Source of the DNA: an uncultured Methanosarcinales archaeon
GTDB lineage: Archaea > Nanobdellota > Nanobdellia > Woesearchaeales > UBA9642
Assembly (NCBI GenBank): GCA_964545585.1
Contig: CAZJFT010000001.1
Span: 6,056 to 70,055, forward strand
Direction of reading: 5' to 3'
Length of the DNA: 64,000 bases
The position numbers and the translations under genes are program-made. Of the stretch, positions 1 to 64,000 are shown piece after piece; position 1 is the stretch's first letter; the number at the start of each line of letters is the position of its first letter. Under the pieces are notes generated by a model. It worked only from the letters and a program-made list of their open reading frames with translations, did not search any database and was not told the origin of the DNA.

Positions 1-1199
1 GCATATTCTTTATTATTCCATGCTTCTTTTGTTATATAGATTTTGTCTTCAGTCTGCGATTTCAATGTTGCCATGAACACTCTTCCTGAAGGTATCTCTC
101 CTTTTACGAAATCGACGACCTCTAAGTCTATGACTGCAGAATTCTGCTCATAGAATTTCTTGCAATGCATCAATGCAGTATCTATATTGACGCCATAATT
201 CACGTTTTTCAGGTAAAGGAATGGGAATATCCTATAGTTCGGCTGCATCTTAAGTTTAAAATTCGGATTGAAAGTTGAATGTATGGGGAAAAAATCCCTC
301 AACTGCTGCGAAGCCCTATTCAGGAGCAAAGGATCGTACAATAATTTTGTGGCATCCACCTCTTGAGTTTTTCCTCGAGCATCTTTTTCGATCTTAGGAT
401 ATAACGAAAGTGATTTAAGTTGTGCATCCACTTGATCATCTAGTGTCGAAGTCACTTTCATGTAGAACTGTTTCCTGCCTTTCTTGTCGGCGAACTCTAT
501 CTTTGTTTTTATGTCTATATTGTTCTTGAGCAGGGCGTCACGGCTTATTTTGCCTCTAGTCATATAATAGAATTTGTCGAACTCTTTTTCAGAAGAGAAA
601 ACCTTAGAAGTGTATACATTTATACGGAATTTTTTCCTGTCGAGCTTCTTCAACACGTCATTAGTGCACAATAATTCTAAATTCGTGAAGTTGAAAGTCA
701 CATCTTCATAGTCTATTTCAGGAATATTCGACAAGTCATCTTGTATCTTGCATAGTTCTTCTAATTGAAAGGACTCATAAGTTCTTGCTTTGTATTTTTT
801 TTCAGGATTCCTGAAGAATATCTGTTTGTTTTTGACGAAGAATTCTAGGTTTTTTGCATCTTCTCTGTTGCCCCTATGCCACACTATGAATGAACTGTTG
901 GAATCTTCAGGAAGATCAAATGATTCATTCGCAGAATTATTTTTTAGTTTGCCGTACGGCAATGCCTGGAATGAATTATCAGGATATTTTTTTCTGAGTT
1001 TAGAAACTAATTCTTGAGGAGCGATATTATGTTTTGATGGGATCAATTCCCTGGTTACGGTTATCCTCCAGAAATCATCAATCTTAGTCTTCAGTTCATA
1101 TGTGTCTGTATCAAAATACTCAACTAAGACCTTTTGGCCTTCATGACCGACAGGTTTTATGTCTAATATATATGAATCCATTAAACCCCCCATATGCAT
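1..1199 (-). CDS. Hypothetical protein, N-terminal ~399 aa (gene continues beyond window start; not in ORF track because it runs off the edge)
   Basis: Manual translation of minus strand from ATG at 1199 (alternative starts 1193/1181: MHMGGLMDSYILDIKPVGHEGQKVLVEYFDTD...) stays open to position 1; no recognisable family motif. Confidence 0.4.
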   Translation of the reverse strand, partial: MHMGGLMDSYILDIKPVGHEGQKVLVEYFDTDTYELKTKIDDFWRITVTRELIPSKHNIAPQELVSKLRKKYPDNSFQALPYGKLKNNSANESFDLPEDSNSSFIVWHRGNREDAKNLEFFVKNKQIFFRNPEKKYKARTYESFQLEELCKIQDDLSNIPEIDYEDVTFNFTNLELLCTNDVLKKLDRKKFRINVYTSKVFSSEKEFDKFYYMTRGKISRDALLKNNIDIKTKIEFADKKGRKQFYMKVTSTLDDQVDAQLKSLSLYPKIEKDARGKTQEVDATKLLYDPLLLNRASQQLRDFFPIHSTFNPNFKLKMQPNYRIFPFLYLKNVNYGVNIDTALMHCKKFYEQNSAVIDLEVVDFVKGEIPSGRVFMATLKSQTEDKIYITKEAWNNKEY

Positions 1200-1260
1200 G
1201 AATATGAATACTATTTAAAAAATTAACTAAAGTATCTACTATAAAGTAAATAATATTTAA

Positions 1261-3087
1261 TTGCAGGAGAAGAGACTGGCTTTAACAAATTTTTTAAACA
1301 AAAACATAAAACAAAAATATATGAAAGACATCTGGAACCTCAAGGACATAATAGGGAAAGAAAACATCAACAATATAATAACTACCATAAAATCTGACGT
1401 AGAAAAGTTCAAGAGATACAAGGGGCAACTAGACTCATTAGACGAAAACAAGTTGCTTGAAATTATTCTTCTTAAGGAAAAAATCACAGAGGACATGATG
1501 CGTGTGGAATCATATTACTCGTTGAGGTTCTATGAGAACACCAAAGACAATGAGGCGACAGCAAAACTGTCAATGCTCAAGCAGCTCGGAACAGAATTAG
1601 GCAATGAGACGATGTTTTTTTCTTTATGGTTCATGAAATTGGATGATAAAAGAGCGAACACATTCATCAACTCAAAAAAACTCGTGACATTCAAGCATTA
1701 CCTTGAGAGGATAAGGGTATTGAAAGACCATACATTATCAGAAGACACTGAGAGGATAATAAACCTGAAGAACATCGCATCCTCAGGATTCTTCGACATA
1801 TACGAGCATATAACGAGCAGTTTTGAATATGAGTTCGACGGCAAGAAGATAGGTGAAGAAGAGCTACGTGCAAAGTGTAGGGATCCTGATGCGAAGACGA
1901 GAGAAAAAGCATATAGGATGCTTCTTGAAAGGTATGCGGACCACAAGTCAGAATTGTCAGAGATATACAGGAATATCGTTCTGGATTGGTATAATGAGGA
2001 CGTAAACATAAGGAAGTATTCATCATCAATAAGCTCAAGGAACCTTAGCAATGACTTAGATGATAAAACCATAGAAGCACTGCTCAATGTCATAAGGAAA
2101 AACAATAAGGTGTTCCAGGAATATTTCAAGCTCAAGCATTCAATGATAAACAAGAATCTGAAGAAGGGTGAACAATTCAAGCTCTCAAGATACCACCTCT
2201 ATGCACCTTACACCATGAAACTCAAGAAGTATGATTATGAGTATAGCAAAAAATATGTCCTGGAAACATTAAAACAATTTGATAAGCGATTCTATGATGC
2301 AGCAAAATCCATATTTGACACTAAACACGTCCATAGCCATCCGCAGAAGAACAAGCGTGGAGGGGCATTCTGCAGCATGATAACAAACAAGCATCTGCCA
2401 TACATACTGTTGAACCATACCGATGACATGCGCGACATGTTCACGCTAGCACACGAGTTCGGCCACGGGATACATGACGTGTTGAGCATGAAACAACCAA
2501 ATCTTATACAACATGCACCTCTTCCATTATGCGAGACCGCATCAATATTTTCAGAGATGATACTTGCAGACAGGATACTGAAAGAATCAAAAAACAATGA
2601 AGAGAAGAAATACATACTCATGAATCTCCTAGACAACCAATATGCATCCATAAACAGGCAGGCATACTTCGTGATATTTGAGATGTTCGCACATGATAAC
2701 ATAATAAAAGGCATACAATTAGAGAATCTTGATAAAGAATATCTAGAACTGCTGAAGGAGCAATTCGGCACCATGAAAATACCGGAACCATTCAAGAACG
2801 AATGGAACTATATACCACACATACACGAGTATCCATTCTATTGCTATTCATATGCATTCGGCAACCTACTTGTCCTAGCATTATATGATATATACAAGAG
2901 AGCGCAGAAGACAGGCAATGGGAAAGAATTCATAGACAAATACGTGAGAATTCTTGAAAGCGGTGGATCAAGAAGTCCTAAGGAAATGCTTGCAGAGATA
3001 GGTATAGACATAACTTCTGAACAATTCTGGCAGAGAGGATTCAGGATAATAGAAGAAGAAGTCAAAGAATTGAAGAGATTGAAATGA
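1261..3087 (+). CDS. pepF: Oligoendopeptidase F (M3B metallopeptidase)
   Basis: 608 aa; zinc-binding HEFGH motif (TLAHEFGHGIHD); length and layout typical of PepF. Confidence 0.75.
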   Translation: MQEKRLALTNFLNKNIKQKYMKDIWNLKDIIGKENINNIITTIKSDVEKFKRYKGQLDSLDENKLLEIILLKEKITEDMMRVESYYSLRFYENTKDNEATAKLSMLKQLGTELGNETMFFSLWFMKLDDKRANTFINSKKLVTFKHYLERIRVLKDHTLSEDTERIINLKNIASSGFFDIYEHITSSFEYEFDGKKIGEEELRAKCRDPDAKTREKAYRMLLERYADHKSELSEIYRNIVLDWYNEDVNIRKYSSSISSRNLSNDLDDKTIEALLNVIRKNNKVFQEYFKLKHSMINKNLKKGEQFKLSRYHLYAPYTMKLKKYDYEYSKKYVLETLKQFDKRFYDAAKSIFDTKHVHSHPQKNKRGGAFCSMITNKHLPYILLNHTDDMRDMFTLAHEFGHGIHDVLSMKQPNLIQHAPLPLCETASIFSEMILADRILKESKNNEEKKYILMNLLDNQYASINRQAYFVIFEMFAHDNIIKGIQLENLDKEYLELLKEQFGTMKIPEPFKNEWNYIPHIHEYPFYCYSYAFGNLLVLALYDIYKRAQKTGNGKEFIDKYVRILESGGSRSPKEMLAEIGIDITSEQFWQRGFRIIEEEVKELKRLK

Positions 3088-3095
3088 TTGCTAAA

Positions 3096-3653
3096 TCAAG
3101 CATATCGTTTTGACAAGGCAAAATATTTATTGTAATCCATCAACCATTGCATGAAATTCCGTTCTTTGGTCATCCTATAATCGACATCTGACTTAACTTT
3201 TGATAATGATCTGGTGCAAAGTTCGACATTGTTCTGCAACGCATTTTTTATGTCCAATATAGGCGTATCACCTCTGAACGAATCGCCTCTGATTATGTAC
3301 TTATCTGCATCTTCTCCAAAGAAATTATTAAGCATATACCCGTGCCATTGCTCCTTAATAATCCGTTTTGCAGCAGGATCTAATAACTCGCCATCATTAT
3401 ATAGCTTAAGATTTGTCCGTATTGCACATTTCAGCATCTCCCTAAAATCTTGCTTATCCATCTTTTCAGACATGGCCTTCATCACTTTCGGAAAATCATT
3501 CACAAAGACAAAATCAGTCTTATAACTATCTAAGTATTGTATGTACGGAACATCAGGGTACTGTATTATTTTATCATAAAGAAGTATTTTTTCTAACGTT
3601 CTAGGCTTCTTTTCCGTTGTAATGTCTGACATCACGAATGTATCGGTCACCAT
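3096..3653 (-). CDS. Hypothetical protein
   Basis: 185 aa ORF, no recognisable motif. Confidence 0.4.
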   Translation of the reverse strand: MVTDTFVMSDITTEKKPRTLEKILLYDKIIQYPDVPYIQYLDSYKTDFVFVNDFPKVMKAMSEKMDKQDFREMLKCAIRTNLKLYNDGELLDPAAKRIIKEQWHGYMLNNFFGEDADKYIIRGDSFRGDTPILDIKNALQNNVELCTRSLSKVKSDVDYRMTKERNFMQWLMDYNKYFALSKRYA

Positions 3654-3734
3654 GTCATTTCCAGTTATGGAAGTATATTGTAATTCCTAGTATCAACTAA
3701 CGGCAGAAATCATTTATAAAATTTATGCAAAAAA

Positions 3735-3766
3735 ATGTAAAAATATGTAAAAAAAATATGTAAAAA
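3735..3766. repeat. Tandem repeat (atgtaaaaa)x3 in promoter region
   Basis: aaatgtaaaaatatgtaaaaaaaatatgtaaaaaca, with TATA-like atttataaaa nearby at ~3710. Confidence 0.5.
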
Positions 3767-3768
3767 CA

Positions 3769-5088
3769 TCATTTCAACTGTATCCTATGGCCATTCTTCA
3801 ATAGGAATACGTTCTTGTTCTCCCTATAGCCTAATTCTTCTGCAAGCTCCAGGAATTGCTCTGCAGTCGCTATCTCAGAATGTGTGGGGATTAGATTTTT
3901 CGGATTGATGATATTTATCAGATCCCTTGCATCCTCTCTAGCGCCATGTCCTGACACATGGATGTCACGGAATATCCTAACTTTTTTCTTCTTCAACTCT
4001 GCTTCCATCTTTTCCCTGTTCTTTATGTTTTCCTCTCCAGGGATTATCGTGCATGAGAATATGACTATGTCTTCCTTCCTGAACTTGAAATAATTGTTGA
4101 ATATCATCCTTGCAAGCACGGATTTAGGCTCTCCTTGATGTCCTGTGACTATGAAAACATAATCTTCTGGCTTCTTGCACTTCTTAAGGAAATCTTGCAC
4201 TTGCTGCCTATATTTTATTATCTTCCCAGTTTTTGAAAACTCTATCACTTTTATGTTCTCTCCTGCGCGCACATACTTCTCAAGACTTCTCCCTAAGAAG
4301 ACGACTTTCCTGTTCAATTGTTTCGCAAATTCCATTATACTTTTCAACCTTGCAAGATGGCTTGAAAATGTACTTACAATCATGGCTTTTCCCTTACTGT
4401 TGGTGGATATCATCACTTCCCTGAGAAGCTCCTTCGCCACAGATTCAGAAGGAGTCTTTATTGGCTTCCCGGCATACAATGAATCCATTATCATGACTTT
4501 CACATCCTTCAACTGTGACATCCTTCCAAGATTCGACTTGCTACCTAAAGTTGGTTGGTTGTCAAGCTTGAAATCATTCGCATACACGACTTTCCCATAC
4601 TTTGTATGTATCACGACCATCGCCGTATGTATCACTGAATGCGTGATGCTTATGAATTCTATCTTGATATTTTCAGATACCTTGAATATGCTATTCACAT
4701 CATGTGCGATAAGCTTGTTAGGGACTCGTATCTCCTTGTCCTCAAGCAAGACCTTCAACACCTCTATTGTGTAAGGTGTCCCATGTATCGGACAATCGAA
4801 TTCTGGCGCAAGGAACGGCGCTGCTCCAACGTGATCAAGATGTGCATGACTTATGCATATCGCTTTCACCTTAGGAACCCAATCCTTCATGACACGTATG
4901 TCTGGCACCGCCTCCAATTCCGTCAATGTCTTCAAAGAAAGATCGACATCATCGTCGTCTTGCGTATAATTTATGTAATTCTGCAGGTGCAATCCCATAT
5001 CGAGAATTATCACTTCATCATCAACCTTGACTGCTGTGCAGTTCTTTCCTACTTCTCTATAGCCCCCTACGGGCATTATTTCTATCAT
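3769..5088 (-). CDS. rnj: RNase J-like metallo-beta-lactamase/beta-CASP ribonuclease
   Basis: 439 aa; N-terminus MIEIMPVGGYREVGKNCTAV; HxHxDH motif ISHAHLDHVGAAP; size fits archaeal RNase J (no KH domains, so not aCPSF1). Confidence 0.7.
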   Translation of the reverse strand: MIEIMPVGGYREVGKNCTAVKVDDEVIILDMGLHLQNYINYTQDDDDVDLSLKTLTELEAVPDIRVMKDWVPKVKAICISHAHLDHVGAAPFLAPEFDCPIHGTPYTIEVLKVLLEDKEIRVPNKLIAHDVNSIFKVSENIKIEFISITHSVIHTAMVVIHTKYGKVVYANDFKLDNQPTLGSKSNLGRMSQLKDVKVMIMDSLYAGKPIKTPSESVAKELLREVMISTNSKGKAMIVSTFSSHLARLKSIMEFAKQLNRKVVFLGRSLEKYVRAGENIKVIEFSKTGKIIKYRQQVQDFLKKCKKPEDYVFIVTGHQGEPKSVLARMIFNNYFKFRKEDIVIFSCTIIPGEENIKNREKMEAELKKKKVRIFRDIHVSGHGAREDARDLINIINPKNLIPTHSEIATAEQFLELAEELGYRENKNVFLLKNGHRIQLK

Positions 5089-5227
5089 TTTTTCCTCTCA
5101 ATTACTATATCGTAATTACTTTGTATTTTATATTTTTTTTATTTATTTATTATGTTGCTTTTACCTAATCCTATTTAACAACTTTCCTAATTCATAAAAG
5201 AATAAGAAAAAGGTTTAAAAATTTATC

Positions 5228-5788
5228 CTAGTTTTTGTTGAAAGGCGACATAACAAGATCATAACTATCTTTGTTCGGTTTTGCATAATTATGCTCGTTG
5301 ACCTTGAATTTCACCTGTTCTCTTGGACCGAATATGTCATTGTCTGAAATATTGGTATTATTCAATAGATCTGCACTTGAAACAACATTGCTCAATGCAT
5401 ACGGGACTGAATCATGATTTTTTGGCACAAGCTTTATCCCATAACCTATATCGTTGTCTTTGAAGATTTTGTCTAATTTTGTTAATCTCCTTTTAGGTAA
5501 ACCTACACCCATACTCAAATCTACAAATAATTCTGACCCAGCATAGTTTAACATTAAATAATCCTTTCCACGTATATCTGCTAATCCGGCAATATATCCC
5601 GGATTTCCTACTGTGATTCTGTTAAATGATTCATCCATAATCATAGTCAGATTTTCTTTCAAAAAAGGAAACTTATTTAGTGAAATTCTCGTTTTATCAG
5701 CTAATATCACTCCAGCTATAGAATTTACTATTTCTGTCGATTCTCTTGCAAATCCATTGTTATTCATTATAATCCCTCCAATAAGCAC
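5228..5788 (-). CDS. Hypothetical protein (weak resemblance to PAC2/PbaA-type proteasome assembly chaperone)
   Basis: 186 aa ORF; resemblance is impressionistic only. Confidence 0.3.
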   Translation of the reverse strand: MLIGGIIMNNNGFARESTEIVNSIAGVILADKTRISLNKFPFLKENLTMIMDESFNRITVGNPGYIAGLADIRGKDYLMLNYAGSELFVDLSMGVGLPKRRLTKLDKIFKDNDIGYGIKLVPKNHDSVPYALSNVVSSADLLNNTNISDNDIFGPREQVKFKVNEHNYAKPNKDSYDLVMSPFNKN

Positions 5789-5880
5789 AAGTGTGCTATA
5801 AGTATCGTTTAGGATACCCGTCTCTTTAAAAAGTTTGTGATTATTGAAGAGTAGTTACAAATAAGCCGTATTAAGAAAAA

Positions 5881-6033
5881 TGCGGGGGGTAGGACATTCG
5901 CCGTCTATTACGGATTCGAACCCACGAAGGCACTAAGCCAACAGATATCTCAACTATCCATATGCGAATAGCGGATAGGCATTTGCCTCAGAGTGCTTGA
6001 GTCTGTCCCATTTGGCCACTCTGGAACCCCCGC
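5881..6033 (-). tRNA. tRNA-Leu (anticodon CAA), intron-containing (two predicted introns)
   Basis: Minus-strand sequence: acceptor 5' GCGGGGG and 3' CCCCCGC + discriminator A. Class-II D arm CCA-GAGTGGCCAAA-TGG. Anticodon stem ACAGA / TCTGT, perfectly paired only if a ~49-nt intron after position 37 (CTCAAG|...) is removed. T arm GTGGG-TTCGAAT...CCTAC pairs only if ~20 nt (CCGTAATAGACGGCGAATGT) inside the T-loop region is removed. Variable arm GGC-TTAGT-GCC. TATA-like tttataaa ~25 nt upstream (6056-6063). Confidence 0.6.
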
Positions 6034-6094
6034 ATGAACAGAAGAATTAAACAAGGATTTATAAAACTTATCCTGACGCAATTATACTACGCGC

Positions 6095-6526
6095 TCAACC
6101 TAGAGCGATCAATATCGCGCCAGCAGTAATCAATGCTGCGCCGATACCTACTTTTAGAGAGATATGCTCGCCTAGAAATATAAGCGCGAGTATGAGCGCA
6201 AAAACAACACTGAGCCTATCAATAGGAACAACCTTTGACACTTCACCCATCTTTATAGCGACGAAATAAAACAACCAAGACAACGCGCCTGCAATACCGC
6301 TCAAAACAATGAACAACAATGCTTTGCTGTTCTGCAATATCGGAGAGATATCCTTGAATTTACCCTGGACCAAAATCACACCAATCAAGAAAAGTGCCAT
6401 TATTACTGCGCGGATAGCAGTGGCCGTATTAGTATCTATCCCTTGCAATCCTATTTTACCAAACAATGCAACTAATGCTGCGAAAACTGCTGACAATAAT
6501 GCAAACAATAACCACATGTAATCCAT
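6095..6526 (-). CDS. EamA-domain (DMT superfamily) small membrane transporter
   Basis: 143 aa, 4-5 hydrophobic helices; profile typical of a single EamA/DUF6 domain (GxIGL, LALIFLGE). Confidence 0.55.
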   Translation of the reverse strand: MDYMWLLFALLSAVFAALVALFGKIGLQGIDTNTATAIRAVIMALFLIGVILVQGKFKDISPILQNSKALLFIVLSGIAGALSWLFYFVAIKMGEVSKVVPIDRLSVVFALILALIFLGEHISLKVGIGAALITAGAILIALG

Positions 6527-6581
6527 AAAACAAAAAAGAACGACTTACTTAAAATATTTTTCGGAAACAGTCTTTAAGAGA

Positions 6582-7043
6582 TTATTCCAGTCCACGCAGC
6601 TTTGACTCTATTGCTGCAAGCGATGCTTCAAGCTTATGAAGTTCTGAATGCTGCTCGTGTTTGCCTTCATGGTCTGGCGCGTGTTTCTCTGCCTGTTTAA
6701 CGGCCTTCTTAGGAACCTTCTTCTCGACCTGCTTGTTTCTCTTGAAAGAGCTCATTATTTCTGTATTATAGTCAGGCAATTTTTGGGATAGCCTATTGTT
6801 CAAATAAGAAAGCTCTTTTATTGATTGCTTAAGACCTTCTAGATGCTTCAGCTTCTCCTGCCTTATCAGCAACAACTTATGATAGTTCTGAAGACTGACC
6901 AAGCTCTTCTTAGTGGATTCTAGAAGATGTCTTCTTGTATCTAAAGGACTCTTTACAGAGACATAATAAGACTCTTCATCCCTTGAAACTTTCTTTTTTG
7001 CCGCCATCTTCAAACAACACCTAGTCATTATCGAAGAATGCAC
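6582..7043 (-). CDS. Coiled-coil protein, paralog 3 of tandem triad (likely true start at MAAKKK)
   Basis: 153 aa; module YYVSVKSPLDTRRHLLES followed by heptad-rich coiled coil; basic/His-rich C-terminus. Confidence 0.45.
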   Translation of the reverse strand: MHSSIMTRCCLKMAAKKKVSRDEESYYVSVKSPLDTRRHLLESTKKSLVSLQNYHKLLLIRQEKLKHLEGLKQSIKELSYLNNRLSQKLPDYNTEIMSSFKRNKQVEKKVPKKAVKQAEKHAPDHEGKHEQHSELHKLEASLAAIESKLRGLE

Positions 7044-7242
7044 TGTCTATGAATGCAAGCCTCTTCGATATCTCATTGACGTTCTTCTCCCATTCCTGCA
7101 ATTCCTGGTCCTCTTGTGTCTTCAACTCTTTTATCCTTGCCAATTCCTGCTTCGTCTCCTTCAATTTCTTCTTCATGACATCTATTATATCAAGGACTTC
7201 CTTATAATTGTCAATCTTCACGAATACGGGTACGTTTTGCAT
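7021..7242 (-). CDS. Small coiled-coil protein, paralog 2 of tandem triad
   Basis: 73 aa; PVFVKIDNYKEVLDIIDVMKKKL followed by coiled coil. Confidence 0.45.
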   Translation of the reverse strand: MQNVPVFVKIDNYKEVLDIIDVMKKKLKETKQELARIKELKTQEDQELQEWEKNVNEISKRLAFIDSAFFDND

Positions 7243-7252
7243 AATATCACCT

Positions 7253-8002
7253 TTAAGCGAACACCTTTTTGTCTATCATAAGCATCTTCTTGTAAAGAAA
7301 TTCCATATTATCTTTACATGAATTGATAGTTAAATCCTCTTGCTTGAACGTCTCAAGAACCTGGAGCATCTTCTCATCCTGCATGACAAGTATCTTCTTC
7401 ACATCCTCCATTTCCGAGAATACCTTGCTATAATCCGTGCCCTTGACGAAAACATCATAAGGGACATCGTCAGGAACATGATGCTCAGGCAATTCTACAT
7501 CATCAAATTCGGGCACATCAAATGATTTTCCAGAATAATTTCCCGATGGGGCTTCTGGCAAAGTTATCGGCCCGGCCATAACTGCTGGCCGCGGGGGAGT
7601 TATACCGAAATCTTCCATTGTCGGAGGCTCAATCTCCTCCTCATAGTATGGCTCGTAATGCTCCCAGTCCGGCTCCTTCCATTCAGGGTCGGATAAGAAT
7701 AATTGGTTTATATCTGTTGAAAGGTCTTCTGGCATAGAATGTAATGCATGATCATGATATCCTCCTGCTTGAGGTGCATTGTCAGAAGGCAACGAATAAT
7801 CTTCAACAGGTGAAGGGACAGCGACAGGCTCTCGTGAAGAAGAATCTTGTGGATAATCATCCAACGAAGGAAGCGTCAACTCATTTAAATTCGAACCATC
7901 TACGTTCGGCAGATCAGTGTTCAAACTACTCAGATCCGGAGACTGCACAGTAGGGACAGATGAATCTTTCTTCTTCAAGAAACTAAATAATCCCATAAAC
8001 AC
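7253..8002 (-). CDS. Acidic/proline-rich disordered protein with C-terminal module, paralog 1 of triad
   Basis: 249 aa; N-terminus MGLFSFLKKK, long D/E/P-rich region, C-terminus DVFVKGTDYSKVFSEMEDVKKIL + coiled coil matching the modules of the next two ORFs. Confidence 0.45.
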   Translation of the reverse strand: MFMGLFSFLKKKDSSVPTVQSPDLSSLNTDLPNVDGSNLNELTLPSLDDYPQDSSSREPVAVPSPVEDYSLPSDNAPQAGGYHDHALHSMPEDLSTDINQLFLSDPEWKEPDWEHYEPYYEEEIEPPTMEDFGITPPRPAVMAGPITLPEAPSGNYSGKSFDVPEFDDVELPEHHVPDDVPYDVFVKGTDYSKVFSEMEDVKKILVMQDEKMLQVLETFKQEDLTINSCKDNMEFLYKKMLMIDKKVFA

Positions 8003-8148
8003 CCCTTTTTTACGACTTTAATATGAACTACCTCAGAGAATAATACTTTTAAAGACTATTAAAAGTTTTCTTATTATTGTATAATAGTGAAGATTTCTGT
8101 CCGAATGTTTTCTGACGGAAAATTTTTATTCAAGAAAAACATACATCA

Positions 8149-9147
8149 ATGATGCACGAAGTTAAAGAATTCTTCAGAAAAACTGGAAAAAACAATATCG
8201 TTCAATGCAAATTATGCCCGCATAACTGCAATATAGGAATAGATAAAAAAGGTCTATGCGGGACTAGAACAAATAATGGCGGGAAACTCTACAGCACGGT
8301 ATATGGAAGGCCATGCGCGATACACATAGATCCTGTGGAAAAGAAGCCATTATACCATTTCTATCCGGGATCCGACATACTGTCCGTTGGAACATTAGGA
8401 TGCAACCTATTTTGTAAAGGATGTCAAAACTATGACATCAGCAAAGGACCTATGAGAGACTTCCCATATGTCGAACCTGAAAAGATTGTTGAAGAAGCAG
8501 AAAATAATGATACAAATATGATAGCATATACATACAATGAGCCTACAATATTCTACGAATACATGATAGACATTGCAAAGCTTGCAAAGAAAAGAAAGAT
8601 GAAGAATGTCATCGTGAGCAACGGATTCATAAATGACGCGCCTCTGAAAAAACTCTCGAGATACGTCGATGCTGCAAACATAGACTTGAAAGGGTTTAAT
8701 GAAAAATTCTACAAAGAGTATGCGAATGCAAAACTTGAGCCCATACTGAAGAACCTCAAGACTATAAAGAGAAGCGGGACATGGCTGGAAGTTACGAATC
8801 TAATAATACCTGGATTGAACGATGAAGAATCAGACATACAAGAGATGTGTCTTTGGATTAATAAAAACTTAAAGGACACCCCATTACACCTCTCAAGATT
8901 TTTCCCATATTATAAAGCCTCAGAAAAAGAGATCACGCCTGAAAAAACACTATATAACGCAAAAAAGGTCGCGATGAAGAGCGGGATAGGCCATGTCTAT
9001 ATAGGTAATATCGGCAACTATGACAACACATATTGTAATAATTGCGACAATCTTCTCATAATCAGGGATCGTCAAGTGAGAGTTATAGGCATAATTGACG
9101 GCAAGTGTATTTCCTGTCGGAAAAAAATACCTGGCGTTTTTAATTGA
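8149..9147 (+). CDS. AmmeMemoRadiSam-system radical SAM enzyme (AmrS-like; PflA-activase related)
   Basis: 332 aa; CxxxCxxC radical SAM motif (CNLFCKGC); N-terminal CKLCPHNC...KKPLYHFYPGS signature typical of AmrS/PflX-like. Confidence 0.65.
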   Translation: MMHEVKEFFRKTGKNNIVQCKLCPHNCNIGIDKKGLCGTRTNNGGKLYSTVYGRPCAIHIDPVEKKPLYHFYPGSDILSVGTLGCNLFCKGCQNYDISKGPMRDFPYVEPEKIVEEAENNDTNMIAYTYNEPTIFYEYMIDIAKLAKKRKMKNVIVSNGFINDAPLKKLSRYVDAANIDLKGFNEKFYKEYANAKLEPILKNLKTIKRSGTWLEVTNLIIPGLNDEESDIQEMCLWINKNLKDTPLHLSRFFPYYKASEKEITPEKTLYNAKKVAMKSGIGHVYIGNIGNYDNTYCNNCDNLLIIRDRQVRVIGIIDGKCISCRKKIPGVFN

Positions 9148-9228
9148 AGGACACGAATTTCGACTTCTCCGCAGGATTTCCGAAATCTGCATAGATATCA
9201 ATTTTAATTCCTTCTGAATAATCCATCC

Positions 9229-10869
9229 ATGAAAAAGACATTTAGCATAAAATCAAGAAATAAAATCAAAAAGACATTAAAGAAAATACTCTGGGGCATA
9301 ATCTTCTTGACAACGATATATGCGGCCAATTCATTGCAATTCACAGAAATAATGTACAATCCCCAAGGCAGTGATACAGGCAGGGAGTGGATCGAGCTTT
9401 CAAATCCTGGATGCGAGAACTTAGAAGAGTATAAGCTTCTGGAGAATAACATAAATCACAATATAATACGTTATTCTGAAGGCATATGCAATAATACGAT
9501 AATATGTGACGATTGCGGCCTGTTCTTGGATGATTATAATGTTAGCTCCTTAATTTATGAAAGCTCGTTCACTCTCAGCAACACAGGTGAATTCATTGCA
9601 ATCACATATAATAACACAATCGTAGATTACGTGAATTACACAAATATGGAAAACATAGAAGGCATGTCCATAACAATGCAGGACGAATGGGTGCATATGG
9701 TGCCGACTCCAGGATACCATATAATTTTGAACATGAGCATCAATCAGACAAACAATCAAACAGATAACCAGACAATAAACATCACAATTAACCAGACAGT
9801 CGATCAGACGATGAACGACACCATAAACCTGACAATTAACATTACGACAAATGAAACCATAAACAGTAGCACAAATAACGATACAGGCAACATGATAATA
9901 ACTAATTCTACAGGTAAAGAAGAGAAATGCAATGTAACAATAGGGTTGAAGATAAAGGAGGAAAAAGGAATATATTATAATAAGGACACTATAAAGTTCT
10001 ATAACACTCTGAACGTGACACCTGCACAAAAAAAGGAATTCTATATAGAATACTGGATTGAAGACGTATACGGGAACATATTGAAGAACAAAGTCCAGAC
10101 GAACAACTTAAATGAGAAGACATACACTCCGAACACGAATGAGAGGACGATTGCGGCAGTATTCAAGAATCGAATAATAAACATCACTTGTGATTATGGG
10201 GAGGCAAACATCCTGAATGAAACTGCAGAGGATATGATAGTTATAAAGAATCTGGAATATAAAGAAAAAGAGTGCGAAAAATGCGAAAAATACTATTCTG
10301 ATAAAGATGCAGAAAAGGAATCGCAATTGAAGACAAATATAGATGAAGATATCCTGAAAATTGAAGCATATCGCGGAAACGACAGGAAATATATCATAAA
10401 TACAGCAATAAAAAATGGGAAAGACAGGAACGCAATAACGCCGATTAAGATAAGTTTAGAAAAATATTCCGGAATGACCATCGACATCCCTATATTAATA
10501 GGAGATTGCGGACAATATAGGATAATCACTGAAGGATTAGGCTTCATAGAGGAGAAAGGATATGTGATTGAATGCAAAGATACGGATTATGACGGATTAC
10601 AAAATGAAAAGACAGAAAAGATAGTTGCAATTGAACCTATAGAAAAAGGACAAACAGGACAAATAGAACAACAAGAAGCAGGAAACGCGACAACAAATAT
10701 TTCGCAGTTCTTCCACAACAGCATCACAGGAAAAGTCATGTATGAATCAAGGAATGAAGAAACAAAAAAGTATAGTCTTATAGGCACAATATTTCTGATT
10801 TCTGGTTCTGCGATATATGCAGCATATAAGCTATTTATAGCGAAGAAAACCACACCAAAAGATTTATAA
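9229..10869 (+). CDS. Surface/secreted protein with lamin-tail domain (LTD), NxT-rich glycosylation repeat region, C-terminal TM anchor
   Basis: 546 aa; N-terminal signal/TM; LTD signature FTEIMYNPQGSDTGREWIELSNPG; ~55-aa run of NQT/NIT/NET sequons; C-terminal hydrophobic helix + KK. Confidence 0.6.
   Translation: MKKTFSIKSRNKIKKTLKKILWGIIFLTTIYAANSLQFTEIMYNPQGSDTGREWIELSNPGCENLEEYKLLENNINHNIIRYSEGICNNTIICDDCGLFLDDYNVSSLIYESSFTLSNTGEFIAITYNNTIVDYVNYTNMENIEGMSITMQDEWVHMVPTPGYHIILNMSINQTNNQTDNQTINITINQTVDQTMNDTINLTINITTNETINSSTNNDTGNMIITNSTGKEEKCNVTIGLKIKEEKGIYYNKDTIKFYNTLNVTPAQKKEFYIEYWIEDVYGNILKNKVQTNNLNEKTYTPNTNERTIAAVFKNRIINITCDYGEANILNETAEDMIVIKNLEYKEKECEKCEKYYSDKDAEKESQLKTNIDEDILKIEAYRGNDRKYIINTAIKNGKDRNAITPIKISLEKYSGMTIDIPILIGDCGQYRIITEGLGFIEEKGYVIECKDTDYDGLQNEKTEKIVAIEPIEKGQTGQIEQQEAGNATTNISQFFHNSITGKVMYESRNEETKKYSLIGTIFLISGSAIYAAYKLFIAKKTTPKDL
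9740..9900 (+). repeat. Low-complexity coding repeat (N-x-T sequon array) inside LTD protein gene
   Basis: caatcagacaaacaatcaaacagataaccagacaataaacatcacaattaaccagaca... repetitive aac/cag/aca triplets. Confidence 0.6.
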
Positions 10870-10892
10870 AAAACATCACTCTCTTTCAGAGT

Positions 10893-11480
10893 ATGAAAGA
10901 CAAGGAAATAAAGGAATTTATAGCAAAAGGACATATATTATGCAAAGTAATATTTGAGATGGCCGGGAACCCTAAAGAGCACGTTGAATCTTCATTGAAA
11001 AAATACATTTCTGCAATAAAAGAAGATCCTAATTATATATTCATGAACGAATATTTCGCTCCTGCAGAAGAGAATGAAGGAATATGGAGCACTTTCTTCG
11101 AATCGGACGTGCTTGTATCAAATTTCGAGAAGTTGAACTTGCTTTGTTTCAACCTGACTCCTGCAAGCATAGAGATAATAGAGCCAGAAAATTTTACATT
11201 GACACAAAAAGAGCTGACATATTGGTATAATGACCTGCTGTCCAAGCTACATGAAGTATCTATCACATTGAAAAACTTCACTTCTGAGAATGAGATGCTG
11301 AAAGTAAACCTAAATAGGGCCATAAGGAACAGCATAGTTCTATCATTAACAGAACCTAAGTCGGTTGAAGAGATATCTGCAAAAGTAGGGATAGACAAGG
11401 AGCATATACAACCATTCATAGATGCGTTAGTTAAAGAGAAGAGCATAATTGTCGACGGTAATAAATATATGAAAAAATGA
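10893..11480 (+). CDS. Hypothetical protein with C-terminal winged-helix; possible divergent ScpA/kleisin partner of ScpB
   Basis: 195 aa; ATGA overlap with downstream ScpB (operon); C-terminus SVEEISAKVGIDKEHIQPFIDALVKEKSII looks wHTH; no canonical ScpA N-terminal motif seen. Confidence 0.3.
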   Translation: MKDKEIKEFIAKGHILCKVIFEMAGNPKEHVESSLKKYISAIKEDPNYIFMNEYFAPAEENEGIWSTFFESDVLVSNFEKLNLLCFNLTPASIEIIEPENFTLTQKELTYWYNDLLSKLHEVSITLKNFTSENEMLKVNLNRAIRNSIVLSLTEPKSVEEISAKVGIDKEHIQPFIDALVKEKSIIVDGNKYMKK

Positions 11481-12670
11481 AGAGTTCTAAGAAAAATAAA
11501 AGTAAGAATCTATCGATAAAGAAAAAAAATTCTAAGAAGATAGTTGAAAATCCGAAAATTAAACAAAAAAGGGAAATTAAGAAACCTGAGATAGAAGAAA
11601 TAAAGCAAGAAACACTCCCTATAAAAGAAAAGATAATTGAAACCCTTATAGAGGATAAAATAGAAGAAGAACCTCTTGTTGAAGATGTTGAAAAAATATC
11701 GCCTGAGCCAGTAAAAGCAAAATCAGGAAAAAAAACAATTATAAAAACTGAAGAGGATATAAATGATGAAAAAAATAAGGTCGAAGCGCTCCTTTTTGCA
11801 CACGGAAAATATATTGATGAATCGATGATATCTGAACTCTGCGGCGTAGACAAAAGACGACTGAAGAGAGTGTTGGAGAACTTAAGAGAAGATTATGAAA
11901 AAAAAGATTCTGCGCTTGCAATATTCCAAGAAGGAAACAGCTGGAAGATAAATGTGAGGGAGAAATATCTTTCAATAGTAAGAAAAATAGTCGCTGACAC
12001 TGAATTGCCTAAATCAGTCATGGAAACATTGGCAGTCATAGCATGGAAGTCGCCTATATATCAATCCGAGATCGTCAGGATAAGAGGAAACAAATGCTAT
12101 GACCATATAGATGTATTGGAAGAAGCGGGATTTGTCACCAAAGACAAGAAAGGGAGAAGCTATGTACTGAAAACGACAGACAAGTTCTACAATTACTTCG
12201 AGATAGATCATGGGAATCTCAAGAGCATATTCGAAGAGGTCAAGGTGCCCATAAAAGAGGAGCAGAAGACGCTTGAAGAAGACATCAAAGTCCCTGAGAA
12301 TATTGATATTGAGAAGAAGATAGAGCATATAGAAGTTAAGAAATGGACAGAGACAGATGAAGAAAAAGAGCAGCAAAGACAATTTCTTGATATGATGGAA
12401 GGAAAAATACAGGAAGTCAAGCAGAAGACTGCGATTTTTGAGGAAGAGATGCCAAGTCCTAAGAGGGAAGTCACGATAATAGAGGAGACAATAATAGCGG
12501 TTCCTAAAAATGAAGAGGTACCAGAATCTTCGGAAAAGGAGAATCCCAAAAATTACGCGGAAGCAACCCAAGAAGACAATAAAAGACCTAAATCATTGAC
12601 AAAGAAGCAGCTTGAAAAGAAATTCCGTGATGAACTTCTCAGAGTAAGAGAAAAGATGGAGAAGAAATGA
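11477..12670 (+). CDS. scpB: Segregation and condensation protein B (ScpB) with K/E-rich N- and C-terminal extensions
   Basis: Core EALLFAHGKYIDESMISELCGV...SVMETLAVIAWKSPIYQSEIVRIRGNKCYDHIDVLEEAGFV...DKFYNYFEI aligns with the tandem wH domains of ScpB. Confidence 0.65.
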   Translation: MKSSKKNKSKNLSIKKKNSKKIVENPKIKQKREIKKPEIEEIKQETLPIKEKIIETLIEDKIEEEPLVEDVEKISPEPVKAKSGKKTIIKTEEDINDEKNKVEALLFAHGKYIDESMISELCGVDKRRLKRVLENLREDYEKKDSALAIFQEGNSWKINVREKYLSIVRKIVADTELPKSVMETLAVIAWKSPIYQSEIVRIRGNKCYDHIDVLEEAGFVTKDKKGRSYVLKTTDKFYNYFEIDHGNLKSIFEEVKVPIKEEQKTLEEDIKVPENIDIEKKIEHIEVKKWTETDEEKEQQRQFLDMMEGKIQEVKQKTAIFEEEMPSPKREVTIIEETIIAVPKNEEVPESSEKENPKNYAEATQEDNKRPKSLTKKQLEKKFRDELLRVREKMEKK

Positions 12671-13269
12671 TATCTGTAGATATCGAATCCAGTGGAGGAG
12701 ATTTTCTCAAGCACGGCATATTCCAGATAGGTGCGATAGACACTGATAACCCTAATAATTATTTCTTGGAGACATGCAGGATTGACGACGATGATGAGAT
12801 AGATCCACAAGCGATAATTATAACGGGCGCGAACGAAGAATCATTGAGGGATGAATCATTGCAGAGCCAGAAAGAGATGATCGAGAAATTCATCAAATGG
12901 ATGGAAACAGTACAGATAAAGAATTTCTTGTGCCATAATCCGCAATTTGACCATGCATTCATAAGATGTAAATTAAGCAAATATAATCTTCCAGATATCC
13001 TTGCATGGAGGGCCTTCGACATACACAGCATCGCGAGCTTGAAGTTTCTCGAGACAACAGGAAGCCTTTTTATAAAAGACAATGAAAGCGCCATAACCCT
13101 ATCTGCAATCATAAAATTCTGCGGCATCGATTATGAACGTGGAGAGCATAATGCTCTTGAGGATGCTGAACTGACAGCAGAATGCTACGCGCGGATAATG
13201 TATGGACGAAATCTCTTGAAGAAATATTCTGGACACCCTATACCGGAGCATTTGAGAAACAATCATTAA
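12667..13269 (+). CDS. DEDDh 3'-5' exonuclease (DnaQ/epsilon-like)
   Basis: 200 aa; Exo I DIESSG, Exo II HNPQFDHAF, Exo III HNALEDAE; ATGA overlap with scpB stop. Confidence 0.65.
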   Translation: MISVDIESSGGDFLKHGIFQIGAIDTDNPNNYFLETCRIDDDDEIDPQAIIITGANEESLRDESLQSQKEMIEKFIKWMETVQIKNFLCHNPQFDHAFIRCKLSKYNLPDILAWRAFDIHSIASLKFLETTGSLFIKDNESAITLSAIIKFCGIDYERGEHNALEDAELTAECYARIMYGRNLLKKYSGHPIPEHLRNNH

Positions 13270-13299
13270 ATTAATAAAACATTCATCATTTCTCAAACA

Positions 13300-13611
13300 A
13301 TGAAATTCTGCCCGAAATGCAAATCATTATTGAAGCCGAAAAATGGAACTTTATCATGCAGTTGCGGATATTCTCAAAGCGGAACAACAACATTAAAGAT
13401 AGAGCATGAACAGGAGCATACAATTATTGATGTCAAAGAGACAGATGGCCTTGAAAGTCTTCCAAGAACAGAAGAAGAATGCCCAAAATGCGGCAACAGC
13501 GAAGCATATTTTGGGACACAGCAAACAGGACCGTCCGACGAACCTGAAATAATAATATACAAATGCACAAAATGCAAACATACTTGGAGAAGCACAAACC
13601 ATCCATACTAA
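13300..13611 (+). CDS. tfs: Transcription factor S (TFS/RpoM; TFIIS-type zinc ribbon)
   Basis: 103 aa; N-terminal CPKC...CSCG ribbon; C-terminal CPKCG...GPSDEPEIIIYKCTKCKHTW TFIIS zinc ribbon with acidic tip. Confidence 0.85.
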   Translation: MKFCPKCKSLLKPKNGTLSCSCGYSQSGTTTLKIEHEQEHTIIDVKETDGLESLPRTEEECPKCGNSEAYFGTQQTGPSDEPEIIIYKCTKCKHTWRSTNHPY

Positions 13612-13642
13612 TCATTTATTAACTTAAAATAACTTAAAAAAA

Positions 13643-13801
13643 ATGATAATCGTAAAATGTCCCAAATGTAAACACGACATGAAATACGATCCCAAAAGCG
13701 GAGCCATAACTTCTAAATCCAAACGCTGCGTCTATTGCGGATATACTTTCAAGATACATTCTAACATAGAAAAGAGCAGGATTGTTAAAATAGAAAAATA
13801 A
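13643..13801 (+). CDS. Small zinc-ribbon protein (52 aa; possible RpoP/Rpc10-like), below ORF-track size cutoff
   Basis: MIIVKCPKCKHDMKYDPKSGAITSKSKRCVYCGYTFKIHSNIEKSRIVKIEK; two CxxC pairs; sits between tfs and gyrA. Confidence 0.4.
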   Translation: MIIVKCPKCKHDMKYDPKSGAITSKSKRCVYCGYTFKIHSNIEKSRIVKIEK

Positions 13802-13927
13802 ACTAGAAAAATCATGAATAACTATTTTCTCGTCTATAAATCCCTGAAAATCCAACCGTAACACTTATAAATATGCGTTATTTCTGCGGATGAGAGGGAA
13901 GAGGTAAAAATAGCATAATAAAATAAA

Positions 13928-16411
13928 ATGTCCGACGATAACATAGTGCAGGATCCTAACGTAAACAATGGAAATAATGGCAATTCTAAGATAATAGCTC
14001 AGCCTATTGAAGATGAGATGAAGAAATCATATTTAGATTATGCCATGTCTGTAATAGTCGGAAGAGCACTCCCTGACGTAAAAGACGGCCTTAAGCCGGT
14101 GCATAGAAGAATACTTTATGCGATGAATGAGTTGAGCAACACGTACAATAAACCATTCAAGAAGTGTGCAAGAATCGTTGGAGAGGTCCTCGGTAAGTAT
14201 CATCCTCATGGAGACAGTGCAGTATATGACTCTCTTGTAAGGATGGCACAGGATTTCTCATTAAGATATCCTCTTGTCCAGGGACAAGGTAACTTTGGCT
14301 CCATAGATGGAGATAATGCTGCAGCGATGAGATATACTGAAGCGAGGCTTTCACGAATAAGCGATGAGATGCTTCAGGACATAGATAAAGATACCGTAGA
14401 ATTCACGCCGAATTTCGATGGCACACTGAAAGAGCCTATAGTTTTACCGAGCAAATTTCCTAATCTATTGGTGAATGGTAGTTCGGGCATTGCGGTAGGC
14501 ATGGCGACAAATATCCCGCCGCACAATCTGAGGGAATCATGTGAGGCAGTAATTGCATTGATAGACAATCCTGAGATAACGATTGAAGAGATATCGCAGA
14601 TTGTAAAGGGACCGGATTTCCCCACAGGCGCAGAGATTGTGGGAAGAAAAGGGATAATCGATGCATACAAGAACGGCAAAGGCATAATACGAATAAGGTC
14701 TATAATAGATATAGAGAAAAAGAAAGAGAAGAATAGGCTCGTTGTAAAGGAAATACCTTACCAAGTCAATAAAGCAACGCTCGTAGAGGACATAGCGAAT
14801 CTTGTCAGGGACAAGAAGATAACAGAGATATCTGACTTGAGGGATGAATCGGACAGGGACGGGGTAAGGATAGTCATTGAGTTGAAGAAGGATGCAAATC
14901 CAGAGATAGTCAAGAACTTATTGTATAATCATTCAAGATTGCAGGACACATTTGGGATAAACTTCGTCGCGCTAGTGAACAATGAACCGCGGCTTTTGAG
15001 CATAAAATCTTATTTGAGCAATTATCTCGATCATAGGATAACAATAGTACGCAAGAGGACAGCATATGACCTCAAGAAGGCAGAGGAGAGAGCACACATA
15101 CTTGAGGGGTTAAGGATAGCTCTCAAGAATATCGATCCCATAGTCGCACTCATAAAGAAGAGCAAGTCTGCAGATGACGCAAAGAAAGGACTCATAGAAG
15201 GATATGCGCTCACTGAAGTGCAGGCGGCAGCAATACTTGACATGAAGCTCCAGAGGATTGCTGTACTTGAGCAGGAAAAGATAAACAATGAATTCAATGA
15301 TCTGATGGTTAAGATAAAGGAATACAAAGAGATACTTGATTCAGAAGTAAGAATAAGAGACATAATAAAATCAGAGATGAGCGAGATAATAAGTACATAT
15401 TCAAAGAATGATTCAAGAAAGACAAAGATAATCGATGTGGCAGATGAAGAATTAGACTTTGAAGTAGAGGACTTGATACCTGATGAGCCGGTAGTCATAA
15501 CGCTCACGCATTCAGGATATGTAAAGAGGGTCCCTACAGAGTATTATAAGGTACAGAACAGGGGTGGACGAGGGATAATAGCATCAGATTTGAAAGAAGG
15601 AGACTACATTGAAGACGTGTTCGTCGCAAAGACACACTCATATTTATTGATAATAACGAACAAAGGAACATTACATTGGATGAAAGTATACAAGATACCT
15701 GACGCATCAAGACAATCCATGGGCAAGGCAATAGTCAACCTGCTAGAGCTTGATGCCGATGAAAAAGTGAATGCGATAATCCCTGTAAGGGAATTCGATG
15801 ATAAGCATTATCTAGTCATGGCCACGAAGAACGGGACAATAAAGAAGACAAACTTGATAGAATTCAGCAATCCCCGAAAAGGCGGCATAATGGCCATAAA
15901 TATAGATTCAGAGAATAATGACAGACTAATAAATGTAAGGATGACAGATGGAACGAAGAATATCATGATCGCTACAAAGGGTGGTCAGGCAGCATTATTT
16001 GATGAACAGGACGTAAGGCCTACAGGAAGACAATCACAGGGAGTCAGAGGAATAAAGCTTGAGAAAGATGACGAAGTCATAGGAATGATAATAGCCGATC
16101 CTGACAAGCAAGTCCTTACATTGACAGAGAACGGTTATGGAAAGAGGACACCAACAGCGGAGTACAGGCTTATATCAAGAGGCGGAAAAGGCGTCAGGAA
16201 CATATTATGCTCAGAAAGGAATGGAAAAGTGGTTGCAGTTGTTGCTGTGAAAGATGAAGATGAAGTGATGTTGATAAGCAGGAAAGGAATACTCATAAGG
16301 ACAGAATGCTCACAGATATCACAAGTCGGCAGAAGCACGCAAGGCGTAAGGTTGATGAAATTATCGGCCGGTGACAAGGCCACAAGCATGACTAAAATCA
16401 TGAAAGAATAG
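13928..16411 (+). CDS. gyrA: DNA gyrase subunit A
   Basis: 827 aa; [20 protein letters not shown], active-site Tyr context [11 protein letters not shown]-terminal beta-pinwheel repeats; no gyrB adjacent. Confidence 0.9.
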
Positions 16412-17405
16412 GTTAGATAATAAATCGTTTTCTAATTTTCAAGAATTAAAAAAAAATACAATGCAATTACCGATAGACCTTTGAGGTCGAACCATTAATG
16501 TCCTGCTCTTCTGATTGCTCCTTTAAGCCGTTGCCCTCGTAAATACTGTGGAGAGACGATTATTGGAATTGTTGTAGGCTATTGATTATGAGTTAACAAT
16601 TATACGTTTACCGTTCATTCTTAATTTCAATAACACTCTTTTTCCCAAGTCTGCCTAGGCCAATTCCAGGCCCCAATCTCTTTTTTTGTCCATTATCCAA
16701 GCGAGTCACTTGCTTATTTTTCCTGCTTGACACTGTTAGATGTTTCTGCAGGCGGTTTACTCTTCTGAACTAACTTTATCCTTTCCTTTTGCACTTTTGT
16801 GCGGATCGGATTATGGTCCATCTCTAAGTCTTCTCTTTCCTCCTTCGGCAATTGCATTGTCTTTTCAAGAACTTTGAATGCCATCTTTTCATATAATCCT
16901 TATTCAAGATGATAATTCATTTTGGCGTTCTTGTTCTTGATTATGTAATTTCTTTGCCGCTGCTTTTATGTCGCTTTTGTCACTTCTCCCAACATTTTTT
17001 TTGCTCAACAATTGCTTGTATATTGCTACATGGTTTTTTCTGTCGTCGCTTTAAGTCGTCGCTGTCAATTCTTGTGACTATGAGGGTCCCTCCAAACATC
17101 CTCTGCCTGGAGGGGTGGATTGCGTGAATACTTTAGCGCGAAGCGATAAAGTTCTGAACGTATAGTGAACGAACTTTAGCATGATTCACATGATTTTGAA
17201 TATTCTGCCATCTATCTCATGTTTTTTTGGCTAAATCAAAGGTGTTGTTGAATTGTTAGTCTCTTCGCTAAATTCAAAACGACTGTAAATAAGGGTGTAG
17301 CTAAGCTTCTGCATAACTGCTTTTCCTTTTTTTGCATAGGCCTCCTGTTTTTGTCCAAAAGCATTTGGACTTTGAAGGTGCGAAATCAACCGCCAATACA
17401 TTCAA
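16412..17405. other. ~1 kb region without any ORF >60 aa on either strand (T-rich on plus strand); possible ncRNA or decayed gene
   Basis: Only tiny ORFs (e.g. 57-aa minus ORF 16711..16884); GC-richer hairpin gggtCCCTCCAaacatcctctgccTGGAGGGg at ~17081-17112. Confidence 0.4.
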
Positions 17406-18227
17406 TCATTTTTGAATTGATTTCTGCAGTTCTGCTATGGCCTTATTCAAGTCTTCCAACTTCTCTCCAACAATCTTGCTTATCTGCTCGTCAGATTTCA
17501 GTCTCTCAAAGCTCTGCATTAAAATCTCTTTCATCCGAGTAGTTTCTGCTAGTGCTGTTGTTGTTGACTCTTTGTTCCAGCCTATTTTTCTTTTGTTGAA
17601 TTCTTCTAACAATTCAACAAGCCTTGATAGTGAATGGTTGATGCTGTTAGTCATTAATGACATGTGCATCATTGATTTGTGGGGGTCATGGATCATGATT
17701 CTTGATTCATTGAATGTCTGCAATGCATCGATCAGTGTCAGGTTCAGAACGTCAAGCTCCTTTGCAAGCGCCTTGTCTGTTTTTGCTGCTTTCGTTTTCG
17801 AAAGCTTTTCTTGCAGTTCTTTTGACTGATTCCTGAACAAGTACAATTCTGTTATTACTTTGTGCGTCGCTTCCTCAAAGGACAGTTCTTTTATCTCTTC
17901 AAGGATCTGCTCTTGCTTCATCGAAACGAGCTTTCCGATGAACAGCCCTATTAGGCTTACGCTTCCTATCGCTTCAAGCACGGCGAGTGCCTTTGCGATT
18001 CCGATGGGGGCGATGTTTCCATATCCTAATGTCAATGCTGTAGTGAAACTGAAATATATCGAGTTGCCGAGCCCTTCGATGCTTGTGGTCAATGCCTGAC
18101 CATTGTGCATTATTGTTGCGCCTGCAAACGATAGCCCATAATAGAGGGCGCTGAACAATGCGACGTTGGAAATCCAATATGTCGCTATCTGTCTGACTGT
18201 GATTCTTTCAAATACTTCGGTCTTCAT
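17406..18227 (-). CDS. Two-TM potassium channel with C-terminal coiled-coil domain
   Basis: 273 aa; pore helix + selectivity filter TTALTLGYGNI (TxGYG); two flanking TM helices; heptad-rich C-terminus. Confidence 0.7.
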   Translation of the reverse strand: MKTEVFERITVRQIATYWISNVALFSALYYGLSFAGATIMHNGQALTTSIEGLGNSIYFSFTTALTLGYGNIAPIGIAKALAVLEAIGSVSLIGLFIGKLVSMKQEQILEEIKELSFEEATHKVITELYLFRNQSKELQEKLSKTKAAKTDKALAKELDVLNLTLIDALQTFNESRIMIHDPHKSMMHMSLMTNSINHSLSRLVELLEEFNKRKIGWNKESTTTALAETTRMKEILMQSFERLKSDEQISKIVGEKLEDLNKAIAELQKSIQK

Positions 18228-18485
18228 TTTTGTTATGGATGTCTGTTTTTTCTAATGTTCAGGCCCCGTTACTGACCATCATCACATTTGGAGTGTATCT
18301 AGGTATACGCTTTTGTATACCAATATCTATTTTAATGTCATAGCTTATATTTAAATGTTTTGTTTTGTGCGTATTTGTGCGGAAAAAATGGTCAAAAAAT
18401 AGCGATTTTTGCATAGTATAAAAAAATAAATAAAAATAAAGACAATTATTTTCAATATAGAAAATAAATAATTGAGTATTACTTT

Positions 18486-19592
18486 TTGAGCACAAAATTT
18501 AAAATCAAACAACAATTTCATCAAATAATGCTAAACAAATATGCTAAGGAAGAACTTGAAAGACAACAATATAGGATAATAGGAGAACATTCTGCAGTAA
18601 AGGTATGCGGCTGGACAAAGAACATGATCAAAGGACAGGGTGGATGTTACAAGCTAAAATTCTATGGCATAATGAGCAATCAATGCATGCAGATGACGAC
18701 AAGCATGAGCTGCGCAAATAGATGTACATTCTGCTGGAGAGGATACAAAGCCCCCGTAAGTAAGGACTGGAAATGGGGAGTTGATGAACCTGAAATGATA
18801 CTCAAAGAGAGCATAAAAGCACATCATAAACTCCTTGAAGGATATGGAGGGATGCAGCATGCAAAAGCGGCATACCAAAAATCAAAGACAGTCAAACATG
18901 TGGCATTATCACTCACTGGTGAGCCGATAATATATCCAAAAATCAACGAGATAATTGAAGGGTTCAACAAGGAAGGGATAAGCACATTCCTTGTCACGAA
19001 TGCACAATATCCTGAAGCAATAAGGGATTTGAAGCCGGTAACGCAACTATATATAAGTCTAGATGCTCCGAACAAGGAATTATTGAAAGAGGTAGACCTG
19101 CCATTATTTGATGATTATTGGGAAAGACTCAATCAAAGCCTGGTTTATCTATCCCAGAAGAAGCAGCGCACATGCATAAGGATAACTGTGATAAAATCTG
19201 TCAATGACATAGAGCCCGATAAATATGCAGAATTGATAATGAAAGGAAACCCTGATTTTATTGAAGTCAAGGCATACATGCACGTAGGCGCTTCAAGACT
19301 TAGATTGAAAAGAGAGAACATGCCATTGCATGATGAAGTCACGGCATTCACAAAGGAATTGATTAAGCATTTGCCTGATTATGAGATGGTCTCAGAACAT
19401 AGGCCTTCAAGAGTGTGGATGCTTGCAAAAAAGAAGTTCAATATTGATGGAAAATGGTTTACATGGATAGATTTTGAGAAATGGAATGCGCTTGTGAATT
19501 CTGATGTTGAACCTTTAACAATGGATTACCTCAAATTGACAACTGTAGAGTCTGGCGCTGAAGAGAAGATAGAAGAGACGGCGCTAGATTAG
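18486..19592 (+). CDS. taw1: tRNA 4-demethylwyosine synthase Taw1 (TYW1, radical SAM)
   Basis: 368 aa; GCYKLKFYGI...CANRCTFCWRG radical-SAM/TYW1 signature. Confidence 0.8.
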   Translation: MSTKFKIKQQFHQIMLNKYAKEELERQQYRIIGEHSAVKVCGWTKNMIKGQGGCYKLKFYGIMSNQCMQMTTSMSCANRCTFCWRGYKAPVSKDWKWGVDEPEMILKESIKAHHKLLEGYGGMQHAKAAYQKSKTVKHVALSLTGEPIIYPKINEIIEGFNKEGISTFLVTNAQYPEAIRDLKPVTQLYISLDAPNKELLKEVDLPLFDDYWERLNQSLVYLSQKKQRTCIRITVIKSVNDIEPDKYAELIMKGNPDFIEVKAYMHVGASRLRLKRENMPLHDEVTAFTKELIKHLPDYEMVSEHRPSRVWMLAKKKFNIDGKWFTWIDFEKWNALVNSDVEPLTMDYLKLTTVESGAEEKIEETALD

Positions 19593-19645
19593 GTGTTTAA
19601 CTGAAAAGCTTTAAATAGTATTTCTGTGATTAAATCAGTAAAGAG

Positions 19646-20155
19646 GTGTTTATGCAGATAAATAAGCTTGATCTTCTTAGGAAGGGATGGAGCACTAGGG
19701 AGATTGAACATGCTTCTTCAATTATTGAGGAGGCAGAGAACAAGAAACATATCGGTGCGAAATTCCTTGACAAGACCATATATTGGGCATTGTTGTTCCT
19801 CTTGATTGTCGGGAATGCTGTATGCTCAACATTCTTAATACCTTTCCTTTTCGCATTCCAAGGAACATTCATAATATTCATAGTGACGGTGTTCGGTTTC
19901 GCATTCGGAGTATTCTTCAGCATACTCATAGCAGACATAAGACGAACAGAGAAACAACCTTTGGGAGGATTGCTGTTCGCATTAATATTCAGCGGGATAA
20001 TCAATTTTGCATTGATAAGCAATGCATCTATAGAATTCAGCGCTAGAACAATGCTTCCACTAAGACATAATCCTTACTTGATCGCAGGCATATACTTGTT
20101 CGCATTCTTGACACCACACATAGTATTGATGATTGCACAATACCAAAAACAATAA
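19646..20155 (+). CDS. Hypothetical integral membrane protein (4 TM)
   Basis: 169 aa; four hydrophobic helices. Confidence 0.45.
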   Translation: MFMQINKLDLLRKGWSTREIEHASSIIEEAENKKHIGAKFLDKTIYWALLFLLIVGNAVCSTFLIPFLFAFQGTFIIFIVTVFGFAFGVFFSILIADIRRTEKQPLGGLLFALIFSGIINFALISNASIEFSARTMLPLRHNPYLIAGIYLFAFLTPHIVLMIAQYQKQ

Positions 20156-20179
20156 AAACTAGTTGTATGAGGCAAAAGC

Positions 20180-20659
20180 ATGAACGAATTGCTTGAATGG
20201 TCAGAGAATTATCTTAAGAATAGAGATTTGACACTTAGGAAGATAGTTTCATTGAAGGTTGATGAGAAGAATGATCTTATCGATGTGAAGTTCAAGGATA
20301 AGGCAGTCAAGCATCACATATATCCAATACTGGATGAAAAAGTGCTCAATGGAACAGGAAGCAGAGTCATTGTGTGCTTGAATTCTAAGGAAAATTTTGA
20401 TTTCTTGATAAAGAATTGGGGCAAGATATCCAAGATAAAGGATTTCAGCATGCTTTTTGTTAACCTTAAGCATAATGATAAATGGCTCATAAATCCTTAT
20501 GTTCACAGCATGATTGCTGACCCCGAAAGTCTCGAATCAGGCCTTAAGACGATGTTCGATGCTGCAAATGGAGACATAAAAGAGCCGAAAATGGAAAAGA
20601 AGAAGCCGAAGATATTCGATGATGATGTCGCTGATGAGGATGATTCTGAAGATAAGTAG
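20180..20659 (+). CDS. Hypothetical protein with acidic C-terminal tail
   Basis: 159 aa ORF. Confidence 0.4.
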   Translation: MNELLEWSENYLKNRDLTLRKIVSLKVDEKNDLIDVKFKDKAVKHHIYPILDEKVLNGTGSRVIVCLNSKENFDFLIKNWGKISKIKDFSMLFVNLKHNDKWLINPYVHSMIADPESLESGLKTMFDAANGDIKEPKMEKKKPKIFDDDVADEDDSEDK

Positions 20660-20715
20660 CAAAGTAATTACTTTTAGGTAAAAACATTTATAAATTGTTC
20701 TTTATTACCTAGAAT

Positions 20716-21267
20716 ATGACAATGGAATCAACGACGTTTTATATAATGAATGACAAAATAGCAGGATTAGATAACTACATAAAAGACAATTCATTAGAAA
20801 GACATCTAAAACTGATTGACAGACAAGATATAGGAATCAAGTCAAAACAAAAAATCAAATCACTCCACAATCTCATGACTAGAAAAGAATTCACCGGATT
20901 AGTGAATTTCCTCAGAGACAACAAGGCAGAGATGCTTAATACTACGATGTATTTAAACACGGACGGAAACGTCAGAGCAATGCAATTACTAGACGAATTT
21001 TACAGGAAAGAGGGTTCAAAAGACATGGTTATGGATTCGACGCAATTTGATAAGATATTCGTGCATACGGACCTTGATGTAGAGATAACTAGTTTCATAA
21101 AGAATTTTGAGGGAAATATAACGCTGATGGAAAAGCTTCCAGGATTTGATTCTACGACATTCTACAGGGTTAATATAACAGGAATACGGGTCCCGAAAGG
21201 ATATGAGCATGCATGGAACTTCATACAAGATGTAGGTATGGGCGCTTATTTTAAGAAACCAAATTAA
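20716..21267 (+). CDS. Hypothetical protein
   Basis: 183 aa ORF. Confidence 0.4.
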   Translation: MTMESTTFYIMNDKIAGLDNYIKDNSLERHLKLIDRQDIGIKSKQKIKSLHNLMTRKEFTGLVNFLRDNKAEMLNTTMYLNTDGNVRAMQLLDEFYRKEGSKDMVMDSTQFDKIFVHTDLDVEITSFIKNFEGNITLMEKLPGFDSTTFYRVNITGIRVPKGYEHAWNFIQDVGMGAYFKKPN

Positions 21268-21297
21268 TAAAGAAAAGATAAAAAAATCCTATAAACT

Positions 21298-21576
21298 CTA
21301 TTCGTCGCTTCCTTCTGGAGCATTCGGTATTGCTGACCTGTTTATAATCATTATGTCACCGATGCTCTTCACAAGATTATGCGGGATAATGACTCCTTTT
21401 GCTGAGCCTAAGACCTTGTTCAAGAATGAATTCTTTGTGGCTCTTACTCTCCAGCCAGAGATCTTCGTATTCTGTATAATCGCTTCTTCAACGTCTCCAA
21501 AGTAGTCTCCTGTATCAGTAAAAACTCTCATATCATAAGCTTCAGATATTTTTTTCATTTTTAACATATCAATCAC
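21298..21576 (-). CDS. PRC-barrel domain protein (paralog A)
   Basis: 92 aa; DYFGDVEEAIIQ...GVIIPHNLVKSIGDIMIINRS resembles PRC barrel. Confidence 0.5.
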   Translation of the reverse strand: MIDMLKMKKISEAYDMRVFTDTGDYFGDVEEAIIQNTKISGWRVRATKNSFLNKVLGSAKGVIIPHNLVKSIGDIMIINRSAIPNAPEGSDE

Positions 21577-21613
21577 CTTCTATAAATAGTATAATAAACA
21601 ATAGGCCGCTAAT

Positions 21614-22246
21614 TTAAATAAGTTTCGATTTTCGAGTGGTGGAAACCAACTCTGGCTTGAACACGAACGCATCCTTATCATCGAAATAACCGCATCTGAA
21701 ATTCTCTAGAGGAACGCCTGTTCTTTTGCTTAACATCAATGCATAGAAATTAGTCTGTGTAGACGCATATTTCTCTTTCACCGCATTAGGCTTGTAATCC
21801 CAAATCCAGACCTTCCCATCCTCAATACGCAGCGCATCAATATGCCCTGTCAATGGATCGGAAGTCTCAAAGACATGAGTATATGAAGGGAATTCCTTGT
21901 CAAGAAGCCATATGGGGACTTCGATGCTTATAGTCTTATTATCATTCTGGAGCATGAACATCTGTACGTTGCTATGCGCAGTCTTGAACCTGTTGCTTTC
22001 TAAGCCTAATGCTGCAAGCCCAGAAACCTCATGACCTTTGATTTTCTTTATGTCCAAGTCGAGGTTCATGCGCAACCCTGATCCTCTAGGGCCTTTCTGG
22101 AAGTATTCATCAGGACAATTCTCACGTACATCAATCAAGTATCTCCTTAAAGAATCAAACTTATGGTTGCATAACTCTTCAGTCTTAGGAATATGAACCC
22201 TGTAATGATAGAACCATCCATGCTTAAAAGACTTATGAATTATCAT
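21614..22246 (-). CDS. PD-(D/E)xK (RecB/Cas4-like fold) nuclease-family protein
   Basis: 210 aa; GHIDALRIEDGKVWIWDYKPN (D...ExK) followed by QTNFYALML (QxxxY). Confidence 0.45.
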   Translation of the reverse strand: MIIHKSFKHGWFYHYRVHIPKTEELCNHKFDSLRRYLIDVRENCPDEYFQKGPRGSGLRMNLDLDIKKIKGHEVSGLAALGLESNRFKTAHSNVQMFMLQNDNKTISIEVPIWLLDKEFPSYTHVFETSDPLTGHIDALRIEDGKVWIWDYKPNAVKEKYASTQTNFYALMLSKRTGVPLENFRCGYFDDKDAFVFKPELVSTTRKSKLI

Positions 22247-22343
22247 AAAAGGAAAAATCTGGAAATAGAATATAAATTTATTGATTTAACTACCTTTTAT
22301 GAATAATCATAAAAAGAATAAATTAAGAAAGAAAATATAAAGT

Positions 22344-22568
22344 TTATCTTCTCTTCTTCCTTGCCAGGATCTGTCTCTCCTGAGCCTCAATCTTTTTCTC
22401 TTCTGCAAGCACTTGAAGCTCTTGTTTTGCGATGACGCCAGTCATCTTCTCTATATTCTCATCCATCCTTGCGATTCTTCTCTCCAATAGAACAAGAACT
22501 CTCAAGCTGTACACTATTGCAGCCAATGTACCTATAATAACCGCCAGTATTACCGTATCTAAAGCCAT
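22344..22568 (-). CDS. Small membrane-anchored coiled-coil protein
   Basis: 74 aa; N-terminal TM helix then heptad repeats. Confidence 0.4.
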   Translation of the reverse strand: MALDTVILAVIIGTLAAIVYSLRVLVLLERRIARMDENIEKMTGVIAKQELQVLAEEKKIEAQERQILARKKRR

Positions 22569-22665
22569 TTTAGCACCTCTTTTAATAAAACGTCTTAATT
22601 TATTAACTAGCGTACAGGGTATTTAAATATTTTGCTATTTTCCAGCACTGTACATCAACCCAAAA

Positions 22666-23055
22666 CTATTTTCCAATAAGTGTATTGAAATCCAAACCCT
22701 TCCTTTTTGCGATGATTACATCCACGAAATAGCTCTTGTTCTTCAATTCAAGATCCTCTATATTCAAGAAAAACCAATCTATCCTGTCAAAACGAACGGC
22801 GACCCATGCTTCTGCACCAAATTTGTTAGCGAAATACACCAATTCATCAATCTCTTTCTTGGTGAAATACTTTTTTGTGTCATTGACTGCCTTGCACTCG
22901 ATAGCAAGCCTTCGCAGATTGTTCCCTGCAAGGATGTCGGGACTTGGGTTCTGCATGCTCCCGGAGCCCGCACTTCTTATAGCTACCCATCCACTATCGA
23001 AGAATTGATGTATCAAGTCTCTCTCAGCGTTCGAACCTTTTGCTTTCTTGTTCAT
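22666..23055 (-). CDS. hjc: Holliday junction resolvase Hjc
   Basis: 129 aa; KGSNAERDL, PDILAG, ECK catalytic core of archaeal Hjc. Confidence 0.8.
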   Translation of the reverse strand: MNKKAKGSNAERDLIHQFFDSGWVAIRSAGSGSMQNPSPDILAGNNLRRLAIECKAVNDTKKYFTKKEIDELVYFANKFGAEAWVAVRFDRIDWFFLNIEDLELKNKSYFVDVIIAKRKGLDFNTLIGK

Positions 23056-23921
23056 TTTATTAGATAAGATATGTATGCCTTAAATGTTTTATCCTTCTCA
23101 TAATCATAATCTTTAAGCCTTACCCAGACGAGATAATGGTCGGAATATTCTGTTGTTTCTATTCCATAAGCGACATAATCTTTTTTTGCATCTTGATTGA
23201 GTATTATCCTGTCATATGCACAATCACTGTTTCCTACTGTTGTATCATCAGAATTCGTAATCACCCAATACCATCCGTTGAATTTGCCGAACGCAGTCTC
23301 ATAATCCTCATCATAATAATTGCAGTCTGCATTCAAGTCGCCCAAAACCACGATATTGCCAGGGTTTCTTTCATTTTTAATCAAATCTTCCAGGGCATAT
23401 ATCTCTTGAGTCGCATCATCTGGCTTCGTATGGATATTATACGCCACAATAGAATAATTCCTAGACAGTATCGTTACACGTATTGGAGGCCGCTCCCACC
23501 TGTCTAAAGCATCAGGAGAATAGTCATATAATGAAATATTGAACTTTTGCAAATATATCACTCCGTACTGCTCCTTAGATGAACTCCTGCCGGCCCTTGA
23601 TGATATTATACAGCGATATTCTGGGAGACGCGCACATAATTCTGTAAATGCACTCCCGTCCTTATCACGTATCTCCTGCAGGAACACAATATCATAATCG
23701 CTTATCTTTTCTGCATAATAATCAACGATCACTGTATCGTTCGCTTTCTTATCGCCGAATATCTGAAGGTTCCAATTAGCGACTGTAAAAGTCTCATTGA
23801 TCAAATATTCATCTTGAGATTTGATGAATGAATAATATGAATAAACAAAAACTGCGACAAGAACAATTATTATGATACACGCAATAAACATTATTATTGC
23901 ATTTTTCCTCTTCATAATCAT
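23052..23921 (-). CDS. Membrane-anchored DNase I-like (endonuclease/exonuclease/phosphatase family) nuclease
   Basis: 289 aa; N-terminal TM; VANWNLQIFG, FLQEI, GDLNADCNY; 4-nt overlap with hjc start region. Confidence 0.65.
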   Translation of the reverse strand: MIMKRKNAIIMFIACIIIIVLVAVFVYSYYSFIKSQDEYLINETFTVANWNLQIFGDKKANDTVIVDYYAEKISDYDIVFLQEIRDKDGSAFTELCARLPEYRCIISSRAGRSSSKEQYGVIYLQKFNISLYDYSPDALDRWERPPIRVTILSRNYSIVAYNIHTKPDDATQEIYALEDLIKNERNPGNIVVLGDLNADCNYYDEDYETAFGKFNGWYWVITNSDDTTVGNSDCAYDRIILNQDAKKDYVAYGIETTEYSDHYLVWVRLKDYDYEKDKTFKAYISYLIK

Positions 23922-24009
23922 ATGTAGTATTGTGCTATTTAAAATATTTTACAAAAAATAGCCGGAAGAAAAACGAAAATCGAATAATTATATAAAAAAT
24001 AGAAAAATA

Positions 24010-24306
24010 TTATATTATGTCCTCTTCTGCAAGGACGACGAAGTCTCCTACAGCCATCACTGCTGAGAATGGCACAAGTATCGAGCCATCTTTTGTCTTC
24101 TCAAGCTCTAGCTTCTCTATGTATGACGTAGGGTTCACTAACACTACATGTATAAGTTCACCTGACTTTGTCTCAAATATAATATCTCCAACCTCACCGA
24201 ATCTCTTTCCTGATTTCGAGATAACCGTCTTTCCTATCAATTGTCTTGAAAATTTCTTCTCTTCCATACTTTTTGGATCAGCTTTCATTTCTGGCATTAC
24301 AATCAC
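24010..24306 (-). CDS. PRC-barrel domain protein (paralog B)
   Basis: 98 aa; LIGKTVISKSGKRFGEVGDIIFETKSGELIHVVL...ILVPFSAVMAVGDFVVL. Confidence 0.6.
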   Translation of the reverse strand: MIVMPEMKADPKSMEEKKFSRQLIGKTVISKSGKRFGEVGDIIFETKSGELIHVVLVNPTSYIEKLELEKTKDGSILVPFSAVMAVGDFVVLAEEDII

Positions 24307-24419
24307 CCTTAAACGCGATGTACTTTAAAGTACTTGTTTTGATGATAAAAATAAATGGCCGCTATATATAAAGTTTTCTATTCTAGAATAGTGTAATTTA
24401 AGCAGGAGCAAGCATAAAT

Positions 24420-25280
24420 TTATGTTTTTTTACCATCAATCAGGCGCTTCATTTCTGCCTCATCATAGCATATTTCCTTGAAAGAGCATTTTACGCATTT
24501 GTTCTTGTTATCAGTAAAATCTGGGGGCATCTTAGAATCTAGGACGCTCTGCGCCCCAGAAACCACGCCGAGAACTTCCTCTTTGAGCATCGTATTCATC
24601 ATAAGAATCCGTTTCTCATCAGAACCTCTATAACGCAAGACTCCTTCTGAGACGTTCTTTCCCTGGTCTTCAAGCATTAGAAGATACGCGCCAAGCTGTA
24701 TCCTATGGGTATCCCACATGCCTTTCTGCGGAAATTTGCCAGTCTTCAATTCTACAGGAATATACAATTTTTCAGATTCTTCCGCAGGAATATCATGCAC
24801 TTCCAACACATCTATTATTCCTGAAATATTCAATTTTTCAGACTTAAAATACTGCTCAGAGATTATTTTAGGAGTGAGTCTCTCCCATAATTCCTCGCCG
24901 AAAATCTTATGTTCCTTTACAAATTCCGAAACATTCAATGCCCTTACCTTTGCCTCTTCCTCAAAATCAGACCAGTACTCATTGAATAGGTCGAGCATCT
25001 TGATGTCGAATTGCTTCAGTTCAGACTTGTTCATTATTATCGCATTGCGCAAAAATTTAGAGAATCCTCTCCTATAAATATCGAAAATATCCTCATACCT
25101 GTCAGAATTTATTGACTTGACAAGATCCTTCTCATTCTTGTTGATGAATTCATGAGTTATGTGCCAGACTTTTCCCTTAACTAAAGCCTCCTTCGGCGGC
25201 TCCTTCACCTCTAGAACGGAGCTTATGAAAAGCTTCCTAGGACAATAAATATATGCAGAAAGCTGAGTTGCATTGACCAT
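24420..25280 (-). CDS. Cas4-like (DUF83) PD-(D/E)xK exonuclease, standalone
   Basis: 286 aa; N-terminal YIYCPRK; VELKTGKFPQKGMWDTHRIQLGAYLLML; C-terminal CVKCSFKEIC cysteine cluster; no cas genes or CRISPR nearby. Confidence 0.65.
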   Translation of the reverse strand: MVNATQLSAYIYCPRKLFISSVLEVKEPPKEALVKGKVWHITHEFINKNEKDLVKSINSDRYEDIFDIYRRGFSKFLRNAIIMNKSELKQFDIKMLDLFNEYWSDFEEEAKVRALNVSEFVKEHKIFGEELWERLTPKIISEQYFKSEKLNISGIIDVLEVHDIPAEESEKLYIPVELKTGKFPQKGMWDTHRIQLGAYLLMLEDQGKNVSEGVLRYRGSDEKRILMMNTMLKEEVLGVVSGAQSVLDSKMPPDFTDNKNKCVKCSFKEICYDEAEMKRLIDGKKT

Positions 25281-25325
25281 TATAAAGAGATGATCACATT
25301 ATTTAAATAATTTTGGGGAGAATGA

Positions 25326-25853
25326 CTAGTGAAATAATTTTACAGAACCAAACTCTAGAAAATTAGGGGTCTCATTAATATATAGCATATCAAAAGACTT
25401 CTTCATCATCATGAATCCTCTTCCGTTTCCAGTAAATTTAAGAGGATTATTTTCCGTCAGAGCCGCAGATATTGCCTCGTAATTAACTGGGGCAGATTTT
25501 GTGATAAGGTATGTATGCATGAAAGAAGGCGAGATGTTGATGCCGAGCAAAAAAATGTCATTTTTATCAACCTCTTTCTTAAAATTATAAACATGCTTCA
25601 CACCATTCTCCACAAGCTCATTCGTACCCATCACAATTAATTGAGAAACCCTATCATCAATAGAGTGATAAGACAATATCTTTGTCATTATAGAATCGAC
25701 GAACTCCGAATCTGCATTCTGCGGTGTTCTAAAGAACTTGTATGAGGAGAATTTAGGGATTAATACGTGATTCTCCGCATGATATTTGCTGAAATGGTCA
25801 TTATTCCATATTATTTTCGCAGCATATCTGCTTGCATCCGGCACGACATCCAT
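25326..25853 (-). CDS. Hypothetical protein
   Basis: 175 aa; weak GHKL-like impressions (NGVKHV, GNGRGF), not reliable. Confidence 0.35.
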   Translation of the reverse strand: MDVVPDASRYAAKIIWNNDHFSKYHAENHVLIPKFSSYKFFRTPQNADSEFVDSIMTKILSYHSIDDRVSQLIVMGTNELVENGVKHVYNFKKEVDKNDIFLLGINISPSFMHTYLITKSAPVNYEAISAALTENNPLKFTGNGRGFMMMKKSFDMLYINETPNFLEFGSVKLFH

Positions 25854-25936
25854 ACCAATATTATAATTCCCAAGTATTTAAACCTTGCCATGCACGCACG
25901 AATTTATGAAAACATATATAAATCACAGGGTCATAA

Positions 25937-27898
25937 ATGGTGTTGAGGTGGGCAATGAGTACGATGGAAACGAGTCTAGTTGAAAAGTCAACATTTCTCT
26001 GGACTTATCCGAAAAAAGAAGTCATAAAGAAGGTTTCTGGAGATAAGATATCCTTTCGATGCAAATTAGCTGAGGACTTGGAGCATGACCGTTTGATAGT
26101 CGAAGTATGGACTGATCTGACAGGAAGATATCATGGACACGAGATGCATCTTAAAGATGACATATATCACTGCGATATGAATTGCCACAATACAGGATTC
26201 TTCAAAGCCACATTCAGGTGGAGACATAATGAGCATGAATACTGGCATTGGATGCATGGCCCTGATGAGAAAAATTTCTCAGAGATACATGTAGACCCGG
26301 CATATATAGATGAAAGCATAGTATATAATGCATTCATAAGATTCTTCGGACAGAAAGAGATAGGCAAGAGCGGAAAGCCGAAATTCGGACATTCAGGAAC
26401 ATTCGACGACCTGAAATATCGTCTGGACAACCTGAAGAATATGGGTGTAAAGATACTCTACCTAAACCCGATACATCCCATAGGAGAACTATACAGGAAC
26501 TATAATCCTCACGACCAATTCCCTTCATACATGCAACCAGGATGTCCATACAGCATAAGGGATTACAAGGCGATAGATCCAGAATCGGCAATAGATAGAG
26601 ACCACTCACAAGGACCGCACGCATCATTGTCAGACCCTATGAAAGAATTCAGGGAGTTAGTCAAGGAAGCACACAAAAGGGGAATAAAAGTATATATGGA
26701 TTTAGTATTCAATCACACAAGCCATGATTTCGTATTGCAAAGGCTACATCCAGAATGGTTCCTATACAAGGAAGACATAAAAAGCATCGAAGCACCATAT
26801 CTTTATCCTGAAGATGCGAAGAAAGGCAAGCCATGGGGCGATGCTAGATTCACGATGTGCCCATTCGACCATGGATACTGGTGGGAAGATGCTGCACAGT
26901 TGAACTGGAACTATAGAATTCCTGATGGAGAGAATGTCGCGCCTAAGAACCCGACGATAAGAGAGATGTACACATATTTCAAGTCCATCCCTAAATATTG
27001 GATAAAGATGATGGGAATAGATGGATTCAGATGTGACGTAGCATATCGCGTGCCTCCAGATTTCTGGAAGGAATGCATACATGAAGCGAGAGAATTCGCA
27101 AAAAGAGAGCATCCGAAGAATGGCTCAATAACCGGAGACGTCGTCTTCATAGCAGAATCATATGTCGATGACATACCGGAGCTGCTAGAGTCAGGATTCA
27201 CTGCCGTATACGGAGATTTCTCTAACAAGCTATACAATGTAGAGACTCTTAAAGGATATCTCGACTATATCTATAACATCTCAGGCAAATATTTCCCGGA
27301 GAATTCAAGATTCTTCATATTTCCAGAATGCCATGATTTCATAAGGAATACAAAAAAATTATTGGGTCAATTGAGCGAGAACCAGATATTGTCTGAAAGG
27401 GCGAACAAGAGCAGATGGGCAATAACGGCGACAGTCCCTGGAATACCGATGATATTCAATGGTTTTGAGAAACTGGAATGGCAGCCAGTAAACCTTTTCT
27501 CATACAGCAGCATTGACTGGGAATCAGACAAGGACTTGAAAAAATACATAGTCAAGATAAACAGCATAAGGAACCGTCATAAGGCATTGCAGAAAGGCAG
27601 ATATATTTATTTAAAGACGAGCCAGGGAATAAACAGTGCTGCACAACTATTCACTTTCTTAAGAATATATGAAGAGCAAGGAAAAAAGAAAGAGATAATC
27701 CTCGTATGCGTGAACATGGACATCCATAGCAAAGCAGATCTTGTGCAAGTATATCTTGATGATGGTTCAGGTATCGATTTCTCAAAGAAATATGTCCTCA
27801 AAGATTTATTGACCAACAAGAGATATGTCCGTGAAGGGAAAGAGGTCTCTATAATCCTCGAACCTGGAGAAAGCCACATATTCCAGGTGATGCAATGA
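25937..27898 (+). CDS. GH13 alpha-amylase-family glycoside hydrolase
   Basis: 653 aa; GH13 regions I-IV: DLVFNHTSHD, GIDGFRCDVAYRVP, FIAESYVDD, FPECHDF. Confidence 0.75.
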   Translation: MVLRWAMSTMETSLVEKSTFLWTYPKKEVIKKVSGDKISFRCKLAEDLEHDRLIVEVWTDLTGRYHGHEMHLKDDIYHCDMNCHNTGFFKATFRWRHNEHEYWHWMHGPDEKNFSEIHVDPAYIDESIVYNAFIRFFGQKEIGKSGKPKFGHSGTFDDLKYRLDNLKNMGVKILYLNPIHPIGELYRNYNPHDQFPSYMQPGCPYSIRDYKAIDPESAIDRDHSQGPHASLSDPMKEFRELVKEAHKRGIKVYMDLVFNHTSHDFVLQRLHPEWFLYKEDIKSIEAPYLYPEDAKKGKPWGDARFTMCPFDHGYWWEDAAQLNWNYRIPDGENVAPKNPTIREMYTYFKSIPKYWIKMMGIDGFRCDVAYRVPPDFWKECIHEAREFAKREHPKNGSITGDVVFIAESYVDDIPELLESGFTAVYGDFSNKLYNVETLKGYLDYIYNISGKYFPENSRFFIFPECHDFIRNTKKLLGQLSENQILSERANKSRWAITATVPGIPMIFNGFEKLEWQPVNLFSYSSIDWESDKDLKKYIVKINSIRNRHKALQKGRYIYLKTSQGINSAAQLFTFLRIYEEQGKKKEIILVCVNMDIHSKADLVQVYLDDGSGIDFSKKYVLKDLLTNKRYVREGKEVSIILEPGESHIFQVMQ

Positions 27899-29205
27899 GG
27901 GACCGGAAGAAAAAAGACCAAAAAAATAAAGCATGGATAGTCTCTGTCGACATGGGTTATGGCCATCAGAGAGCAGCATATCCGTTGAGGGATATCGCAT
28001 TTGAGAGAGTAATCACCGCAAACAGTGATAAGATGGTCTCTTTAAAGGACCATAGATTATGGGAGCAGTCAAGAGAATTCTATGAATTCGTATCTAGGTT
28101 GAAGAATATTCCTTTTATAGGAAAGATGACATTCGGCATATATGACAGGTTCCAGAAGATAAGCCCGTTCTTTCCCTTTAAGGACTTGAGCAAGCCAAAC
28201 TTCAGCGTCTTGAGATTGAAAGCGTTAATAAAGAGGGGATTATGCAAAAGCATAGTGGAGTATACCTCCAAAGAGGACATGCCGATAATTTGTACATTCT
28301 TCATCCCTGCAATGGCATTCAACTATGCAAAAAAGAAAACATACTGCATAATAACTGATACTGACATAAATAGGATATGGGTGTCAGATAATCCGAAGGA
28401 ATCGACGATAACATATTTCAGTCCGTGCAGACACGTCACACAAAGGCTTCTGCAGTACGGAATAACGCCTGAGAAGATAGTCGAGACAGGATTCCCTTTG
28501 CCAAAAGAGAATATCGGAAAAAACAAAGAGATAGCAAGAAAGGACTTGCTTTCAAGACTTGTTAATCTCGATCCTAACAAGATATTCTTCCAGAAATATG
28601 CGCCGTTGGTGAGAGAACATCTGGATAAGAATTTCGACATTAAAAAGATAAAAAAATACGGAACGCATCCACTGACATTGATGTTCACTATAGGCGGGGC
28701 GGGTGCACAATCAGACATAGCTGACAAGATATTCGATTCATTGAAGAGCAAGATGAAAAATAAGGAGATTAAACTGATAATATCTGTCGGGACAAAGCTT
28801 GACCTGAAGATGCATTTCGAGAAGAGAGCAAAGCATCTAGGTCTAGACGGGATGTTTGAGATAGTTTTTGCCATGGATAAGAGGACATATTTCGAGAACT
28901 TCAATAAAGCGTTGAGAACGACTGATATATTATGGACTAAACCTAGTGAGATGTCATTCTATACTGCATTAGGCCTTCCGATAATCATAGCTCCACCGAT
29001 AGGCGCACACGAGATAAGCAACAAGGAATGGCTAGAGCATATAGGGTCAGGATTCATACAAAAAGAACCAGAATACGTGAATGAATGGTTATTCTATTGG
29101 TTGGAAGACGGAAGGCTTGCCGACGCTGCAATGCAAGGATTCATAGATGCACCTGTAATGGGGACATATAATATCGAAGAGTATATATTCAAGGAAAAGA
29201 TTTAA
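27895..29205 (+). CDS. GT-B glycosyltransferase (MGDG-synthase/MurG-like GT28 fold)
   Basis: 436 aa; N-terminal VDMGYGHQRAAYPL resembles GxGHxxAA of GT28; C-terminal TIGGAGAQSDIADKIF Rossmann-like; ATGA overlap with GH13 gene. Confidence 0.45.
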   Translation: MRDRKKKDQKNKAWIVSVDMGYGHQRAAYPLRDIAFERVITANSDKMVSLKDHRLWEQSREFYEFVSRLKNIPFIGKMTFGIYDRFQKISPFFPFKDLSKPNFSVLRLKALIKRGLCKSIVEYTSKEDMPIICTFFIPAMAFNYAKKKTYCIITDTDINRIWVSDNPKESTITYFSPCRHVTQRLLQYGITPEKIVETGFPLPKENIGKNKEIARKDLLSRLVNLDPNKIFFQKYAPLVREHLDKNFDIKKIKKYGTHPLTLMFTIGGAGAQSDIADKIFDSLKSKMKNKEIKLIISVGTKLDLKMHFEKRAKHLGLDGMFEIVFAMDKRTYFENFNKALRTTDILWTKPSEMSFYTALGLPIIIAPPIGAHEISNKEWLEHIGSGFIQKEPEYVNEWLFYWLEDGRLADAAMQGFIDAPVMGTYNIEEYIFKEKI

Positions 29206-29229
29206 ATATAAAACAATAAGAAGAAGAAT

Positions 29230-29940
29230 ATGGCAAAGAAAAGAAACATCAGGAATAAAAAACCTAAAACAGCAAGAAAGCCATTCATGAAGCAAGATAT
29301 AAATTCTAAGCTAGATCAGATAATTGTTTTGCAGAAAAAATTATTGAAAGAAGATCATAAGATAGAGAAAGAAGAATTGATGTTGGAAGAGGAAGAGAAA
29401 AAGACAGAAAAAGAAGAGATTAAAGAGACCAAAGAGCTCAAGAAGATAGAGAAAGGATTAGAATCGAGAGAAAAGAAAGAAGAAGAGGAGCTGTTGAAAC
29501 TGAAAAGCCTGGAAGAAGAGATAAAGAGAGAGGTCGGCACTCACCCATTAAGAAAAGTAGGTTTCAAGGACATAGTCAAAGGATTCGTGGGAGCATTCAT
29601 AGGATTAGTCGTACATTACACATTCTTCTATGGGATAAAGATAGCTGAAAACCTGGACTTCACGAGGTCGACACTTCTTTTCGTGCTTTCGTTTTTCGTC
29701 GGCATAATGTTCATATACACTACGGGTTTCAGGAAGATAAAAGATCCTAAAGTATTGATGTTCATACCTGTAAGGTTAATCATACTATATGTCATATCAG
29801 TAATCATGTCAGTATTAGTATTGTATCTATTTTACCCGAAATTCGGACACGACTTCATGGAGAGCTACAAGATGGTATCAGTAGTCCTTCTCGCGGCCAT
29901 AGTCGGAGCATGCACTGCAGATCTTATAGGTAAGGAGTGA
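29230..29940 (+). CDS. Membrane protein with K/E-rich coiled-coil N-terminus and 4 TM C-terminus
   Basis: 236 aa; composition and hydropathy only. Confidence 0.4.
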   Translation: MAKKRNIRNKKPKTARKPFMKQDINSKLDQIIVLQKKLLKEDHKIEKEELMLEEEEKKTEKEEIKETKELKKIEKGLESREKKEEEELLKLKSLEEEIKREVGTHPLRKVGFKDIVKGFVGAFIGLVVHYTFFYGIKIAENLDFTRSTLLFVLSFFVGIMFIYTTGFRKIKDPKVLMFIPVRLIILYVISVIMSVLVLYLFYPKFGHDFMESYKMVSVVLLAAIVGACTADLIGKE

Positions 29941-29944
29941 AAAA

Positions 29945-30322
29945 ATGGTTGAAACAACAGACAGCATATTGATGAGGCTTCTTGAAAGCATAATAATAAA
30001 CGGTCATGAGCACATAATCGCCAACTTCAGGGACAAGGAGAAGATATTAGACTACATGAAGACAAAGCAGCAACCTGCACTCGTAGAGATAGATAAGGTC
30101 TGCAGGATGCACATGAGCAAAATTAAAGGGAATCAGCGTATATTGTTCCTTAAAATAGTCGAGCAAGTTGCGGCATATAAAGGCATAGTAGATTTGCTGC
30201 TCAAGGACAATGATAAGCACATGCTGATAAACAGGGTCATAGAGAACTTGAATGATGCATATGAGAAGCTGAAAGATGCTATAAAGGATTATAAATCTGC
30301 GAAATATAGTGCTGCTGCATGA
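29945..30322 (+). CDS. Hypothetical protein
   Basis: 125 aa ORF. Confidence 0.4.
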   Translation: MVETTDSILMRLLESIIINGHEHIIANFRDKEKILDYMKTKQQPALVEIDKVCRMHMSKIKGNQRILFLKIVEQVAAYKGIVDLLLKDNDKHMLINRVIENLNDAYEKLKDAIKDYKSAKYSAAA

Positions 30323-30369
30323 ATCTTTGGCATAAAAATTTATAAATATCCATTTATTCCTTCCTGAAA

Positions 30370-31536
30370 ATGGGCAATAATTCTGGTGTGAAAGATAAGT
30401 CAAAAGAAGACACTAAGGACAATGCTAGCTTCAGCTATACCGAGCAGATAAACAGCGTCCTAGAGGATGAAAACAGGATATTACGGGAAGCGGTCAATTC
30501 TTTGAGAGAAGAAGTTGAACGTTTTAAGGCGCCCAGCCTCATGGTCGCAGAAGTCTCCGAATTAGTCAATGATCATGCGCTGATAAAGATACCTAATGGG
30601 AACAAGTTCTATGTGAGCGTATCAAAGAATGTGAAGATAGAGCCAGGAGATTCTGTGCTTGTAGAACAGAAGAACCTTAATATAGTCGATAAGATATATG
30701 TGTCAAAAAATTTTGATGTTGAACGATTCGTGATAATAGAGAAACCGAAGATAACTTGGGAAGAGATAGGCGGGTTGAGAGAGCAGATAGAAGACATAAA
30801 AGAAGTCATAGAACTGCCATTGACGCATCCTGAACTGTTCAAGAAGATAGGCATACAGCCTCCAAAAGGGATACTTTTGCATGGGCCACCAGGCACTGGA
30901 AAAACTCTGCTGGCAAAAGCCATAGCAAATTCAACTAATGCAACATTCATTGAGATAGTAGGTTCAGAAGTGGTGCAGAAATTCATCGGAGATGGAGCCA
31001 AACTAATCAAGGAGATATTCCTGCTTGCGAAATCCAAAGCCCCATCGATAGTATTCATCGACGAGCTTGATGCATTATGCGCAAAAAGGATAGAGCTAGG
31101 GACTTCAGGAGAGAGAGAAGTGCAGAGGACATTCATGCAGTTGCTTGCTGAGTTAGACGGATTCAAACCATTGGACAATGTTAAGATAATCGGATGTACA
31201 AACAGGAAAGACATATTGGATCCGGCAATATTGCGTCCTGGAAGGCTCGACAGGCTCATAGAAGTCCCTAATCCGGATTTGGAAGGGATGAAACAGATAT
31301 ACAAGATTCACATGAAGAATATGCCTCTTGATAAGAAGATAAATATGTCAAGGGTTTATGAGATGTCAAAGGAAATATCTGGTGCAGAGATAAAGGCAGT
31401 AGTTACAGAAGCAGGATATTTTGCGATAAGAGATAACAGAGAGATCGTCAAGGAAGAGGATTTTGTCAGTGCAATAAACAAAGTGCGAAAAGGCGAGGAT
31501 AAGTACGGTAATGAGTATATTGAGATGTTCGGCTAA
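30370..31536 (+). CDS. pan: Proteasome-activating nucleotidase PAN (AAA+ ATPase)
   Basis: 388 aa; N-terminal coiled coil, OB region, Walker A GPPGTGKT, Walker B FIDELDA, C-terminal HbYX-like tail. Confidence 0.85.
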   Translation: MGNNSGVKDKSKEDTKDNASFSYTEQINSVLEDENRILREAVNSLREEVERFKAPSLMVAEVSELVNDHALIKIPNGNKFYVSVSKNVKIEPGDSVLVEQKNLNIVDKIYVSKNFDVERFVIIEKPKITWEEIGGLREQIEDIKEVIELPLTHPELFKKIGIQPPKGILLHGPPGTGKTLLAKAIANSTNATFIEIVGSEVVQKFIGDGAKLIKEIFLLAKSKAPSIVFIDELDALCAKRIELGTSGEREVQRTFMQLLAELDGFKPLDNVKIIGCTNRKDILDPAILRPGRLDRLIEVPNPDLEGMKQIYKIHMKNMPLDKKINMSRVYEMSKEISGAEIKAVVTEAGYFAIRDNREIVKEEDFVSAINKVRKGEDKYGNEYIEMFG

Positions 31537-31573
31537 AAAAACGTAAAAAAAACAAAAGAAATTCTTTAAAATA

Positions 31574-32614
31574 TTATTTCATTTCTTTCCATGAAAGGCT
31601 CATCATCTTTGCCTTGTCGGGAATGCTTACTTTTGCAGTGAAATAATATGATTCATCATTTCCGCATACTGCGGCAACGAGGTCGCTTGATGTAATCATC
31701 TTGAAATCCTGGATCGTTATCCCGTAAACCTGCCCATAATATGCCATGACCAATTCTTCTTCTGAAGGGGCCTTGATGAACTGTATGTTTCCCGCATCAT
31801 ACCATTTCCTCCAAGGCGTCTTTGCACATTGCAATGGCTGGAACTTTATGGTCGTCTCATAATAGGTTTGTGTAAGCTCATTCCATCTGCCGTCTATTAT
31901 TGCGCCGATTATCTTTCCTTTCTGTATCCCGATTATTATGTCGTGCTTGGACATCACTGCCGGGCCAACTATCTCGCCACGGTCGCCATAACCTCCAGAC
32001 CTGAATGAGTATGTGAGTGCATATGTCACAGGATATGTCTCTAAAACATCAATCTTTACGAATTTAAGGTCCTCTCCATCATAAGAGTATGTCGGCGCTT
32101 TCCTTATCCATTCTTCAGCGATTGTTTTCAATTCCTCTTCGGGAAGATCGTATATCGTGTTGACGTATGACTGCATCGCTTCAAATACCAATCGCACATT
32201 GTCAGGATAATATTCTAGGAAGTATGGCTCTAAAACCACTACTTTCGACGTGTTGCCGAAATTTACTGCCAGCTTTGCATTACCGACATCCGCAACGGTG
32301 ACTTCTGGAGGAGAATATTTATCCTGCATCTCCATGAATTCTTTATCATTGAACATCTTCAATAATGCAGCATACTCCTCTTTTACAATGCTCTTCTGAT
32401 ATGTTTCGGTAATCTTATTATCTCCTGAATACACTAAGTAAGTTATCTTTTCTGGATTGATTATAATTGTTTGTTTCGCACGCTCGGCAGGAACGAATCC
32501 GCCATATGTCTCGAACTGGAATATAGCTCCCTCTGGAATCTCTTGCGTCTGTGTCTTGCATGCAGAAAAGACCATCGCAGTGATTAAAAATGCCAATAAA
32601 AGTGTCCTTTTCAT
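31574..32614 (-). CDS. Secreted/lipoprotein-like hypothetical protein
   Basis: 346 aa; signal peptide MKRTLLLAFLITAMVFSAC with lipobox-like Cys. Confidence 0.45.
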   Translation of the reverse strand: MKRTLLLAFLITAMVFSACKTQTQEIPEGAIFQFETYGGFVPAERAKQTIIINPEKITYLVYSGDNKITETYQKSIVKEEYAALLKMFNDKEFMEMQDKYSPPEVTVADVGNAKLAVNFGNTSKVVVLEPYFLEYYPDNVRLVFEAMQSYVNTIYDLPEEELKTIAEEWIRKAPTYSYDGEDLKFVKIDVLETYPVTYALTYSFRSGGYGDRGEIVGPAVMSKHDIIIGIQKGKIIGAIIDGRWNELTQTYYETTIKFQPLQCAKTPWRKWYDAGNIQFIKAPSEEELVMAYYGQVYGITIQDFKMITSSDLVAAVCGNDESYYFTAKVSIPDKAKMMSLSWKEMK

Positions 32615-32717
32615 TTACTTCACCTTATTCAAGAAAATTTTGGTAATATAAATATCTTATGATGGTTCTCATGCTGATTGAAGTTAATTTTATAAACATC
32701 CATATATTCTATTCACT

Positions 32718-32793
32718 GTGCGCGATGAGGTTGTGAACACCCGATGACCGATTCGAAGTCGGAATGATTGACGGAAGTAACTGCCGAGCGCAC
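32718..32793 (+). ncRNA. Candidate small structured RNA/GC-rich hairpin element (C/D-box-like features weak)
   Basis: 76-nt GC-rich island in an AT-rich spacer; terminal 6-bp inverted repeat GTGCGC...GCGCAC; internal GATGA x2, CCGAttcgaagTCGG hairpin, TGATTGA. Confidence 0.3.
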
Positions 32794-32884
32794 ACTTTTA
32801 TACATAAAGATACTAGAAATATTAACTTCTCAATAGTGGTAATAAAATAGAAACTTTTTTAAAGGGAATATTGTTGATAAAAAA

Positions 32885-33676
32885 ATGCAACCAAAAAACA
32901 CTAATGAATGGGTAGAAGAATACTGGAACACGATAACCCCTAAAGATATAAAGATAACAACCCAAGAAGATAACGACAAATTTCTCATAGAAAGATTTGG
33001 AGAAGATAAGTTTCAAGAATTCATCAGAAAATACAAGCAATACATCAATCCCGAGAATGAAAGGCAGAGAATAGAATTCGTGAGTTTCATCCAACAAACG
33101 GGAATGTATCCTTATGTGAGACCAGAAATGATGATGATGAAAAAAGAGGTCCTCAAATCCATAAAGAACTACTTGAATACAAAAGAAGATATAGAACTCT
33201 TAGATTTGGGATGTGAAGATGGAAGAATAACTCTCGGACTGCATTTAGGTCTAGAAAACATATCAAAAACAACAGGGATAGATTATTCGGGCGCAGCAAT
33301 AAACAATATGAAAAAGAACGTGAAAAAATTAGAAGAAAAATATGGCGGCATACACGACCTTGTAATGAAAAAAGAAAGTTTTACCGACAAAGAATTTGCA
33401 CATGAGAGAGGCGAGAAGCCATTAGGGATGCTCTTCCTATTCCCTTCTTATAGTACAGACACAATCATAAAAGTAATAAGAAAGATATCTCCGAATTTCA
33501 CAATAATATCGAAAAATATGTATCATCTCGACGACACGATTGCCGAAAAAAATATAGAGAACATATTACGACACGTTAACACATCATGTTATGGACACCA
33601 TATAAAATGTACATCCATAGATTACAAAAGAATTACTGATAAAGAAGCAGTTTTTATAGGAGTCATACAGCCATGA
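32885..33676 (+). CDS. Class I SAM-dependent methyltransferase
   Basis: 263 aa; motif I LLDLGCEDGRITLGL. Confidence 0.5.
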   Translation: MQPKNTNEWVEEYWNTITPKDIKITTQEDNDKFLIERFGEDKFQEFIRKYKQYINPENERQRIEFVSFIQQTGMYPYVRPEMMMMKKEVLKSIKNYLNTKEDIELLDLGCEDGRITLGLHLGLENISKTTGIDYSGAAINNMKKNVKKLEEKYGGIHDLVMKKESFTDKEFAHERGEKPLGMLFLFPSYSTDTIIKVIRKISPNFTIISKNMYHLDDTIAEKNIENILRHVNTSCYGHHIKCTSIDYKRITDKEAVFIGVIQP

Positions 33677-34401
33677 CAAAGAAACTTGAGAGGATAATTG
33701 CAGAATACAAGACATTGAGCAACAATCATTATAGGGAATATTCTAATAATAAGTATGTCAAGGAATTCCAAGAATTCTATGAAGGGATAAAATTCCTCAA
33801 AAAATATTTCAGGGATCCTGAGATAAAAAAAGTAAAAGAACGACATACAGAAGCAATACATGAAGATCTCGTCAACCATCATAATTATTCTTATAAGTTT
33901 GCGACAAAGATAGCAAGAGCTGTGCCGATGCCTATAGAGAACAGGATAGGAAGAGCGTTTGTCGCGTTCGGACTTGGAATGAGTTTAGGGAGAATACACG
34001 AAGAGAATGTAGACTTGATAACAAAATATTCGGGATTGACAAAAAAAGAATATAGATGGGGTTGTGTCGTTGCGGAGGCATTGAACAATCCATTTAGTGC
34101 AATTCAACAAGGAATTGGTGGTTTGATAGTAGATTATGTTGTGAATGAAGGATATGGTGCAATCACTGGCGACAACAGTAAACCCATAAATACAAATGAT
34201 TATTACCCTTATGCATATCTTGCAGTCGCATATTTGGACACTATAAAGTCTGCCATAGACAACTTCCGAGGAAAAAGATATAGAGATAATAAACTAATGA
34301 TTACTAGGTTGCCTTCAATAATAACATATAGTTTTAGTCTTGCACACAGAAGATATCTGCGTAAAGCAGCTAAACAATCTGGAAATCTACACATATCCTG
34401 A
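33673..34401 (+). CDS. Hypothetical protein
   Basis: 242 aa; ATGA overlap with upstream MTase. Confidence 0.4.
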   Translation: MTKKLERIIAEYKTLSNNHYREYSNNKYVKEFQEFYEGIKFLKKYFRDPEIKKVKERHTEAIHEDLVNHHNYSYKFATKIARAVPMPIENRIGRAFVAFGLGMSLGRIHEENVDLITKYSGLTKKEYRWGCVVAEALNNPFSAIQQGIGGLIVDYVVNEGYGAITGDNSKPINTNDYYPYAYLAVAYLDTIKSAIDNFRGKRYRDNKLMITRLPSIITYSFSLAHRRYLRKAAKQSGNLHIS

Positions 34402-35395
34402 ATACATGCGGGGCGTGCTGACCGCATCTGACTAAATCAAGAATCTTGCATTTGATCTTGTTCTTTTTGCATGCATCCGCTATCTTCTTCTTTGCCTCGT
34501 CAAAGCTTTTATCATCCAAAAAATCATAGAAGTGGACTATCGTTCCTTTTTTTGAAACTGAAAGCGCGTCGTCAAGGAATTCGTCAGCAGTCTTCGGAAG
34601 CGGCATGATTATCCTGTCGAATTTCATGTTTTTCTTTTTCAATTCTGGAACAACATCATGGACATCGCCGCATATCAATTCTACATTCTTGCACTTGTTC
34701 AATTTTATGTTTTCAAGACCATATTTGTGTCCATCAGGGTTTATCTCTATCCCTAAAATAGATTTTGCCTTCGTGTTTTTCGATAAGACGACAGGATACG
34801 GTGCTGCGCCAGAGAACATGACAAGAATCTCTTCTCCTGCTTTTACTTGTTTCATTATCCTCTTCCGTTCATTACCCAATCTTATTGAAAAGTAGACTTT
34901 CTCTACATCAAGCTTCATGACTGTCCCGTTCTCTTTGTAAAGCGTCTCTTTAGTTTTTATTCCTGCAAGATATTCCATCTTCTGAGTCCTGAAAACTCCT
35001 CCATGTATCGCCGCTTTCTTCAACACAGTCTTCACATTCTTGTTTGTTTTGAGAAGAGTCTCTGCAATCAATCTCTCGTGATGCTCCAAATCTTTAGGTA
35101 TCTCAAGGATTGCAATATTTCCTATTATGTCATGTGCAGTCTTTACGAAATCCATCTCTTCTTTAGATAATTTTCCAGAAAGGTTCTCTTTCAAAGTTCC
35201 AGAGGTCTTTACCTTATCTAAATCCATTTCCACAAAATCAACATTCCCTTTCAACACTTCGAATTTCCTCTTTACAGGAAAGTATATGAAATTCTTGTCC
35301 TTCTTGAACCTGAACCTAGTGTCGAATCCATCTGTATCTAAAAGATAAGTTTTCCACTTCTCAGCATCCTTCAAGGGAACCTTCAATGCTAGCAT
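34370..35395 (-). CDS. trm5: tRNA (m1G37) methyltransferase Trm5/Taw22-like (Met-10+ family)
   Basis: 341 aa; ILVMFSGAAPYPVVL...GIEINPDGHKYGLENIKLNKC...IMPLP SAM-MTase core typical of Trm5/TYW2. Confidence 0.65.
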   Translation of the reverse strand: MLALKVPLKDAEKWKTYLLDTDGFDTRFRFKKDKNFIYFPVKRKFEVLKGNVDFVEMDLDKVKTSGTLKENLSGKLSKEEMDFVKTAHDIIGNIAILEIPKDLEHHERLIAETLLKTNKNVKTVLKKAAIHGGVFRTQKMEYLAGIKTKETLYKENGTVMKLDVEKVYFSIRLGNERKRIMKQVKAGEEILVMFSGAAPYPVVLSKNTKAKSILGIEINPDGHKYGLENIKLNKCKNVELICGDVHDVVPELKKKNMKFDRIIMPLPKTADEFLDDALSVSKKGTIVHFYDFLDDKSFDEAKKKIADACKKNKIKCKILDLVRCGQHAPHVFRICVDFQIV

Positions 35396-35454
35396 GATTT
35401 TAGGACACAGTCAGCCTTTATAAATTTAAAAGAATCAATTAAATAACGTAAGCG

Positions 35455-36501
35455 CTAGAACCATTCTCCTAATCCTTTCTGTGATTTAGGCCTTGCATGG
35501 AGTGGCTCGAGGATTTTCCTCACTCGCTCTTCTGAGAAATCATGCTTCTTGCATAGGACGTCTACAACTTTCTCATCATCGACCTCTTTGAACACAATCT
35601 TATAATCATCTGTCGTCTCTGTGTCCTTTATTATATTGAATACGTCTTTCCAATCATAATCGAAATGTTCATCCCATCCCTTGTCTTTGAACAACCTGTC
35701 GAAGTCTGATTCTTTATGGCCGTATTCCTTCACTAGTTTCAGTGCAGTCTTGTGACCGATGCCTTTTATCCCGCCGATATTGTAATCTGTGCCTGTGAGC
35801 ATCGCGATAATAATCAGTTGATCTAAAGTAACATCAAGATTTTTCAGAGTGTCAGACAAACTAATCAATTCTGGAGTAATTACGTCATAATTCAATTTCC
35901 CTGCCTGTTTCCTCCTCCCAGAAAGTGTCAAGTTCTTAACAACTAGAGGACATCCAAAAATGAGAGAGTCAGCATCCTGGCTCAATGAAGCATAAGCCTG
36001 CCTGTTCTTAACTATCAATGCTGCCTGTGCCTCTCCCTCTGATGGCGCTTGAACTATACACATCCCTAATGCATCAATCAATTCTTTGGCATCAGCAATC
36101 ATGTCTTTTGTCAGCTTAGAAGTCCTTGCAGCATACTTCTTCATCTCATCCAGATCTTCCTTCTCCCTGGCCTCTTCATACTTCTTTTCTGCCTCATTCT
36201 TCAATTCTGCACGTCTTGCACGCTCTTTCAGCTTAAGGTCTGGAGGTTTTCCATCAAAAACGAAAATGAATTTTATATCATGCTGCATAAGTTTTGTGAA
36301 TCGGTAAAAGAGGCCGTTGAGATGACTAGTGACATTCCCTTGACTGTCCTTGAGGAGCGAGCCGTCAGGTTGCCTAATTGACGCCAGGAACATGTACAAC
36401 TGATTGAAAGCATCCACAACAATAGTCTTCCCTTTCAAATCATCGATAGACAGCTCCTTGCTCTCCAATAATTCAGTTATCTTAGTGCCCATGAGAATCA
36501 C
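35455..36501 (-). CDS. fen: Flap endonuclease FEN-1
   Basis: 348 aa; MGTKITELL...IVVDAFNQLYMFL...FVFDGKPPDLK; H3TH region; C-terminal PIP-like GLGEWF. Confidence 0.9.
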   Translation of the reverse strand: MILMGTKITELLESKELSIDDLKGKTIVVDAFNQLYMFLASIRQPDGSLLKDSQGNVTSHLNGLFYRFTKLMQHDIKFIFVFDGKPPDLKLKERARRAELKNEAEKKYEEAREKEDLDEMKKYAARTSKLTKDMIADAKELIDALGMCIVQAPSEGEAQAALIVKNRQAYASLSQDADSLIFGCPLVVKNLTLSGRRKQAGKLNYDVITPELISLSDTLKNLDVTLDQLIIIAMLTGTDYNIGGIKGIGHKTALKLVKEYGHKESDFDRLFKDKGWDEHFDYDWKDVFNIIKDTETTDDYKIVFKEVDDEKVVDVLCKKHDFSEERVRKILEPLHARPKSQKGLGEWF

Positions 36502-36510
36502 TCGAAAAAA

Positions 36511-37620
36511 TTACACATACCTCTCTACATATCTTTCCGCTTTCTCAAGCTCTTTCTGATGATGCTCGAGGAATGCAGACATCTTATCTATTAGAATCTG
36601 TTTCAATTCACCGCTCAACATCTTTCCTGATTTATAATCTTGATAGATTTCAGAAAGTCTCTTGTCATCTGGCTCGAAGAAGTATTTCAAGTATTGAAAA
36701 GATACGTCGATATCTGGATTGCCACCATATTTCCTGTGCGCTTCCAAAGTATCTCTGCCTCCAGAGAATGCGTATTTCTTTATCTTTTTCTCTGCTTCCT
36801 TTGGAGTGTCAGTCAATGCTATGTACGAATTAGGGTCTGAGCTTGACATCTTCCCGCCAGATAATCCTGGCATGAACAGGTGATATGTCGAGCATAATTC
36901 CTTGAATTGAAACTCTTTGCATCTCGATGCTACATCCCTCGCAAGTCTTATGTGAGGGTCCTGATCTATTCCCACCGGAACAACAACAGGTATCGGCCCT
37001 TCGAATTCTTTCAACTGTGGATGCAGCATATCTGCTGCCTGAAGAAGCGCCGAAAGCATCTTCCCTGGCGATATCTCCCCGTAGACTGCACGGAATTCAT
37101 TGAATGTTGCATGTCTTGCAAGGATATTCTGAAGCCTATAATATGAATTTGCCTTTTCCTGATGCTTGCTCCTGTTGCTCTGGAAATATATCTCAAGATT
37201 TTCTGGCTTCAACCCGAGCGCAATGTAATTCTTTATGTACTGCTCTATTGCGATTTTCCTTGATTCTTCAAGTGATTGGTTACGCGCATTATATGCCTCT
37301 ATGTCTGCAACAGCAATATAGAGTTTTGCACCGAGGCCCTGATAGAATATCATCTGCTGCGCCACGAGCATATGTCCTATATGGAATTTTCCTGTAGGCA
37401 TCAAACCAGTCATCATGATGAACGGTTTCTTATTATGTACAGAGCTTATTATCTGTCCAAATCCTCTATGAGCAAATATTGTCTTTCTCCTGAAAAGGAC
37501 ATTTTCCTTGAATGCTTCTGGAAGTGAATCTAGGTCTTTCAATTCCTCTACGCCGAAATCCTTCATCAGTTTCTGGTAATCTATATCTCCTTCAACTTGC
37601 CATGGATTGAATACGTTCAT
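36511..37620 (-). CDS. trpS: Tryptophanyl-tRNA synthetase (class Ic)
   Basis: 369 aa; HIGH-type motif PTGKFHIGH, GIDQDPHIRLARD, KMSKS-type KMSSSDPNS; size favours Trp over Tyr. Confidence 0.6.
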   Translation of the reverse strand: MNVFNPWQVEGDIDYQKLMKDFGVEELKDLDSLPEAFKENVLFRRKTIFAHRGFGQIISSVHNKKPFIMMTGLMPTGKFHIGHMLVAQQMIFYQGLGAKLYIAVADIEAYNARNQSLEESRKIAIEQYIKNYIALGLKPENLEIYFQSNRSKHQEKANSYYRLQNILARHATFNEFRAVYGEISPGKMLSALLQAADMLHPQLKEFEGPIPVVVPVGIDQDPHIRLARDVASRCKEFQFKELCSTYHLFMPGLSGGKMSSSDPNSYIALTDTPKEAEKKIKKYAFSGGRDTLEAHRKYGGNPDIDVSFQYLKYFFEPDDKRLSEIYQDYKSGKMLSGELKQILIDKMSAFLEHHQKELEKAERYVERYV

Positions 37621-37740
37621 GATTACTGAATAGAAAGAGTGTTTATATATTTTCTTGTCGCAAAAATCAAATTCACTATCTTAAAATAAAAACATTAAAA
37701 AAGAGTTTGTTACGTATACTACTCCCCAAAGGGATATAGA

Positions 37741-39339
37741 ATGTCAGAATATCAAAAAACGAGCGACGAAATAGTCATATACGAAATAACAAGATTCCTC
37801 AATGCGCGTGATTACAGCATAGGACATATCGAACCTGCAGGTAAATACGACAACATAATATCGCTCACATCAAACCACGTGCCAAGAGAATTGAACCTTA
37901 AGATAAAAAGGCCCGTATATGATGGAGTCATTGCGACTCTTACAGATAGGGGAGAACCATATTTATGTCCTGAAAATTCTAAATATGAGTTCCGTTTCAA
38001 GAAGAAAACATTAATCGGAGAAAAACCTCTGTTGAGCTATACCCAGAAGATAAATTCTGAGACAGAACTCCATTCATTCTTGTCAGGGATAATATACGGG
38101 ACAAAATCAATCCCTCTAAAGAAGCTATATAACATAATGCCCGAACTTAAAGCGAGGGTTGAATTCAGGATAATAGATGTGCTTTCAGAGACCATACTCA
38201 ACACTACGACTGCCGCAAGAGTGATAAATAATTTCGATGAAGACGCATGGTATATCCTTGCAGGAGGAGGAGCATCATTCATAGAAATCAGTGCAGAGAA
38301 AGGATTCTCAAAAAAAGCCACTAAAATAACATCACGATTGCCTCAGGCAAGATACGCATCATTGCAGGATTCTCCAAGGAACACTATAAACCAGATTATT
38401 GAGAGAAGGGATGTGGTCGCATGGGAAAGGCTTCTCGAATTGACGAAAGACATCGCACCAAAATACGGTTTGACACAGAACAAGTTCTCTGCACCGACAA
38501 GGATATCAAAGCTAGAGAGGCTTTTAATCGAGGACAAGAACAAGTTCAATGAGGAGATAGATTCTTGGAAGATACCTGATGAGAAATTCAAGAATACTTT
38601 GAAAGAGATAGAGCCGATAAATTATTCTGCAATAAGGGACCTTATCAAACAGTACATAACATTTTTGGATACAAAAAAACTTCTAAAACCAAATATTGAT
38701 GTAGAGAAGACTATTGGAAAGATATCCGGGGGATTTGCAGGAAAGACATTGCCTGAATTGAGGAAAGAACTCTCCGACAAGATAAGAAAAGTCATCAAAG
38801 AGCCTTCGAAGGGAGAATACTTAGAGACCATAAGCGATGTAAAGCGTGATCTTGAAAAAAATATACTCATTGATACAGGTATATTCTTAGGAAAATATCC
38901 TCTAGCCTATCTTGCGTCGAGCAATCTGCAGGTGCCGAAAGAATTGCTCCTTTCATGGTACGTCGCTGAAGAAGGATTGAAGATATGGAACGCTGTAGGC
39001 TTCGAGAGGATAAACAACATCTTGAGATTGAATTATATGATGGATGAATTGAACAAGGATCCCACCATATCTGGCGGCGCGGATATAGAGAACATATTCG
39101 ACTCTCACATAAGCAAGATAGAATCAGCGACACAGACCGTAGGCATCGGTGTGGGCCTGGTAGGACAATACTATTCTAAGAAGACGAGCGGAATAACTAA
39201 TTATGTTATGGACGCCCTCTCTTTAGGATTGATGTTTTTAGGGATAAAGAAATGGTATAATTATATGAATTCAACGCTAGAGCGATGCGAGAAAGAGATA
39301 AAAGCTTCGTCTGAGTTGATAAGCCTTGACGGTGCTTGA
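37741..39339 (+). CDS. Large hypothetical protein
   Basis: 532 aa ORF, no motif recognised. Confidence 0.4.
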   Translation: MSEYQKTSDEIVIYEITRFLNARDYSIGHIEPAGKYDNIISLTSNHVPRELNLKIKRPVYDGVIATLTDRGEPYLCPENSKYEFRFKKKTLIGEKPLLSYTQKINSETELHSFLSGIIYGTKSIPLKKLYNIMPELKARVEFRIIDVLSETILNTTTAARVINNFDEDAWYILAGGGASFIEISAEKGFSKKATKITSRLPQARYASLQDSPRNTINQIIERRDVVAWERLLELTKDIAPKYGLTQNKFSAPTRISKLERLLIEDKNKFNEEIDSWKIPDEKFKNTLKEIEPINYSAIRDLIKQYITFLDTKKLLKPNIDVEKTIGKISGGFAGKTLPELRKELSDKIRKVIKEPSKGEYLETISDVKRDLEKNILIDTGIFLGKYPLAYLASSNLQVPKELLLSWYVAEEGLKIWNAVGFERINNILRLNYMMDELNKDPTISGGADIENIFDSHISKIESATQTVGIGVGLVGQYYSKKTSGITNYVMDALSLGLMFLGIKKWYNYMNSTLERCEKEIKASSELISLDGA

Positions 39340-39357
39340 AAAAATAGCGTATACTGA

Positions 39358-40341
39358 TTATAATATTTCTATAGTCATTTCTTTGAACTCTTTCTCCTTC
39401 ATCATTTCAGCTTTCTTAGTCAGATGCCCAGTCATCAAGAATATGCACGGCATCCTTTTCTGATGCGAGAACACGAATGCGGTTGAAAGGTCTCCTTCAT
39501 TGACCGTCTTCTTGTCTTTCGCAACACAATATATGTATTCGTTAGAATCATGGTTCTTCAGCACTAATGAATATTCGGTCTTCTTTATCTTCTCCTTGCT
39601 GATGATGTCAAGGCCTTTGTTGTGAACATATTCTTTTATCTTCTCAAAGAAATCCTTCTTGCTTTCATGGGTGTGCGGAACGTCATGATGCTTGACATGT
39701 CTTGTCTCATGCATAGTCTCGCGTTTATGCTCGTGCGGAGTTTCAACCATTACCTCTGGTTTCGACTGCGGGGATACTATCTTCTCAGGATCTAAAGCAT
39801 TTTTTGCTGGGAGCGGTTCAGGAGTTACTGCCTGATGTATGGCTATGGCCTTGTCTGTCTGTGAAGAGTCTTCATCTAAAATGACGTATTTTGCACTCTT
39901 CTCATCCTGTTTGTTGATTTCAGATGCGAGTCTTTCTGCCTCTTCTTTTTCTACAAGAAAATATCTATAGAATAGCTTATTTCCTGATTCGAACGGCTTC
40001 GCAAAATCCTTTATCGTCTTCATTGAGACTCTTGTCAAAGGATCCAATCTCGATTCTTGCATGACTTTCTCTTCCTTTAATATACGAGCATTCTTCTGGT
40101 CCTTATCATTCAGGTATTGCATGAACTCTTCAAGCCGCGCTTCATGTTCAGGAATGTAATATATCGGGCTTCCCCCGACCTTCAATGAAGAATACCTTAT
40201 CTCTCCGGTGCTTATCATGCCAGAGAGTATGGCTCCTATCAACATCGTGTCCCCGCCGACCACTTTGACTATCTTGCTAGGTATTGTTGGTCCTTGCTTC
40301 ACGACTTCAAGTATCTTTTCTTTAGGAATATTTTGTAGCAT
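39358..40341 (-). CDS. Hypothetical protein with putative N-terminal winged-helix DNA-binding domain
   Basis: 327 aa; N-terminal ~70 aa resembles a TFE/TrmB-type wH (weak); upstream region has paired palindromes. Confidence 0.35.
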   Translation of the reverse strand: MLQNIPKEKILEVVKQGPTIPSKIVKVVGGDTMLIGAILSGMISTGEIRYSSLKVGGSPIYYIPEHEARLEEFMQYLNDKDQKNARILKEEKVMQESRLDPLTRVSMKTIKDFAKPFESGNKLFYRYFLVEKEEAERLASEINKQDEKSAKYVILDEDSSQTDKAIAIHQAVTPEPLPAKNALDPEKIVSPQSKPEVMVETPHEHKRETMHETRHVKHHDVPHTHESKKDFFEKIKEYVHNKGLDIISKEKIKKTEYSLVLKNHDSNEYIYCVAKDKKTVNEGDLSTAFVFSHQKRMPCIFLMTGHLTKKAEMMKEKEFKEMTIEIL

Positions 40342-40372
40342 ACTACTAAAGAATTGTAATGATTTAAATAAT

Positions 40373-40465
40373 TTGTCAAGAATCGTGAGACAAAACCGCC
40401 AGATAAATCAATACTTACAATGTAAGTATCTAATTATATTCTTGACATACTTACTATGTAAGTAT
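40373..40465. promoter_or_regulatory. Two 19-bp palindromic operator-like sites (ATACTTAC-N3-GTAAGTAT), centres 36 bp apart, nested in an outer IR tcaagaat/attcttga
   Basis: atacttacaatgtaagtat at 40411-40429 and atacttactatgtaagtat at 40447-40465, directly upstream of minus-strand gene start at 40341. Confidence 0.55.
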
Positions 40466-40592
40466 GGCATGTGCGTAAATCGAAAGGCAAAAAAATAATC
40501 ATAAGGATTCAAAAAAAATATAATAAGAATAGGTTAAAAACAAATTATCTATTAAAAACAACAATCGAAGAAAAAGAATAAACAGTCTTAAA

Positions 40593-41195
40593 TTAAGGTT
40601 TTAACCATTTTATCTCATAATATGTAACGTCTCCTTCATCATCGACTATTCCCATCATCAATCGCTTCTTTGTAGAATGAGCGACCCTGTTCTTTGCTGC
40701 GAACTCATACCATGTTAATGTGCTGCCTTCATGTACAGGATAGATTATCCATCGTGCGTGATCCTCCCCTGGCTTGACACCCCTGTCATATACCCTGAAG
40801 TCTGCACCGAACTTCAATGCAGTCTTTATTATATAACCCCTATTACGCATATCTTTGAATACACAATATCGTATATAGAAATTCGGCTCTAACTTGGTGG
40901 CTTTCTTCAGCAATGATTCGAAATTCAATGATTTGTTGCGTGAATCCTTCAACTCTAACTTGTTCTTCTCAAGCAGATATAACGCTTCAAGCAATGACAA
41001 TTGAAGCTTCCCTGACTCAAGAAGTGTACCATACCTTGATTGATTATAAAGCTCTCTAGTCTCATCGGAGGAATCTGCAATAACACGCTCATTCGCAAAT
41101 ACTGCCTTGACTTTCTCTTTTCTCGGTTTGCTATCTATTATGATGTCCTTCACTTTAAGCTTTGTCAAGTCCGTTTCTACTATATCCTCTGGCAT
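40593..41195 (-). CDS. endA: tRNA-splicing endonuclease EndA
   Basis: 200 aa; EALYLLEKNKL, YIRYCVFKDMRNRGYIIKTALKFGADFRVY, catalytic His in HARWIIYP. Confidence 0.8.
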   Translation of the reverse strand: MPEDIVETDLTKLKVKDIIIDSKPRKEKVKAVFANERVIADSSDETRELYNQSRYGTLLESGKLQLSLLEALYLLEKNKLELKDSRNKSLNFESLLKKATKLEPNFYIRYCVFKDMRNRGYIIKTALKFGADFRVYDRGVKPGEDHARWIIYPVHEGSTLTWYEFAAKNRVAHSTKKRLMMGIVDDEGDVTYYEIKWLKP

Positions 41196-41288
41196 GATAA
41201 AAGATATGAGATATGGTTTTTAAATGTTTGGTCTTATCCTGATGCCGCATTAAGAAAAATTTATATACTACTGCGAAATACTGACAAC

Positions 41289-41768
41289 ATGAATGAGTTG
41301 TTGTACGTTGGCCTGAACAACAGGGATCTAGAAGAAAAGATATCACGGGTCGTTCTACCACTGACCGAATATGATCTGGACGCAGGATTGAAAACACTAT
41401 CTGAACTTAAAGATAAGAAAGTGATACATTACACAAAAAATGAGCATGGGTGGCAGTACTGGCCGATACAAGAAGTTAAAGATATCAGACACATCAAAAG
41501 ATCCGGCCTGACATCATTAGCTAGAGAGATATTGTTGCCGTTCATTAAATTCGGAGAAGGAGTGGAGATAATGCTGGAAAATAGCAAAATAATGATACCG
41601 TTGAACGAATCACATAATTACAAAATAATAAGCTATCAGATGGGAAATTCGCCAAAGTATTATATGGGAAATGATTTCTTTGCAATAAGCATCCCGACAG
41701 AGTTCCATTCAAAAAAAGATTTTTCTAAGCACGTACTTACGTTCTGGAAACCAAATGGGTTTGATTAA
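41289..41768 (+). CDS. Hypothetical protein (start moved to internal Met to avoid antisense overlap with endA)
   Basis: ORF track gives 41040..41768; first 83 codons lie antisense to endA; MNELLYVGLN... at 41289 is the likely start. Confidence 0.4.
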   Translation: MNELLYVGLNNRDLEEKISRVVLPLTEYDLDAGLKTLSELKDKKVIHYTKNEHGWQYWPIQEVKDIRHIKRSGLTSLAREILLPFIKFGEGVEIMLENSKIMIPLNESHNYKIISYQMGNSPKYYMGNDFFAISIPTEFHSKKDFSKHVLTFWKPNGFD

Positions 41769-41817
41769 GACACTTAAAATTTATAAACCTCCTGCGATTC
41801 TATAATCTTGTGAAAAT

Positions 41818-42735
41818 ATGGAACTGACATTCTTAGGGACATCATGCATGGTGCCTACAAAAGAGAGAAACGTGACGGGAATCTTTCTTAGTTATGACAC
41901 TTACGGATTATTATTCGACTGCGGAGAAGGCACGCAGAGACAGATGAATATAGCAGGCATAAACAGGAATAAAGTTACTCATGTTTTCATATCTCATTGG
42001 CATGGCGATCACGTCTCAGGATTGATTGGATTGATACAGACCCTTGGAAATCAGAATGCACAGAATGAGGATAGGAAAAAATTAATCATATTCGGGCCTA
42101 GAGAGACAGAGAAGAGGATAGAGCATTTATTGCAGACATGCATATTCGACAATAAGCTCGTGATGGAAGTGCATGAGATAAATCCTAAGAAAAATGAGCG
42201 ATTGCTGGTTCTTGACAGGGAAGAATTCTATATAGAGGCAGCAGCGCTTGACCACGGAATACCTTGCCTAGGATACAGGTTTGTAGAGAAGGATGCTCGT
42301 AAGATTGACATGAAGAAAGCTACCGCAATGGGATTGACTGAAGGACCTTTGATAGGGAAGATACAACGAGGAGTCGATGTCGAATTGAATGGCAAGACAA
42401 TTACACCAGACATGGTATCAACAATAAAGAAAGGAAAAAAGATAGGGATAGTCTTGGATACGGGATTATGCCCCGGAGCGACATTGACTGCAGAAGATGT
42501 CGACCTGCTTATTTGTGAGGCATCATATGCATCGGACATTGAGGAGAAAGCAGAGAACAACAAGCATCTGACAGCGAAACAAGCAGCATTGCTCGCGTCT
42601 AACACGAACGTGAAAAAGTTAATTCTTACACATCTTTCTCAAAGATACAAGACACCGGGCGAGGTATTGGAAGATGCTCGCGACGTATTCGAGAACGTAG
42701 AAGTCGCATATGATTTCATGAAAGTGAAATTGTAA
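41818..42735 (+). CDS. rnz: Ribonuclease Z (tRNA 3' endonuclease)
   Basis: 305 aa; MELTFLGTS...LFDCGEGTQRQM...HVFISHWHGDHVSGL metallo-beta-lactamase RNase Z signature. Confidence 0.85.
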   Translation: MELTFLGTSCMVPTKERNVTGIFLSYDTYGLLFDCGEGTQRQMNIAGINRNKVTHVFISHWHGDHVSGLIGLIQTLGNQNAQNEDRKKLIIFGPRETEKRIEHLLQTCIFDNKLVMEVHEINPKKNERLLVLDREEFYIEAAALDHGIPCLGYRFVEKDARKIDMKKATAMGLTEGPLIGKIQRGVDVELNGKTITPDMVSTIKKGKKIGIVLDTGLCPGATLTAEDVDLLICEASYASDIEEKAENNKHLTAKQAALLASNTNVKKLILTHLSQRYKTPGEVLEDARDVFENVEVAYDFMKVKL

Positions 42736-42748
42736 TTAGAAAATAAAA

Positions 42749-43543
42749 TCATTGATCATCCAGCGGGCTTTTAACATTGATGCTTGTTCTTGCTGTATGT
42801 AAATAAACCATTGTCGTCTCAACACTTATATGTCCAAGCAATGATTGCACAGCCGTAATACCATAACCATCCTCAATCAAGTGCGTAGCGAATGAATGCC
42901 TGAATGTATGCGGATGCACATCTTTTTTGACTCCAGAATCTCTACATGCTCTCTTTATTATCTCCTGTACGCTTCGCATACTATAATGTGCCCCCTTATT
43001 CCCCATAAATAGGTAATGGGCCCCAAAATAATTCTTTAATTCTTCAGATACTGATTTTGGCAGTATGAACATCCTATCCTTTCCACCCTTCCCATTCCTC
43101 ACATAACCTATAAAATTTTGTAAATCAATATCTTCAGGCCTTAACCTCACCACTTCTGACACTCTCAATCCTGCACCATACATCAATGAGATAATCAGTT
43201 TCTGTTTAGGATTATTTATGGCATCGATTATTCTTCTGACCTCTTCTTTTGTCAGGCATGTTGGCAGCCTCTTCGGTCTCTTCGCATACCTTAATCCTAG
43301 ATTCATATTCTTATGCAGGACTTCGACCATCATGAACCTTAAGGCGGCATGCACAACATTTATGGTGTTGCCTGGACTATTCTTATATCTCTCCAAAAAC
43401 AATCTGATGTCCTTCTTTGATATCTTCTTAGGATCAGGATGCCTCTTTAAGAAATGCCTGATAAAAAGCAGATATGTGACCCTAGTTTTTGGGCTCAGAC
43501 GTCTAAACTCCATCTCCTCTCGACATGCCTCTAGAACATCCAT
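42749..43543 (-). CDS. xerA: Tyrosine recombinase (XerA/XerC/D-like)
   Basis: 264 aa; catalytic region HPHTFRHSFATHLIEDGYGITAVQSLLGHISVETTMVYLH (R..HxxR...Y); too short for an IntI-type additional domain. Confidence 0.8.
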   Translation of the reverse strand: MDVLEACREEMEFRRLSPKTRVTYLLFIRHFLKRHPDPKKISKKDIRLFLERYKNSPGNTINVVHAALRFMMVEVLHKNMNLGLRYAKRPKRLPTCLTKEEVRRIIDAINNPKQKLIISLMYGAGLRVSEVVRLRPEDIDLQNFIGYVRNGKGGKDRMFILPKSVSEELKNYFGAHYLFMGNKGAHYSMRSVQEIIKRACRDSGVKKDVHPHTFRHSFATHLIEDGYGITAVQSLLGHISVETTMVYLHTARTSINVKSPLDDQ

Positions 43544-43555
43544 GAATCACCTAAA

Positions 43556-43930
43556 TTATCTTTTTCTATATTTGAATTTCTTGTTATAATCTTTATGATT
43601 GAAAATATCTATGACTACTGCGATAATTTTTACTTCTTGTCCTTTTATAATATATATCATGCGCCAATACCCAGAAAGATTTACTTTCCATAGATTATCT
43701 GCATCATATGCAAGAATATATTCTTCAGGAATAAGATTCTTAGGCACTTGTATGCCGTAGGAAGGATCATTTTTCAATAATATTATTTTTTCTTTGATTG
43801 ACCTAAATAACATTTTTTGAAAATGTTTTGTTTTTTCAGAATCCTTTTCAATAGTTGCTTTTAATTTTTCAAAGAAATCTTTTGCTTCTCCTGCAAGAAC
43901 AACTTCAACTTCTTTTCCATGATAACTCAT
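43556..43930 (-). CDS. RelE/YoeB/ParE-superfamily toxin-like protein
   Basis: 124 aa; C-terminal NLSGYWRMIYIIKGQEVKIIAVVIDIFNHKDY resembles RelE/YoeB toxin core; 4-nt overlap with upstream small gene. Confidence 0.45.
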   Translation of the reverse strand: MSYHGKEVEVVLAGEAKDFFEKLKATIEKDSEKTKHFQKMLFRSIKEKIILLKNDPSYGIQVPKNLIPEEYILAYDADNLWKVNLSGYWRMIYIIKGQEVKIIAVVIDIFNHKDYNKKFKYRKR

Positions 43931-44187
43931 ACTTTCAAGCCTTCTCTGATGGCCTTGTCGAGTTTTGGACTTTCATTATGAATCCAAACAATTCCTTTGC
44001 GGCCGTCCAAGATCTTGCCACTATCCTCTAAATATTTAAGGACAACATTCAATGTCTGATGCATGACTTTTTTCCCTAATTTTTTCTTCAACTGCTCTCG
44101 CGTCATTGCGAGATTTGACTTCTTCAATACGTCTTCTATCATCAATACTGTCCTCAAACTTGGATAGTGCAATACCTTCAAAAACAA
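43927..44187 (-). CDS. Putative antitoxin / small DNA-binding protein
   Basis: 86 aa; first gene of operon antitoxin-toxin-recombinase; HTH-like central segment. Confidence 0.35.
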   Translation of the reverse strand: MFLKVLHYPSLRTVLMIEDVLKKSNLAMTREQLKKKLGKKVMHQTLNVVLKYLEDSGKILDGRKGIVWIHNESPKLDKAIREGLKV

Positions 44188-44192
44188 CCACC

Positions 44193-44241
44193 TTTTATAT
44201 AAATTTATACATATAAGTATATACTTTTATATAAATTTTAT
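44193..44241. promoter_or_regulatory. Divergent promoter region with direct repeats ttttatataaattt(a) x2 (TATA-like) flanking a palindrome tatacatataagtatata
   Basis: ccttttatataaatttatacatataagtatatacttttatataaatttta. Confidence 0.4.
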
Positions 44242-44349
44242 GGTTTGTTTCAAAGTAACATGATCAATATAGCATCTTTTATCTGTCTTTCTTAGAAAAA
44301 AACGTAAATCCTCTACCATCAACCGTAAATCCTTCAAATCGACATAAGC

Positions 44350-44390
44350 AATATTGCGTTTTAAACCCCTTAAAACGCAACCAATATTAT
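44350..44390. repeat. Imperfect ~40-bp palindrome: IR arms attgcgttttaa / ttaaaacgcaa around acccc
   Basis: aatattgcgttttaaaccccttaaaacgcaaccaatatt, ending 1 nt before the ATG at 44389. Confidence 0.6.
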
Positions 44391-44730
44391 GCTTCGCATA
44401 AAAAGGATTATGTGCAATTATTACTCGAAATTATTGGGCTCGAAAGTGTTAAATATAGAATCGCTTCTTCTACTCAATGTGAAACCTTATAATGATTATC
44501 GGAATCCTTATATTTACTTGATAAGCCTTATTTCGTTAATTCCATCAATTATAATCTGGTTTCTGACAAAGAACCTTTTTTTCAACACAAATAACATTTA
44601 TCTATATTATTTTCAGATTATTTTACATCCATTAATCTTGATGGCTGTGATCGGAATTGCTTATTATTTCCTTTGGAACAAGTATAAACAATCGAAGGAT
44701 TTCAAGAAGCGATACCCGAAGGCCCAATAA
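44389..44730 (+). CDS. Small membrane protein (2 TM)
   Basis: 113 aa; hydrophobic helices; basic C-terminus. Confidence 0.45.
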   Translation: MLRIKRIMCNYYSKLLGSKVLNIESLLLLNVKPYNDYRNPYIYLISLISLIPSIIIWFLTKNLFFNTNNIYLYYFQIILHPLILMAVIGIAYYFLWNKYKQSKDFKKRYPKAQ

Positions 44731-44893
44731 TTTCTGCGTCATAACTTCTGCGCTCTTCGGACTCACTTCGTTCGCCTCAGTGCTCGACTTTCACAGGAGG
44801 TCGCGCCTCGAGGGTAGATTACCTAACCACTCGAGTCGCTCCGCTCGCAAAAGGCACATAACATCGATTAGGCGAAATTCAGAATTCGGGCCG
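44731..44893. repeat. GC-rich mosaic spacer element 1 (shares blocks with elements at 45780-45882, 46209-46304, 46564-46640)
   Basis: Blocks ctgcgctcttcggactc...gcctcagtgctcg (direct copy in element 4), cgcaaaaggcacataacatcgatta (direct in element 3, inverted-like in element 2), ttcagaattcgggcc (inverted in element 2); internal hairpin GCGCCTCGAG...CTCGAGTCGC. Confidence 0.6.
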
Positions 44894-45794
44894 TAAATAG
44901 TCTTTTAATTGTTTATTTGATAATATTTTCTGATTGATTGTGTTAATAATAAAATTATAAGAATTATGCCTATTATTATCGTTATTATATCTATGCTTCT
45001 ATATAACATTTCAGGTTTTTTGAGTATAATAGAAAACGTATTCCAAGAATAATATGCGCTTGTTATCACTAAGAAACTTATCGAGGATATGGAGATAATC
45101 CACGTGTTCTTTTCTGGATTGTTTATTCTTATTGCCATAACTAATAATGCTATTGTAAGAATTATTCTTATGATTAGACTCCATAAATATTTTGATCCAT
45201 ATTGTAAGCTACTTATTCCTCCAGTAAAAATGTAGAAAATGGTTAAAGCAGTAAAAAAATATATTATCCATCTTATGATGTTTCGATATGTATCGCTTGA
45301 AGCAAGAACTTTTTCATTATCAATAGGGGTATGCCCACCAAAATAGTATAATCTAATATCTGGTCGTAATAATAGGTATAATACGACTACTCCTAATAAT
45401 AGCATGTAAAAATTCATATTTATAATAGAAAATGTTAAATTTCTTAGGGCAGAGTATGCAATTATAATTAAGGTTAAAATCAATAGTATTAGCCATACCC
45501 AAATACTTTTCTTATCCATAAAGAAAATAAGTACAATTAATGACAACGGAATAATATATATTAAACCCAAAATCCACAATGGTCCTCCACCCATCAAAAA
45601 TATTGGAAGCCCAAAAAAAGTAAGATAAACAATTAAGATAACTGCAAGAAAAGCCAATAATCCTTTTAATAACTTTAGTGATTTAGGAATATCAGCAGTA
45701 TCCAAAGTTTTATTCATGTTCTAACAATTCCAGTTATTGTTTAAATATTTTATCATAATATACGACAATGATACACATAGGCCCGAATTCTGAA
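44878..45794. repeat. Segment bracketed by 15-bp perfect inverted repeats ttcagaattcgggcc (44878-44892) / ggcccgaattctgaa (45780-45794), containing exactly one gene in opposite orientation to its neighbours
   Basis: Direct comparison of the two sites; enclosed gene 44905..45717 is on the minus strand while flanking small genes are on the plus strand. Confidence 0.7.
44905..45717 (-). CDS. Polytopic membrane protein (6-8 TM)
   Basis: 270 aa; highly hydrophobic with I/L-rich helices. Confidence 0.5.
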   Translation of the reverse strand: MNKTLDTADIPKSLKLLKGLLAFLAVILIVYLTFFGLPIFLMGGGPLWILGLIYIIPLSLIVLIFFMDKKSIWVWLILLILTLIIIAYSALRNLTFSIINMNFYMLLLGVVVLYLLLRPDIRLYYFGGHTPIDNEKVLASSDTYRNIIRWIIYFFTALTIFYIFTGGISSLQYGSKYLWSLIIRIILTIALLVMAIRINNPEKNTWIISISSISFLVITSAYYSWNTFSIILKKPEMLYRSIDIITIIIGIILIILLLTQSIRKYYQINN

Positions 45795-45882
45795 CTCAAA
45801 ACATCTTCGATGTTTTGCCTCGCTGTCGCTCGGTCGCCTAACAACAATTAGTTTCAATTCAGTTTAAGGCGCTTTGAAGTCA
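45780..45882. repeat. GC-rich mosaic spacer element 2
   Basis: ggcccgaattctgaa...tcgatgtt...gtcgctcggtcgcc...attagtttcaattcagtttaaggcgc. Confidence 0.55.
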
Positions 45883-46228
45883 CCAAAACAATTATAAACC
45901 TCTGTATTTATAATAGATTATGAACAAGAAATATCTTATACTCTTGATATGTGCACTAATAGTTTTGCCAATCATACTTTTCTATCCTAAAGAAAATAAT
46001 GTTTGGAATGATTCTTTTACTGCAGCCATAACAAAACAATATAAGAATATGGATTGTACTTGTATAGGCTTTACAGGAATGAAACCAGATTTGACTCAGT
46101 CAGATATTCAAATACAATTATGTTATGGCATACCTGTTGATTGTAAATATTCCTGTAAAAAAGAAATTGATGGCAAATGGCAAGATATTTCTTGTGAACA
46201 ATTAGATTAAAACGCGCCTTAAACTGAA
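45858..46228. repeat. Segment bracketed by 15-bp perfect inverted repeats ttcagtttaaggcgc (45858-45872) / gcgccttaaactgaa (46214-46228) containing one gene
   Basis: Direct comparison; the right repeat begins 4 nt after the stop codon of 45920..46210. Confidence 0.7.
45920..46210 (+). CDS. Small secreted cysteine-rich protein
   Basis: 96 aa; signal peptide MNKKYLILLICALIVLPIILF; 6 Cys in the mature part. Confidence 0.45.
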   Translation: MNKKYLILLICALIVLPIILFYPKENNVWNDSFTAAITKQYKNMDCTCIGFTGMKPDLTQSDIQIQLCYGIPVDCKYSCKKEIDGKWQDISCEQLD

Positions 46229-46304
46229 CTTTCTCGCCTTATGGCTCGAACTTTTCCTTGCGGAAAAGGAAACTAACATCGATTAATATCAATAGCGCCA
46301 CTAT
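46209..46304. repeat. GC-rich mosaic spacer element 3
   Basis: gcgccttaaactgaa...gcggaaaaggaaactaacatcgatta...atagcgccactat. Confidence 0.55.
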
Positions 46305-46577
46305 ACTATATGCGAAAGTATTAAATATAAGAAATACTAAAAACAACACATGGCTTGTGGCATGTTATATTTACCACTTTTTGGATTTATACATTTTAGT
46401 CTAGCGATATTACTTTGGTTATTACTAGGAATAATAATATCAACTATTCTTCCTAAATTTGTAAACAAGGAAAAAATTAATATTTTTAGGATATCTTTGG
46501 GGATAATTATTGTATTATTAATCATATATAGCTTCTTATTTGGAAGAGCATGTGTTGACTAATCATAGTGGCGCTAC
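46292..46577. repeat. Segment bracketed by ~12-bp inverted repeats atagcgccactat (46292-46304) / atagtggcgctac (46565-46577) containing one gene
   Basis: 11 of 13 positions perfectly complementary; right repeat begins 3 nt after the stop of 46350..46562. Confidence 0.6.
46350..46562 (+). CDS. Small membrane protein (2 TM)
   Basis: 70 aa; two hydrophobic helices. Confidence 0.4.
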   Translation: MACGMLYLPLFGFIHFSLAILLWLLLGIIISTILPKFVNKEKINIFRISLGIIIVLLIIYSFLFGRACVD

Positions 46578-46640
46578 TCTGCGGACTCTTCGAGTCCTTG
46601 CCTCACTAGCGTTCGGGGTGCTTAACACGCGATTAGTTTC
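46564..46640. repeat. GC-rich mosaic spacer element 4
   Basis: atagtggcgctactctgcggactcttcgagtccttgcctcactagcg (direct copy of element-1 block; hairpin GGACTCttcGAGTCC) + attagtttcaattc (direct copy from element 2). Confidence 0.55.
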
Positions 46641-48276
46641 AATTCTCTTTCTTCTTCACAATCTTCTTTTTCCTTCCAGAAGTGTTGTTTGCCATCCATA
46701 TTTTCCGCGATGCGTATTGTGCCGGATTTTTTATCTTTGGGCAAAATCCGTCTGGGTGGCAGAATTGTGTGTCTATCATGTATCCTTTATTGTCGCAATT
46801 AGGGGGAGATAATTTCTCTTTTTGTGACTTATGATATCGTAGTTGTCCTTTGATGTATGTCTCGCGTAATTTGTCCGGAGAATTTCTTTCGTTCCATTTC
46901 AAAACATACTCCGCTATCCTTTCATGTGGCCAATTGCATGATGAAAGGAAGTTTATCAATATCAACAATGCACGCTTCTTGCCATCCTCTAACCCGGCAG
47001 ATATGTGTTGTATGCATGGAGGGAAGTATTCTTCAGGGATTGCCTGCGCATTCTCTTCAATATTAGAGTCTTTTTTATATTCTCTCTTATATGTCTCTTT
47101 CAATGAATCCTTCTTCTGTTTCTCCGTCTGGAAATCGAATGCTTTCTGGAATAATTGCTCTGCCTCTGAAGACTTGCACGATTCTCTTTCTAAGAAAGCG
47201 TAAGGTTTGAACTTCGAAGGCTCTGCTTCTGATTTCTCGAATTTCAATATTCTCTTTATGTCGAACGGCATCGAGACAAGGCCGGTCTTTTCATGAAGTG
47301 AATAAGGCATCCTGTAAAGGTGCCTTGAACTTATCAGTATCGTGTCTACTGCAACTATCTTTGAGAGGTCGAACTCTTTGCGAACAGAGTCGGAGCCGCA
47401 CTTGCATATGCTCTTCTTGATAGGGTGTTTCTCCATAATCTTCTTGCATTTAGGGCATTGCATGAACGGCTTATCTGCGTCCTCAAGAGAATTTTCACAA
47501 TATGGACAGATATATTGTATCCTGTCCTTAGGCATCTCTTTTATTGAAGAATCACATTTATTGCACTTTATGACTATCATATCTTCTTTCTTTGTGCCTG
47601 TCTCTGATTCGAGTCGAGATATCGGAACAGACACTTTTCCAAAGCGTATCTTCTCTTCATCCACAACAATAAGATTCTTATCGACATAATCGACTATATA
47701 TGCCGCAATCCTTCTAGGTCCGTCAGGGAAAAGGTCCTTCACATCAAAATATTTACCGTCAAGATAATATTGTTTTTTAGGGAATGCTTCAAACGGAACA
47801 GCGATATGGAAACCTTTTGAACCGGAGAATTTTACAGTCACTGAATCGATCCCGTGGTCCTTCAATGCTTTTATGAAAACGTAAGCTGCAAGCTTGCTGA
47901 ACGTCCAGTAAGGACAGTCAATATCTAATATCAAATCCCATCCCTTGCGCAGATCATCTATCTCATTCTTTTTCAAATTAGGATTTATCTGCAACGGATT
48001 AGACCATAATTCCTCAGAGCAATGGAATGAAGTGGCCCCTTTCTTAGCAGACTCAAGAATATCATTCTCATACATCAATGTGTCAGGACGCTTTCCGAAT
48101 GATTCATTATAACGAACAGCAATCTCCTTATCCATAGCATACATTAGAAGAAGTTTCTGGACCTCTTTTCTCTTATAATATGATAATGTCTGATGGAGCT
48201 CAAGCATGAAGGATGAGAATAAGACTGCGTTTATATAGGTTTTTGTAGAATGTCTAGTGCTTGCACTCAACAGCAT
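46639..48276 (-). CDS. priS: DNA primase, fused PriS catalytic domain + PriL-CTD-like Fe-S domain (true start possibly at an internal Met downstream of the fur overlap)
   Basis: PriS core DLILDIDCPYWTF...SVTVKFSGSKGFHIAVPF; Zn ribbon CNKCD...CPYC; C-terminal PPCIQHISAGLEDGKKRALLILINFLSSCNW...PPNCDNKGYMIDTQFCHPDGFCPKI resembles the PriL C-terminal domain. Confidence 0.7.
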   Translation of the reverse strand: MLLSASTRHSTKTYINAVLFSSFMLELHQTLSYYKRKEVQKLLLMYAMDKEIAVRYNESFGKRPDTLMYENDILESAKKGATSFHCSEELWSNPLQINPNLKKNEIDDLRKGWDLILDIDCPYWTFSKLAAYVFIKALKDHGIDSVTVKFSGSKGFHIAVPFEAFPKKQYYLDGKYFDVKDLFPDGPRRIAAYIVDYVDKNLIVVDEEKIRFGKVSVPISRLESETGTKKEDMIVIKCNKCDSSIKEMPKDRIQYICPYCENSLEDADKPFMQCPKCKKIMEKHPIKKSICKCGSDSVRKEFDLSKIVAVDTILISSRHLYRMPYSLHEKTGLVSMPFDIKRILKFEKSEAEPSKFKPYAFLERESCKSSEAEQLFQKAFDFQTEKQKKDSLKETYKREYKKDSNIEENAQAIPEEYFPPCIQHISAGLEDGKKRALLILINFLSSCNWPHERIAEYVLKWNERNSPDKLRETYIKGQLRYHKSQKEKLSPPNCDNKGYMIDTQFCHPDGFCPKIKNPAQYASRKIWMANNTSGRKKKIVKKKEN

Positions 48277-48652
48277 TATGCTCCGCAGTGTTTCTCTTCA
48301 TACAATTCTCGCACACTCCAGTGACGTCTATCTGGAAGTGGCATATAGTGCCTTTTATGCTTTTCTTTATTGTGCCTATGTCTTTTATTTCTATATGGGC
48401 ACGTTTCCCGCATATCTGGCATGTATAATGTGAATGGCTGCTTGAACTGTTTGAGTATATATTGCGGCCGTCGCAGATGTATGAATGCAATTGCCTATTT
48501 TTTGCTTTTTCTTTCAGGAAACGGTATATCGTGGCTATGCCTATCCCATTATTCTTCATCCGGGAATATAGCTCCTCTGCTGTGAAGAACCCCTTTATCT
48601 TATTGATCTCTTTTTCTAATATCTCCTTCTGTCTAGTGTTGCGTGACTTCAT
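48254..48652 (-). CDS. zur: Fur-family metalloregulator (Zur/Fur)
   Basis: 132 aa; RQKEILE...FTAEELYSRM...IGIATIYRFL wH; HxH and CxxC...CxxC metal sites (HSHYTCQICGK...GVCENC). Confidence 0.75.
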   Translation of the reverse strand: MKSRNTRQKEILEKEINKIKGFFTAEELYSRMKNNGIGIATIYRFLKEKAKNRQLHSYICDGRNIYSNSSSSHSHYTCQICGKRAHIEIKDIGTIKKSIKGTICHFQIDVTGVCENCMKRNTAEHNAVECKH

Positions 48653-48663
48653 GCAAAAAAACC

Positions 48664-48686
48664 TTATTGATAATCGAAATCAATAA
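48664..48686. promoter_or_regulatory. Fur-box-like palindrome in the divergent zur / ZIP promoter region
   Basis: TTATTGATAATCGAAATCAATAA; inverted repeat with GATAAT half-sites. Confidence 0.55.
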
Positions 48687-48717
48687 CATATTTAAATAAG
48701 TTGCGATTCTTAAGAGA

Positions 48718-49488
48718 ATGGACACTACAACAATAATCTACGGGATATCAAGCGTAATAATAGTCAGCATCCTATCATTGATAGGGGTGATAATATTCTT
48801 CCTGAAAGAATCAAAGATACGCAAAATACTTTTATACATAGTCAGCTTCGCAGTAGGCGTATTTTTAGGAGACATATTCATACATCTCCTGCCGGAAGCA
48901 TTCGAGGAATACGAGGCGACACAGACGGCAATATACATATTATCAGGAATAGTATTCTCATTCATAATAGAAAAGATAATACACTGGAAACACAGGCACG
49001 TACATAAGAAAGACGAAGAACACACGCACCATCCGCATGCGTTTGCGGTAATGAACCTGTTCGGCGATGCATTCCATAATTTCATAGACGGGATAATAAT
49101 AGCGACAAGCTACGTGATAAGCATCCCTGTAGGGATTGCGACAACAATAGCGGTCATATTCCACGAGATACCGCAAGAGATAGGAGACTTCGGAATACTG
49201 CTTGCAGGAGGATTCTCAAAAGCGAAAGCAATAATGCTCAATCTGCTCGTCTCAGTCACAGCAATAATCGGAACAATAGTAGGGTTCATACTTATCAGCG
49301 CAGAAGGAGTGCTTGCATTCTTGATGCCCTTCTCTGCAGGAACATTAATCTATATAGTTGCAGCAAACCTAATACCTCAACTACATAAGAGTGCGCATGA
49401 AGAAAATAGCCTAAAGATAAGCATCCTGCAAGTTGTCATGATACTCCTAGGTATAGCGGCAATGTTCGCATTGACATTGATAGAATGA
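48718..49488 (+). CDS. zupT: ZIP-family zinc transporter (ZupT-like)
   Basis: 256 aa; His-rich loop HRHVHKKDEEHTHHPH; HNFIDGIIIA and FHEIPQEIGDFGIL ZIP signatures. Confidence 0.8.
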   Translation: MDTTTIIYGISSVIIVSILSLIGVIIFFLKESKIRKILLYIVSFAVGVFLGDIFIHLLPEAFEEYEATQTAIYILSGIVFSFIIEKIIHWKHRHVHKKDEEHTHHPHAFAVMNLFGDAFHNFIDGIIIATSYVISIPVGIATTIAVIFHEIPQEIGDFGILLAGGFSKAKAIMLNLLVSVTAIIGTIVGFILISAEGVLAFLMPFSAGTLIYIVAANLIPQLHKSAHEENSLKISILQVVMILLGIAAMFALTLIE

Positions 49489-49517
49489 ATAAGAATAATG
49501 TGTTGAGAAAAATAATC

Positions 49518-50420
49518 TTACATCGTTTCTAGTCTTCTTATCCTTTCATCTATTGGCGGATGTGTCGAGAACATGTTCGAGAATGAGCCTTTCTTGAATG
49601 GGTTGCTGAAGAATAGATGAGCAGTGGCTTTTGTAGCGATTTTTGTATCCTGAACAGAATCCTTCTTTATCTTCTTCAATGCATCCGCAAGCCCCTGAGG
49701 ATGCCTGCTGAGTATTGCACCAGTCGCATCTGCAGCATACTCTCTCCTCCTGGAAATAGCCAGCTTTATCAATTCAGCAATAAGTGGCGCAAGAATCGCC
49801 AACACTATACCTACAACCAATATCACTGCATTCCCTTTCCCGCCATTATCATTGTTTCCGCCGCCAAACCACATGCTCCTTATGAAAAGGTCACTAAGCA
49901 ATGCTATTAGTCCGACAAGTATTACTGTCACAGTCATCAATCGCATATCATAGTTCTTCACATGCGCCATCTCATGCGCAATCACGCCTTCAAGCTCTAC
50001 CCTGTTCAATTTCTTCAATGCGCCTTCTGTGACTGCGATGCTTGCATGTTCAGGATCTCTTCCTGTTGCAAAAGCATTTATTGATTGGTCCGGTATGACA
50101 TAAATATTGGGCGTCGGAACTTGAGCGGCTATGGCAAGACCCTCAACACTATTTATATAATGCGCGTGCTCTTTCCTGTTTGCAGGCCTTGCATTACTTA
50201 TCTGCAACGCGGCCTTATCACCCCAGAAATAACTGGCGAGCGCCATGACTATAGATATAATGAATGCTATGAACATGAAACTAATTATTATCGTAGGACT
50301 CCCCTGCCCATACCATAAACCTATTACATATGCTAATCCTATAAGGACCGCGGCAAACAAGAACATCAATAAGTAGCTCTTGAACTTATTCTTTGCAGCC
50401 TCATCAAATGCATTAGCCAT
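49518..50420 (-). CDS. htpX: HtpX-like M48 zinc metalloprotease
   Basis: 300 aa; N-terminal TM helices; HEMAHVKNYD (HExxH); C-terminal TM. Confidence 0.8.
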   Translation of the reverse strand: MANAFDEAAKNKFKSYLLMFLFAAVLIGLAYVIGLWYGQGSPTIIISFMFIAFIISIVMALASYFWGDKAALQISNARPANRKEHAHYINSVEGLAIAAQVPTPNIYVIPDQSINAFATGRDPEHASIAVTEGALKKLNRVELEGVIAHEMAHVKNYDMRLMTVTVILVGLIALLSDLFIRSMWFGGGNNDNGGKGNAVILVVGIVLAILAPLIAELIKLAISRRREYAADATGAILSRHPQGLADALKKIKKDSVQDTKIATKATAHLFFSNPFKKGSFSNMFSTHPPIDERIRRLETM

Positions 50421-50458
50421 AAGACATCACCATTCAAATACAAAAAAAAACAAAAAAA

Positions 50459-51010
50459 TCACTCAAATCCTACCTTCACATTCTCTCTTTCTGCACCTTC
50501 AGTCTTGAAGAAGTCTCTCTGCTTGAAATTGAACATGCCAGCAACAATGCTTCCAGGGAATTGCTGAGTGCCGTTATTGTATGAAAGCACGGAATCATTA
50601 TATGCCTGCCTAGCATAAGCAATCTTGCTCTCTGTGCCTGAAAGCTCTTCCTGCAACATCCTGAAATTCTCGCTCGCCTCAAGCTTAGGATATGCCTCAG
50701 CAACAGCAAACAGGCTCTTCAGAGTCTCAGACAACATATTGTTAGCCTTGGCCTTTTCAGGAACGGTCTTCGCTTCCATCAATGCAGTCCTTGCCTTTGT
50801 GACTTCAGTGAATACCTTACGCTCATGCTTAGCATAGCCCTTCACTGTCTCAACAAGATTCGGTATCAAATCATACCTTCTCTTCAATTGGACATCTATC
50901 TGTGCCCAAGCGTTATCTATCCTGTTCCTTAGAACAACGAACCGATTATACATGACTATCAGTATAAATACAATTACTACCACTACACCAGTAATTATCC
51001 ATCCTATCAT
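50459..51010 (-). CDS. lemA: LemA family protein
   Basis: 183 aa; N-terminal TM then [38 protein letters not shown], the LemA signature; usual LemA-HtpX pairing. Confidence 0.85.
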
Positions 51011-51132
51011 GGTCTCACCTATGACATGAAAGGGGTGTTTTTTATAAATTTTCTGGAAACAACTTAAAGAAAAATTTATAAATATGTATATTTTATCCTC
51101 TATAAATCAACTAAATTGGAGGGTGATTTAAA

Positions 51133-51495
51133 ATGGCAAAAGGATCTACGGATTTATTAGCAAAAGTAGGAAGTTGGGCATTTATAATCGGTGTTATAAT
51201 TGCTTTGATAGTAGGAATATTTTCGGATGCAAACAACGGCGTGACTACATCAGTATTGATCGTGCTTGGATTGATAGTCGGATTCCTAAACGTTACAGGA
51301 AGGGAAACAACACCATTCTTGCTAGCGACAGTGTCTTTGGTAATAGTTGCAAGCTTCGGAAGCCAGACATTAGGGGACGTTGCGATGGTAGGCTCATTCC
51401 TTCAAGGAACATTGGGCGCATTGATGACATTCGTCATCCCAGCAACAATCATAGTGGCTTTGAAAGCAATCTATGCATTGGCACATGACGAGTGA
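51133..51495 (+). CDS. Small membrane protein (3-4 TM)
   Basis: 120 aa hydrophobic ORF. Confidence 0.45.
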   Translation: MAKGSTDLLAKVGSWAFIIGVIIALIVGIFSDANNGVTTSVLIVLGLIVGFLNVTGRETTPFLLATVSLVIVASFGSQTLGDVAMVGSFLQGTLGALMTFVIPATIIVALKAIYALAHDE

Positions 51496-51576
51496 AATCG
51501 TCAATTTTTATTTTCTTTTTTTAATTCTTCTTCAAAAAAAACAATATTTATAATATAGGAGATATAATTATACTCC

Positions 51577-51819
51577 ATGAAACCAATCATAAAGGCCGTA
51601 AGCTTCGGGATTTTGATTTTTATTGCGTTGACAGGCGTTTTACTAATACTGATAAAGACGAGCATGCCTGTGAATATTTCTTGTGTTGTTGTTGCAGATA
51701 ACTATCTCAGCTGCGATTATTCCAGGTGGGAGTTTTTTAGGGTAATATATAATGCTGCAATAATAACTGTCGCTGTGCTAGCAAGCATATTATATTGGAA
51801 GAAGCTGACACGCAATTAA
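51577..51819 (+). CDS. Small membrane protein (2 TM)
   Basis: 80 aa hydrophobic ORF. Confidence 0.4.
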   Translation: MKPIIKAVSFGILIFIALTGVLLILIKTSMPVNISCVVVADNYLSCDYSRWEFFRVIYNAAIITVAVLASILYWKKLTRN

Positions 51820-51877
51820 AAAAAAAAAATAGAATAAAAAAAGAGGATGAACCTCTTAGAAAAAAATCAAGAAAAGC

Positions 51878-52129
51878 TTATTTTCTCTTCTTCTTCCTGC
51901 CGCCTCGAGCCATCTTTGCTCTTGAGACGTTTCCTTTCTTATCTACGAAATATAAGTAGCCCTTCTCTTTCTTTACGCCAACTTTAGCTACTTTCTTTGA
52001 GCCCTTCTTTGCTTTTCCGCCGCCCCTAGCCATAGTAGCAGCTGATATGTCTCCCTGTTTATCTACGAAATACAGGAATCCTTTCTGTTTCTTTACTCCG
52101 ACTTTTGCAACTGTTTCCATATTAGTCAC
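51878..52129 (-). CDS. Small basic protein composed of two tandem ~37-aa repeats (candidate nucleic-acid/chromatin-binding)
   Basis: AKVGVKKQKGFLYFVDKQGDISAATMARGG / AKVGVKKEKGYLYFVDKKGNVSRAKMARGG; Lys/Arg-rich tail; loose resemblance to SH3-like Sul7d/Cren7 strand patterns. Confidence 0.45.
   Translation of the reverse strand: MTNMETVAKVGVKKQKGFLYFVDKQGDISAATMARGGGKAKKGSKKVAKVGVKKEKGYLYFVDKKGNVSRAKMARGGRKKKRK
51884..52108. repeat. Intragenic tandem duplication (~110 nt unit x2)
   Basis: ttatctacgaaatataagtagcccttctctttctttacgcc vs ttatctacgaaatacaggaatcctttctgtttctttactcc, and downstream matching segments. Confidence 0.6.
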
Positions 52130-52258
52130 CCCAACTCATACGAGTTATAATCTGTCCTGGAGAACCTAGTTTATAAAGTTTATTATTTTTCAGTCGGAGA
52201 AATGATGTTTATAGACGAGAAAATGCATACTATAAATTAAGGTATTTTTTCGTCGGAG

Positions 52259-53038
52259 TCAATTCTTTTGCTCGAGTGAAATACTGTAGAAAAGCGCGAA
52301 AATACATCCTATGATGAACGCTATTATGAAAAGCCACCCCATCCCCACATAATTTGCAGACGACAAGACCAATCCTGCAAAGATTACGATTGTTATGAAA
52401 ACAAGCACATATAATGTCCTGGAAAAATAGAACAGGCCGAGTCCATCAGATCCTGAATCCATCTTAGAGGGCATATCTATCTTCGGTATTGGAAGTATTG
52501 AATATATCGCCAGCAGAAGATTGACTATTATCATCGATAACACCGCCTCATTCCTTCCTGTGGCGAAAAATATGGGACCCAGTATAAGTATCAAAATCAC
52601 ATGCGATATCGGCCCAGCCAACGCAACTCTAGCTATATCTTTGAGATTAAGACCATACCTAAACTTTCCAAGTCTTAGACGCGGCACCTGCTCTATCATC
52701 ACCGCTCCAGGCAATACAAATGCCAGATATCCGAAAGAGAGGAATGCTAAGAACACTGTGAACAGCAACCCGTTGAGCCAAAAGCTGTACGTCGCCTTAT
52801 ACCCTAATTTTATTGCGGCCAGCTTCTGTAAAGATACGTGGACATACATGCATAATAAGACGACGACTGTCGCAAACAACAGATTAACTAATCCTACAGG
52901 CACGTCTACTGTTTCTCCCGTCCCCCACTTCCTGAAAGATAATGCGAACCCGAAAGCTAGCGATGTCCAGAACAATTGAGAAAGCTCCGACCTAGAAAAA
53001 TTGAAGTTCTCCTTTACCGAATGCCAATAGCCATACAT
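52259..53038 (-). CDS. Site-2 protease (M50) family homolog with degenerate active site (predicted inactive)
   Basis: 259 aa polytopic; HExxH position reads VHVSLQKLAAIKLG; conserved LAGPISHVIL (AGPxxN-like) and NLLLAIYSILPIPKID (NLLPxxPxD-like) retained. Confidence 0.45.
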   Translation of the reverse strand: MYGYWHSVKENFNFSRSELSQLFWTSLAFGFALSFRKWGTGETVDVPVGLVNLLFATVVVLLCMYVHVSLQKLAAIKLGYKATYSFWLNGLLFTVFLAFLSFGYLAFVLPGAVMIEQVPRLRLGKFRYGLNLKDIARVALAGPISHVILILILGPIFFATGRNEAVLSMIIVNLLLAIYSILPIPKIDMPSKMDSGSDGLGLFYFSRTLYVLVFITIVIFAGLVLSSANYVGMGWLFIIAFIIGCIFALFYSISLEQKN

Positions 53039-53073
53039 ACAGCAATCTTTAGGACATGATTATTTAAATTTTC

Positions 53074-53607
53074 TCATAATCTTAAGACATTCAACAATGA
53101 ATTGAGCACGGATCTCGATTTCATCCTCAAAGGATCTTTCGCGAGGCTGAATGAGTCTGTCTTCAGGCGATACTTTCTTGCGATGACGGCATTCTGGAAC
53201 ATCCTCCCTAAAGTCCGTATCCTGTTCTTCTCAAGGAGATTATTGAATGAGAAAACTACACGAATGCCTCTTTCCCTACATAATTTTGCATGCACCTGGT
53301 TGAGTGCAGTCCTCTTATAATGGAAAGAGTCTTTCCTATCGAAAAGCTCAGCATTGATTATATAGTCGACCTTAGACTCGAAGAACTGCCTCTCTGCCGG
53401 CGCAAACACATAATCAAAATTCTTTCTTGCAACACTGATATGGTTTGTTGTCGAGACAAGGAATGCAGTCTTTATCCGTATCTTGTCAGAAGAATATTTG
53501 TATTTGATGTTTTTAGAAAGGAACACCACCTCTTCATATCCTAAACATGCTGCCATCTCAATGAATTCTTCCTCATTCTCCTCCGGCATCACCACATCAA
53601 ACATCAT
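53074..53607 (-). CDS. rnp3: RNase P protein subunit Rpp30 (Rnp3)
   Basis: 177 aa; segments FDVVMPEENEEEFIEMAACLGYEEVVFLS, VDYIINAE, ALNQVHAKLCRERGIRVVFSFNNLL align with Rpp30 TIM-barrel blocks. Confidence 0.6.
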   Translation of the reverse strand: MMFDVVMPEENEEEFIEMAACLGYEEVVFLSKNIKYKYSSDKIRIKTAFLVSTTNHISVARKNFDYVFAPAERQFFESKVDYIINAELFDRKDSFHYKRTALNQVHAKLCRERGIRVVFSFNNLLEKNRIRTLGRMFQNAVIARKYRLKTDSFSLAKDPLRMKSRSVLNSLLNVLRL

Positions 53608-53664
53608 TCTAGAATATGATTCAATTTTAAAAATGTTTATATAGGGGGCAGCATACCTTGAATT

Positions 53665-54342
53665 ATGGAAGAAAGAGTTCAGAAGATAATGGCTAATTCA
53701 GGATACTGCTCCAGAAGGCATGCTGAGGAGCTCATATCAAAAGGAAAAGTATTCGTCAACGGAAAGAAGATCAAGCTCGGCGATAAGGCAGATGCAGAAA
53801 AGGACGAGATAATGGCGAACGATGAAGTCATACGTAAAGAAAAACCTATATATATAATGCTCAACAAGCCGAAACATTACGAGGTGAGCATGGCTCCGGA
53901 CACAAAGAATGTGTTTGCACTCGTGGGCCTGCCTCAGAGAATCATAGCGGTAGGAAGGCTTGACAAGAACACGACAGGACTGCTTCTTTTGACTAATGAT
54001 GGCGACTTCGCTAACAAGATAACACATCCGCGATACGAGAAAGAGAAGACATATTATGTAAAACTCGATAAGAGAATTGAAGAGAAGGATATTAAAAAAC
54101 TTGAGCAAGGAGTGAACCTACAGGATGGATGGATAAAGGCAAAAGTGAAAGTCTATCAGAAAGACCAGATAGAGATAACTATACATGAAGGCAAGAAGCA
54201 CATAATAAAAAGGCTGTTGTTCAAGCTAGGATACTTCGTCAAGGAGCTTGCACGCGTGAAGATAGGAAATTTAAGGATGGATGTCAAGATAGGCAAATGG
54301 AGATACTTGACGAAGAAAGAAGTAGATGATTTGATGAGATGA
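53665..54342 (+). CDS. Pseudouridine synthase, RsuA/RluB family with N-terminal S4 domain
   Basis: 225 aa; S4 motif GYCSRRHAEELISKGKVFVNGKKI; catalytic block AVGRLDKNTTGLLLLTNDG (RLD...GLLL). Confidence 0.8.
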   Translation: MEERVQKIMANSGYCSRRHAEELISKGKVFVNGKKIKLGDKADAEKDEIMANDEVIRKEKPIYIMLNKPKHYEVSMAPDTKNVFALVGLPQRIIAVGRLDKNTTGLLLLTNDGDFANKITHPRYEKEKTYYVKLDKRIEEKDIKKLEQGVNLQDGWIKAKVKVYQKDQIEITIHEGKKHIIKRLLFKLGYFVKELARVKIGNLRMDVKIGKWRYLTKKEVDDLMR

Positions 54343-54352
54343 TGCACAAATC

Positions 54353-55174
54353 TTAATGCTTCAATTTTGCAATATTTGAGACTTGTTGCTTATGCAATTC
54401 TAGGAACGTGTTATATCTATCTTTAAAAGTCATCATTACTCCTGCCCCGGCACCCAATACTGCTATTACAATTAAAAGATTATTAAAATCTGACTTAAAT
54501 GGATGTATCTGATCTACAAGTACATGCATCAGACTTGCCAGACCCGTGACGCCGACAACATTTATTGTCCCTTTTTTCAAAATAGATAATGCTTGTTTTA
54601 AGAATTGATCGGCGGCACTCTCATATATTATTTCTACAGATTTCTCCAATATTTTTGTCTCTTCCTTGAGTTCAGACTCCCACAATGACATGTACCTGTC
54701 GAACATCCTTTTGCGCTCATCTAATATTTGTTGTATCTTTCCAGACTCATGTTTTTTCAAGATGGCCAAAAAGTTTTCCTCTGTAGACATTCTGTCCTCT
54801 ATAAGCGGGATATGGCCATTATACTCGGCGGTTATCTCAAAAATAGCGCTTATTCTTCTCCGAGTATCTTTGCTCTTAATGGATGATTCGGCCCAGGAAA
54901 CGACTTCTTCCTCTATCTCAAGCAAATCCTTTATGCCTTTCTTTATCACAATCATCAAACGTTTATCATCGTTTATACATCGTTCAATAATTTTTTCAGC
55001 TTCAAGATTGCTTGTTTTGTTGAAAATAGTCCCGTCCAAAAAAGTCAATAGACGTATGGCTTTTTGTCTTTGGAGAGCTATCTCTGTTCTTAAAGCATAC
55101 ACTTTAGCCATATTTATGCGAATCTTTTCAATCTCGCTTATAGAATGATTGTTAATCGTCATAAAAAATAACAA
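54353..55174 (-). CDS. Hypothetical coiled-coil protein with C-terminal TM helix
   Basis: 273 aa ORF. Confidence 0.4.
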   Translation of the reverse strand: MLFFMTINNHSISEIEKIRINMAKVYALRTEIALQRQKAIRLLTFLDGTIFNKTSNLEAEKIIERCINDDKRLMIVIKKGIKDLLEIEEEVVSWAESSIKSKDTRRRISAIFEITAEYNGHIPLIEDRMSTEENFLAILKKHESGKIQQILDERKRMFDRYMSLWESELKEETKILEKSVEIIYESAADQFLKQALSILKKGTINVVGVTGLASLMHVLVDQIHPFKSDFNNLLIVIAVLGAGAGVMMTFKDRYNTFLELHKQQVSNIAKLKH

Positions 55175-55201
55175 TATAAGAAGAAGTATAAAAATCTTTC
55201 T

Positions 55202-55639
55202 TTACAATTCTTCTATCTTCTTCACTTCTTCCACGGCCTCTTTCAACGCTATCTTCTCAGGCTCCCATGTGAGCTTGTTCTGCACTGAATCGAGCATTGC
55301 CCACAGATAATTATCGTGCTTCTTTCCTGCGGCATAATTCTTCACAGGAATATTCATTGATGCATTCACTAGATAGAATTGGAACACGTGGGTGTCCTGC
55401 CCATCCTGGAATGCGCATGTGGAATTAAGCTCTTTTATTATCTTGAATTTTGATATTCCTACTTGTTCCTTGACCAATCGTTCCACTGCGGCTTCCTCTC
55501 CTTCTCCATCTTCAAGAAGCGTTTTAGGGAATTCCCATCCGTGCCATCCTTCAACCCTTCTCAATATCAGGAAGAACAATTCTCCATTATTATCATATGT
55601 TATTATCTGAACACCATGCTGCTCCATTACAATCACCAA
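55202..55639 (-). CDS. NUDIX hydrolase
   Basis: 145 aa; Nudix box GWEFPKTLLEDGEGEEAAVERLVKEQVGI (Gx5Ex7REUxEExGU). Confidence 0.7.
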   Translation of the reverse strand: MVIVMEQHGVQIITYDNNGELFFLILRRVEGWHGWEFPKTLLEDGEGEEAAVERLVKEQVGISKFKIIKELNSTCAFQDGQDTHVFQFYLVNASMNIPVKNYAAGKKHDNYLWAMLDSVQNKLTWEPEKIALKEAVEEVKKIEEL

Positions 55640-55718
55640 TAATCGAAGAATATGGATATTTTAAATAGTTTATTATTTCATAGTAAACTATTTTAACTCG
55701 ACACGCTTTTGCTCTTCC

Positions 55719-56357
55719 ATGGTCAAGCCTGCAATAATCATTGATTTGAATGGTGCATTGATCAAGCAGAGGCCTTTTGATATTGCACATAAGGAATGGT
55801 TCAGGGTGATGGCTGAACTTATAAGGGATCATTCTATAAATGAGTTCGCATTCAAGGAAGACTACTTCAAGGATGTGCAAGAGATAATGAAGAAATACCT
55901 TGGAGACATAGATATAAAGACCAGAAATGCTTTCGCAAGGAATATCTATTCCATGATGGTCGTCGAATCAATAAAGAAGTGGGACTTAGTGGAGGATTTT
56001 GCAGAATACTTGCATAATATAAAGAAAAGATTTTCTATTGTGCTTATCACTTCTGCGCCTACAGCAGCAATAAACGGCATCCTTGAGAAGATAAACTGTA
56101 CTGACTTGTTCGATATAGTATCTGCAAGTCCCATGGAAGAAGTCCCGAGCAAGAAGGAATTGATAGAATTATTCATCAAGAAACACGGAAAACCACTCTT
56201 CTACATCGGCCAAGGGGACAAGGACATTCTCACGTGCAAGGAATTCGGCATAAAAACTATAGTCGTCGATTGGGCAAAACCAGCCGAACATAAAGGAAAC
56301 TTCGAAGCGCATAATGTTGATGAATTAGGGAAGATAGTTGAAAGATTTGTGATGTGA
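55719..56357 (+). CDS. HAD-superfamily hydrolase
   Basis: 212 aa; motif I IIDLNGAL; C-terminal GQGDKD motif IV-like. Confidence 0.55.
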   Translation: MVKPAIIIDLNGALIKQRPFDIAHKEWFRVMAELIRDHSINEFAFKEDYFKDVQEIMKKYLGDIDIKTRNAFARNIYSMMVVESIKKWDLVEDFAEYLHNIKKRFSIVLITSAPTAAINGILEKINCTDLFDIVSASPMEEVPSKKELIELFIKKHGKPLFYIGQGDKDILTCKEFGIKTIVVDWAKPAEHKGNFEAHNVDELGKIVERFVM

Positions 56358-56361
56358 ACAA

Positions 56362-56937
56362 TTATTTTAGGAACAATCGGTCAAATTTATCGAGAATACC
56401 GTTGTCTATGGAATTCTTAAACCTATCCACTAGTCTTTGCTCATCCTTGACTGCGAAGTCAGGATCGTATTTTTCTTTTCCGACCGGAGAAGATTCTCTT
56501 ATGAGACTCCCTTTCTCATAGACTTGAAATTTAGGCAACGCCCATCTTTTCCCTTCGTACATGGCAATCAAAGGCATGTGGGTTATTTGACTGAGTCCTT
56601 TGCTTATATTTATAATATTCTCAATTTCAGGGTAATGCATCGTCAGATATTCGTTAAAACCTGGCCCATAGAGGTAAGCTGCCTTAAAATCACTTACATC
56701 TAGCCTATAAAAAAGCGAGAAATGAGGCTGTTTCGGCAATTCTATCTCCGAGGTCTCTAGCAATTTCTTTAGTGTTTGTGGGGTGTGCGTCTCTTCAACA
56801 TCATAGATATAGCAAAAAATATCAGAGGTTGGAGTGAACATGTGTCCGTCAACACCATTCTCCAAGAGGAGTTTCTCCACATCGTGCAGATTGAACGAAG
56901 GATTTTCTGGCAGTCCACTGAATTTTATTATATCCAT
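56362..56937 (-). CDS. Hypothetical protein
   Basis: 191 aa ORF. Confidence 0.4.
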   Translation of the reverse strand: MDIIKFSGLPENPSFNLHDVEKLLLENGVDGHMFTPTSDIFCYIYDVEETHTPQTLKKLLETSEIELPKQPHFSLFYRLDVSDFKAAYLYGPGFNEYLTMHYPEIENIINISKGLSQITHMPLIAMYEGKRWALPKFQVYEKGSLIRESSPVGKEKYDPDFAVKDEQRLVDRFKNSIDNGILDKFDRLFLK

Positions 56938-57262
56938 AATTTGAGATATTGGGGGAAAATATATATTTTCCTAATTATCACTCCTTTCAAGTTTCCACAT
57001 GAAATGCAGGGGTTGTTTTTGTATACTGATGCATGAAATATGGCATATTCTGTGCTCAAAATCGAAAATTTAAGCACTCCATAGGAAGTAAAGGTTTGTC
57101 TCATTAAAATGACAGCAAGCCCTCATTTCGCATGGAAGTTTTTAAGTATAAAACGTGCTTACACAGGACAACCAATCATAGCATTTATAAATAAACAGAC
57201 ATTCCTATTTATAAAGACATTAATAAACCAAATAACCTGTATCGGTTAGGGGGAAGTAAAAA

Positions 57263-57841
57263 ATGGCAAAAAAACCAGCAAAGAAAACATCAGAAAAGAA
57301 CCAGGAAACAACAAAAGAGCTTCAGATAGTGAACATTGTTGTAAGTTCTTCACTTGAGCATAATATTCCATTAGAAAAAATGGCAGCAACATTAAGCAAC
57401 ACAGAATATAATCCGGAACAATTCCCCGGATTAGTGATAAGGATAAAGGATCCGAAGACATCAGCATTGATATTCAGCTCAGGAAAAATAGTATGCACGG
57501 GAGCAAGAAGCATACAAAAAGTTGAAGAGTCAATACAGAAGATAATCGAAAGCCTACAAAAGATCGGAATAAAGATAACAATCAAACCGAAAATAACAAT
57601 ACAGAACATGGTCGCAGCAGGAAGCATCGGAATGGACCTAAACTTGAACAATCTAGCAATGAAGCTTCCAAATACAGAATATGAACCAGAGCAATTCCCG
57701 GGATTAGTATACAAGCTTATTGAGGCTAAGGCAACATTCTTGCTTTTCAGCAACGGAAAAGTCGTATGTACAGGAACAAAATCCGAAGAAGAAGCAAGAC
57801 AGGCATTAGACAAGCTAGTCACGATATTGAAGAAAATATAG
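57263..57841 (+). CDS. tbp: TATA-box binding protein
   Basis: 192 aa; two direct repeats with IVNIVVSSSLEHNI...EQFPGLVIRIK...ALIFSSGKIVCTGARS and MVAAGSIGMDLNL...EQFPGLVYKL...FLLFSNGKVVCTGTKS. Confidence 0.9.
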   Translation: MAKKPAKKTSEKNQETTKELQIVNIVVSSSLEHNIPLEKMAATLSNTEYNPEQFPGLVIRIKDPKTSALIFSSGKIVCTGARSIQKVEESIQKIIESLQKIGIKITIKPKITIQNMVAAGSIGMDLNLNNLAMKLPNTEYEPEQFPGLVYKLIEAKATFLLFSNGKVVCTGTKSEEEARQALDKLVTILKKI

Positions 57842-57961
57842 TTCCGAAAAATATTCGAAAAAAAGATAACAACTTTTTTATTTTATAATTTTTAAACAAT
57901 CTAAAAATGATTTAGGGGGAGGATGGAAGTTTAGCCATCGGCTGGACTCTCCTAAAACTTT

Positions 57962-59974
57962 ATGGACGTTACAGAACAGATAGATAAGTTTCATGAATTC
58001 TTCGACCTGATATACAAGAAACAATTACATCAGGCAATGTCAAAAGGAGATAAATCCATATCGATAAACTTCAGTGAATTGAGCAAGTTCAACCTAGATC
58101 TTGCGCAAGACGTGATAGAGAATCCTGAAGACACCATAAGAGCCGCAGAGATAAGCATCGAGCAATTCGGTTTCAACATCAAGGATTTCAAAGTGAGGAT
58201 AAGGAATCTTCCAAAGACACAACAGGAGATGATACGTAACATAAGAAGTGTCCATCTAGAAAAGTTCATACAAGTGATGGGCATAATACGACAGAAATCA
58301 GATGTCAGACCACAAGTCACTTCGGCACGTTTTGAATGCCCAAGCTGCGGGAATACATTGACGGTGCTTCAGTTCGATACAAAATTTAGGGAGCCGACAA
58401 AATGCGGATGCGGAAGGAAGGGAAAATTCAAACTAATAAGCAAGGAGATGATTGATGCACAAAAAATAGTTCTTGAAGAGGCTCCTGAAGAGCTTGAAGG
58501 TTCAGAACAGCCTAAAAGGCTTGATGTATTCTTGAAATCCGATTTAGTCAGTCCGATGTCTGAAAAGAAGACGAATCCGGGGTCTAAGAACATAATAACA
58601 GGGGTGTTGAAGGAAGTCCCCATAATAGCAAGAGACGGCGGGAAGCTTACACGATTCGACCTTATGCTAGAGGCAAACCATGTGGAATCTGTTGCTGAAG
58701 ATTTTACAGAATTAGAGATAACTCCTGAAGAGATAAAAGACATAAAAGAGTTGTCAGAAGACCCTAAACTTACAAAAAGACTTATCAATTCCGTAGCTCC
58801 ATCAATATATGGACATGATAAAGTCAAGGAAGCATTGATATTGCAATTATTCGGCGGCGTCCGAAAAAAGAAAGACGATGGATCTGTCACCAGAGGAGAC
58901 ATACATGTCCTTTTGATAGGAGACCCTGGTTCCGGAAAAAGCCAGATGTTAAAAAGGGTCTCGATTGTTGCACCTAAATCAAGATATGTATCAGGAAAAG
59001 GAGCAAGCGCAGCAGGACTCACAGCGACAGTTGTCAAGGATGAATTCTTAAGAGGATACGCATTAGAGGCAGGAGCTTTAGTGTTGACGAACAGAGGAAT
59101 ATGCTGCATAGATGAGCTCGACAAGATGACTAAAGAGGACACTAGCGCAATGCATGAAGCGTTAGAGCAGCAGACCATTTCCATAAACAAGGCCAACATC
59201 TCAGCAACATTGCGTGCAGAGACGACAGTTCTTGCGGCAGCAAATCCTAAATTCGGAAGGTTTGATCCCTATGAATTAATACCTAAACAGATAGAGCTTC
59301 CTTCCACATTGATCAACAGATTCGATCTGATATTCCCTATAAGAGACATCCCTAACAAAGCAAAGGACGAGAGGACTGCAGACTTCATATTGAAATTGCA
59401 TAAGGAAGCGTCTGGTGGAGAGATAGATATCCCTACACAGGTGCTCAAGAAATACATTGCTTATGCAAGACAGAACATAAATCCTCAGATGACAGACGGC
59501 GCATTGGAAGAGATAAAAGAATATTATGTTAAGATGCGATCAACAGGAGAGGGAGAAGAAGGATATAAATCCATCCCGATATCTGCAAGACAATTAGAGG
59601 CGTTGATAAGATTGAGCGAAGCAAGCGCAAGATCAAGATTGTCAGATAAAGTGACTAAACCGGATGCGAAGAGAGCCATAGAGCTCGTGCACTTCTGTCT
59701 ATCTCAGATAGGCGTGGACCCTGAGACTGGAAAATTAGACATCGACAGGATAACGACCGGGATAACTGCAAGCCAGAGAGGAATAATCGCCACGATAAAA
59801 GAGATAATACACGATCTAGAAGGACAGATAGGAAAACAGATACCGATTGACGATATAGTCATGAAGGCAAAAGACAAAGGGATAGACCAGGACAAGACAG
59901 AAGAGATACTCGATAGGCTGAAGAAGGCAGGAGACATATTCGCTCCGAGACCTAACTTCATAAGCAGATTATAA
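57962..59974 (+). CDS. mcm: MCM replicative helicase
   Basis: 670 aa; Zn finger CPSCGN...CGCG; Walker A GDPGSGKSQ, Walker B CIDELDKM, arginine finger SARQLEALIRLSEA; C-terminal wH. Confidence 0.9.
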   Translation: MDVTEQIDKFHEFFDLIYKKQLHQAMSKGDKSISINFSELSKFNLDLAQDVIENPEDTIRAAEISIEQFGFNIKDFKVRIRNLPKTQQEMIRNIRSVHLEKFIQVMGIIRQKSDVRPQVTSARFECPSCGNTLTVLQFDTKFREPTKCGCGRKGKFKLISKEMIDAQKIVLEEAPEELEGSEQPKRLDVFLKSDLVSPMSEKKTNPGSKNIITGVLKEVPIIARDGGKLTRFDLMLEANHVESVAEDFTELEITPEEIKDIKELSEDPKLTKRLINSVAPSIYGHDKVKEALILQLFGGVRKKKDDGSVTRGDIHVLLIGDPGSGKSQMLKRVSIVAPKSRYVSGKGASAAGLTATVVKDEFLRGYALEAGALVLTNRGICCIDELDKMTKEDTSAMHEALEQQTISINKANISATLRAETTVLAAANPKFGRFDPYELIPKQIELPSTLINRFDLIFPIRDIPNKAKDERTADFILKLHKEASGGEIDIPTQVLKKYIAYARQNINPQMTDGALEEIKEYYVKMRSTGEGEEGYKSIPISARQLEALIRLSEASARSRLSDKVTKPDAKRAIELVHFCLSQIGVDPETGKLDIDRITTGITASQRGIIATIKEIIHDLEGQIGKQIPIDDIVMKAKDKGIDQDKTEEILDRLKKAGDIFAPRPNFISRL

Positions 59975-60005
59975 AAAAAATTCAAAAAAATAAAACAATA
60001 TCAAA

Positions 60006-60641
60006 ATGCCAGAAGACCAAAAATCCGAATTCAAGAGACAGACTGCATACAAATGCAGCATCAAAGACTTGAATAATGGAGTTTTTGTAAAGAGGCCCGG
60101 ATGGGAGTCAAGTTATTTGATGACTGATTACGGCGATTTCTCAAGAGTGAACATAATAGCAGTAATAGTAGGAAAAGATGAAGGTACGATAACAATAGAT
60201 GATGGCACAGGACAGATAATTGCAAGAGTATTCGACAGGACAGAATTGATAAATGATGTGATTGTCGGAGATCCGGTGTTGTTGATAGCTAGGCCGCGAG
60301 AGTATAATGCCCAAATATATCTCACAATAGATTTGATAAAAAAAATAAACGACAAGGGATGGATAGCATACAGGAAGAAAGAGCTATCGCTGATAAAAAA
60401 AATCCGCGACACAGCGAAGCCTGAAGTGAAGAGAGAAGCTGAAGAAGTACAGAGCGAGAGCACGATGAATTCTAAAGAGCGCATAATCTCTCTGATAAAA
60501 GAACTTGACAACGGACAAGGAGCGGACATGGATGAGGTCATACGCTTCTCGAAGATAAAGAATGCTGAAGACATAATAAAAGATTTCATCCTAAAAGGAG
60601 AAGCGTTCGAATTGAGGCCGGGAAAGATAAAATTGATGTGA
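60006..60641 (+). CDS. OB-fold + winged-helix protein (RPA32/RPA2-like)
   Basis: 211 aa; OB-fold pattern VNIIAVIVGKDEGTITIDDGTGQIIARVFDRTE...GDPVLLIARP; C-terminal wH ISLIKELDNGQGADMDEVIRFS; directly downstream of mcm. Confidence 0.5.
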   Translation: MPEDQKSEFKRQTAYKCSIKDLNNGVFVKRPGWESSYLMTDYGDFSRVNIIAVIVGKDEGTITIDDGTGQIIARVFDRTELINDVIVGDPVLLIARPREYNAQIYLTIDLIKKINDKGWIAYRKKELSLIKKIRDTAKPEVKREAEEVQSESTMNSKERIISLIKELDNGQGADMDEVIRFSKIKNAEDIIKDFILKGEAFELRPGKIKLM

Positions 60642-61532
60642 TTACGCAAAGAACATCGGCGTCACATACACTTCTAATATTGCTGCAATGAATGTTATAA
60701 CGAGCGCAAGCATCATCAGGTCTGCCGCATCCAATATGACGTGTTCAAATTTTCTGGTAGCCACATCATGATTTATTATTGCGATGCTTATTATTCCTCC
60801 AGCAAGTGCGCCTACAAAATATGCAAGTATCTCTGGAAAACCGTGAATCACATACTTGAACAACCCTATTGATACGACAGAGAAGTATGCCCCTATGCCT
60901 GCGCCACCTGCCTGTGCAGCCAATGCAGCAATATTGCTCCTTATGAAATTACCTATGGCTGTGCCTATGACTGAGGCATTCCATAATAGTATGAATATTG
61001 CTCCGGCGCCATAAAGAAAACTGAACAGGATACAAAAAAGCAAGACCTTGACGTTATTGAAGAATATCTTTGAGAACACATTGAACGATGTGGCGCTTCC
61101 TGTGACTACATTGCCTGTTATTGTGCCCTGTGACATTTCAGTGGTCCGTCCATTTATTGCGATTATTGTAGATGTTTGGCTCTCAAAAAGTACAGATATG
61201 GTGCTTGATGGGAGAACAACATACCAGAATACGAATGCGAGGGTCGCTCCTAAAAAAAGGTACATGAATGCGGAAAGTGCCTTCCAATGCTCTTTGAGCA
61301 ATATCACTTCAGATGTGTCAGTCAGGTCCTTCTCCTCCTCCATCTTAATCAATTTATACATCAAAGGGATGGACGCTATTGTCGCGAGGAATACCATGAA
61401 CAGGCTAGAATACTGCTTGAATATCATGTAAGCAAGAAACATTGCAAGACTTGTGTATATGAATCCTAGAAATGTCAACAAACCTGGCTTGTTCTCGGCC
61501 TTTTCTGGACTTATCAAAGATTCTAAAACCAT
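60642..61532 (-). CDS. Polytopic membrane protein (possibly SpoIIM/DUF95-like)
   Basis: 296 aa; 6+ TM helices. Confidence 0.35.
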   Translation of the reverse strand: MVLESLISPEKAENKPGLLTFLGFIYTSLAMFLAYMIFKQYSSLFMVFLATIASIPLMYKLIKMEEEKDLTDTSEVILLKEHWKALSAFMYLFLGATLAFVFWYVVLPSSTISVLFESQTSTIIAINGRTTEMSQGTITGNVVTGSATSFNVFSKIFFNNVKVLLFCILFSFLYGAGAIFILLWNASVIGTAIGNFIRSNIAALAAQAGGAGIGAYFSVVSIGLFKYVIHGFPEILAYFVGALAGGIISIAIINHDVATRKFEHVILDAADLMMLALVITFIAAILEVYVTPMFFA

Positions 61533-61581
61533 TATTTAACAGCAGAAAGTATATTTATAAAGTTATTTATGAGTAAATAGT

Positions 61582-61998
61582 TTATGCATAATAGTCTTTG
61601 AAATTAGTCCTTTCAGAAGTTACCCTTCTTACTTCATATTCTGATTGCGGTATGCCTGCATCATGGAATTCTGAATGGACAAGTTCATGAGTTAGTGTAA
61701 TATATTTTTCCGGCCCCGGAAGATTCCTTAAGACATAAGGTTTTGAATTTCCGGGGATAAACATCCCTTTGACCACAAAATCTGTTCCTGCGGCTATGAA
61801 ATCGACTTCGTGAGCGGAATACTCGGGGATTTGCGTCTTGTACTTCATATAAGGTGTAGACGTGGAATAGAACTGTGGCAGAATATCGGCCGAGACATTC
61901 ATGTTGCCATCTTTCTGAGGGATCTTTGCAGAATCTACAATGCCATCTAATGAAACGCTCGAGACATCCCTTCTTCCAGAATAATTTATTATTACCAC
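61582..61998 (-). CDS. Small protein with HExxH motif (putative Zn metallopeptidase-like)
   Basis: 138 aa; TLTHELVHSEFHDAG. Confidence 0.35.
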   Translation of the reverse strand: MVIINYSGRRDVSSVSLDGIVDSAKIPQKDGNMNVSADILPQFYSTSTPYMKYKTQIPEYSAHEVDFIAAGTDFVVKGMFIPGNSKPYVLRNLPGPEKYITLTHELVHSEFHDAGIPQSEYEVRRVTSERTNFKDYYA

Positions 61999-62056
61999 AA
62001 TATAGGATGATTTGATGTATATAAAAGATTTGTGAAATATAAAATATTTTTAAAAC

Positions 62057-62503
62057 ATGAAAAGATTTATAAGTGAAATAAAATTCGCAAGGGATATGGA
62101 TTATGAACTGATGCTTGAGCGTGGAAAGAAGAATCTGCCAGAAATAACTCTTGCTTCAGAAAGGTTTGTCGTGCCTAAAGTGACCGGCCACCTGGAAGGT
62201 AACAAGACTGTGATAAGTAATTTCTTCCAGATAGCATCTACACTAGGAAGAACACCTGAGCATTTGCTTAAGTTCATATCGAGAGAGACTGCGGCAAAAG
62301 GAGAAATAAAAAGGCAGTTGCTAGTTTTTAATACAAAAATACCTAGTTCTAAGATAAATGAAAAGATAGAGCAATACGTCGATCAATTCGTCATGTGCAA
62401 AGAATGTGGCAAACCCGACACAAAACTCTCAAAAGAAGGGATAGTCACATTCATGCGCTGCCAAGCATGCGGCGCGAAGACAGTGATCAAGTCTAAGATA
62501 TGA
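62057..62503 (+). CDS. eif2b: Translation initiation factor 2 beta subunit (aIF2-beta)
   Basis: 148 aa; C-terminal zinc ribbon CKECGKPDTKLSKEGIVTFMRCQACGA, typical of aIF2-beta. Confidence 0.8.
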   Translation: MKRFISEIKFARDMDYELMLERGKKNLPEITLASERFVVPKVTGHLEGNKTVISNFFQIASTLGRTPEHLLKFISRETAAKGEIKRQLLVFNTKIPSSKINEKIEQYVDQFVMCKECGKPDTKLSKEGIVTFMRCQACGAKTVIKSKI

Positions 62504-62543
62504 AAGTCCTGATGTATATAATATAAATTTCTTTTCTAAAATA

Positions 62544-64000
62544 TTACCCGAACCATCTTCCCAGTCCTGCCTGGCTTTCTGCTTCCTTACCAAAATAATT
62601 CTCTATCCTTTGTTTTGTCAATTCTATAGTCTGTGTCAAATATGCAGGAATCTTGAACTTCTCGCCGAGACTGATCGTAGGTTCAAGATATTTTATTATC
62701 GAGCCTTCTGAAATAGTGAATATTATTTTCCCGTTGCATTTTATGCATCGTCCAATGAGCGGCGGACGCCTGTATTTCTCGTTGCAATTGCTGCACCTGA
62801 ACTGCTGCGTAGAGAATTTCCTCAAGTTTCCTTTGATATCCCTTATGAAGTGTTTTTCTATGACAAGTCTCGCCACATCCCCGCTATCTACTGCACGTAT
62901 CTTCATTGCCAAATCCATCTGGCCAAAAAGCTTCTCCTCCATAGAGGGCAATAGCTTATATTCGGAGCAGAGAATACCTGCATTGAAATCTTCAGTATCA
63001 TGTGTGAAACCCATCCCTTCATACTGCAGAGGCGTACCTATATGCCTGCCCATCTGGTTTATCTTTATGGTGTGTGCAGGCTTGAATTCTTTTGCGGCCT
63101 CATATAATTCTAAAGGATATCTCCATCCTATATCCAGATCGAACACCATATCATCTACTTCTGCAGGATTCAATATGTATGTCAAGACTAAGGGCGCGTC
63201 CATCGTCGCGCCTCTCTTGTTGGAAAGGTATTCCTTAGAGAAATTAAGCAATCCATCCAGGAGGAGCAATATGCACGATTCATCTCCGTCTGCATCTCTT
63301 CTCATGGCTGCATGGAACATCGGATGTGCAAGATATGCCTGCGTCTTAGAAAAACCTATTATCCTGCCGAGTATGCCTGCAGATGTGTGTGGCGCCAATC
63401 CTATGACTGCCTGACCTACCAAGTCCTCTTTTGATTTCAATCTATAATAGGGCTTTTGACCATATAATTTCTCTAGCAGCTCATCTATGAAATTTGCTGT
63501 CCTGAACAATACTTCGTCTGCGGGCTCATCAGGGCTATCGGGACTGCAGGGCAGCACTATATCTTGCGGTTTCAACTCTAAGACCTGGTCTTCACGCTCT
63601 AAGGGCCGACCTTTAGTGTCATGTGTATATCCTAATCTCTTCAACCTATCTATGCCTACAGCTATCTCCTTCGGCTTGAAATGAGTCAAAGGGACCTCAG
63701 ATATATCATACCTTATCGTCCCGTCTTTGAAGACTGAAACGCTATGTTTGGCGCGCAATATCCCTTTAACCAAATGCTCTGGAACGTGATTTATGTTCGC
63801 AGTACCTTTTATGCCTTTTATCATGTCAGGATATATCTTGGTGTTGAGTTTCTTCAACATGAAAGGGAATATCTCGTTTATATTTATAGGATAATTTGCG
63901 TAAGGGAATTTCTGGTGGGATTCATTCTTGCAATCGACATCTTTACATTCTCTGCAATACATCTTTTTCTCTGCAGGCTTATCACAGATTTCACATATAG
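62544..64000 (-). CDS. polD2: DNA polymerase D large subunit DP2 (PolD2), C-terminal ~485 aa; gene continues beyond window end
   Basis: Frame stays open upstream of the annotated Met through position 64000 (…ICEICDKPAEKKMYCRECKDVDC…); RNAP-like two-barrel catalytic motif AAMRRDADGDE (DxDGD); several CxxC zinc modules. Confidence 0.6.
   Translation of the reverse strand, partial: ICEICDKPAEKKMYCRECKDVDCKNESHQKFPYANYPININEIFPFMLKKLNTKIYPDMIKGIKGTANINHVPEHLVKGILRAKHSVSVFKDGTIRYDISEVPLTHFKPKEIAVGIDRLKRLGYTHDTKGRPLEREDQVLELKPQDIVLPCSPDSPDEPADEVLFRTANFIDELLEKLYGQKPYYRLKSKEDLVGQAVIGLAPHTSAGILGRIIGFSKTQAYLAHPMFHAAMRRDADGDESCILLLLDGLLNFSKEYLSNKRGATMDAPLVLTYILNPAEVDDMVFDLDIGWRYPLELYEAAKEFKPAHTIKINQMGRHIGTPLQYEGMGFTHDTEDFNAGILCSEYKLLPSMEEKLFGQMDLAMKIRAVDSGDVARLVIEKHFIRDIKGNLRKFSTQQFRCSNCNEKYRRPPLIGRCIKCNGKIIFTISEGSIIKYLEPTISLGEKFKIPAYLTQTIELTKQRIENYFGKEAESQAGLGRWFG

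Follow-up and report, generated by a model that had tools for sequence, protein, structure and literature searches.

The stretch of DNA analysed here, referred to as the window, is 64 kb long and derives from an archaeal chromosome with a G+C content of about 38%. On its minus strand lies a locus that we read as a tRNA-Leu(CAA) gene with two predicted introns. The gene, its parts and its putative expression signals are as follows:

5881..6033, minus strand: tRNA-Leu(CAA) gene, whole, 153 nt, with G1 at 6033 and the discriminator A at 5881
5996..6033, minus strand: exon 1, 38 nt, with the acceptor 5' strand, D arm, anticodon stem 5' strand and loop to G37
5999..5997, minus strand: anticodon CAA, within exon 1
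5995..5947, minus strand: intron 1, 49 nt, at the canonical position 37/38, given as i(39,49) by ARAGORN in intron mode
5915..5946, minus strand: exon 2, 32 nt, with A38, the anticodon stem 3' strand and the long variable arm
5914..5895, minus strand: intron 2, 20 nt, TCCGTAATAGACGGCGAATG, in the T-loop between A59 and T60
5881..5894, minus strand: exon 3, 14 nt, with T60, CCTAC, CCCCCGC and the discriminator A
6057..6073, minus strand: putative BRE/TATA promoter GGATAAGTTTTATAAAT, its TATA centre about 29 nt upstream of G1
5873..5880, minus strand: T-run TTTTTCTT, directly 3' of the discriminator base

Exon 2 also holds the 5' strand of the T stem and the T-loop TTCGAA up to A59, and CCA is not encoded at the 3' end of the gene. 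Read on the minus strand from 6033, the 5' half is GCGGGGG TT CCA GAGTGGCCAAA TGG G ACAGA CTCAAG, followed by 49 nt, and the 3' part is A TCTGT TGGCTTAGTGCCTTC GTGGG TTCGAA, followed by 20 nt and then T CCTAC CCCCCGC A. The acceptor stem is formed by GCGGGGG and CCCCCGC with the discriminator A, and the D stem has 3 bp (CCA/TGG) in the style of class-II tRNAs. The anticodon stem ACAGA/TCTGT is split by CTCAAG, 49 nt and A, and the T stem GTGGG/CCTAC by TTCGAA, 20 nt and T. The sequence-only reading had described a 153-nt minus-strand locus with these acceptor halves and a class-II D arm, all of which we found where it had placed them, and it had postulated two introns of about 49 and 20 nt; the exact parse gives 49 and 20 nt, and their removal restores a full cloverleaf.

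The predicted spliced junctions are CTCAAG-ATCTGT between exons 1 and 2 and GGGTTCGAA-TCCTAC between exons 2 and 3. The resulting 84-nt doubly spliced product has an acceptor stem of 7 bp, a D stem of 3 bp, an anticodon stem and a T stem of 5 bp each, a long variable arm, the T-loop UUCGAAU, the anticodon CAA and the discriminator A73, as a class-II tRNA-Leu should, and ARAGORN classifies it as class-II tRNA-Leu(caa). The identity Leu, CAA assigned from the sequence was thereby confirmed with a program that had been suggested as a check, the call appearing once both segments were deleted. When intron 2 alone was deleted, ARAGORN made a call in intron mode only (tRNA-Leu(caa), intron at position 39, length 49), and no call was made when intron 1 alone was deleted. 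In the raw 64-kb window, ARAGORN reported 0 tRNA genes, intron mode and a lowered threshold included, and Rfam gave no tRNA match at gathering in the raw window and none at E<=10 in the raw locus. With 69 nt of inserts, the lack of an RF00005 match to the raw gene is as expected.

Archaeal introns are recognised through the bulge-helix-bulge (BHB) motif, in which a 4-bp helix lies between two bulges of 3 nt, each of which is cleaved after its second nucleotide. The cleavage rule used here reportedly goes back to Marck and Grosjean in 2003 and to EndA-RNA structures. In canonical introns, nucleotide 32 pairs with intron position -3, and this served as a check on the canonical parse. Both junction pairs of the locus can adopt such a motif:

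5941..6006, minus strand: BHB motif 1, ACAGA / CTCA / AG^C / ACT...AGT / TGAG / AT^A / TCTGT
5889..5925, minus strand: BHB motif 2, strict hBHBh', GTGGG / TTCG / AA^T / CCGT-AATAG-ACGG / CGAA / TG^T / CCTAC

Motif 2 forms when the 153-mer is folded without constraints to its minimum free energy (MFE), and it forms again in the local fold. Motif 1 is recovered in part by the local fold, which shows helices h and H and a 3' bulge of 3 nt. Its h' helix (ACU/AGU) is 3 bp long and competes with a 7-bp hairpin within the intron, and in the local MFE fold the 5' splice site lies in a loop of 9 nt where the strict motif has a 3-nt bulge. Intron 1 may thus have its 5' site in a larger loop part of the time. 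Both introns passed a scan for strict motifs (3-nt bulge, 4-bp helix, 3-nt bulge; h of at least 5 with G-U allowed, H of 4 Watson-Crick pairs, h' of at least 3, inner length <120). The expectation that the junctions would be BHB-type splice sites was thus borne out by fold check and scan, a strict hBHBh' being possible at both. Since the scan returned 34 motifs in 128 kb (both strands), the two real ones counted, a single BHB is weak evidence. By our own arithmetic, the chance of a 4-bp Watson-Crick H and a 3-bp h' at one fixed junction pair is about 2e-4, so that chance is far from accounting for two such motifs exactly at the junctions that restore the cloverleaf.

Cleavage by this rule leaves ...UUCGAA^ and ^U-CCUAC, which is position 59/60. 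The sequence-only reading had placed an intron inside the T-loop; the location holds, and the cleavage rule puts the site at 59/60. The same reading had seen in the insert a near-duplicate of the exon sequence CGAAT. The sequence is present and is part of the BHB, but it bears no duplication signature: CGAA is the intron strand that pairs with TTCG (T54-G57), and its resemblance to an exon copy comes from the palindromic nature of TTCGAA. Mobile copies of intron 2 were also considered and dropped, as no other copy was found in the window at <=3 mismatches. A C/D-box guide RNA in intron 1 was likewise rejected, CUGA being seen by eye and the UGAUGA box being absent.

Energy evaluation gave -39.2 kcal/mol for the cloverleaf with both BHB motifs, compared with -58.1 kcal/mol for the MFE structure. 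Such a shortfall of the naked RNA is not unusual in tRNAs, the folding of which is aided by tertiary contacts and proteins. The MFE fold is dominated by a pairing in which CAGAGUG of the D arm (6023..6017) perfectly complements the first 7 nt of intron 1, CACUCUG (5995..5989). Neither segment changes in the two orthologues described below, hence there is no covariation, and a 7-bp match is expected about 0.7 times by chance within 153 nt (own arithmetic); on both grounds, a function for this pairing is unproven.

Two loci share the genomic context of the gene. One (L004) comes from an assembly labelled Candidatus Woesearchaeota archaeon KatS3mg002 (BPGB01000003.1, tRNA at 506..640), and the other (L006) is a metagenome contig with a syntenic tRNA-Leu(CAA). 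The pattern used to scan the genome collection was one N longer than the exon type of the window, and L004 matched owing to an extra G. In all three, genes for an M3 peptidase, a 185-aa ORF, RNase J, the tRNA and an EamA transporter follow in the same order, the neighbour of the tRNA in the window being:

3769..5088: RNase J, about 0.8 kb from the tRNA, the adjacency kept in L004 and L006

The nucleotide identity of RNase J to the window is 81% in L006 and 77.5% in L004. Between the window and L006 the exons show zero differences, and the sole exon differences to L004 are two 1-nt insertions, whereas intron 1 is identical at 44/49 positions in L006 and 38/49 in L004. The constancy of the exons, while introns and RNase J diverge, argues for purifying selection on the exons. 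Changes within the intron 1 hairpins keep their pairing, the Hb strand TGAG becomes TGGG in L006 with a U-G pair retained, and h' is kept as AGT in L006 and as GGT (U-G pair) in L004. The two insertions in L004 are a G added to the 5' strand of the anticodon stem (ACAGGA vs ACAGA) and an additional C that separates the T stem from the 3' strand of the acceptor; they are either homopolymer assembly errors or the mark of a structurally odd, possibly defective gene. Intron 2 behaves differently. In L006, 18 nt are found at 59/60 (A-AGC-TTATT-GCT-CGAA-TT), with 10/20 positions shared with the window, five of which are the CGAAT of the H strand, and in L004 the T arm is without interruption, the empty site reading GTGGGTTCGAATCCTAC. 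The RF00005 model also misses raw L004 and L006.

The 17-mer GGATAAGTTTTATAAAT is invariant in the window, L006 and L004, with diverging bases on its flanks, which is consistent with an archaeal BRE/TATA promoter. The T-run TTTTTCTT is likely to act as transcription stop and 3' trailer; T-rich runs lie 3' of the tRNA gene in L006 and L004 as well.

In addition, metagenomes were searched with a pattern that had first been verified on the window, and 120 metagenome loci were obtained. About 100 of the 122 retrieved genes appear intronless, with lengths of 82-84 nt. The spliced window sequence is identical to the closest of these at 72-75 of 83-84 positions (74/84 for L082), and the three intronless genes checked, L020, L082 and L098, match RF00005 at 51-54 bits; a fourth gene, with an 18-nt intron, has an Rfam tRNA score of 41 bits. 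Inserts at 59/60 of tRNA-Leu(CAA) occur in at least 5 other lineages among the matches, four of which (L015, L019, L036/L115 and L072; inserts of 28-101 nt) parse to the same BHB layout, ha(5) - TTCG - AA^N - h' - Hb - NN^T - hb(5). With L006 included, the layout of the window is found in 6 other loci (L006, L015, L019, L036/L115, L072). The T stems covary across the 59/60 loci (GTGGG/CCTAC, GGGGG/CCCTT, GTCGG/CCGGT, GTCGG/CCGGC), and the Hb strand is CGAA, CGGA, CGTG or AGAA. Their h' helices are unrelated in sequence and run for 3-10 bp straight from the junction; L036/L115 are the exception, with a 7-bp helix that begins after a T-T mismatch. Rule-based removal of each insert resulted in a tRNA detected by ARAGORN, the raw sequences giving none; L015 and L019 were given another amino acid because the program picked a different register for the anticodon intron.

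Some retrieved loci depart from this layout. L005 (Ga0180433_10000390) carries an insert in the variable arm and one of about 100 nt at 59/60, and is without a canonical intron, and L007 (Ga0209541_10012622) apparently has three inserts, at 37/38, after the variable arm and at 59/60. A strict BHB parse was tried for both and does not fit, h' not being adjacent to the bulges; their T-loop motifs look relaxed. In L011 (ERZ1292629 contig), the tRNA-Leu(CAA) 3' end GAATCCTCCCTCCCGCA together with >100 nt of downstream sequence recurs as a direct repeat about 170 nt further on. The repeat lies some 330 nt downstream from where the tRNA starts and looks like a tandem or att-like duplication at a tRNA 3' end.

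Two enzymes that could process such a transcript are encoded in the window as well:

40593..41195, minus strand: tRNA-splicing endonuclease EndA, 200 aa, with PF02778 (N-terminal) and PF01974 (catalytic, C-terminal)
41818..42735, plus strand: RNase Z, 3'-trailer endonuclease, 305 aa, TIGR02651 at 320.2 bits (cutoff 292.95)

EndA matches TIGR00324 at 122.8 bits (cutoff 59.6), and among proteins of solved structure it is closest to the catalytic alpha subunit of N. equitans (3e-38) and to the alpha4 EndA of M. jannaschii (7e-36), the latter aligning nearly end to end. Residues Tyr136, His146 and Lys177 align with the catalytic residues of M. jannaschii, which we take to be Y115/H125/K156, and the acidic L10 loop is retained (VDDEGD vs VDADGD in M. 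jannaschii). The Tyr-His spacing has the M. jannaschii length, whereas the N. equitans alpha subunit has six extra residues. From the end-to-end alignment, the triad, the L10 loop and the lack of a Tyr-His insertion, the protein looks like a plain alpha4-type subunit, although a partner (beta) subunit may be encoded elsewhere in the genome. The ORF at 41289..41768, between EndA and RNase Z, was considered as such a subunit and dropped, as it shows no similarity to EndA, no Pfam match and no meaningful PDB match. Among the window ORFs scanned, no RtcB ligase gene was found. The proximity of EndA and RNase Z, 35 kb off, had been pointed out together with the tRNA; both genes are real by their profile matches, but they are not linked to it. 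They are housekeeping genes of the same chromosome, which show that the machinery exists, and the 35-kb distance implies nothing.

Directly downstream of RNase Z, at 42749..43543 on the minus strand, lies a tyrosine recombinase of the phage-integrase family (264 aa), which could be a chromosomal XerA-type resolvase or part of an integrated element. Just past it, at 44-46 kb, the G+C content falls to 31%.

The gene content of the window includes TBP, MCM, PolD DP2, Hjc, PAN, FEN1, gyrase A and ScpB. Further genes are:

46639..48276, minus strand: fused PriS-PriL primase, 545 aa, with PF01896 and PF04104 in one ORF
18528..19592: Taw1, wyosine radical-SAM enzyme
34370..35395: Trm5
36511..37620: class-I Trp/Tyr-type aminoacyl-tRNA synthetase
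53665..54342: RluA-type pseudouridine synthase

A fused primase is a feature known from Nanoarchaeota and other DPANN genomes.

A pathway can be proposed in which the sequence-level steps are read from the DNA and every RNA-level step is taken over from the established archaeal pathway. Transcription would start at the conserved BRE/TATA element and end at the T-run. In the pre-tRNA, each junction pair would fold into a helix, a 3-nt bulge, a 4-bp helix, a second 3-nt bulge and a helix, with CUCA of the anticodon loop (32-35) pairing with UGAG near the 3' end of intron 1, UUCG of the T-loop (54-57) pairing with CGAA near the 3' end of intron 2, and the small hairpin CCGU/ACGG of intron 2 providing the outer helix. 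EndA would cut after the second nucleotide of every bulge and free introns of 49 and 20 nt, and an RtcB-type ligase, none of which is found in the window, would join the exons of 38, 32 and 14 nt. RNase P and RNase Z would trim the ends, and CCA would be added enzymatically, as it is not encoded. The end product would be an 84-nt class-II tRNA-Leu with a normal UUCGAAU T-loop, and because both motifs are strict, a broad-specificity endonuclease would not be required.

We contend, with a probability of about 90%, that the locus is a functional, spliced, chromosomal two-intron tRNA-Leu(CAA) gene of a Woesearchaeota-like (DPANN) archaeon, its splicing being predicted. It might instead be a pseudogene, a tRNA-Leu inactivated by the 20-nt T-loop insertion with an incidental BHB-like fold. 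The raw locus indeed goes unrecognised by tRNA finders and Rfam, the closest named genome, L004, is without the insert, and under loose criteria strict BHB-like motifs arise by chance about once per 4 kb. A decaying gene, however, would sit badly with exons that equal those of L006 whereas introns, flanks and neighbour genes have diverged by 10-50%, and with a conserved promoter element. Moreover, the insert makes a perfect 3-4-3 motif in the MFE fold, and the 59/60 layout recurs in several independent lineages with different yet pairing inner helices; we consider inactivation very improbable. That no gene exists and the resemblance to a tRNA is fortuitous finds support in nothing but the negative ARAGORN and Rfam calls on raw DNA. 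It deserves next to no credence and is refuted by the comparison with other loci, given the perfect 84-nt cloverleaf after splicing, the existence of syntenic orthologues and the 74/84 identity to L082, an Rfam-verified intronless tRNA-Leu(CAA).

A real two-intron tRNA could also be spliced in a slightly different manner, with intron 2 in register 60/61 or 58/59 or with a relaxed (hBH-like) 5' site of intron 1. Removal of CCGTAATAGACGGCGAATGT (60/61) yields the identical mature sequence, so that the product cannot discriminate between 59/60 and 60/61; the rule of the second bulge nucleotide, on the other hand, gives the symmetric 59/60 in 7/7 parsed loci, with T60 always left. As to intron 1, the 9-nt loop of the local MFE fold speaks for a relaxed site, and against it a 3-bp h' (ACU/AGU) is available and kept in L006 (AGT) and L004 (GGT, U-G). 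We judge these variants very improbable and retain the strict reading of both introns, at 37/38 and 59/60.

The distribution of intron 2 is of interest for its origin. It is present in the window and in L006 with unrelated inner sequences, not in the syntenic L004, and again in several distant lineages. It can tentatively be speculated, with more doubt than confidence, that in Woesearchaeota-like DPANN archaea the 59/60 intron of tRNA-Leu(CAA) is a BHB element that has been gained or replaced repeatedly. The palindromic TTCGAA T-loop would be a ready-made half of a BHB, in which any insert ending in CGAA-NN completes the 4-bp helix, and this would explain 59/60 as a hot spot. If so, a plain alpha4-like EndA without a specificity loop could process an intron at a non-canonical position, contrary to the usual association of such introns with (alpha-beta)2 or epsilon2 enzymes. 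With the intron present in one locus, diverged in the second and missing from the third, the three offer a good natural case in which to test how introns are gained, lost or replaced, and together with the palindromic T-loop as half a BHB motif they bear on the origin of 59/60 introns.

The gene also has consequences for genome annotation. As ARAGORN and Rfam miss it, the genome would appear to be without a tRNA-Leu with a CAA anticodon, the cognate reader of UUG, although a second, intronless tRNA-Leu(CAA) gene may lie elsewhere in the genome. Other disrupted tRNA genes in the window could be hidden from both tools in the same way; a crude GTTCRAW scan of the window brought up no other candidate that clearly combines a T arm with an acceptor stem. 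That the tRNA sets predicted for DPANN lineages are incomplete has already been remarked upon (PMC5829648). A gene hidden in this way affects estimates of tRNA complement and completeness for DPANN assemblies.

Several known systems are comparable. Multiple-intron tRNA genes of Crenarchaeota/Thermoproteales are reportedly treated by Marck and Grosjean in 2003 and by Sugahara et al. in 2008, and a review covers them (PMC4090602). Like the present locus, these genes combine a canonical and a non-canonical BHB intron, and intron presence or absence varies between close relatives. They differ in their (alpha-beta)2 EndA with a Crenarchaea-specific loop and in their many relaxed motifs; here both motifs are strict and the G+C content is ~38%. 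Position 59/60 is listed among the non-canonical archaeal tRNA intron positions, these lineages included (PMC4090602). The statement in the sequence-only reading that multiple and non-canonical introns are known in archaea is accurate, T-loop introns at 59/60 being documented (PMC4090602, PMC3239211).

A closer parallel is offered by ARMAN-2 (Ca. Micrarchaeum), also a DPANN archaeon, which has short BHB introns at 59/60 of the T-loop and more than one intron per gene. In its tRNA-Pro(GGG), positions 53/54 and 59/60 are each interrupted by an intron of the strict hBHBh' type (Fujishima et al. 2011, PMC3239211), and the 59/60 intron of its tRNA-Cys was cleaved in vitro by ARMAN-2 EndA (PMC3239211). 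The present gene differs in being a tRNA-Leu(CAA), as against pre-tRNA-Pro(GGG) and pre-tRNA-Cys(GCA), in its Woesearchaeota-like lineage, and in its second intron, which is at the canonical 37/38 and not at 53/54 as in tRNA-Pro(GGG). The EndA of ARMAN-2 is of the epsilon2 type, with three units and a specificity loop; that of the window has 200 aa and a single unit and resembles the alpha4 enzyme of M. jannaschii. Enzymes of the alpha4 and alpha'2 types need a strict 3-4-3 hBHBh' motif (PMC3239211), a requirement that fits the present gene, as both of its motifs are strict.

A survey of DPANN that included one Woesearchaeota genome found alpha4-type EndAs alongside disrupted tRNA genes in raised numbers (Kaneta et al. 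2018, PMC5829648). The genomes of that set belong to the same superphylum and likewise combine a single-subunit EndA with non-canonical or multiple introns (PMC5829648). Unlike the trend reported there, which is tied to an insertion in the L3 loop, the EndA of the window is without the 6-residue insert of N. equitans, if that insert corresponds to L3, as we infer. Introns at 59/60 and two-intron tRNAs are thus already documented in archaea, DPANN included, and the tRNA-Leu(CAA) gene adds one example while leaving the known picture of archaeal tRNA splicing unchanged. What it contributes is a clean, strict BHB intron predicted at a non-canonical T-loop site in a genome with a simple, alpha4-looking EndA, and together with its two orthologues it offers a test of the view that alpha4 enzymes are limited by how strict a motif is and not by where it lies.

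What the first reader, a model, noticed from the sequence alone, without database searches (positions are those of the whole stretch)
6582..8002. Three tandem paralogous genes sharing a V-x-V-K-x-D-x-Y-(K/S)-x-V + coiled-coil module
Consecutive minus-strand ORFs of 249, 73 and 153 aa each contain a related block followed by heptad repeats:
- DVFVKGTDYSKVFSEMEDVKKIL
- PVFVKIDNYKEVLDIIDVMKKKL
- YYVSVKSPLDTRRHLLESTKK

The first also carries a ~190-aa acidic, proline-rich disordered N-terminal region beginning MGLFSFLKKK. The last has a basic His-rich tail. I recognise no characterised family. The layout suggests a self-assembling filament, scaffold or envelope-associated system. A single ancestral gene broken by frameshifts is an alternative, since ORF junctions are 10 nt apart or overlapping.
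Basis: seen in the sequence. Interest (0 to 1): 0.55.

Follow-up and report, generated by a model that had tools for sequence, protein, structure and literature searches.

The report
Conserved DPANN coiled-coil gene triad
Three adjacent small genes in a Woesearchaeota-type (DPANN) archaeon encode long-helix proteins with no known family: one has a likely membrane-binding tip and a long acidic floppy linker, one is a bare helix, and one is a basic partner. They most likely assemble into a membrane-attached scaffold, but what that scaffold does in the cell is still unknown.

Summary
The three minus-strand genes are real, separate and co-transcribed. They are A (7996-7253, 247 aa), B (7242-7021, 73 aa) and C (7007-6582, 141 aa). 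Each has its own Shine-Dalgarno site. The same order recurs in about 70 DPANN loci from Woesearchaeota/Nanoarchaeota, Pacearchaeota and Aenigmatarchaeota.

A's C-terminal 69 residues are a true paralogue of B (BLASTP 8e-5; HMM 2e-9). C shares only the architecture: a short strand followed by a helix of about 57 residues. Its sequence similarity to the A/B module does not exceed heptad-shifted controls.

A carries MGLFxFLKKK, an acidic proline-rich linker (net charge -33) with conserved motifs (P-x3-DF, [LIV]P[DE]F) and the module. B is the most conserved of the three. C is basic (+11) and ends in a conserved helix. Some lineages have only two genes (A'-C), which suggests that A and B arose by duplication.

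Pfam, NCBIfam, PADLOC, PHROGs, PDB sequence searches and Foldseek gave no significant match, and neighbouring genes are housekeeping.

The best reading is a heteromeric parallel helical bundle tethered to the membrane, with a SepF/CdpC-like layout but a different core. The frameshift alternative is refuted. Function is inferred, not shown.

The parts
7253..7996 (-). [quoted passage not shown]
   Evidence: ORF and sequence. 37 homologues, all unannotated or 'hypothetical', the named ones Woesearchaeota. Alignment A1.
7967..7996 (-). A residues 1-10, MGLFSFLKKK: an aromatic/hydrophobic cluster followed by an invariant KKK. Putative peripheral membrane-binding motif.
   Evidence: K8, K9 and K10 are invariant and M1, G2 and F6 are at least 90% conserved. 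A regex finds the same type of start in 50 of 70 A-like proteins, and most of the remainder show it by eye. The helical hydrophobic moment is not above shuffles (0.26 against 0.31 +/- 0.15), so amphipathicity as such is not shown.
7466..7966 (-). A residues 11-177: acidic (net -33), 15% Pro linker that varies in length between homologues, with islands of conservation.
   Evidence: Across 70 A-like proteins the median linker net charge is -14, and it is negative in 61.
7601..7711 (-). A residues 96-132: conserved aromatic/acidic block INQLFLSDPEWKEPDWEHYEPYYEEEIEPPTMEDFGI.
   Evidence: L99, E108, P116, P125, D129 and F130 are invariant in alignment A1. Coordinates.
7499..7522 (-). A residues 159-166: FDVPEFDD, a short linear motif of the form [LIVF]P[DE]F flanked by acidic residues.
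   Evidence: P162 is invariant. [LIVF]P[DE]F occurs in 36 of 70 A-like linkers, often as FELPDF[DE][DE].
7256..7462 (-). A residues 179-247: diverged copy of the coiled-coil module (PYDVFVKGTDY...IDKKVFA).
   Evidence: BLASTP against B gives 8e-5. Module HMM hits at 2e-9 and 3.5e-10. Gap-free alignment with B.
7021..7242 (-). Gene B (73 aa plus stop): the stand-alone module, an extended PVFVKID segment followed by one helix of about 60 residues. It is the most conserved member of the triad.
   Evidence: 103 homologous clusters, all but a few full-length at 64-100% identity. AF2 pLDDT 91 with helix 10-70. Mean pairwise identity over 34 triad loci is 0.46, against 0.23 for the A module and 0.29 for the C core.
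7102..7122 (-). B residues 41-47 (KTQEDQE): conserved polar/acidic layer in the middle of the heptad seam. K41 is at an a position and E44 at a d position.
   Evidence: Column statistics on 109 modules: position 41 is 70% basic, 44 is 77% acidic, 45 is 76% acidic and 47 is 60% acidic, within an otherwise unbroken 3-4 hydrophobic pattern from 13 to 69.
6582..7007 (-). Gene C (141 aa plus stop): a basic partner protein consisting of a strand, a long helix, an LP break, a basic linker and a conserved C-terminal helix.
   Evidence: 19 homologues. A C-like gene lies immediately downstream of the module gene in about 65 of 70 loci. AF2 predicts helices 21-76, 82-94 and 118-140, with 96-116 at pLDDT below 50. 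Net charge is +11 here, and the family median is also +11, positive in 59 of 62.
6774..6971 (-). C residues 13-78: SYYVSVKSP strand followed by the long helix, ending at the conserved L77-P78. R25, R/K26, L29, R49 and K52 are nearly invariant.
   Evidence: Column statistics on 62 diverse C proteins. R49 and K52 fall on the layer that hhalign aligns with module K41 and E44.
6648..6746 (-). C residues 88-120: Lys/His-rich segment. Residues 88-94 are helical in the model and 96-116 are low-confidence (disordered).
   Evidence: Residues 96-116 have pLDDT below 50; composition. In other genomes this region and the N-terminus expand into K/P/A-rich tracts.
6585..6647 (-). C residues 121-141: C-terminal heptad helix SELHKLEASLAAIESKLRGLE. 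Family consensus: E-L-x-K-L-E-x-x-L-x-x-I-E-x-K-L-K-x-L at the C-terminus.
   Evidence: Conserved across the family. The tail HMM hits only this ORF in the window (5.5e-8).
8000..8005 (-). SD-like GGGGTG, 3 nt upstream of the A start codon.
7246..7252 (-). SD-like AGGTGAT in the 10-nt A-B spacer.
7018..7023 (-). SD-like TAGGTG overlapping the B stop codon, 10 nt upstream of the C start codon.
8045..8065 (-). A/T-rich TATA-like elements (CTTTTAATAG, CTTTAAAAGT) 50-70 nt upstream of the A start. Candidate archaeal promoter for the A-B-C unit, identified by eye only.
   Evidence: Sequence reading. No archaeal promoter tool was available.
6527..6540 (-). Oligo-T tract TTCTTTTTTGTTTT after C. Candidate archaeal terminator, identified by eye only.
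   Evidence: Sequence reading.

Best explanation
A, B and C are the subunits of one cytoplasmic, membrane-tethered coiled-coil complex specific to DPANN archaea.

Shown:
- They are three separate, tightly linked genes.
- The A C-terminus and B are paralogous.
- B and the core of C are each predicted as a short extended segment followed by a single helix of about 57-61 residues, of matching length.
- A has a hydrophobic-polybasic N-terminus and a long acidic linker carrying conserved short motifs.
- C is strongly basic and ends in a conserved helix.

Inferred:
- The helices pack in parallel and in register into a heteromeric bundle of three or more strands, and the N-terminal strands form a small sheet at one end.
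- A conserved polar layer in the middle of the seam (Glu at a d position in A and B, Arg/Lys at the aligned layer in C) favours hetero- over homo-assembly.
- The MGLFxFLKKK tip of A holds the bundle at the inner face of the membrane through a flexible acidic spacer of about 170 residues. The conserved motifs in that spacer (P-x3-DF, [LIV]P[DE]F) recruit a partner.
- The basic disordered segments of C bind a polyanion (DNA, RNA, acidic lipid, or the acidic linker of A).
- The C-terminal helix of C either docks back on the bundle or binds another factor.

The ancestral form was a two-gene system (tethered module plus C). In most Woesearchaeota the module gene duplicated. B kept the ancestral sequence and A kept the tether.

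The most likely cellular role is envelope-linked organisation: the cell-division machinery or nucleoid-to-membrane coupling. This is analogous to SepF, CdpC or Noc. It is an analogy, not homology.
For: Linkage:
- The order A-B-C is conserved in distant contigs.
- A C gene lies immediately 3' of the module gene in about 65 of 70 DPANN loci. About 48 are triads, 14 are two-gene A'-C versions and 4 lack C.
- Spacers are 10 and 13 nt, and each gene has its own SD site.
- No other neighbour is consistently linked, and neighbours are housekeeping genes.

Paralogy of A and B.

Structure:
- AF2 predicts B as a single helix 10-70 (pLDDT 91) and C with a helix 21-76 plus a terminal helix 118-140.
- Strand-to-helix-end length matches: module F7 to F70, C Y15 to P78.
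- The module has 17 consecutive a/d layers. The a positions are Leu-rich and the d positions Ile/Val-rich. Extra hydrophobic residues sit at some e/g positions in both families.
- By the Harbury GCN4 rules (my own knowledge), this pattern disfavours a two-stranded parallel dimer and fits a higher-order bundle.

Charge logic:
- Module K41/E44/D45/E47 align with C R49/K52, which are 93% and 98% basic.
- A linker median net charge is -14, C is +11 and B is -5.

Tether architecture: MG[LF]F..KKK start, Pro/acidic linker and module in 130-400-aa relatives.

Cellular core gene rather than mobile element:
- Absent from viral contigs.
- No PADLOC or PHROGs family.

Strong constraint on B: mean pairwise identity 0.46, against 0.23 for the A module and 0.29 for the C core.
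Against: - No physical or co-folding evidence exists for a complex.
- The AF2 models are monomers, and single helices say nothing about partner or orientation.
- The N-terminal motif does not score as an amphipathic helix above shuffles.
- Some lineages have the module protein without C (L066, L068, L074, L075), so C is not strictly obligatory.
- The polar-layer pairing rests on an hhalign register that is no better than heptad-shifted controls. It is anchored only by the strand and the helix ends.
- Gene neighbourhood gives no functional clue, so the cellular process is a guess.
Confidence: 0.5

Rival explanations
1. The complex is specifically an FtsZ/SepF-linked division adaptor. The acidic Phe-containing motifs in the A linker mimic FtsZ C-terminal peptides and dock on SepF or another FtsZ-tail-binding protein. 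Alternatively, the bundle itself binds FtsZ. Either way the Z-ring would be tethered or regulated at the membrane.
For: - The architecture (membrane tip, flexible linker, C-terminal oligomerising domain) is that of SepF (PMC8178401) and of CdpC, the FtsZ1 anchor of Haloferax (10.64898/2026.07.16.738847).
- DPANN archaea are described as dividing with FtsZ (PMC7617429).
- The invariant A motif ...EDFG[IV] resembles the M. smithii FtsZ tail NEDQLDDFIDGIF.
- [LIV]P[DE]F resembles the bacterial D-[IV]-P-x-F tail core (my own knowledge; proline conservation noted).
Against: - The motif matches are 4-5 residues long, and their chance expectation was not tested.
- No FtsZ, SepF or Min gene lies near the triad in any of about 70 loci. 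No GGGTG[STA]G signature was found, and neighbours are housekeeping.
- The module has no similarity to the SepF core or to the CdpC zinc fingers.
- FtsZ and SepF of these organisms could not be retrieved.
Confidence: 0.15
2. The complex is a nucleoid (or RNA)-to-membrane tether. C binds nucleic acid through its polycationic disordered regions. A fixes the complex to the membrane. The acidic A linker acts as a spacer or an autoinhibitory DNA mimic. This would work like Noc or RacA-DivIVA in bacteria.
For: - C is basic in 59 of 62 genomes (median +11).
- Several C proteins carry long K/P/A-rich extensions (KPAAKP-like) resembling histone H1/AlgP tails (L001, L011, L012, L017).
- R25 and R26 are nearly invariant at the start of the C helix.
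- ScpB, GyrA, an RNase T-like exonuclease, PCNA, Nre and RNase J recur within a few kb.
Against: - The synteny is with divergently transcribed or separated genes in only 21-28 of 70 loci, and may simply reflect shared ancestry.
- No recognised DNA-binding fold is present.
- Basic regions could equally bind the acidic A linker or lipids.
- Lineages without C still keep the tethered module.
Confidence: 0.15
3. The complex is an ESCRT-III/Vipp1-like membrane remodeller. The MGLF N-terminus would act as helix alpha-0, the long helices would build a polymer, and the C-terminal helix of C would be a MIM1-like motif that recruits a MIT-domain ATPase (Vps4/CdvC).
For: - The C-terminal helix is separated from the core by a disordered linker. 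Its I-E-x-K-L-K-x-L pattern resembles the MIM1 core L-x-x-R-L-x-x-L-[KR] (MIM1 consensus from my own knowledge).
- The MGLF start resembles the Vipp1/CHMP3 N-termini (my own knowledge).
Against: - No Snf7 or PspA_IM30 Pfam hit appears, even at E up to 1 for the window proteins or 0.1 for 45 modules and 37 C proteins.
- AF2 gives single helices, not the alpha1-alpha2 hairpin.
- No AAA/MIT gene is in the neighbourhood.
- The reviews read here describe DPANN division as FtsZ-based and give no sign of Cdv proteins in the DPANN lineages that carry this triad.
Confidence: 0.04
4. The three proteins are independent coiled-coil proteins that merely sit together. The shared look is generic heptad composition, and there is no common complex.
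For: - The similarity between C and the module is no better than heptad-shifted controls.
- Coiled coils give many chance hits.
Against: - The adjacency of the module and C genes is conserved across lineages in which A itself is only 29-40% identical, with short or overlapping junctions.
- Core helix lengths match and central charged layers are complementary.
- The A-B paralogy is significant.
Confidence: 0.1
5. The three ORFs are a single ancestral gene broken by frameshifts, through a pseudogene or an assembly error.
For: Short junctions: a 10-nt gap between A and B, and an overlap if the GTG-extended C ORF is used.
Against: - The same three-gene structure, with the same boundaries, appears in dozens of independent assemblies, including complete genomes.
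- Each gene has its own ATG and SD site.
- B homologues are 73-75 aa in about 100 clusters.
- The A module and B are paralogues, not consecutive parts of one protein.
Confidence: 0.01

Closest known systems
SepF (archaeal/bacterial FtsZ membrane anchor; Pfam PF04472)
   Same: Same layout as A: a short N-terminal membrane-binding peptide (MsSepF residues 1-12, MGFTDALKRSLGF), a flexible linker and a C-terminal self-associating domain. It is small, cytoplasmic and peripheral (PMC8178401).
   Different: The SepF core is an alpha/beta dimer that binds the FtsZ tail. The A/B module is predicted as one long coiled-coil helix, and the window A and B proteins have no SepF Pfam hit at E up to 1. The A linker is far longer and more acidic. 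SepF has no B-like or C-like partners.
CdpC (HVO_0399), FtsZ1 anchor of Haloferax volcanii
   Same: [quoted passage not shown] It evolves fast, but its domain architecture is conserved (10.64898/2026.07.16.738847).
   Different: Both CdpC domains need zinc fingers. A has a single Cys and no CxxC pair. CdpC is a single gene and haloarchaeal. No sequence relationship was detected.
SNARE-type parallel helical bundles
   Same: Helices of about 55-60 residues with 16-17 uninterrupted a/d layers and a conserved polar or ionic layer in the centre. Several different small proteins each contribute one helix (SNARE features from my own knowledge).
   Different: There is no C-terminal transmembrane anchor next to the helix. 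The tether is at the far N-terminus behind a long linker. Pfam V-SNARE_C matches only 4 of 45 modules, at E of 0.028 or worse. Nothing indicates membrane fusion.
ESCRT-III / Vipp1-PspA superfamily
   Same: An MGLF-type N-terminus, long helices, and a C-terminal amphipathic helix behind a disordered linker that resembles MIM1 (comparison from my own knowledge).
   Different: No helical hairpin is predicted, there is no Pfam Snf7 or PspA hit, and no Vps4 gene is nearby.
Occludin/ELL C-terminal coiled-coil domain (PDB 1WPA, 3G7C; MARVELD2 5N7I)
   Same: These are the only recurrent, though weak, PDB sequence hits of the C profile. E is 0.008-0.03, covering profile positions 37-126: the second half of the long helix, the turn (LPDY against LDDY) and the terminal helix. 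They suggest that the terminal helix could fold back on the long helix.
   Different: The domain is eukaryotic. The scores are sub-threshold with compositional bias. Occludin_ELL was not among the families listed for 37 C proteins (only the first 25 of 62 were shown). I treat this as an analogy at most.
Noc (Bacillus nucleoid occlusion protein)
   Same: The proposed logic is the same: an N-terminal membrane-binding peptide plus a nucleic-acid-binding part brings DNA to the membrane (my own knowledge).
   Different: Noc is a single ParB-fold protein. Here the two activities would sit on different subunits joined by a coiled coil. DNA binding by C is untested.

Membership tests
SepF (PF04472) | N-terminal membrane-targeting sequence followed by a flexible linker | tested here: inconclusive
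   MGLFSFLKKK plus a 167-residue acidic linker are present and conserved. The helical hydrophobic moment is not above shuffles, and membrane binding is untested.
SepF (PF04472) | C-terminal alpha/beta SepF core domain | tested here: not met
   No PF04472 hit at E up to 1. AF2 predicts a single long helix for the module.
SepF (PF04472) | Binds the FtsZ C-terminal peptide | not testable with these tools
   No FtsZ from these genomes could be retrieved, and there is no binding assay.
CdpC (HVO_0399-like) | Zinc fingers in both the N-terminal and the C-terminal domain | tested here: not met
   A contains one Cys in total.
CdpC (HVO_0399-like) | Membrane-binding helix, long disordered linker and C-terminal binding domain | tested here: met
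   The same tripartite layout is seen in A and in 70 A-like proteins. This is architecture only.
ESCRT-III / PspA-Vipp1 | Alpha1-alpha2 helical hairpin core recognisable by the Snf7 or PspA_IM30 profiles | tested here: not met
   Neither Snf7 nor PspA_IM30 is listed for the window proteins (E up to 1), nor among the 25 most frequent families for 45 modules and 37 C proteins (lists truncated). AF2 shows single helices.
ESCRT-III / PspA-Vipp1 | C-terminal MIM1 helix (D/E-x-x-L-x-x-R-L-x-x-L-K/R) that binds a MIT domain | tested here: inconclusive
   The C terminus has I-E-x-K-L-[KR]-x-L. This is a partial match to a short degenerate motif, and no MIT protein was identified.
SNARE | A heptad motif of about 53-60 residues with a central polar '0' layer | tested here: met
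   The module has 17 a/d layers from 13 to 69, with K41(a) and E44(d) conserved. C has R49 and K52 at the aligned layer. This is a resemblance in design only.
SNARE | C-terminal transmembrane or lipid anchor adjacent to the motif, and a match to the SNARE profiles | tested here: not met
   No hydrophobic C-terminus is present. V-SNARE_C matches only 4 of 45 modules, at E of 0.028 or worse.
A/B module family (this work; no database name) | P-[VI]-F-[VI]-K-I-D-x-Y-K start, about 8 heptads with a central K..ED.E, and an I-D-K-x-[LF]-F-E end | tested here: met
   B matches at 4e-31 and the A C-terminus at 2e-9. Consensus.
A/B module family (this work; no database name) | C belongs to the same homologous family | tested here: not met
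   BLASTP gives 0.35 and 0.069. The hhalign score of 22.0 compares with 19.3 +/- 1.8 for heptad-shifted controls. The HMM cross-hits are E = 0.5 and 0.009.

The most novel reading that the evidence does not exclude
The triad is the core of a previously unrecognised, DPANN-specific cytoskeletal or tethering machine. It would be a SNARE-like parallel heteromeric helical bundle with a charge-coded central layer, hung from the membrane by a long acidic leash whose peptide motifs imitate FtsZ tails. It would couple the division ring and/or the nucleoid to the envelope in ultra-small archaea. This would be a third solution beside SepF and CdpC, and it would have evolved by duplication of a two-gene ancestor.
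Probability: 0.2. Interest if true: 0.8.

Novelty: new variant of a known kind. Interest (0 to 1): 0.55.

Why it matters
DPANN archaea make up a large part of archaeal diversity, yet almost nothing is known about their cell biology. Their separation from other archaea is driven partly by families of hypothetical proteins (PMC8204110).

This operon is one of those families. It is present in Woesearchaeota, Pacearchaeota and Aenigmatarchaeota. One subunit, B, is conserved at a level usually seen for core machinery. None of the three proteins matched Pfam, NCBIfam or any solved structure.

Its layout is that of the known archaeal Z-ring anchors, but it is built on a different, multi-subunit coiled-coil core. 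If the complex proves to be a division or nucleoid tether, it would give a first handle on how these tiny symbionts organise their envelope. It would also be a clean case of subunit diversification by duplication.

The predictions are directly testable with recombinant proteins, even though the organisms are uncultured.

Tried and rejected
- Known families. Pfam found nothing for the window proteins, 45 modules or 37 C proteins, only scattered sub-threshold coiled-coil hits (DUF1940, Med9, MtrG, Laminin_II and others). NCBIfam, PADLOC and PHROGs also gave nothing.
- Solved structures. PDB sequence profiles gave only coiled-coil noise, apart from weak occludin/MARVELD2 hits for C. Foldseek of both AF2 models against the PDB gave 0 hits and 1 hit at E = 7. 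The afdb50 library was unavailable.
- Homology of C to the module. This was tested by BLASTP, by hhalign and by shuffling controls, and rejected as unproven.
- Gene neighbourhood. Clustering neighbours over about 70 loci found only housekeeping genes and lineage-level synteny: radical SAM, an LTD-like surface protein, MJ0538, ScpB, RNase J, TFE, PCNA, Nre and aminoacyl-tRNA synthetases. No FtsZ signature was found in any locus.
- Viral origin. There is no relative in IMG/VR.
- Aenigmatarchaeota fusion clue. The extra C-terminal helix looks like the terminal helix of C, but the tail HMM gives E = 6, so this remains only a hint.
- Amphipathic-helix test of the A N-terminus. The hydrophobic moment is no better than shuffles.
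- P0193, a 2576-aa hit of the A2 profile, is an unrelated repetitive protein that matches the low-complexity linker.
- A first attempt to scan genomes with the most diverse alignment failed because it had no conserved stretch.
Full report
WHAT IS IN THE SEQUENCE.

The window carries three consecutive minus-strand ORFs at 8002-7253, 7242-7021 and 7043-6582. Reading the DNA and aligning homologues places the real starts at ATG 7996 for A (247 aa, MGLFSFLKKK...) and ATG 7007 for C (141 aa, MAAKKKVSRDEE...). B runs from 7242 to 7021 (73 aa).

Each start is preceded by a Shine-Dalgarno-like site: GGGGTG at 8005-8000, AGGTGAT at 7252-7246 and TAGGTG at 7023-7018. The spacers are 10 nt (A-B) and 13 nt (B-C). 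By eye, A/T-rich TATA-like elements lie 50-70 nt upstream of A, and an oligo-T tract follows C. The three genes therefore form one compact unit.

The organism is a Woesearchaeota-type DPANN archaeon. All named homologues come from such MAGs, and window GC is 31-42%.

IS THE SHARED MODULE REAL?

For A and B, yes.
- BLASTP aligns A 182-246 with B 6-70 without gaps (28% identity, E = 8e-5).
- MAFFT aligns 16 A and 19 B homologues colinearly.
- An HMM built from stand-alone B-like proteins hits the A C-terminus at 2e-9 to 3.5e-10.

For C, no.
- BLASTP gives E = 0.35 and 0.069 in a different register.
- hhalign of the close alignments gives probability 0.1%.
- With diverse alignments, hhalign produces a full-length colinear alignment. 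My controls show this is heptad periodicity. The real score is 22.0. Circular shifts by multiples of seven columns score 19.3 +/- 1.8, and 1 of 11 reaches the real score. Block-of-7 shuffles score 13.4 +/- 3.1. The reversed alignment scores 15.0.

What C does share is architecture. AF2 predicts B as an extended PVFVKID segment plus one helix 10-70 (pLDDT 91). It predicts C as an extended SYYVSVK segment plus a helix 21-76, a short helix 82-94, a disordered basic stretch and a terminal helix 118-140 (pLDDT 74.5). The distance from the strand to the end of the long helix is the same in both families (F7 to F70; Y15 to P78).

THE FRAMESHIFT ALTERNATIVE.

This is refuted. The same three genes, with the same boundaries, occur in distant contigs and in dozens of GTDB species representatives, including complete genomes. 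B is 73-75 aa in about 100 clusters.

HOW WIDESPREAD, AND IN WHAT LAYOUTS?

An exhaustive profile search returned 2475 cluster representatives at E up to 1e-3 and 180 at E up to 1e-10. The profile included the low-complexity A linker, so the weaker matches contain false positives such as P0193.

The stronger hits fall into two classes:
- Stand-alone modules of 72-80 aa.
- Proteins of 120-400 aa with an MG[LF]F...KKK start, a Pro/acidic linker and the module at the C-terminus.

A scan of one genome per GTDB species gave 69 loci. All are from Woesearchaeota/Nanoarchaeota/Nanobdellota, Pacearchaeota (L071) and Aenigmatarchaeota (L074, L075). Some records are labelled 'Methanosarcinales' or 'Alphaproteobacteria' but carry the same Woesearchaeota-like synteny, so they look mislabelled.

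Local HMM analysis of these loci shows three layouts:
- About 48 triads A-B-C. In 14 of them the A module is too diverged for the HMM but obvious by eye.
- About 14 two-gene versions, in which a single 130-180-aa protein (tip, short linker, module) is followed by C.
- 4 loci without C. These include the two Aenigmatarchaeota, where the module protein carries an extra C-terminal heptad helix. That helix resembles the tail of C but not significantly (E = 6).

The parsimonious history is an ancestral tethered module that gained C, followed by duplication into A and B. B kept the ancestral sequence. Over 34 triad loci its mean pairwise identity is 0.46, against 0.23 for the A module and 0.29 for the C core.

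ANATOMY.

Protein A:
- K8-K10 are invariant. M1, G2 and F6 are nearly invariant.
- The linker (residues 11-177) has net charge -33 and 25 prolines. Across the family the median linker charge is -14, negative in 61 of 70.
- Conserved islands are LNTDLPxxDG, LPSL, a 37-residue aromatic/acidic block (96-132, with P125, D129 and F130 invariant) and FDVPEFDD (P162 invariant). [LIVF]P[DE]F occurs in 36 of 70 linkers, often as FELPDF[DE][DE].

The module (109 sequences):
- A hydrophobic strand at positions 6-10 is followed by an unbroken 3-4 pattern from 13 to 69, giving 17 layers.
- The a positions are Leu-rich and the d positions Ile/Val-rich. W51 occupies a d position.
- In the centre there is a conserved polar layer: K41 (a) and E44 (d), flanked by D45 and E47.

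Protein C (62 sequences):
- The strand is at 14-18 and P21 follows it.
- R25, R/K26, L29, R49 and K52 are nearly invariant, and the long helix ends at L77-P78.
- Next come a basic linker and a C-terminal helix with the consensus E-L-x-K-L-E-x-x-L-x-x-I-E-x-K-L-K-x-L.
- C is net positive in 59 of 62 genomes (median +11). Some members add long K/P/A-rich extensions.

If the strands are placed in register, R49 and K52 of C fall on the same layer as K41 and E44 of the module.

WHAT IT IS NOT.

- No family is matched in Pfam, NCBIfam, PADLOC or PHROGs.
- No solved relative is found by sequence or by Foldseek.
- The only recurrent weak PDB hits are the occludin/MARVELD2 C-terminal coiled-coil domains for C (E = 0.008-0.03). 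I regard these as analogy at most.
- There is no relative in viral contigs.
- Neighbouring genes are housekeeping. Their partial conservation (radical SAM, an LTD-like surface protein, MJ0538-ScpB upstream and divergent; RNase J downstream; elsewhere TFE, PCNA, Nre and aminoacyl-tRNA synthetases) looks like inherited synteny rather than functional linkage.
- No FtsZ signature occurs in any fetched locus.

MOST LIKELY MECHANISM.

Shown: three linked genes; A/B paralogy; long single helices of matching length; a hydrophobic-polybasic N-terminus and an acidic motif-bearing linker on A; a basic C with a conserved terminal helix.

Inferred:
- The helices assemble in parallel into a heteromeric bundle of at least three strands. 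The Leu-at-a, Ile-at-d pattern and the extra hydrophobic e/g positions argue against a simple two-stranded dimer, by the Harbury rules (my own knowledge).
- The acidic layer of A and B pairs with the basic layer of C and so specifies hetero-assembly.
- The N-terminus of A holds the complex at the cytoplasmic face of the membrane.
- The linker motifs of A, and the basic regions and terminal helix of C, are the working ends that bind partners.

The layout is that of SepF (PMC8178401) and of the recently described CdpC, but the core is different and has several subunits.

Two sub-hypotheses about the process are open:
- A division adaptor. The architecture points this way, and so do the A motifs EDFG[IV] and [LIV]P[DE]F, which resemble archaeal (NEDQLDDFIDGIF) and bacterial FtsZ tails.
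- A nucleoid or RNA-to-membrane tether. The polycationic, H1-like regions of C and the loose synteny with ScpB, GyrA and PCNA point this way.

Neither could be tested here. An ESCRT-III-like reading (MGLF start, MIM1-like terminal helix) fails the profile and hairpin tests. A SNARE-like reading matches only the design of the helix, not the membrane anchor.

CAVEATS.

- The models are monomers. Orientation, stoichiometry and partner choice are inferences.
- The N-terminal motif does not score as an amphipathic helix above shuffles.
- The layer alignment between module and C rests on the strand and helix ends, not on significant sequence similarity.
- The taxonomic range is a lower bound, because the genome scan used narrow peptide patterns.

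VERDICT.

The scaffold/membrane idea is the best available reading.

The triad is an uncharacterised, widely conserved DPANN operon. It belongs to a known general kind (membrane-tethered coiled-coil scaffold) but to no known family. It probably belongs to the sets of Woesearchaeota/Pacearchaeota-specific hypothetical families noted by Castelle et al. (PMC8204110).

Interest is moderate to good (0.55). It would be high if the division or nucleoid role is confirmed.

Noticed in passing
window 10893-11480 (+) and 11477-12670 (+): A 195-aa gene overlaps the start of an ScpB gene by 4 nt. Its counterparts in related loci carry Pfam MJ0538 (PF27325). The pair is conserved, divergently upstream of the triad, in 24-28 of about 70 DPANN loci. 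It could be a kleisin-like or other partner of ScpB.
   Followed up: partly
window 9229-10869 (+): A 546-aa protein with an N-terminal hydrophobic segment, a weak lamin-tail-domain hit (E = 0.028), many N-x-T/S sequons (NQT/NIT runs) and a C-terminal hydrophobic stretch. It is probably a glycosylated surface protein. It is conserved next to the radical SAM gene in 24 loci.
   Followed up: no
window 8149-9147 (+): A radical SAM enzyme is transcribed divergently from gene A. This head-to-head arrangement is kept in 21 related loci. No functional link to the triad is apparent.
   Followed up: partly
window 1-64000: No tRNA gene (ARAGORN) and no Rfam family at gathering threshold in the whole 64-kb window.
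   Followed up: yes
L007, L013, L015, L019-L023, L026, L031, L034, L035, L037, L043 ('uncultured Methanosarcinales archaeon') and L012 ('Alphaproteobacteria bacterium'): These public MAG records carry the DPANN-type triad with Woesearchaeota-like neighbours. Their organism labels are probably wrong.
   Followed up: no
L001 6202-6996, L011 8191-8772, L012 6693-7379, L017 8131-8730: C-family members here have 50-130-residue N-terminal K/P/A-rich extensions (KPAAKP-like), reminiscent of histone H1/AlgP DNA-binding tails.
   Followed up: partly
L074 4021-4545 and L075 7707-8321 (Aenigmatarchaeota): A single protein combines the N-terminal motif, a Pro-rich linker, the module and an extra C-terminal heptad helix (...YVSDLQSELAALKKELNKIK), and no C gene lies downstream. 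This may be a fusion-type clue that the module and the terminal helix of C work together, but it is not statistically supported.
   Followed up: partly
window 13928-16411 (+): A bacterial-type DNA gyrase subunit A is encoded in this archaeal window, and again near the triad in seven other loci.
   Followed up: no
window 5228-5788 (-) and 3096-3653 (-): Two ORFs of about 185 aa between the triad region and RNase J / peptidase M3 have no Pfam hit, and the first also has no NCBIfam hit. Function unknown.
   Followed up: no

Follow-up and report, generated by a model that had tools for sequence, protein, structure and literature searches.

A run of nuclease and PRC-barrel genes in a Woesearchaeota genome as a probable lineage-specific juxtaposition of housekeeping genes

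Introduction

In a stretch of 64 kb of Woesearchaeota DNA (hereafter, the window), genes encoding several nucleases are interleaved with the genes of two PRC-barrel proteins, all of them in the same orientation. This arrangement raises several questions: do these genes constitute one functional system? If so, does it serve the uptake of DNA or defence, as a preliminary description of this DNA proposed? Or have genes with separate lives just come to lie together? According to our analysis, the block probably consists of independently transcribed housekeeping genes that came to lie side by side in one lineage, here in a small Woesearchaeota genome, and does not form one functional system. This reading draws on family memberships, residue conservation, synteny and promoter elements, from which we infer all the biochemical roles given below.

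Layout of the block

The open reading frames between positions 21298 and 25853 correspond to eight genes (Table 1), all on the minus strand and with the coordinates given earlier. The preliminary description announced nine genes, yet its own list contains eight, and the intergenic gaps (37-122 nt) are too small to accommodate another one. With the best-supported starts, the gaps from the 175-aa gene to PRC-A measure 45, 122, 88, -4, 97, 97 and 49 nt, and to call these junctions "short or overlapping" was an overstatement, because the only overlap is that between the DNase and Hjc genes, the others being ordinary spacers. These eight genes do form the longest same-strand run in the window, followed by runs of 6, 6, 5 and 5. 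The supposedly unusual concentration of nucleases is not significant within the window, since nine of its approximately 62 genes are of nuclease type and four nucleases within six consecutive genes appear in 9% of random gene orders (P ~0.09). According to profile searches of the window ORFs, the remaining genes are housekeeping genes, and the locus itself has an unremarkable GC content, with no compositional anomaly and no mobile-element hallmark found. The protein identifications, on the other hand, hold throughout: every domain call passes profile searches, and the catalytic residues are conserved.

Table 1. Coordinates of the eight genes and of one spacer in the window.
Feature	Coordinates	Strand	Remarks
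PRC-barrel protein A (PRC-A)	21298..21564	-	88 aa from ATG, with GGTGAT before it; CdpB1-type by sequence; PF05239
RecB-fold PD-(D/E)xK nuclease (second nuclease)	21614..22246	-	210 aa, without Cys cluster; PF12705; Woesearchaeota core protein
74-aa protein	22344..22568	-	N-terminal transmembrane helix, coiled coil, basic tail; partner gene upstream of the second nuclease
Hjc Holliday-junction resolvase	22666..23055	-	129 aa; PF01870, NF040854 equivalog
Membrane-anchored DNase I-family nuclease (DNase)	23052..23921	-	289 aa; PF03372 (Exo_endo_phos) 2.6e-15; accessory gene
PRC-barrel protein B (PRC-B)	24010..24297	-	95 aa from ATG; tentatively CdpB2-type; PF05239
Cas4-like/PRC-B spacer	24298..24419	-	Predicted PRC-B promoter TTTATATA at 24365-24372 and GGGTGAT ribosome-binding site
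Solo Cas4-family PD-(D/E)xK nuclease (Cas4-like)	24420..25280	-	286 aa; four-Cys Fe-S motif, ~100-aa helical insertion, Dna2-like predicted fold
175-aa hypothetical protein	25326..25853	-	Lineage-specific insertion, outside any conserved unit

The PRC-barrel proteins

Both PRC-barrel paralogues score above the PF05239 cut-off of 21.2 bits (37.5 for PRC-B and 24.9 for PRC-A). PRC-A matches Archaeoglobus fulgidus CdpB1 (8onw_A/D) with an E-value of 1.9e-11 as a single sequence and 1.1e-13 as a profile, while neither the sequence nor the profile searches matched it to the AfCdpB2 chain. With a single PRC-barrel domain that is closer to CdpB1 than to CdpB2, it is, judged by sequence, clearly a CdpB1-type cell-division protein. 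PRC-B finds its best PDB match in A. fulgidus CdpB2 (8onw_H and the C-terminal domain of 8qzo), although by a small margin (22.5 bits by sequence and 21.1 by profile, vs 16.3 and 18.3 for AfCdpB1 and 20.3 and 17.8 for MTH1859), and is tentatively assigned to the CdpB2 type. Each paralogue therefore corresponds to a different subunit of the solved Archaeoglobus CdpB1:CdpB2 heterodimer, tentatively so in the case of PRC-B. The view that the PRC barrel is otherwise known from CdvA and the photosynthetic reaction centre is outdated, since CdpB1 and CdpB2 are known single-domain PRC-barrel division proteins linked to FtsZ/SepF. PRC-barrel proteins are present throughout the DPANN, where they co-occur with FtsZ/SepF and a genome has about two of them; two copies are the archaeal norm. 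Like the CdpB1/CdpB2 of Haloferax volcanii and A. fulgidus (8ONW, 8QZO), PRC-A and PRC-B are single domains of ~90 aa that come as two paralogues in the genome. By homology, they would assemble into alternating heteropolymers that attach to SepF via CdpB1 and organise the division ring of FtsZ. This division context is taken from the literature, because the window holds neither an FtsZ nor a SepF gene.

The PD-(D/E)xK nucleases

The Cas4-like protein passes the family profiles (PF01930, 2.7e-19; TIGR00372, 103 bits vs a cut-off of 65), and its RecB motifs (D157, E177-x-K179 and Q195xxxY199) and four cysteines (C13, C262, C265 and C271) show no or hardly any variation among 24 homologues, in agreement with the Cas4-like call and the C-terminal Cys cluster read at first. 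No CRISPR array was found in the 64-kb window, and neither profile searches of its ORFs nor the genes that recur nearby in 80 loci yielded a cas gene. The protein is therefore a solo Cas4, i.e., one with no CRISPR array, no cas1/cas2 and no other cas gene around it, as the preliminary description had already noted of its context. Solo Cas4 proteins (COG1468/DUF83) of DPANN have been described as vertically inherited, with a role in defence or repair being speculated (Hudaiberdiev et al. 2017, PMC5704561), and the Cas4-like protein resembles them in its family motifs, four-Cys cluster, lack of CRISPR-cas context and apparently vertical inheritance. Its homologues are found Woesearchaeota-wide (38-90% identity), and it appears to be a vertically inherited core gene of this group.

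Unlike canonical Cas4, the protein carries a ~100-aa helical insertion (residues ~30-135), because of which its predicted fold lies nearer to the Dna2 nuclease domain. In Foldseek, the AF2 model (pLDDT 92) has its best match in Dna2 (5ean; E 1.9e-9, TMq 0.62), followed by Cas4 (8d3l; TMq 0.54), and residues 1-50 give a weak Pfam match to Dna2. With Dna2 and with the AddB- and AdnAB-type Fe-S nucleases it shares the PD-(D/E)xK core, an Fe-S cluster that joins both termini, and the helical insertion. Unlike Dna2, however, it stands alone, as 286 aa without a helicase domain. We infer that it works on 5' flaps or DNA ends in the course of replication and repair.

The second nuclease was described as a RecB-fold protein with a QxxxY motif, which is borne out by a PF12705 (PDDEXK_1) score of 30.3 bits vs a cut-off of 22 and by the invariance of D137, D150-x-K152 and Q164xxxY168 among 18 homologues. 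Its AF2 model (pLDDT 91.7) is closest in Foldseek to the nuclease domains of AddA, RecB, RecE and SSO0001 (E ~4e-4 for AddA, RecB and RecE, with a low TMq of 0.35). Homologues number 858, the best 120 of which are 56-97% identical; in distant genomes the gene adjoins those of TBP, MCM and TFIIE or those of FEN1 and PolB, in surroundings that contain no PRC gene, and it is a vertically inherited Woesearchaeota core gene. The 74-aa protein, which has no family match in Pfam or NCBIfam, was rightly read as a small transmembrane coiled-coil protein, its residues 1-19 being strongly hydrophobic (Kyte-Doolittle hydropathy 2.41). Orthologues (63-77% identical over the N-terminal 43-62 residues) lie directly upstream of the second nuclease in L001-L008 and also in the distant loci L081 and L083: the two genes are a conserved core pair that survives deep divergence.

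Synteny and promoters

The arrangement as a whole is retained in close relatives and comes apart beyond them. The whole block is kept only in L001-L008, together with unrelated flanks (an amylase-family gene, a DUF6938 gene and TYW1), and even there the DNase is missing from four of seven relatives and the 175-aa gene from all of them; Hjc, the second nuclease and PRC-A have other locations in distant relatives. PRC-A, for example, is 74-93% identical in relatives, and in the distant loci L030 and L078 it occupies another neighbourhood, without adjoining Hjc or second nuclease. The 175-aa protein matches nothing in Pfam, NCBIfam, PADLOC or the PDB, finds only 6 of 1.84 billion cluster representatives and no homologue in 80 related loci, and in L005, whose Cas4-like protein is 90% identical, only ~95 nt occupy its place; the gene is a near-ORFan insertion.

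Promoter elements point in the same direction. With 33 matches vs 14.9 expected, the motif TTTAWATA is overrepresented in the window, and exact TATA boxes stand 5' of five of the eight block genes, with near-matches 5' of two more. The TTTAAATA box lies 22-29 nt upstream of the 175-aa gene (an exact match) and 20-27 nt upstream of the Cas4-like gene, which thus has its own, and at 23936-23943 and 22620-22627 for the DNase and 74-aa genes, respectively. One overlap, TATA boxes before most genes and a gene set that is dispersed in distant relatives do not describe a single operon, and most of the genes are predicted to be separately transcribed, although transcripts of the Cas4-like gene may continue into PRC-B.

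That last pair of genes deserves separate consideration. A PRC-barrel gene recurs next to the Cas4-like gene, as the preliminary description had envisaged: PRC-B is directly downstream and on the same strand in 61 of the 73 species-level Woesearchaeota loci with room for it, and no more than 5 kb away, again on the same strand, in 9 more. This is the sole adjacency common to the near and the distant clade, the order in distant genomes being aaRS / Cas4-like / PRC-B / RFC small subunit, and the spacer has a median of only 72 nt. Together with the replication and repair neighbours (the RFC small subunit there, Hjc here), this might suggest that both genes form a two-gene unit coupling DNA-end processing in replication and recombination to the divisome, e.g., by clearing or resolving DNA at the septum, with RFC (in distant genomes) and Hjc (here) as further recruits. 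An adjacency that outlasts every other neighbour exceeds passive synteny and hints at some coupling. However, the spacer supplies PRC-B with a conserved BRE/TATA box and a Shine-Dalgarno site of its own: 47 of 57 related loci carry a TATA-like box there (with a positional peak between -52 and -56 relative to the PRC-B ATG), and GAGGG comes after it. The two proteins also evolve at very different rates (~42% identity for Cas4-like vs 77% for PRC-B), PRC-B being 71-95% identical across loci whose Cas4-like proteins are only ~42% identical. Moreover, the adjacency in the distant clade is weak evidence, because general synteny there spans more than 10 genes, and a published survey of 1675 PRC-barrel neighbourhoods reported no nuclease of this kind; the position of the Woesearchaeota PRC-B gene directly after a Cas4-family nuclease gene does not feature in that survey. 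All in all, such a unit is unlikely, and the Cas4-like/PRC-B order, as well as that of the 74-aa and second nuclease genes, is best taken as a modest and apparently unreported synteny observation. As a separate observation, the spacer between the Cas4-like and PRC-B genes contains two perfect 14-nt palindromes (24378-24391 and 24320-24333).

The DNase, Hjc and the question of DNA uptake

Hjc matches at the equivalog level (NF040854, 126 bits vs a cut-off of 70; PF01870, 3.9e-26 and 91.3 bits vs a cut-off of 21.1) and has the length and catalytic pattern expected of an archaeal Hjc, with E12...D40...E53-x-K55 in its translation, residues that we take to correspond to the catalytic ones of Pyrococcus Hjc. 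It would resolve Holliday junctions, has another location in distant relatives and is one more vertically inherited Woesearchaeota core gene. Otherwise unremarkable, its gene shows a lineage-specific overlap with that of a DNase I-like protein, whose 4 nt (ATGA, 23052-23055) were correctly called. The description of the latter as a membrane-anchored DNase I-like EEP nuclease is likewise upheld: it is a true homologue of eukaryotic DNase I/DNase1L3 of the EEP superfamily (human/bovine DNase I, E 8e-22 to 3e-21, i.e., ~1e-21), residues 8-26 are strongly hydrophobic (Kyte-Doolittle 3.55), and N51, E83, H164, D195, N197, D237 and H262 do not vary among 4 orthologues. These are presumably the counterparts of the catalytic residues of bovine DNase I, all conserved, as matched in part by alignment and including the C-terminal SDHY. 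In contrast to the eukaryotic enzymes, the protein is archaeal, carries a hydrophobic anchor at its N terminus where those have a secretion signal, and is patchy among close relatives (present in L002, L003 and L007; absent from L001, L004, L006 and L008).

Could the block then be the module for DNA uptake, scavenging and recombination proposed at first, with a surface DNase that nicks or degrades foreign DNA, and with Hjc and the cytoplasmic nucleases acting on what is imported? An anchored DNase with intact catalytic residues, overlapping hjc, would fit, as would the reports of minimal nucleotide synthesis and possible use of extracellular DNA in Woesearchaeota. Nevertheless, the four relatives without the DNase at this position retain all the other genes, these are conserved also where no DNase is near, and the 64-kb window was found to contain no gene for DNA translocation or competence, which makes this reading very unlikely for the block. 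For the DNase alone, the chances of a scavenging role are about even: as an optional surface-anchored enzyme, it would most likely degrade external DNA for nucleotide salvage.

The other proposal, an uncharacterised defence or anti-host-DNA system with PRC-barrel proteins as nuclease adaptors, is largely refuted and highly improbable, since, even though Cas4-family models belong to defence databases and solo Cas4 might act in defence, PADLOC returned only Cas4 models (matched by both PD-(D/E)xK proteins), CRISPR arrays, cas genes, compositional anomalies and mobile-element hallmarks are lacking as described above, the core members are highly conserved and vertically inherited, unlike defence islands, and the PRC proteins have a documented role in division.

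Implications

A juxtaposition of independently transcribed housekeeping genes thus remains the probable explanation for the block. A functional tie of the Dna2-like solo Cas4 of Woesearchaeota to CdpB2, and in most lineages also to the RFC small subunit, is distinctly unlikely. If true, it would represent a previously unrecognised link between the completion or repair of replicated DNA and the assembly of the FtsZ/SepF/CdpB divisome in ultra-small archaea.

Gene layout and nuclease content

The block is probably an assembly of independent housekeeping functions that have come to lie side by side by chance in this lineage, and every one of its components belongs to a known family; the protein identifications made in the preliminary description all score above curated profile thresholds. 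Its genes are indeed all on the minus strand, but there are eight ORFs in 21298-25853 and not nine, and what had been described as short or overlapping junctions amounts to a single overlap, between the DNase and Hjc genes, the gaps being, in order, 45, 122, 88, -4, 97, 97 and 49 nt (i.e., 45-122 nt for the other six).

Genes of the block, in window coordinates
Gene	Position	Strand	Length	Remark
Hypothetical	25326-25853	-	175 aa	
Cas4-like	24420-25280	-	286 aa	
PRC-B	24010-24297	-	95 aa	counted from its ATG; matches public annotation of identical protein P0233
DNase I-like	23052-23921	-	289 aa	
Hjc	22666-23055	-	129 aa	
TM/coiled-coil protein	22344-22568	-	74 aa	
Second PD-(D/E)xK nuclease	21614-22246	-	210 aa	
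PRC-A	21298-21564	-	88 aa	counted from ATG common to orthologues

The window is rich overall in nucleic-acid enzymes, which outside the block include RNase J, a DEDD exonuclease, FEN1, a tRNA-splicing endonuclease and RNase Z; runs of 5-6 genes on one strand are frequent in it. Nine of its ~62 genes are nuclease-type, four of them in the block, and four within six consecutive genes are found in 9% of random gene orders, so that the concentration cannot be called unusual. A genomic or defence island was rejected, as the block shows no GC anomaly; the sole integrase-family gene of the window (42749-43543), 17 kb off, is taken for a putative housekeeping Xer-type recombinase. Elsewhere in the window, one 545-aa ORF (46639-48276) matches both small and large primase subunit domains (a PriS-PriL fusion), and a long ScpB-domain protein gene (397 aa) overlaps by 4 nt that of the DEDD (RNase T-type) exonuclease (11477-13269), just upstream of gyrase A (13928-16411).

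PRC-barrel proteins

PRC-A matches the chains of CdpB1, a PRC-barrel division protein of A. fulgidus (8onw_A/D and the N-terminal domain of 8qzo; 1.9e-11, profile 1.1e-13), and shows no match to the partner chain of CdpB1 in the same structures. That partner chain (8onw_H, C-terminal domain of 8qzo, the latter named AfCdpB2 in a later paper) is the best match of PRC-B, for which the CdpB2 label is tentative since CdpB1 and MTH1859 score only slightly lower. Judging from its chain lengths (92 + 76 residues, four heterodimers), 8ONW would be the CdpB1:CdpB2 crystal of the preprint. According to two preprints, CdpB1 binds SepF and CdpB2, both Cdp proteins form alternating filaments, and their loss disorganises the FtsZ ring. 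PRC-domain proteins are present in all DPANN at an average of ~2 copies per genome and track FtsZ/SepF, so duplicated PRC-barrel genes are to be expected, and the proposal of unusual adaptors gives way to known division proteins in their normal number. The PRC proteins are strongly conserved, as suits a structural protein that polymerises: PRC-B is ~77% identical in loci where Cas4-like, the solo Cas4-family nuclease, is ~42% identical. The matches listed in the PRC-B homologue search are all relatives at least 73% identical, within Woesearchaeota. In two loci (L030 and L078), PRC-A has a different gene neighbourhood, with neither Hjc nor the second nuclease adjoining.

Gene order across relatives

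Every window gene was mapped onto 80 loci from species-representative genomes, anchored on Cas4-like. Judging by the names that homologues and related loci carry, the organism is a DPANN archaeon of Woesearchaeota type. The arrangement is conserved in the close clade (L001-L008, Cas4-like at least 53% identical) and not in the distant one. In the former, the block is kept along with flanks unrelated to it (an amylase-family gene, a DUF6938 gene, two unknowns and TYW1), which is ordinary local synteny; in the latter (Cas4-like ~42% identical), the Cas4-like neighbourhood is wholly different and comprises, from upstream to downstream, a class I aminoacyl-tRNA synthetase (taken to be TyrRS), Cas4-like, PRC-B, a gene recognised as a putative RFC small subunit and three tandem paralogues. 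The recurrence of a PRC gene beside Cas4-like, raised in the preliminary description, is confirmed: among the 73 loci with room downstream of Cas4-like, PRC-B lies at most 500 nt downstream on the same strand in 61, within 5 kb after insertions in nine, and is absent downstream in three.

The second nuclease (the PD-(D/E)xK protein without Cys cluster) adjoins either TrmB, TBP, MCM and TFIIE or FEN1 and PolB in four distant genomes, where no PRC gene stands beside it. A tandem duplication of a nuclease-PRC unit, giving Cas4-like->PRC-B and second nuclease->PRC-A, was rejected: the nucleases hardly align with each other (hhalign probability 3.7%), PRC-A and PRC-B come from different ancient branches, and the second nuclease->PRC-A adjacency is missing in all four distant genomes.

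Two further observations concern the distant loci. In L028, L054, L060 and L064, the RFC-like gene after PRC-B encodes ~850 aa vs the usual ~320 aa (1736-4285 in L060), the extra sequence splitting the protein in two and looking like a candidate intein. Downstream of the putative RFC gene, L009-L079 carry 2-4 tandem paralogues whose N-terminus resembles that of a lipoprotein (~340 aa; cluster 0, 134 members). After them come a large Cys-rich membrane protein (700-1250 aa) and one of ~400 aa, and the whole is a strongly conserved surface-protein cluster.

Promoters and transcription units

In the window, TTTAWATA, an octamer resembling the archaeal TATA box, is enriched, with 33 matches against 14.9 expected; none of 100 shuffles gave as many as 33. 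Five genes (the 175-aa gene, Cas4-like, PRC-B, the DNase gene and the 74-aa gene) are preceded by exact copies, and two (the second nuclease and PRC-A) by near-matches. Of 57 related loci, 47 have a TATA-like box in the spacer between Cas4-like and PRC-B (median length 72 nt), most often at -52 to -56 from the PRC-B ATG, with a GAGGG ribosome-binding site after it; PRC-B is therefore predicted to have its own conserved promoter. Are these two genes, the sole deeply conserved pair, then functionally tied? The operon reading is weakened by that promoter, and a real functional tie is considered unlikely.

As for other spacer elements, a near-palindromic motif, TTATGAWWWTCATAA, lies across the second-nuclease start codon (22233-22252) and recurs 60 nt upstream (22293-22312), the two copies bracketing the TATA-like box; they may be an operator pair. 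Two perfect 14-nt palindromes, CTATTCTAGAATAG (24378-24391) and GTACTTTAAAGTAC (24320-24333), flank the PRC-B TATA box and show no visible conservation on comparison with L007.

DNase I homologue, predicted to be surface-anchored

The EEP protein matches human DNase I with an E value of 8e-22 and is, on sequence similarity, a true DNase I homologue, its catalytic positions being all invariant in four orthologues and its N-terminus very hydrophobic, in agreement with the membrane anchor suggested earlier. Woesearchaeota are reported to be poor in nucleotide synthesis and possibly to use extracellular DNA, and a patchy, surface-anchored DNase I homologue fits organisms living on external nucleic acids; nothing specific was found in the literature on DPANN surface nucleases. 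Even so, the block as a whole is very unlikely to be the DNA uptake/scavenging module once proposed, the DNase gene being missing from four of seven close-relative loci (L001, L004, L006 and L008) within an otherwise kept block. The PRC-B/DNase spacer (listed at 23976-24014) is very AT-rich and has a 20-nt tandem duplication and two TATA-like boxes (23936-23943 and 23989-23996), features consistent with insertion of the DNase gene together with its own promoter.

Cas4-like and second nuclease

The motif residues are conserved in the alignments of Cas4-like, the second nuclease and the DNase. In Cas4-like, the N-terminal Cys and C-terminal CxxCx5C, together with D157, E177, K179, Q195 and Y199, are kept in 24 homologues, the most distant of them 40% identical. 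Its AF2 model (pLDDT 92) is nearest to the Dna2 nuclease domain (E 1.9e-9, TMq 0.62-0.64) and further from canonical Cas4 (TMq 0.54), because of a ~100-residue helical insertion. Solo Cas4 has been described as typical of DPANN, with a speculated role in repair or defence (Hudaiberdiev et al. 2017, PMC5704561). PADLOC returned only Cas4 models, and neither a CRISPR array nor cas genes among the ORFs of the 64-kb window were found, which makes a block-level defence or anti-host-DNA system, as formerly suggested from its nucleases, highly improbable.

The second nuclease (AF2 pLDDT 91.7) has invariant D137, D150-x-K152 and Q164xxxY168 in 18 homologues, and its best, loose fold matches are the nuclease domains of AddA, RecB, RecE and Cas4 SSO0001. 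With 858 homologues, the best 120 listed being 56-97% identical, it is a Woesearchaeota-wide protein. The 74-aa gene precedes it in two of three distant genomes with readable DNA, and encodes a TM helix, a coiled coil and a Lys/Arg-rich tail, with the conserved core IIIGTLAAIVYSLRxLVLLERRIARMDEN; the two proteins may form a membrane-tethered nuclease pair. The gene stands directly before the nuclease in close relatives, and the pair is kept, with a gap of ~30 nt, in the two distant genomes, L081 (9716-10708) and L083 (9713-10654).

The near-ORFan of 175 aa, which separates the amylase-family gene from Cas4-like, is inserted in this genome only: it is found in none of the 80 related loci, including L005 (Cas4-like 90% identical), and has six cluster representatives among 1.84 billion, one being a 1990-aa protein with six matching stretches. 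Its reading by eye as a GHKL ATPase, from ELVENGVKH and GNGRGF, found no profile or PDB support.

Implications

As independent housekeeping functions, CdpB1/CdpB2 filaments would work at the SepF/FtsZ ring, Hjc would resolve Holliday junctions, the second nuclease would act together with its membrane partner, and the accessory surface DNase would probably feed nucleotide salvage. The Dna2-like solo Cas4 may process flaps or ends, as suggested by its fold, recurrent RFC neighbour and vertical inheritance. The main value is a correction: with comparative synteny and the 2023-24 CdpB work taken into account, the seemingly exotic nuclease/adaptor cluster resolves into housekeeping families already known. 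What is new is modest, namely synteny observations and no new system: the Woesearchaeota-wide Cas4-like->PRC-B(->RFC) order and the membrane coiled-coil->nuclease pair, both unmentioned in the CdpB neighbourhood survey and in PMC5704561. That a Dna2-like solo Cas4 gene adjoins a CdpB2-type gene across the order offers a testable clue to what solo Cas4 does and is a small lead for DPANN biology; the second such lead is the tiny membrane coiled-coil protein, whose pairing with a PD-(D/E)xK nuclease is conserved.
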